Origin: Myxococcota bacterium
Lineage (GTDB): Bacteria; Myxococcota_A; UBA796; GCA-2862545
Direction of reading: 5' to 3'
Assembly: GCA_039208735.1 (NCBI GenBank)
Contig: JBCCQY010000215.1
Location: forward strand, 1 to 12,667
DNA length: 12,667 nucleotides
A model generated the notes under the pieces. The model worked only from the letters and a program-made list of their open reading frames with translations. It had not been told where the DNA came from and did not search any database. This document shows, one piece after another, positions 1 to 12,667 of the stretch (positions are counted from its first letter, which is position 1; the number at the start of each line of letters is the position of its first letter). The position numbers and the translations under genes are program-made.

Positions 1-1
1 A

Positions 2-85
2 GACCCGTTTGGGGGGGCTCCTGCTGCGGACCCGTTTGGAGGTGCGGCGCCGGCCGCGGATCCGTTTGGCGGGGCTCCCGCGGCG
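2..85 (+). repeat. Three in-frame tandem coding repeats (27/30/27 nt) encoding DPFGGA(A)PAA; may continue beyond the left edge
   Basis: Units begin at 2 (gacccgtttgggggggct), 29 (gacccgtttggaggtgcg) and 59 (gatccgtttggcggggct). Confidence 0.9.
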
Positions 86-259
86 GAGCCAGCTGCGGCC
101 GCTGCACCGAAGCCGGCCGCTCCCGCGCCCGCCCCGAATCCTCCGGCCCCGTCGGAAGACAGCGCTCCGGCCAATGGCATCGCGTTGCTGTTCCGCGCGC
201 TGGGCGCCATGATCAGCAACTTCTTCCGGAGCCTCTTCGGCGGTGGCTCAACGCGCTGA
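2..259 (+). CDS. 3' part of a gene entering from the left edge: DPFGG repeats, Pro/Ala linker and amphipathic C-terminal helix; possibly a CoxG-like protein tail
   Basis: Frame starting at 2 is open to TGA at 257-259: DPFGGAPAADPFGGAAPAADPFGGAPAAEPAAAAAPKPAAPAPAPNPPAPSEDSAPANGIALLFRALGAMISNFFRSLFGGGSTR*. Repeat units differ mostly at synonymous positions, which supports coding in this frame. It overlaps the convergent coxE end by 12 nt (248-259). CoxG identity is an inference from tail architecture and context only. Confidence 0.8.
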   Translation, partial: DPFGGAPAADPFGGAAPAADPFGGAPAAEPAAAAAPKPAAPAPAPNPPAPSEDSAPANGIALLFRALGAMISNFFRSLFGGGSTR

Positions 260-1426
260 TAGCGCCTCGGCGAGCGATTCGAGGCTCGCGAGGTTGTGGA
301 CCGGCCGGTGCTCGTGAACGTGGGGCAAGATGGCCGCCACGCCTCGAGCCCGAGGTTCAAAGTCGTCGAATCCAAGCAGTGGGTTGAGCCACACGAGCCT
401 GCGGCACCACCGGGACAACCGTTCCATGGTGTCGCCAAGCGCGTCAGGGTCGTCCCGCTCGAGGCCGTCCGTCATGAGCAGCACGGTCGCGCCGGATCCC
501 AGCATGCGGCGAGCCCAGTCCTGTCGGAAGGCGTCGAGGCAGGAGGCGATGCGGGTGCCGCCGCTCCAGTCGCGGACCACCTCGGACAGCTCGCTGAACG
601 CGACGTCGACATCGCGATGGCGCAGCGCTCGGGTGACATGGGTGAGCCGGGTGCCGAACACAAACACGCTCACGCGGTCGCGGTCGTTGGTGAGCGCATG
701 CAGGAAGTGTAGGATCATCCTGCTGTAGCGCTCCATGGAACCACTGACGTCGCACAGCACCACGAGTGGTGATGGACGGGTCTTGGGCGCTCGGTACGCA
801 AGCCGCATGGGCTCCCCAAACGCCCGCCGCGACGCATGCATCGTGCGACGCAAATCGATTCGACGGCCGTGGCTGGCCGGGCGGGTGCGTCGGGTACGCT
901 GCTCGCGCCAGGGGAAGCGGAAACGTGCGAGGATCTTCCTTACCTCCGCTTCCTCATCAGCCGTCATCTCGTCGAAGTCCTTTTGTCGCAAGACCTCACG
1001 CGTCGATGCGGTGTTGCGCATATCGAGCGTGATTTCGGGCGGGGGAGGCGGCTGCGGTCGATTCTTCGGAAACGACCGAGGGCCTACCCCACGCCACGCC
1101 TCGGCGAGTCGTCGCCGGATCTTGGACTTCTTGGTCGGTTGGTCCATGCGGGAGGGAGGCAACAGCATGGACAGGGCCTCGGTCTGGCCAAACGGGTCGC
1201 GCCAGAAGGTGTCGAAGCCCAGGGCGAACAGCTCGTCGTGTTCGCGTCGGCTGACGAAGACGCCCCGCAGGGCCGCGAACACCTCGGTGCGATGTCCGAG
1301 CCCAATGAGTTGCAACGCCTCCACCGCATCAAGAACCTGGGCGGTGCCGACTGGAAGGCCGGCCCGCCGCAGGAATCCTGCGAAGTGCACCACGTTTTCG
1401 GCGAGGCGCCCCCCGAGTTCACTCAC
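248..1426 (-). CDS. coxE: CoxE-like VWA domain protein (about 392 aa)
   Basis: MIDAS DVSGS, SMERYSR, WSGGT, TDG and WLNP motifs typical of VWA_CoxE proteins. The likely start is GTG at 1426 (VSELGGRLAENVVHF), overlapping the coxD stop as GTGA. The 53-codon extension to 1585 in the ORF track lies inside coxD. Confidence 0.9.
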   Translation of the reverse strand: MSELGGRLAENVVHFAGFLRRAGLPVGTAQVLDAVEALQLIGLGHRTEVFAALRGVFVSRREHDELFALGFDTFWRDPFGQTEALSMLLPPSRMDQPTKKSKIRRRLAEAWRGVGPRSFPKNRPQPPPPPEITLDMRNTASTREVLRQKDFDEMTADEEAEVRKILARFRFPWREQRTRRTRPASHGRRIDLRRTMHASRRAFGEPMRLAYRAPKTRPSPLVVLCDVSGSMERYSRMILHFLHALTNDRDRVSVFVFGTRLTHVTRALRHRDVDVAFSELSEVVRDWSGGTRIASCLDAFRQDWARRMLGSGATVLLMTDGLERDDPDALGDTMERLSRWCRRLVWLNPLLGFDDFEPRARGVAAILPHVHEHRPVHNLASLESLAEALSAR

Positions 1427-2319
1427 CCCTCTGTTTCCCCGTGGACCCGGTCGTACAGGCCCTTGGCTTCGCTGCCGCGAATCCGCTCGATGTCGTCTTG
1501 GTACTTGAGCAATACCCCAAGCGTCTGGTCGATCGTTTCTGGGTCGAGGGCCACACGGTCGAGGGCCAACAAGGCCTGGGTCCACTCGATCGATTCAGCG
1601 ACCCCAGGACGCTTGAACACATCCACCTCCCGCAGGGCTTGCACGAAGGCGACGACCTGTGCGGCGAGCCGGGCTTCGGCCTCGGGCACGCGGGTGCGCA
1701 GGATCTGGAGTTCGCGCTCCGCCGACGGGTAGTCGACCCAGTGGTAGAGGCACCGTCGCTTGAGGGCGTCGTGGACCTCCCGCGTGCGGTTCGACGTGAT
1801 GATGACGATGGGCGGCGACTCGGCGCGCAGGACCCCCAATTCGGGAACCGTGACCTGGTAGTCCGAGAGCAGTTCGAGCAGGAACGCTTCAAACGGCTCG
1901 TCGGCCCGGTCGAGTTCGTCGATGAGGAGCACGGGCGGGCCTGCGTCATCGGACTCCAACGCCTGCAGGAGCGGACGTCGGATGAGGAAGCGCTCGCTGT
2001 AGAGATCGGCAGCGGAGAGCTGCTCTCCCGTACCCGACTCGCCAAGTCGAATCTCGAGGAGCTGCTGCGAGACATTCCACTCATACACGGCGGTGGAGGT
2101 GTCGAGCCCCTCGTAGCACTGAAGACGAATGAGCCGGCGCCCCAGCGTTTGGGCCAAGACCTTCGCAATCTCGGTTTTGCCCACGCCGGGTTCGCCTTCG
2201 AGGAACAACGGTCGCTGTCGCTTCAGGGAAAGGAAGACGACCGTCGCGAGGAGCCGGTCGCACACGTAGCCGCCACGCTCGAGAAGCCCGACGACGCTGT
2301 CGACCGACTCCACGCTCAC
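1423..2319 (-). CDS. coxD: CoxD-like MoxR-family AAA+ ATPase
   Basis: Walker A GEPGVGKT, RLQCYEGLD, Walker B LLIDE, sensor ITSN, ALKRRC. The GTG start overlaps the coxM stop (GTGA, 2316-2319). Confidence 0.93.
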   Translation of the reverse strand: MSVESVDSVVGLLERGGYVCDRLLATVVFLSLKRQRPLFLEGEPGVGKTEIAKVLAQTLGRRLIRLQCYEGLDTSTAVYEWNVSQQLLEIRLGESGTGEQLSAADLYSERFLIRRPLLQALESDDAGPPVLLIDELDRADEPFEAFLLELLSDYQVTVPELGVLRAESPPIVIITSNRTREVHDALKRRCLYHWVDYPSAERELQILRTRVPEAEARLAAQVVAFVQALREVDVFKRPGVAESIEWTQALLALDRVALDPETIDQTLGVLLKYQDDIERIRGSEAKGLYDRVHGETEG

Positions 2320-3113
2320 GCTGCGGCCGCCACTGCGCGCTTCGCGAGCACAGCCATCAGGTGGGCGCGATAGTCAGCCGAGAAATCCGGGTCCGAGTTC
2401 AAGTAGGTCGCGGGGACCGACAAGCTCGCCACGGCGTCGGGGGCCCAATTTGCTGTCAGCGCCTGCTGCGCGGCGGGCCAGGGCATGGCCTTCTCGGTGG
2501 CTCCGGTCACGCCGACGCGCGCGCCATCCGCGAACTGCGCCACGAACACGCCCACGACCGCGTACTTCGAGGCCGGATGGGGGAACTTCTGGTAATTCGC
2601 GCGCTGGGGCACGCGGAACGACACTTCGGTGATGATCTCGTTGGTTCCGAGCGCGGTGGTGAAGAGTCCCGTAAAGAACTGGGGCCCAGGGATCTTGCGC
2701 AGGTTCGTGTGGATCACGGCGTCGAGCGCAAGGATCGCCGAAGGGTAGTCCGCCGCGGGGTCCGCATGGGCGAGCGACCCGCCGATGGTGCCACGGTTGC
2801 GGACCTGAGCATCGCCGATGCCCCCCGCGAGGCCGGCGAGGGCCGGAATCACTCGGTTGACGACGTCGGAGCGGTGGACGCTGTCGTGCGTTTGGCCCGC
2901 GCCGATGATGAGCCGGTCGCCTTCTTCCCGAATGCCCTGGAGCGAATCGACACCCCGCAGGCTCACGAGATCGGTCGGAGCCGAAAGGCCTTCCTTGAGG
3001 ATGGGCAGGTAGCTTTGTCCGCCCCCGAGCACTTTCTTGTTGTCGTCGCCCGCCGCCAGGAGTCCGGCAGCTTCATCCACGGTCTTGGGACGATGGAATT
3101 TGAAGTTGTGCAC
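2316..3113 (-). CDS. coxM: FAD-binding medium subunit of a CO dehydrogenase/xanthine dehydrogenase family enzyme
   Basis: GGGQS, QVRNRGTIGGSLAHADPAAD and FFTGLFTTAL motifs. GTG start preceded by AGGAGG that overlaps the coxL TAG stop. Confidence 0.93.
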   Translation of the reverse strand: MHNFKFHRPKTVDEAAGLLAAGDDNKKVLGGGQSYLPILKEGLSAPTDLVSLRGVDSLQGIREEGDRLIIGAGQTHDSVHRSDVVNRVIPALAGLAGGIGDAQVRNRGTIGGSLAHADPAADYPSAILALDAVIHTNLRKIPGPQFFTGLFTTALGTNEIITEVSFRVPQRANYQKFPHPASKYAVVGVFVAQFADGARVGVTGATEKAMPWPAAQQALTANWAPDAVASLSVPATYLNSDPDFSADYRAHLMAVLAKRAVAAAA

Positions 3114-3122
3114 GTCGACCTC

Positions 3123-5477
3123 CTAGGCTTGCTTGGCGGCGCTGAGGGCCTGCCAGATCTTGTGGGGGGTGGCGGGCATGGAGATGTCGGTCACGCCAGC
3201 CGGCTTGAGGGCATCGATGACGGCGTTGATGACCGCCGGAGGAACGCCGATCGAACCCACCTCACCGACGCCCTTGGCGCCAATGGGGTTGTGGGTGCAC
3301 GGCGTGATGTGGAGTCCCGTGGTGAAGTTCGGGAAGTCCGCGGCGCGGGGCATCGTGTAGTTCATGTACGAGCCCGTCACGAGCTGACCGCGCTCATCGT
3401 AGTGGCAGCTCTCATACAGTGCCTGGCCGATCCCCTGAGCCAGTCCACCGTGGATCTGACCGTCGACGATCATCGGGTTGATGACGGTACCGATGTCATC
3501 GGCCACGACCACCTGACACAGTTCAACCATGCCGGTCTCGGGGTCGATCTCCAGTTCGACGACGTGCGAACCACCCGGGAACGTGAAGTTCTTCGGATCG
3601 TAGAATGCCGACTCTTCGAGGCCGGGTTCCAACTCCTCGATCGGGTACTTGTGGGGGACGTAGGCCGTCAGCGCCACGTCTCCGAAGCCCACCGCCTTCT
3701 CGGTCCCGGCGACCTTGAACTGGCCCCCTTCGAAGACGATGTCGTCCGCACTCGCTTCGAGCAGGTGCGCTGCAATCTTCTTGCCCTTCTCGACGATCTT
3801 GTTCGCCGCCTTCGCGATGGCCGACCCGCCGACCGCGAGCGAACGCGAACCGTAGGTACCCATGCCGAACGCGGAGTTCGCCGAGTCGCCGTGGTCGATG
3901 GTCACGTTGGCGATGTCGATGCCAAACGCATCCGCGACGATCTGCGCGAACGTGGTTTCATGGCCCTGACCGTGGCTGTGGGTCCCCGTGAACACGGTGA
4001 CCGAGCCAGTGGGGTGAACGCGAATGGTCGATGACTCGTAGAGGCCCGCGCGAGCCCCGAGTGCCCCGACGAGCGCAGAGGGCGCAATGCCGCAAGCCTC
4101 GACGTAGGTGGAGATGCCGATGCCCCGCAGCTTGCCGCGCGACTTGGCCTCCGCCCGACGAGCCTCGAAGCCCGCCCAATCCGATGCCTCGAGCGCTTGG
4201 TCGAGGCAGGCATCGTAGTCACCGACGTCGTACTCGAGGGCCACTGGCGTCTGGTACGGGAAGTCCCGGATGAAGTTCTTCCGGCGGATCTCGATGCGGT
4301 CCATCCCCAACTGGGCCGCTGCCTTGTCGACGAGACGCTCGAGGATGTAGGTCGCTTCGGGACGACCGGCCCCGCGGTACGCATCGACGGGGCAGGTGTG
4401 CGTGAAATACGCCTTCACTTCGACGTAGATCGCGGGCGTCGTGTAGACACCGGCCATCAGCGTACCGTGGAGCCACGTGGGCACCGCGGGGGCGAACGTC
4501 GACAGGTAAGCGCCCATGTTCGCCGCGGTCTGCTCGTGCAGCGCGAGGAACTTGCCCTCAGCATCGAGTGCGAGGCGGCACTTCGTGATGTGGTCACGGC
4601 CGTGCGCGTCCGACATGAACGACTCGGAGCGCTCCGCGGTCCACTTGACGGGCACCTTCAGCTTACGTGAGGCCCAGGTGACGAGGATTTCTTCTGCGTA
4701 GTGGAAGATCTTCGAACCGAAGCCGCCGCCGACGTCCGGTGCGACCACCCGGAGCTTGTGCTCTGGAATCGACAGGACGAACGCACCGAGCAAAAGCCGG
4801 ATGAGGTGTGGATTCTGGCTCGTGGTGTAGAGCGTCGTCATGTCCGTCGCGGGGTCGTAGTGCCCGTTGGCGGCGCGCGGTTCCATCGCGTTGGGAATCA
4901 CGCGGTTGTTGACGAGGTCGATTTCCACCACGTGGGCGGCATTGGCGAACGCTTGCTCGACGGGCTCGGGCTCGCCGAGGTGCCAGTCGTAGCAGACATT
5001 GTCGGGCGCGTCGTCCCAGACCTTGGCGTTGCCCGCGATGGCCTGTTCGAGGTTGGCCACGGCCGTCTGCTCGTCGTAGTCGACGATGACCGCGGCAGCT
5101 GCATCCTTGGCCGCCTGCTTGGTCTCGGCCACCACCATGGCCACGATGTCACCGACGTGACGCGCCGTGCTCTGCACAATCGCGGGGTGCGGCGGCTCGA
5201 CCATCACCGAGCCGTCTTTGTTGGTGATCTGCCAGCCGCACGGCACACCACCGACCTCGTCCTGCGCGATGTCGTTGCCGGTATAGATCGCATGCACGCC
5301 CGGTCGTGCCATGGCGGCACTCGTGTCGACCGATTTGATCGTCGCGTGTGCGTAAGGTGACCGCACAAAGACGGCGAAGGTCTGGCCCGGCAACACGATG
5401 TCGTCGGTGTAGCGACCCCGGCCGGTGATGAAGCGGTCGTCTTCCTTCCGCGCGATGCGTTGCCCAACGTACGCCAT
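3123..5477 (-). CDS. coxL: Molybdopterin-binding large subunit, form II CoxL-like molybdenum hydroxylase (784 aa)
   Basis: [18 protein letters not shown]-terminus, [18 protein letters not shown] (4362-4382 for AYRGAGR), [33 protein letters not shown] (catalytic Glu). Confidence 0.95.
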
Positions 5478-5480
5478 GAC

Positions 5481-5948
5481 TTACGCCCCCTTCATGTTGG
5501 AGGCCGCGGACCGAACGGCCGCGACGATGTTTTGGTACCCAGTACAGCGACAGATGTTGCCCTCGAGCCACTCCCGAACCTCGTCCTCGCTGGGGTCCGG
5601 ATTGCGATTCACCAGATCGACCGCACTCATGATCATGCCGGGCGTACAGAACCCACATTGAAGACCATGGTGTTCGCGAAAGGCGGTTTGCATAGGATGC
5701 AACTCCCCATTCGGGGCGAGTCCTTCGATCGTCTTCACCTCTCCACCGTCGGCTTCGGCGGCGAGCATGGCGCAGGACTTCACGGAAGCCCCATTCACAT
5801 GCACGACGCAAGCGCCGCACTGACTCGTGTCGCACCCTACGTGGGTCCCCGTGAGACGCATGGTCTCTCGGAGGAAGTCGACGAGGAGCGTTCTCGGCTC
5901 GACGTCGCGGGTGACTGTCTTTCCGTTGACGGTCATCGTCACGTTCAT
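5481..5948 (-). CDS. coxS: 2x[2Fe-2S] small subunit of a CO dehydrogenase/xanthine dehydrogenase family enzyme
   Basis: [10 protein letters not shown]...[10 protein letters not shown] and GNICRCTGY iron-sulfur motifs; strong SD GGAGG at 5953-5957 (minus strand). Confidence 0.95.
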
Positions 5949-5976
5949 GGCACCTCCGGCCGTACGGCAAGAGACG

Positions 5977-5985
5977 ACGCTACCA
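5977..5985 (-). promoter_or_regulatory. Candidate extended -10 promoter element (TGgTAGCGT) for the cox operon
   Basis: Minus strand reads TG-G-TAGCGT, matching TGnTAnnnT, about 20 nt upstream of the coxS SD. No convincing -35 seen. Confidence 0.35.
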
Positions 5986-6085
5986 GAGCGTGACGGGCGT
6001 GTGTAGTTGTGACCCGTTGGTCAGGTTCGAGACAAGGAACAACGAGGAGTTCGCTGCGATCGCTTTCTTGGGGCGCAACGGTCGG

Positions 6086-6544
6086 CTAACCGGCGCGGCG
6101 GTACGTCGACCAGGCCACGTACTGACCATCGCGAGTCGCAACCAGGAGCTGCTTGCGGGGAGTTCCGTTGGGTTTCCAGCTCACGTGGATGTGGGGCTTG
6201 GACTCGTAGAGGATGGCTTGGTCGATGGGCGCTCCGTCCTCCATCAGTTGGAGGAGCACCCGCCACGCTTCGTCTTTCGTCGCCCGTCGGGGTACCACAT
6301 CGGCCGCTTGGCCGTCGAGGTGCTGGCTCGTTGGGGCTCCTCCTACCGCTTGGTTGACCTTGAACGAACGATAGCCGCTCGTCACTTCGAGGACCCCGAT
6401 CCGGTCCCGCCATGGCTGCAACACTCGCGCGGCCCCATAGGTCAAGGCATCCACCTGCCGAGGGGAAGGCTCGTTGTAGAACGGCTGCGAGGTCTTGGTG
6501 AGCTCCTCGAGCGTGAAGTGCTGCGACAAGTACGTGGTCGGCAT
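6086..6544 (-). CDS. Peptidase M15A family zinc metallopeptidase (D-Ala-D-Ala carboxypeptidase/endolysin-like), about 152 aa
   Basis: HFTLEEL, TSGYRS, SQHLDGQAAD (His and Asp Zn ligands) and HIHVSW (His ligand). Probable start is ATG at 6544 with GAGGA upstream; the ORF track start at 6580 is less likely. No signal peptide visible. Confidence 0.88.
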   Translation of the reverse strand: MPTTYLSQHFTLEELTKTSQPFYNEPSPRQVDALTYGAARVLQPWRDRIGVLEVTSGYRSFKVNQAVGGAPTSQHLDGQAADVVPRRATKDEAWRVLLQLMEDGAPIDQAILYESKPHIHVSWKPNGTPRKQLLVATRDGQYVAWSTYRRAG

Positions 6545-6594
6545 TCGTTTCCTCACGTCGACGATACGACGCGACATCACTTCAAGGAGCCGTC

Positions 6595-7272
6595 ATGAGC
6601 GACGTTGAGCGCGCACGCTTGGTCTTCTTTTCCGACTACATATGACCATGGTGCTACCTCGCGGAGCGAGGTACCCTGAAGCCCCTGCTAGACCAGTTCG
6701 ACATTGATTTTGAATGGCGTGGGTTCGAACTGCACCCCGAAATCCCCGCCGGAGGGCTGGAGCTTGGTGACATGTTCGCACCAGCCCAGGTCGAAGCGAT
6801 GCATGCCCGACTGTCCAGCGTGGGCGAGTCGCTTGGCGTTCCCTTCACCCCACGGCCCCACGCCCCCAGCACCAAGCCTGCCCTGCTCCTTTCGGACTAC
6901 GCCCGACGGCATGGGAAGCTTGACGCATGGCGGGAAGCCGCGATGAACGCCCATTGGCGCGACGGGCGCGACATCGAAGACCGCGCGTACCTCACCGAGC
7001 TGCTCGAAGCCGTGGGCCTAGACGTCGAGGAAGCGTGGGCGTTTGTCGACAGCGAGGAGGCGCCGCGCATCCTCCACCAGCAGCGGGCGGACGCCATGCG
7101 CTGGGGCGTGTCGGGCATTCCCACGTGGTTCTTGCTTCCTGCGGGATGGGACCTCGGCGATCCGCGGCCTGCCGACGGAGCCCCACAGCCCATCCGGGTC
7201 GTGGGCTGTCAGCCGATGGACGTGGTGTTGGCGGCGGCCGAAAGAGCAGGCGCGACACCGCGTTCCGGCTAG
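6595..7272 (+). CDS. DsbA/FrnE-family thioredoxin-fold oxidoreductase, probable selenoprotein with a UxxC motif (225 aa, Sec at codon 17)
   Basis: SD AAGGAG 6584-6589 and ATG 6595. Translates MSDVERARLVFFSDYI[TGA 6643-6645]PWCYLAERGTLKPLLDQFDIDFEWRGFELHPEIP and continues in frame (59 codons) into the 6772..7272 ORF, which has the helical insert, GVSGIPTW cis-Pro motif and GCQP. SDxxCPWCY and WRxFELxP are FrnE-family hallmarks. Confidence 0.9.
6646..6678 (+). promoter_or_regulatory. Putative bacterial SECIS element
   Basis: Perfect 8-bp stem TACCTCGC (6655-6662) / GCGAGGTA (6666-6673) closing a GGA loop that begins after a 17-nt spacer from the TGA. An imperfect lower stem CATGG (6647-6651) / CCCTG (6674-6678) with a TGC bulge is also possible. 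Confidence 0.8.
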
Positions 7273-7291
7273 GGTGTGGTTAGGCGGCGCC

Positions 7292-9073
7292 TTATGCGGA
7301 TTGAGGGGTCGCTTCCTCGGATTCGTCGTGCTCTTCGGCGAACTGACTGGCGAACAGGTCGGCGTAGGCGCCTTCGCGGGCCAGAAGTTCGGTGTGGCTG
7401 CCCGATTCGAGGACCCGGCCATGGTCGAGGACCACGATGCGGTCTGCTCCGGTGATCGTGGACAGTCGGTGGGCCACGACGAGTACGGTACGTTTATCAA
7501 ACAGCGCCTGCGTGGCCTCTTGGATTCGGGACTCGGTGAGGGTGTCGACCGACGCGGTGGCCTCATCGAGGATGACGAGCGGGGCCTCGTGGGCCAGCGT
7601 GCGGGCAAACGACAGCAACTGGGCTTCGCCGACGCTCACGTTGCGCCCGCCGTACTCGATGCGGCCATCCAGCCCGCCCAGACGCGCCACCACCTCGTGG
7701 GCCTGAGCCAGGCGGATGGCCTCTTTCAGCTCGGCATCGTCGATGTCGTGGCCGAGGGTCAGGTTGAACCGGACGTCACCTGGGAACAGCACCACATCCT
7801 GCTGGACGGTGGTGATGCGTCGGCGGAGGGCAGCCAGGGTGATGCGCTTCAGCTCGACGCCATCGATGCTCGCCTGACCGGTGTAGCCATCGTAAGCCCG
7901 CATGAGCACACGGCCAATCGTCGTCTTGCCCGAGCCGGTCCGTCCAACCAACGCGACCACTTCGCCGGGGGCAATGGTGAGGTCGATGCCTTTGATGACC
8001 TCGGGGCCGCTTCCATAGGCGAAATGCAGGTCGTGCAGCTCGACCGCGCCGACCTCGGTGGGCAGTTCGAGATCGCCCGGTGCGATGTGCTCCTCGTGGT
8101 CCAACAGCGAGAAGATCTTCTCGAGCGCCGCACCGGCCCGCTGCAAGATGGCCAGCTTGGCGGACAACTCCCGAATCGGGGTGAACAGCTTGCCGATGTA
8201 CTCGATGAACGCTGCGATGAGTCCGGCGCTGACGATGCCTTCAAAGAACGACGCGCCCGAGTACCAGAGCATGAGCGCCATCGTGATCGACGTCAGCCCA
8301 TCGACGATGGCGTAAAGCAGTGCATCGAAGATGTTCGTGCCCACGGTGGCGCTGCGGTAGGACGTCAACCGGTCGTCGAACTGCGAAAGGACGCGTTCCT
8401 CGTCGCGGTAGAGCTGCACGACCTCGACGCCCGAAATGCGCTCGGCGGTGTAGGCATTGAGTTCGGACAGTGTGGTGCGCACGGCCTGAAAGAGCTTTCG
8501 TAGGCGTCGCCGGATGAGTTCGACGGCGAGGGCCAAAGGGGGAGCCACGAGCAACAGCACCGCGGTCAGCCAAGGGTCGAGCGACACCATGGCGAAGAGA
8601 ATGCCCAAGACGAGCAGGATGTCGAGCACGATCGTGAAGGCACCCGCCGATAAGGTCTCGCCAAGCGACTCGACGTCAGATGTGGCGCGGGTGAGCAGCC
8701 GTCCGGTGGGTTCGCGGTCGAAAAAGCTGGGCGCGAGCGACAGGGTGTGTCGGAACACCTCATCTCGCAGCTGGGTGATGGACCGGGTTGCGCCATACGA
8801 AATCGCAAGCGTATACCCGGCTTCTGCGACGAACGAGATGAACACCGCGCCAAGGAACATCATGGCGATGGCCAAGATGGCGTCGACGTCGCCAGGAACG
8901 ATGCCTTCGTCGATGGCGCGCTTCAGCAGGTAAGGCTGGACCACCGTGAGCATGGCCGACAGCGGTGCGAGGGCCATCGCCACGATGTAGTAGGGACTTT
9001 CGCTGCGCAGGTAAGGAAGCAGCTTGGTCAGGAGGGACCAGTCGCTCTGGCCCTCGGGTTCTTCAAGCAACAT
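7292..9073 (-). CDS. ABC exporter half-transporter (TMD-NBD), MdlB/YheH-like subunit of a heterodimer
   Basis: Hydrophobic N-terminal TMD with FFDREPTGRLLTR, Walker A GRTGSGKTT, degenerate signature VSVGE, Walker B VILDE, H-switch VAHR. The ATG overlaps the upstream TGA at 9073. Confidence 0.93.
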   Translation of the reverse strand: MLLEEPEGQSDWSLLTKLLPYLRSESPYYIVAMALAPLSAMLTVVQPYLLKRAIDEGIVPGDVDAILAIAMMFLGAVFISFVAEAGYTLAISYGATRSITQLRDEVFRHTLSLAPSFFDREPTGRLLTRATSDVESLGETLSAGAFTIVLDILLVLGILFAMVSLDPWLTAVLLLVAPPLALAVELIRRRLRKLFQAVRTTLSELNAYTAERISGVEVVQLYRDEERVLSQFDDRLTSYRSATVGTNIFDALLYAIVDGLTSITMALMLWYSGASFFEGIVSAGLIAAFIEYIGKLFTPIRELSAKLAILQRAGAALEKIFSLLDHEEHIAPGDLELPTEVGAVELHDLHFAYGSGPEVIKGIDLTIAPGEVVALVGRTGSGKTTIGRVLMRAYDGYTGQASIDGVELKRITLAALRRRITTVQQDVVLFPGDVRFNLTLGHDIDDAELKEAIRLAQAHEVVARLGGLDGRIEYGGRNVSVGEAQLLSFARTLAHEAPLVILDEATASVDTLTESRIQEATQALFDKRTVLVVAHRLSTITGADRIVVLDHGRVLESGSHTELLAREGAYADLFASQFAEEHDESEEATPQSA

Positions 9074-10824
9074 CAGGCGGTCTCCGCGACGGGCTCAGGC
9101 TCGGATTGGCGGAGCCACGCTTCGCGATAAGGGGAATCGATCGTCATCAATTCGTCGTGGTTTCCCGTTGCTACCACCTTGCCCTTGTCGAGCACGACGA
9201 TGATGTCGGCATGGCGCAAGGCAGAGATTCGGTTGGCCACGATGAGCGTCGTGGGACGTCGTTCCATGCGTTGTAGTTCGGAGATGAGCGTCGCTTCGGT
9301 GGCGTGGTCGACCGCCGAGAGCACGTCGTCGAGAATGAGCACGTTGGCATTGCGTGAAAGGCCACGCGCGAGCGCCACCCGCTGGCGTTGCCCACCCGAC
9401 AGCGTCAGTCCGGCTTCCCCGACCTCGGTGCGTACGCCGTTGGGGAGGGCATCCATGTCGACCTTGAGCTGGGCTCGCTCCAGCAGCGGGTCGAGGATGC
9501 CGGGGTCGGCACCCAACAGCACGTTGTCGGAGACGGTTTCGGAGAACAGGAAAGCCCGCTGGGGAACGAGCACCGCCCGGTCGCGCCAGTCCATCAGGTC
9601 CAGCTGGCGAACGTCCACGCCGTCGACGAACACCGTGCCCGCAGGCGGATCTTCGAGCCGGGTAAGGCATCGCAATAGGGTGGACTTGCCCGAGCCCGTG
9701 GGCCCGAACACGCCAAGCGTACCGCCCGCAGGCACGCTGACCGACACGTTCTCGAGGGCCGGAGCGGCATCCGAATCGGCGTCTGGGTAGCGGTAGGTCA
9801 GCCCTTCAAACCGAATGCCCGGCGGGGCCTTGGGAGGGGCTTCGGGATTCGGCAGGTCAGGTCGGGTGGGAGGGCGCGACAGGATGACGTCGAGTCGTTC
9901 CATGGCCGCTTGGGCTTGGCGAAACAGCGACAGGATGAAGGTCATGCCTCGCAGGGGGCCCGTCAGGTAGGTCACGAGGGTGATGAAAGCGACCAACTCG
10001 CCCACTGTGAGCGTGCCCGCCGACGGCATCGGTCCACCAATCCAGAGCAGCAGGAAAATGTTGAAGCTTGCGGCAAGGGAGAGCACGGGTCCAATGCCTA
10101 CGCGAAGCCGGGCGCGTTCGAGTTGGGCTTCCAAGGCTTCGCGATTTAGAGGGGCAAATCGTTCGCGAACCGGCGCTTCTGCCCCGAAGGCTTTGAGCGT
10201 AGCGACACCTTGGTAGGACGACAGCACAAAGTCTGACAGCGCACTCGTGGCTTCCTGCATTCGCTGTTGGATTCGGCGGAAACGGCCGACGAACGCGAGG
10301 GTAATCGAAAACCCAATCACGAGCGGAAGGGTCACGGCCACGGCAAGGGTTGGCGACAACCGCACCATCTGGCTGGCGGTGAGTCCCATGGCGATGATGG
10401 TGTTGACGATGCCAAGGATCGTGAACCCGAACAGCAACCGCACCATCTGCACATCGGAGGTGATGCGATTCATCAGGTCGCCGGCGGGGAACTCCGCGTG
10501 GAAGTCGGGCTGATGACGCAAGATGCTCGCAAACAGGTCCCGTTTGAGGCGGGCTTCGACGAGACGGCCCGGGGTGAAGAAGAGGAGTCGCGAGGACCAT
10601 CGGACCAAGATCACGAGCCCGCCCATGACGGCGACGTAGGCCGCGGCCTCAACGACCTCTCCGCGGCTCGCGGGCCCCTCCCTTAGGGCATCGATCCCTT
10701 GAGCTAAGTAGAGAGGAATGGTCACGGAAAGTGCGTTGGTCGCTGCGATGAGCAACGTTCCAACGACATACCACCACACGTACGGTCCGCCGTACCGCCG
10801 AAAAAACTGGACGAGGAGTTTCAC
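9073..10824 (-). CDS. ABC exporter half-transporter (TMD-NBD), MdlA/YheI-like subunit of a heterodimer
   Basis: TMD with GDLMNRITSD, Walker A GPTGSGKST, Q-loop VPQ, signature LSGGQ, degenerate Walker B LILDD and switch VANR. GTG start. Confidence 0.93.
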   Translation of the reverse strand: MKLLVQFFRRYGGPYVWWYVVGTLLIAATNALSVTIPLYLAQGIDALREGPASRGEVVEAAAYVAVMGGLVILVRWSSRLLFFTPGRLVEARLKRDLFASILRHQPDFHAEFPAGDLMNRITSDVQMVRLLFGFTILGIVNTIIAMGLTASQMVRLSPTLAVAVTLPLVIGFSITLAFVGRFRRIQQRMQEATSALSDFVLSSYQGVATLKAFGAEAPVRERFAPLNREALEAQLERARLRVGIGPVLSLAASFNIFLLLWIGGPMPSAGTLTVGELVAFITLVTYLTGPLRGMTFILSLFRQAQAAMERLDVILSRPPTRPDLPNPEAPPKAPPGIRFEGLTYRYPDADSDAAPALENVSVSVPAGGTLGVFGPTGSGKSTLLRCLTRLEDPPAGTVFVDGVDVRQLDLMDWRDRAVLVPQRAFLFSETVSDNVLLGADPGILDPLLERAQLKVDMDALPNGVRTEVGEAGLTLSGGQRQRVALARGLSRNANVLILDDVLSAVDHATEATLISELQRMERRPTTLIVANRISALRHADIIVVLDKGKVVATGNHDELMTIDSPYREAWLRQSEPEPVAETA

Positions 10825-10851
10825 AGCGCTGGTGTATCGTGAGGCCCTTCG

Positions 10852-11403
10852 TCAGGGGCGGACGAGGAAACGTCCTTTGAGTACGTCAGGGGCGACGACC
10901 AGGCCGGGCGGTCCTTGAATGATCGCCACGTGCAGCGACAGCACATGGGGCCCGATCTTCACGACGACGGCACGTTCCGTCCCTGTGGGCTGCCACTCGG
11001 ACAGCGTGGTCTGTGTACGGGTGAGGTCGACCTTGGCAGGAATGGGCGAGCCATCAACAAAGGCTTCGAACTGCATGGGCAGGATGGGTAGTTCGACATC
11101 GAACTCGGGATCGAGGAGGTCGCTCTCGGCCGGCGTAGGGGCCGTCCATTCAAGATCGATGTCGGTGTCGTCGGTGATTTCGACGTCGTCCCAGTCGGTG
11201 ACCACGATAGGGGTGGTGTCTTCCTCCGTCCATCGCGACGCTTCGTCTTCTTCGTCGTCGGGCCATTGGTCGGGATCATCGAGCCCGTCGTCCATGGGAT
11301 CGCCCTCGGCCTCGATGAAATCGAGGTCTTCATCGAGGTCGTCGTTGCCCGGGTTGGTACCGGACGGCGGCCGGGGCTTGGTCGGCTGACGAGGGTCGGA
11401 CAT
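10852..11403 (-). CDS. Hypothetical protein with a highly acidic, probably disordered N-terminal region and a small beta-rich C-terminal domain resembling a degenerate retropepsin-like protease
   Basis: Fills the gap between the Nudix gene (9 nt away) and the ABC gene (27 nt away) on the same strand. Residues 21-104 are 38/84 D/E by hand count. The C-terminus contains IPAKVDLTRTQT and LVVAPDVLKGRFLVRP. Confidence 0.75.
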   Translation of the reverse strand: MSDPRQPTKPRPPSGTNPGNDDLDEDLDFIEAEGDPMDDGLDDPDQWPDDEEDEASRWTEEDTTPIVVTDWDDVEITDDTDIDLEWTAPTPAESDLLDPEFDVELPILPMQFEAFVDGSPIPAKVDLTRTQTTLSEWQPTGTERAVVVKIGPHVLSLHVAIIQGPPGLVVAPDVLKGRFLVRP

Positions 11404-11412
11404 GCGACCGGC

Positions 11413-11877
11413 TTAACGCTCGGAATGCGAGTTCGCCGCCACGAACAATTCACGAGGAAAAGGAAGTGGCAGGCAGGCAACCGCTTCATCCGCTGTAACC
11501 CAGCGTGCTTCCGTGGTTTCTACTCCATCACAGTGCAGCGCCCCACCGACGATTTCACACCGAAACACACAGATGGTCGCTTCGACTTCGTCACCGTTTC
11601 GGTACCGATGGCGGAACGGTAGGCCTCCTAGCACGTCGAGAAGTTCGACCGGCTTAACCTCAAGCCCACTTTCTTCTTGAGTTTCTCGCACGACGGCTTC
11701 TCGAGGAGATTCCCCAGGATCGATCGCACCCGCGGGAAGCGACCAAAATCCTTCGGTGGTGCGAAGCACCAGCACCCGGCCTTCATCGTCATGGACCACC
11801 GCGGCGACTCCGGGAATCAAGATTAGTGCATTGCCGACCCGGTCGCGCAACTGTCGCATGTACGGCGACATGGGCAT
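11413..11877 (-). CDS. Nudix hydrolase (about 154 aa)
   Basis: Complete Nudix box GAIDPGESPREAVVRETQEESGL (GX5EX7REUXEEXGU), plus SPYMRQLRDRVG and YRNGD motifs. Probable start is ATG at 11877 with SD GGAGG at 11885-11889. Confidence 0.92.
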   Translation of the reverse strand: MPMSPYMRQLRDRVGNALILIPGVAAVVHDDEGRVLVLRTTEGFWSLPAGAIDPGESPREAVVRETQEESGLEVKPVELLDVLGGLPFRHRYRNGDEVEATICVFRCEIVGGALHCDGVETTEARWVTADEAVACLPLPFPRELFVAANSHSER

Positions 11878-12064
11878 TGAAGGGCCTCCATCATCAAAGG
11901 AGCACAGTTGGATTTGCGTGCGGACCCACGCAGGTCGGTTTCGTCGCGGCTCCCGCAAGCGATGACTTTCCTTCCTTACCCGCCCACCTATGCCTTAGCC
12001 ATTGCGGAATAAGTCAACTTTCCCCAAGGCTCTCGGTAGGCTGGTCGGACTTCAGGAGGTAAGC

Positions 12065-12460
12065 ATGAAGTGGACTTGGATGGCGTTGCTCGTGGCCGTG
12101 GTGGGATGTGACAACGAGGCTCCAACCGAACGCGAAGCGCTCAACGACGACGCGCACTTGTTCGCATTCAACGACTGCGCAGATGACTACTTCGATTGCA
12201 TCTTCGACTGTGGGTTCGATTTCGGATGCCGGTCGGACTGCCGCGACGATTTTGATGCCTGCCTCGATCAAACCAACCCTCCTACGAGTGGCGGAGGCGG
12301 TTCGTCGTCTTGCTCCTCGTCGCGTTCGGTCAACGGAACGACCCAGTCGGCCGACTGCAACAGTGGCCAGTGCACGTGTGAGGAGAATGGCGTTCAGGTT
12401 GGTACCTGCTCGGGCGACAGCTGCAACCTCGACACCGGTTGCTGCGCGTCGGTGTTCTAA
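12065..12460 (+). CDS. Cysteine-rich putative lipoprotein (131 aa, 15 Cys)
   Basis: SD AGGAGGT 12054-12060 and ATG 12065; signal peptide MKWTWMALLVAVVG-C with a lipobox-like Cys15; two Cys modules joined by a PPTSGGGGSSS linker. Confidence 0.85.
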   Translation: MKWTWMALLVAVVGCDNEAPTEREALNDDAHLFAFNDCADDYFDCIFDCGFDFGCRSDCRDDFDACLDQTNPPTSGGGGSSSCSSSRSVNGTTQSADCNSGQCTCEENGVQVGTCSGDSCNLDTGCCASVF

Positions 12461-12666
12461 TCGACGGGTTCGTCGGGTGAGGTCACCAGCCGAACGTGCT
12501 CAGGAATGCGGTAGCCCCCCGACGTTCGCTCGATGACCGGATCGAGCCCCGCGCGACGCATTTTCGAAAGCGCGACCCAGAGTCGATTTTCGAGGGCGCG
12601 CCGGGCGGACCGGTCATTGGGCCACGCGGCGTCGAGCAGCGTGGCGCTCGGCACGGATGCCCCAGG
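12457..12666 (-). CDS. 3' end of a gene entering from the right edge; C-terminal OmpR/PhoB-like winged helix-turn-helix
   Basis: Frame is open to the window edge: PGASVPSATLLDAAWPNDRSARRALENRLWVALSKMRRAGLDPVIERTSGGYRI. The LLxxxW ... NRLWVALSKMRR ... GYRI pattern resembles Trans_reg_C wHTH domains. The stop overlaps the convergent lipoprotein stop (12457-12460). Confidence 0.72.
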   Translation of the reverse strand, partial: PGASVPSATLLDAAWPNDRSARRALENRLWVALSKMRRAGLDPVIERTSGGYRIPEHVRLVTSPDEPVD

Positions 12667-12667
12667 G

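Follow-up and report, generated by a model that had tools for sequence, protein, structure and literature searches.

A gene at positions 6595-7272 (plus strand) encodes a DsbA/FrnE-like oxidoreductase, and the TGA at its codon 17 is very probably read as selenocysteine (Sec) and not as a stop. The gene lies in the window, that is, the whole analysed stretch of 12,667 nucleotides from a Myxococcota bacterium. A Shine-Dalgarno sequence, AAGGAG, can be read at 6584-6589 (plus strand), 5 nt ahead of the ATG at 6595-6597. The predicted Sec codon, the TGA at 6643-6645 (plus strand), takes the first place of a U-P-W-C redox motif in the context FFSDYI-TGA-CCA-TGG-TGC-TAC, i.e. SDYI-U-PWC-Y, and the frame from the ATG runs unbroken past it up to the TAG at 7270-7272, giving 225 codons before the stop and a protein of 225 residues. 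The gene is predicted to be complete, judged by translation with TGA as U, a match to PF01323, a match to the FrnE profile and a structural model. Cys20, encoded by the TGC at 6652-6654 (plus strand), is the resolving Cys of the UxxC centre and was invariant in a 32-sequence alignment. The table-11 ORF list, which corresponds to standard gene-caller output, holds a 166-aa ORF from Met60 (6772-7272, plus strand) that is without the redox centre. The first-pass annotation of this DNA had described an ATG at 6595 with a good Shine-Dalgarno sequence and an SDYI-TGA-PWCY motif continuing into the 166-aa ORF, and all of these elements were found where it had placed them. Its central claim, that the TGA is recoded as Sec, gained support from the Sec/Cys pairing among relatives, a covarying hairpin, the Sec machinery of the genome and the co-occurrence with SelA. 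The TGA/Cys pairing, the hairpin covariation, the genome machinery and the fold were all computed in this work.

The Pfam DSBA model PF01323 matched the read-through protein over residues 9-180 (E 9e-31, 107.6 bits; cut-off 25.6 bits). As this match starts at residue 9, the domain begins before the TGA and spans codon 17. Residues L9, F11, F12, S13 and D14 ahead of the TGA, together with P18 and C20, were invariant in 8 orthologues of 45-81% identity. The other 8 Pfam-backed ORFs of the window end in TGA (4), TAG (2) or TAA (2), and an internal TGA occurs in 0/8 of them, indicating that this organism uses TGA as a normal stop codon.

The codon was then compared across genomes, in three sets (61 related genomes, a 401-genome sample of the phylum and 80 named loci) that partly overlap and in which related genomes are not independent samples. 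Among the 61 related genomes, the window's own included, 8 had a match of 45-100% identity; a TGA lay inside every match and was the identical codon in 8/8, within FFSD[YF][IV]-U-P[WY]C. The orthologue of genome G045 has a second TGA, which is its real stop. The 401-genome sample gave 15 matches at E<=1e-25, with TGA at codon 17 in 12/15 and TGC or TGT in the remaining 3, all of family f18. In the scan of named genomes, codon 17 was TGA at 55 of the 80 loci and TGC/TGT at 24, and one locus (L127) was left unplaced by the motif pattern. The record titles of the TGA forms cover Myxococcota/'Deltaproteobacteria', Gemmatimonadota, Chloroflexota, Thermoanaerobaculia, Binatia and Calditrichaceae, and orthologues with identities as low as 35%, from several phyla, are among them. 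Homologues carrying either TGA or Cys at codon 17, which had been named beforehand as the thing to look for, are therefore present in the 80 named loci in the numbers given. Such alternation of TGA and Cys, where a CxxC centre has its first residue, is on sequence comparison a classic Sec/Cys pairing.

A search of whole genomes showed the same-codon TGA in all 15 other genomes that carry an orthologue. The codon was also followed in sequencing runs through assembled Logan contigs. Run X1, which covers 94% of the words and is possibly the source sample, and run X2, from another study, both kept the TGA in each assembled contig over 6643-6645. The two runs represent marine and microbial-mat habitats. 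Contigs of diverged strains kept it as well, namely X1 record 2 with 18 differences and X2 record 5 with 11 differences, one of the differences in such strains being at the nearby synonymous site 6648. Runs X3 and X4 had no contig matching the window, and no RNA run with the window sequence was found among the matches listed. The presence of the TGA in the 15 other genomes and in the contigs of a second study thus settled the concern that it might have arisen in assembly or be a nonsense mutation confined to this genome.

The host had been predicted to possess a Sec machinery, and tRNA-Sec, selA, selB and selD were all found in its assembly. The window is contig C215 of this assembly, which has 9.4 Mb in 288 contigs with 92.7% completeness and 6.15% contamination. 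The tRNA-Sec scored 64.1 bits (Rfam cut-off 47 bits) and was called by ARAGORN as tRNA-SeC with anticodon tca; SelA scored 380 bits, and the SelB wing domain scored 56.5 bits within a 715-aa open frame. The selD gene (372.6 bits) itself contains one in-frame TGA, reading ...ACAG-U-ASK..., a site which we take to be the catalytic Cys/Sec loop of SelD. The machinery genes sit on contigs other than that of the window, in a bin with the contamination given above, so their linkage to the window is indirect and rests on sister genomes carrying both. In the three sister genomes of the same genus (G001-G003), the TGA-form gene and SelA occurred together in all three. SelA was found at E<=1e-110 in 16/16 other TGA-form genomes, namely the 15 orthologue carriers plus G011, which was counted as TGA-form through a TGA in a paralogue. 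Of three Cys-form genomes, two had no SelA and the third had only a marginal match of 20.8 bits. Across the phylum sample, SelA was present in 248 of the 401 genomes; all 12 TGA-form carriers fell among these 248 and none among the other 153, and family f18, the home of the Cys forms, had SelA in 0/34.

A predicted bacterial SECIS hairpin occupies positions 6655-6673 (plus strand), beginning 9 nt past the TGA. It reads UACCUCGC-GGA-GCGAGGUA, with an 8-bp stem and the loop GGA at 6663-6665, and the spacing from the TGA to the loop is 17 nt. Folded alone, it had an energy of -11.2 kcal/mol (z -4.2), and 0/200 shuffles matched this stability; a 38-nt stretch starting at the UGA gave -14.8 kcal/mol (z -2.78). 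The published bSECIS model, as worded in the legend to Fig. 2 of PMC13188914, has a loop of 3-9 nt, an upper stem of 4-16 bp, a G in the first two loop positions, a UGA-to-loop distance of 16-37 nt and an MFE of at most -7.5 kcal/mol. By the terms of that legend, our hairpin lies within the model throughout, with its 3-nt loop, 8-bp stem, GG at the loop start, 17-nt spacing and -11.2 kcal/mol. The Rfam search of 6400-7400, run with an E-value threshold, returned no SECIS family, and its only matches were chance-level ones to IRE_I, MIAT and RT-15.

RNAalifold applied to the 8 orthologues returned a helix identical to 6655-6673. Across the window's clade (12 members), 99% of stem cells were paired vs at most 59% in slid registers, and the covariation score, with 6 compensatory cells in 2 pairs, was reached by 0/500 shuffles. 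The compensatory changes were U-A to C-G, and A-U to U-A or U-G, while four of the 8 pairs were invariant in these 12 members. The covarying outer pairs link the second base of a Tyr/Phe/His codon, a non-synonymous site, either with the third base of a Gly codon, a synonymous one, or with the next codon, and their covariation is therefore not a product of protein constraint alone.

Other readings of the TGA were weighed against this evidence. Were it a nonsense mutation, the gene would be a pseudogene, or only the 166-aa piece from Met60 would be made; gene callers do give exactly this piece, and the matches listed include no RNA run. Yet a single codon has been kept across orthologues as distant as 35% identity and in several phyla, the 16 codons upstream of it are under protein-level conservation, a covarying hairpin follows it, the TGA form is confined to SelA-positive genomes, and the Met60 fragment would be missing the first strand and the first helix. 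A nonsense mutation is thus highly improbable. Still smaller is the chance of a sequencing or assembly error for TGC or TGT. The sequence does come from a metagenome bin and the codon was compared in contigs only, but independent assemblies of 15 other genomes have the TGA, and the contigs of two studies, diverged strain variants included, do not differ at 6643-6645. We give an equally negligible chance to a reassigned code (e.g. table 4 or 25), in which TGA would be a sense codon genome-wide and no Sec would be involved. Such a code would equally leave the frame open when TGA is translated as a residue, but it is excluded by the use of TGA as the stop of 4/8 other Pfam-backed genes of the window and inside none of them; moreover, the orthologues themselves terminate in TGA, and the assembly has a dedicated tRNA-Sec (anticodon tca) with selA, selB and selD. 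Recoding of the TGA as Sec is the reading followed below.

To describe the protein, a profile of the orthologues was compared with solved structures. It matched D. radiodurans FrnE (5cnw, E 4.8e-22), and also SCO1869 and HCCA isomerase, with U17-P-W-C20 aligned onto the CPWC of FrnE. The AlphaFold model built from 32 sequences had a pLDDT of 95.7 and a pTM of 0.90. In this model, a strand (7-13) leads into a helix (18-34), so placed that the UxxC motif stands at the start of helix 1 of a thioredoxin fold; a helical insertion covers 63-169, and a loop with Pro176 is followed by strands 177-181 and 200-203. Pro176 (CCC, 7120-7122, plus strand) lies in a G-I-P-T loop whose I175, P176 and T177 were invariant in the 32-sequence alignment, with strand 177-181 next in the model, and we take it to be at the cis-Pro position of thioredoxin folds. 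The members of the window's clade have a loop of 18 residues (182-199) in the alignment. A third, nearly invariant Cys, Cys205 (TGT, 7207-7209, plus strand), sits in VVGCQP; it was invariant in the 8 orthologues and at least 90% conserved in the 32-sequence alignment, and no Cys follows it before the protein ends at residue 225. By the topology of the modelled fold, Cys205 should lie on the edge of the active site. A signal peptide had been thought to be lacking, and the sequence and model bear this out, as there is no hydrophobic leader and the N-terminus MSDVERARLVFF enters strand 1 directly at residue 7.

Foldseek placed FrnE first (TM 0.76, 24-25% identity), followed by SCO1869, YjbH, HCCA isomerase, kappa GSTs and the cytosolic reductase DsbM, and periplasmic DsbAs came far lower (E 1e-5 to 1e-4, TM 0.31-0.60). 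FrnE (DR_0659; PDB 5cnw, 5co3, 5cp1, 5xwh), a cytoplasmic DsbA-family disulfide oxidoreductase, was therefore the best match in both sequence and fold. Both proteins have the SD-x-x-[C/U]-P-W-C-Y motif, a helical insertion domain and no signal peptide, whereas FrnE has Cys where the window protein has the predicted Sec. They also differ at the C-terminus, since FrnE carries a CxxxxC tail (residues 239-244) and the window protein, ending at 225, has none, and in the extra 18-residue loop and the conserved Cys in VVGCQP of the window protein. Of the FrnE-subfamily features, the CP(W/F)C-type site without a signal peptide was thus found and the CxxxxC motif was not. According to PMC8945050, this tail has been proposed to regenerate the active site and is found in many FrnE homologues, others being tail-less. 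In the same source, FrnE is an oxidoreductase predicted to be cytoplasmic; it shows disulfide isomerase activity and reduces insulin, and its mutant is sensitive to cadmium and diamide. Periplasmic DsbA of the E. coli type shares the superfamily fold and a CxxC-type centre with the window protein, which differs from it by the absence of a signal peptide, a much weaker structural similarity and UPWC in place of CPHC. CPHC is the motif of periplasmic DsbA.

From these comparisons we infer Sec insertion, the binding of SelB to the hairpin, the redox direction and the substrates. On the approach of the ribosome to UGA17, the hairpin at 6655-6673 would bind SelB-GTP with Sec-tRNA(Sec, anticodon UCA); SelB would bring Sec to the A site, and translation would continue to the TAG at 7270. 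The predicted product of 225 residues would lack a signal peptide and adopt a thioredoxin fold into which a helical domain is inserted, U17-P-W-C20 standing at the start of helix 1 and facing the loop of the invariant Pro176. Sec17 would then be the exposed attacking residue; it may bond to Cys20 as a selenenylsulfide, or to a substrate through a mixed Se-S bond. The analogy to D. radiodurans FrnE suggests that the enzyme might act as a cytoplasmic disulfide reductase or isomerase.

The state of public annotation was examined next. The matches listed included 120 database relatives, of which 59 had a CxxC close to the N-terminus; the other 61, of 149-213 aa, started downstream of it; of the best 52 of these 120, 48 started downstream of the motif. 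Four full-length close relatives (P0002-P0005, 59-62% identity) all had CPWC, showing that Cys forms exist inside the same subfamily. In the searched databases, the orthologues appeared only as 'DsbA family' fragments of 155-199 aa with the active site missing. Entries of 164-166 aa began at the same Met as Met60, and an NCBI nr record of the orthologue of the type in genome G002, named 'DsbA family protein', has 198 aa, the first of which corresponds to residue 28. These 61 of 120 listed relatives and the 198-aa record bore out the expectation of the first-pass annotation that pipelines would truncate the gene. A 2026 review (PMC13188914) states that selenoprotein genes are misread by pipelines as truncated proteins. 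No NCBIfam model matched the read-through protein, and so none is at hand to rescue the orthologues; the gene is a case of a predicted selenoprotein gene detected from sequence alone where the public annotation is wrong. Re-annotation would extend the selenoproteome of large-genome MAGs labelled Myxococcota by a predicted cytoplasmic thiol-disulfide oxidoreductase that depends on Sec, and the re-annotated gene would mark its host organisms as selenium users.

The gene stands alone between a divergent and a convergent neighbour, given here as context only. The divergent one is a Peptidase_M15_3 gene (6086-6580, minus strand; PF08291, E 1.4e-15), and the convergent one is an ABC exporter (7292-9073, minus strand; ABC_membrane and ABC_tran), ABC exporters occupying 7292-10824 on the minus strand. 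No conserved neighbour was found around the 8 orthologues, among 86 ORFs of at least 170 aa in 1.5-kb flanks. Their neighbours were NDK, ABC/HerA, GFA/APH, FG-GAP, CCP_MauG/FSH1/AAA_28, a beta-lactamase fold, YhhN/aldo-keto reductase and GST; since they differ in every orthologue, the context points to no partner or substrate.

DsbA-like selenoproteins of this kind were already known. UxxC DsbA-like selenoproteins (COG2761) were reported from the Sargasso Sea in 2005, according to Zhang & Gladyshev (PMC1088965), as 9 sequences each with a SECIS-like stem-loop, and the 2006 tables of Zhang et al. (PMC1794560) list members in the myxobacterium Anaeromyxobacter dehalogenans, Desulfovibrio desulfuricans and Desulfotomaculum reducens. 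The catalogue in the 2026 review (PMC13188914) has the entry 'DsbA-like protein form 1' with PF01323 and UxxC. As far as these published descriptions go, the window protein resembles form 1 in its PF01323 domain, its UxxC with Sec first, its stem-loop with an apical-loop G after the UGA and its widespread Cys homologues; it was matched to form 1 by domain, motif and published description. Relatives in Anaeromyxobacter MAGs were 38-41% identical to the window protein and belonged to the group with the distal hairpin described below. The window gene therefore belongs to an established selenoprotein family, to which it probably adds a new member or clade, and does not define a new kind, in keeping with the earlier statement that the class is not new. 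The scientific gain from the gene itself is modest, since both the family and its UxxC chemistry were on record from 2005 onwards.

Pairing was next compared across the family at two hairpin positions. The distal hairpin has 7 bp and a GGUC loop, lies 32 nt past the UGA, about 15 nt downstream of the proximal position, and was scored as the 7 pairs of alignment columns 29-35/40-46. In the window's clade, all Sec forms (n=12), the proximal helix had 8/8 pairs in 11 members and 7/8 in one, and the distal helix had 1-4 of 7 pairs. In the other Sec forms (n=44), the proximal helix had 3-6 of 8 pairs, and the distal helix had 6-7 of 7 in 39 members, with the loop GGUC in 34. In the Cys forms (n=24), the proximal helix had 2-5 of 8 pairs; the distal helix never had 7, and 6 of 7 were seen in two of them (L098 and L112), so that some Cys forms retain a remnant of the distal hairpin. 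The distal helix had 91.9% of cells paired vs at most 52% in slid registers; 3 of its pairs carried 12 compensatory cells between them, and 0/500 shuffles reached its score. The group with the distal hairpin spans at least 6 phylum labels. The UPYC-type Sec forms L067, L068, L070 and L071 had a shifted 7-bp hairpin with the loop GGCU or GGAU. Sec form L104 fits neither the proximal nor the distal helix. These results showed that a hairpin whose loop starts with G-G accompanies Sec and not Cys, and that its distance from the UGA differs between clades.

Fold energy had not drawn this line. For the 48 nt past the codon, Sec forms (n=17) had a mean z of -1.13 vs -0.63 in Cys forms (n=22), which did not separate them in a one-sided Mann-Whitney test (p=0.10 for z, p=0.22 for raw energy); L038 and L044, where the motif pattern found no site, were left out of this test. 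The 68-nt fold around the site had a z of just -0.54. Several Cys forms fold well, so stability alone is uninformative in such G+C-rich DNA, and pairing at fixed alignment columns was used as the discriminator in place of fold energy.

Even with UGA read as Sec, the hairpin at 6655-6673 could be a by-product of the L-A-E-R-G codons, with another structure or a relaxed SelB at work. A23, E24, R25 and G26 are invariant, so these codons are highly conserved, and 4/8 pairs never vary; the missing separation of Sec and Cys forms by energy, and the different, distal hairpin in most of the family, would also suit such an origin. Against it, the Cys forms have just 2-5/8 pairs although the AE(R/Q) residues that they encode are the same, and the two outer pairs covary, their 6 compensatory cells tying a non-synonymous site to a synonymous base or the next codon. 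The distal columns pair at only 1-4/7 in the window's clade, which leaves no alternative hairpin apparent there. We therefore regard a by-product as unlikely, and the proximal hairpin as the predicted SECIS of this clade.

Taken across the family, these data tip us slightly towards one family with a fixed Sec codon and a SECIS at two non-homologous places, proximal in the window's clade and distal in the rest. If both hairpins are functional, the SECIS would have been rebuilt in place within conserved codons, and the family, if this is true, would be a natural experiment on how the tolerance of SelB for spacing lets the recoding signal move while the selenoprotein is kept. A full-text literature search returned no paper title on SECIS relocation within a family, which is not proof of its being unpublished. 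Because hairpin pairing tracks the Sec/Cys state, the family also gives a clean set of sequences for the comparative testing of tools that predict SECIS elements.

A quick maximum-likelihood tree was made with IQ-TREE from 80 members (79 named loci and the window). The proximal clade formed one group (SH-aLRT 94), and it came out as sister to all remaining members when the tree was rooted at its midpoint, which fell on a long archaeal branch; this placement favours neither the proximal nor the distal SECIS state as the older one. The Cys label changed 8 times on the tree, at least 3 of the changes being forced by well-supported branches. Within Anaeromyxobacteraceae, switches between Sec and Cys occurred on very short branches, and two Cys forms there keep 6/7 distal pairs.

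The hairpins downstream of the redox-motif codon were compared in the family loci L056-L135 over a stretch of 54 nt that begins at the Sec/Cys codon, using the alignments A4 and A5. The results showed that this one protein family has two SECIS-like hairpins, which are mutually non-homologous. Among these loci, the proximal hairpin, with a GGA loop at columns 21-23, was found in the window's clade only, and the distal hairpin, with a GGUC loop at columns 36-39, was found in 39 of the 44 Sec forms outside that clade. The distal-hairpin Sec forms carried at least six phylum labels.

Both forms of the codon occurred among very close relatives labelled Anaeromyxobacteraceae. Three of these MAG loci (L098, L106 and L112) have Cys and the fourth, L131, has Sec; their clade has a support of 98 and branch lengths of 0.03-0.10. 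In two of the three Cys forms, the distal-helix columns were still paired at 6/7 positions. The difference looks like a recent switch from Sec to Cys with a fading SECIS, its direction being putative.

In genome G011, a distant DsbA-family paralogue (25% identity) also carries TGA at the first motif position, YTDYI-U-PWCYLG (L042:1519-1521, contig C836), and this TGA is followed by a hairpin with an 8-bp stem and a 3-nt loop. L042 looks like a member of a second DsbA-like subfamily having a Sec form.

An 18-residue loop, PAGWDLGDPRPADGAPQP, sits between the last two strands of the window protein (residues 182-199, window 7138-7191); members of the window's clade and of the UPYC clade have it, and distant homologues are without it. 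Downstream of this loop lies a third Cys, the nearly invariant Cys205 of VVGCQP (7207-7209).

The two closest named relatives, L056 and L057, showed 79-80% identity. Both are titled 'uncultured Enterobacteriaceae bacterium', all other clade members being titled Myxococcales, Myxococcota or Deltaproteobacteria, and the two titles look like mislabelled bins. For a G002-type orthologue on the contig of L058, the NCBI nr record P0124 gives a 198-aa 'DsbA family protein' starting downstream of the redox motif, and this gene has also been called as a 166-aa product; the active site is absent from both.

Elsewhere in the window's own assembly (G000), selD was a second recoded gene, with an in-frame TGA reading ACAG-U-ASK (L011:1531-1533, contig C188); its SelD, selenophosphate synthetase, is therefore predicted to be itself a selenoprotein.

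The window also carries, on the minus strand at 248-5948, a complete molybdenum-hydroxylase cluster of the CO-dehydrogenase/xanthine-dehydrogenase type, comprising the [2Fe-2S] small subunit (5481-5948), the MoCo large subunit (3123-5477), the FAD subunit (2316-3113), an AAA/MoxR-like gene (1423-2319) and a VWA CoxE-like gene (248-1585).
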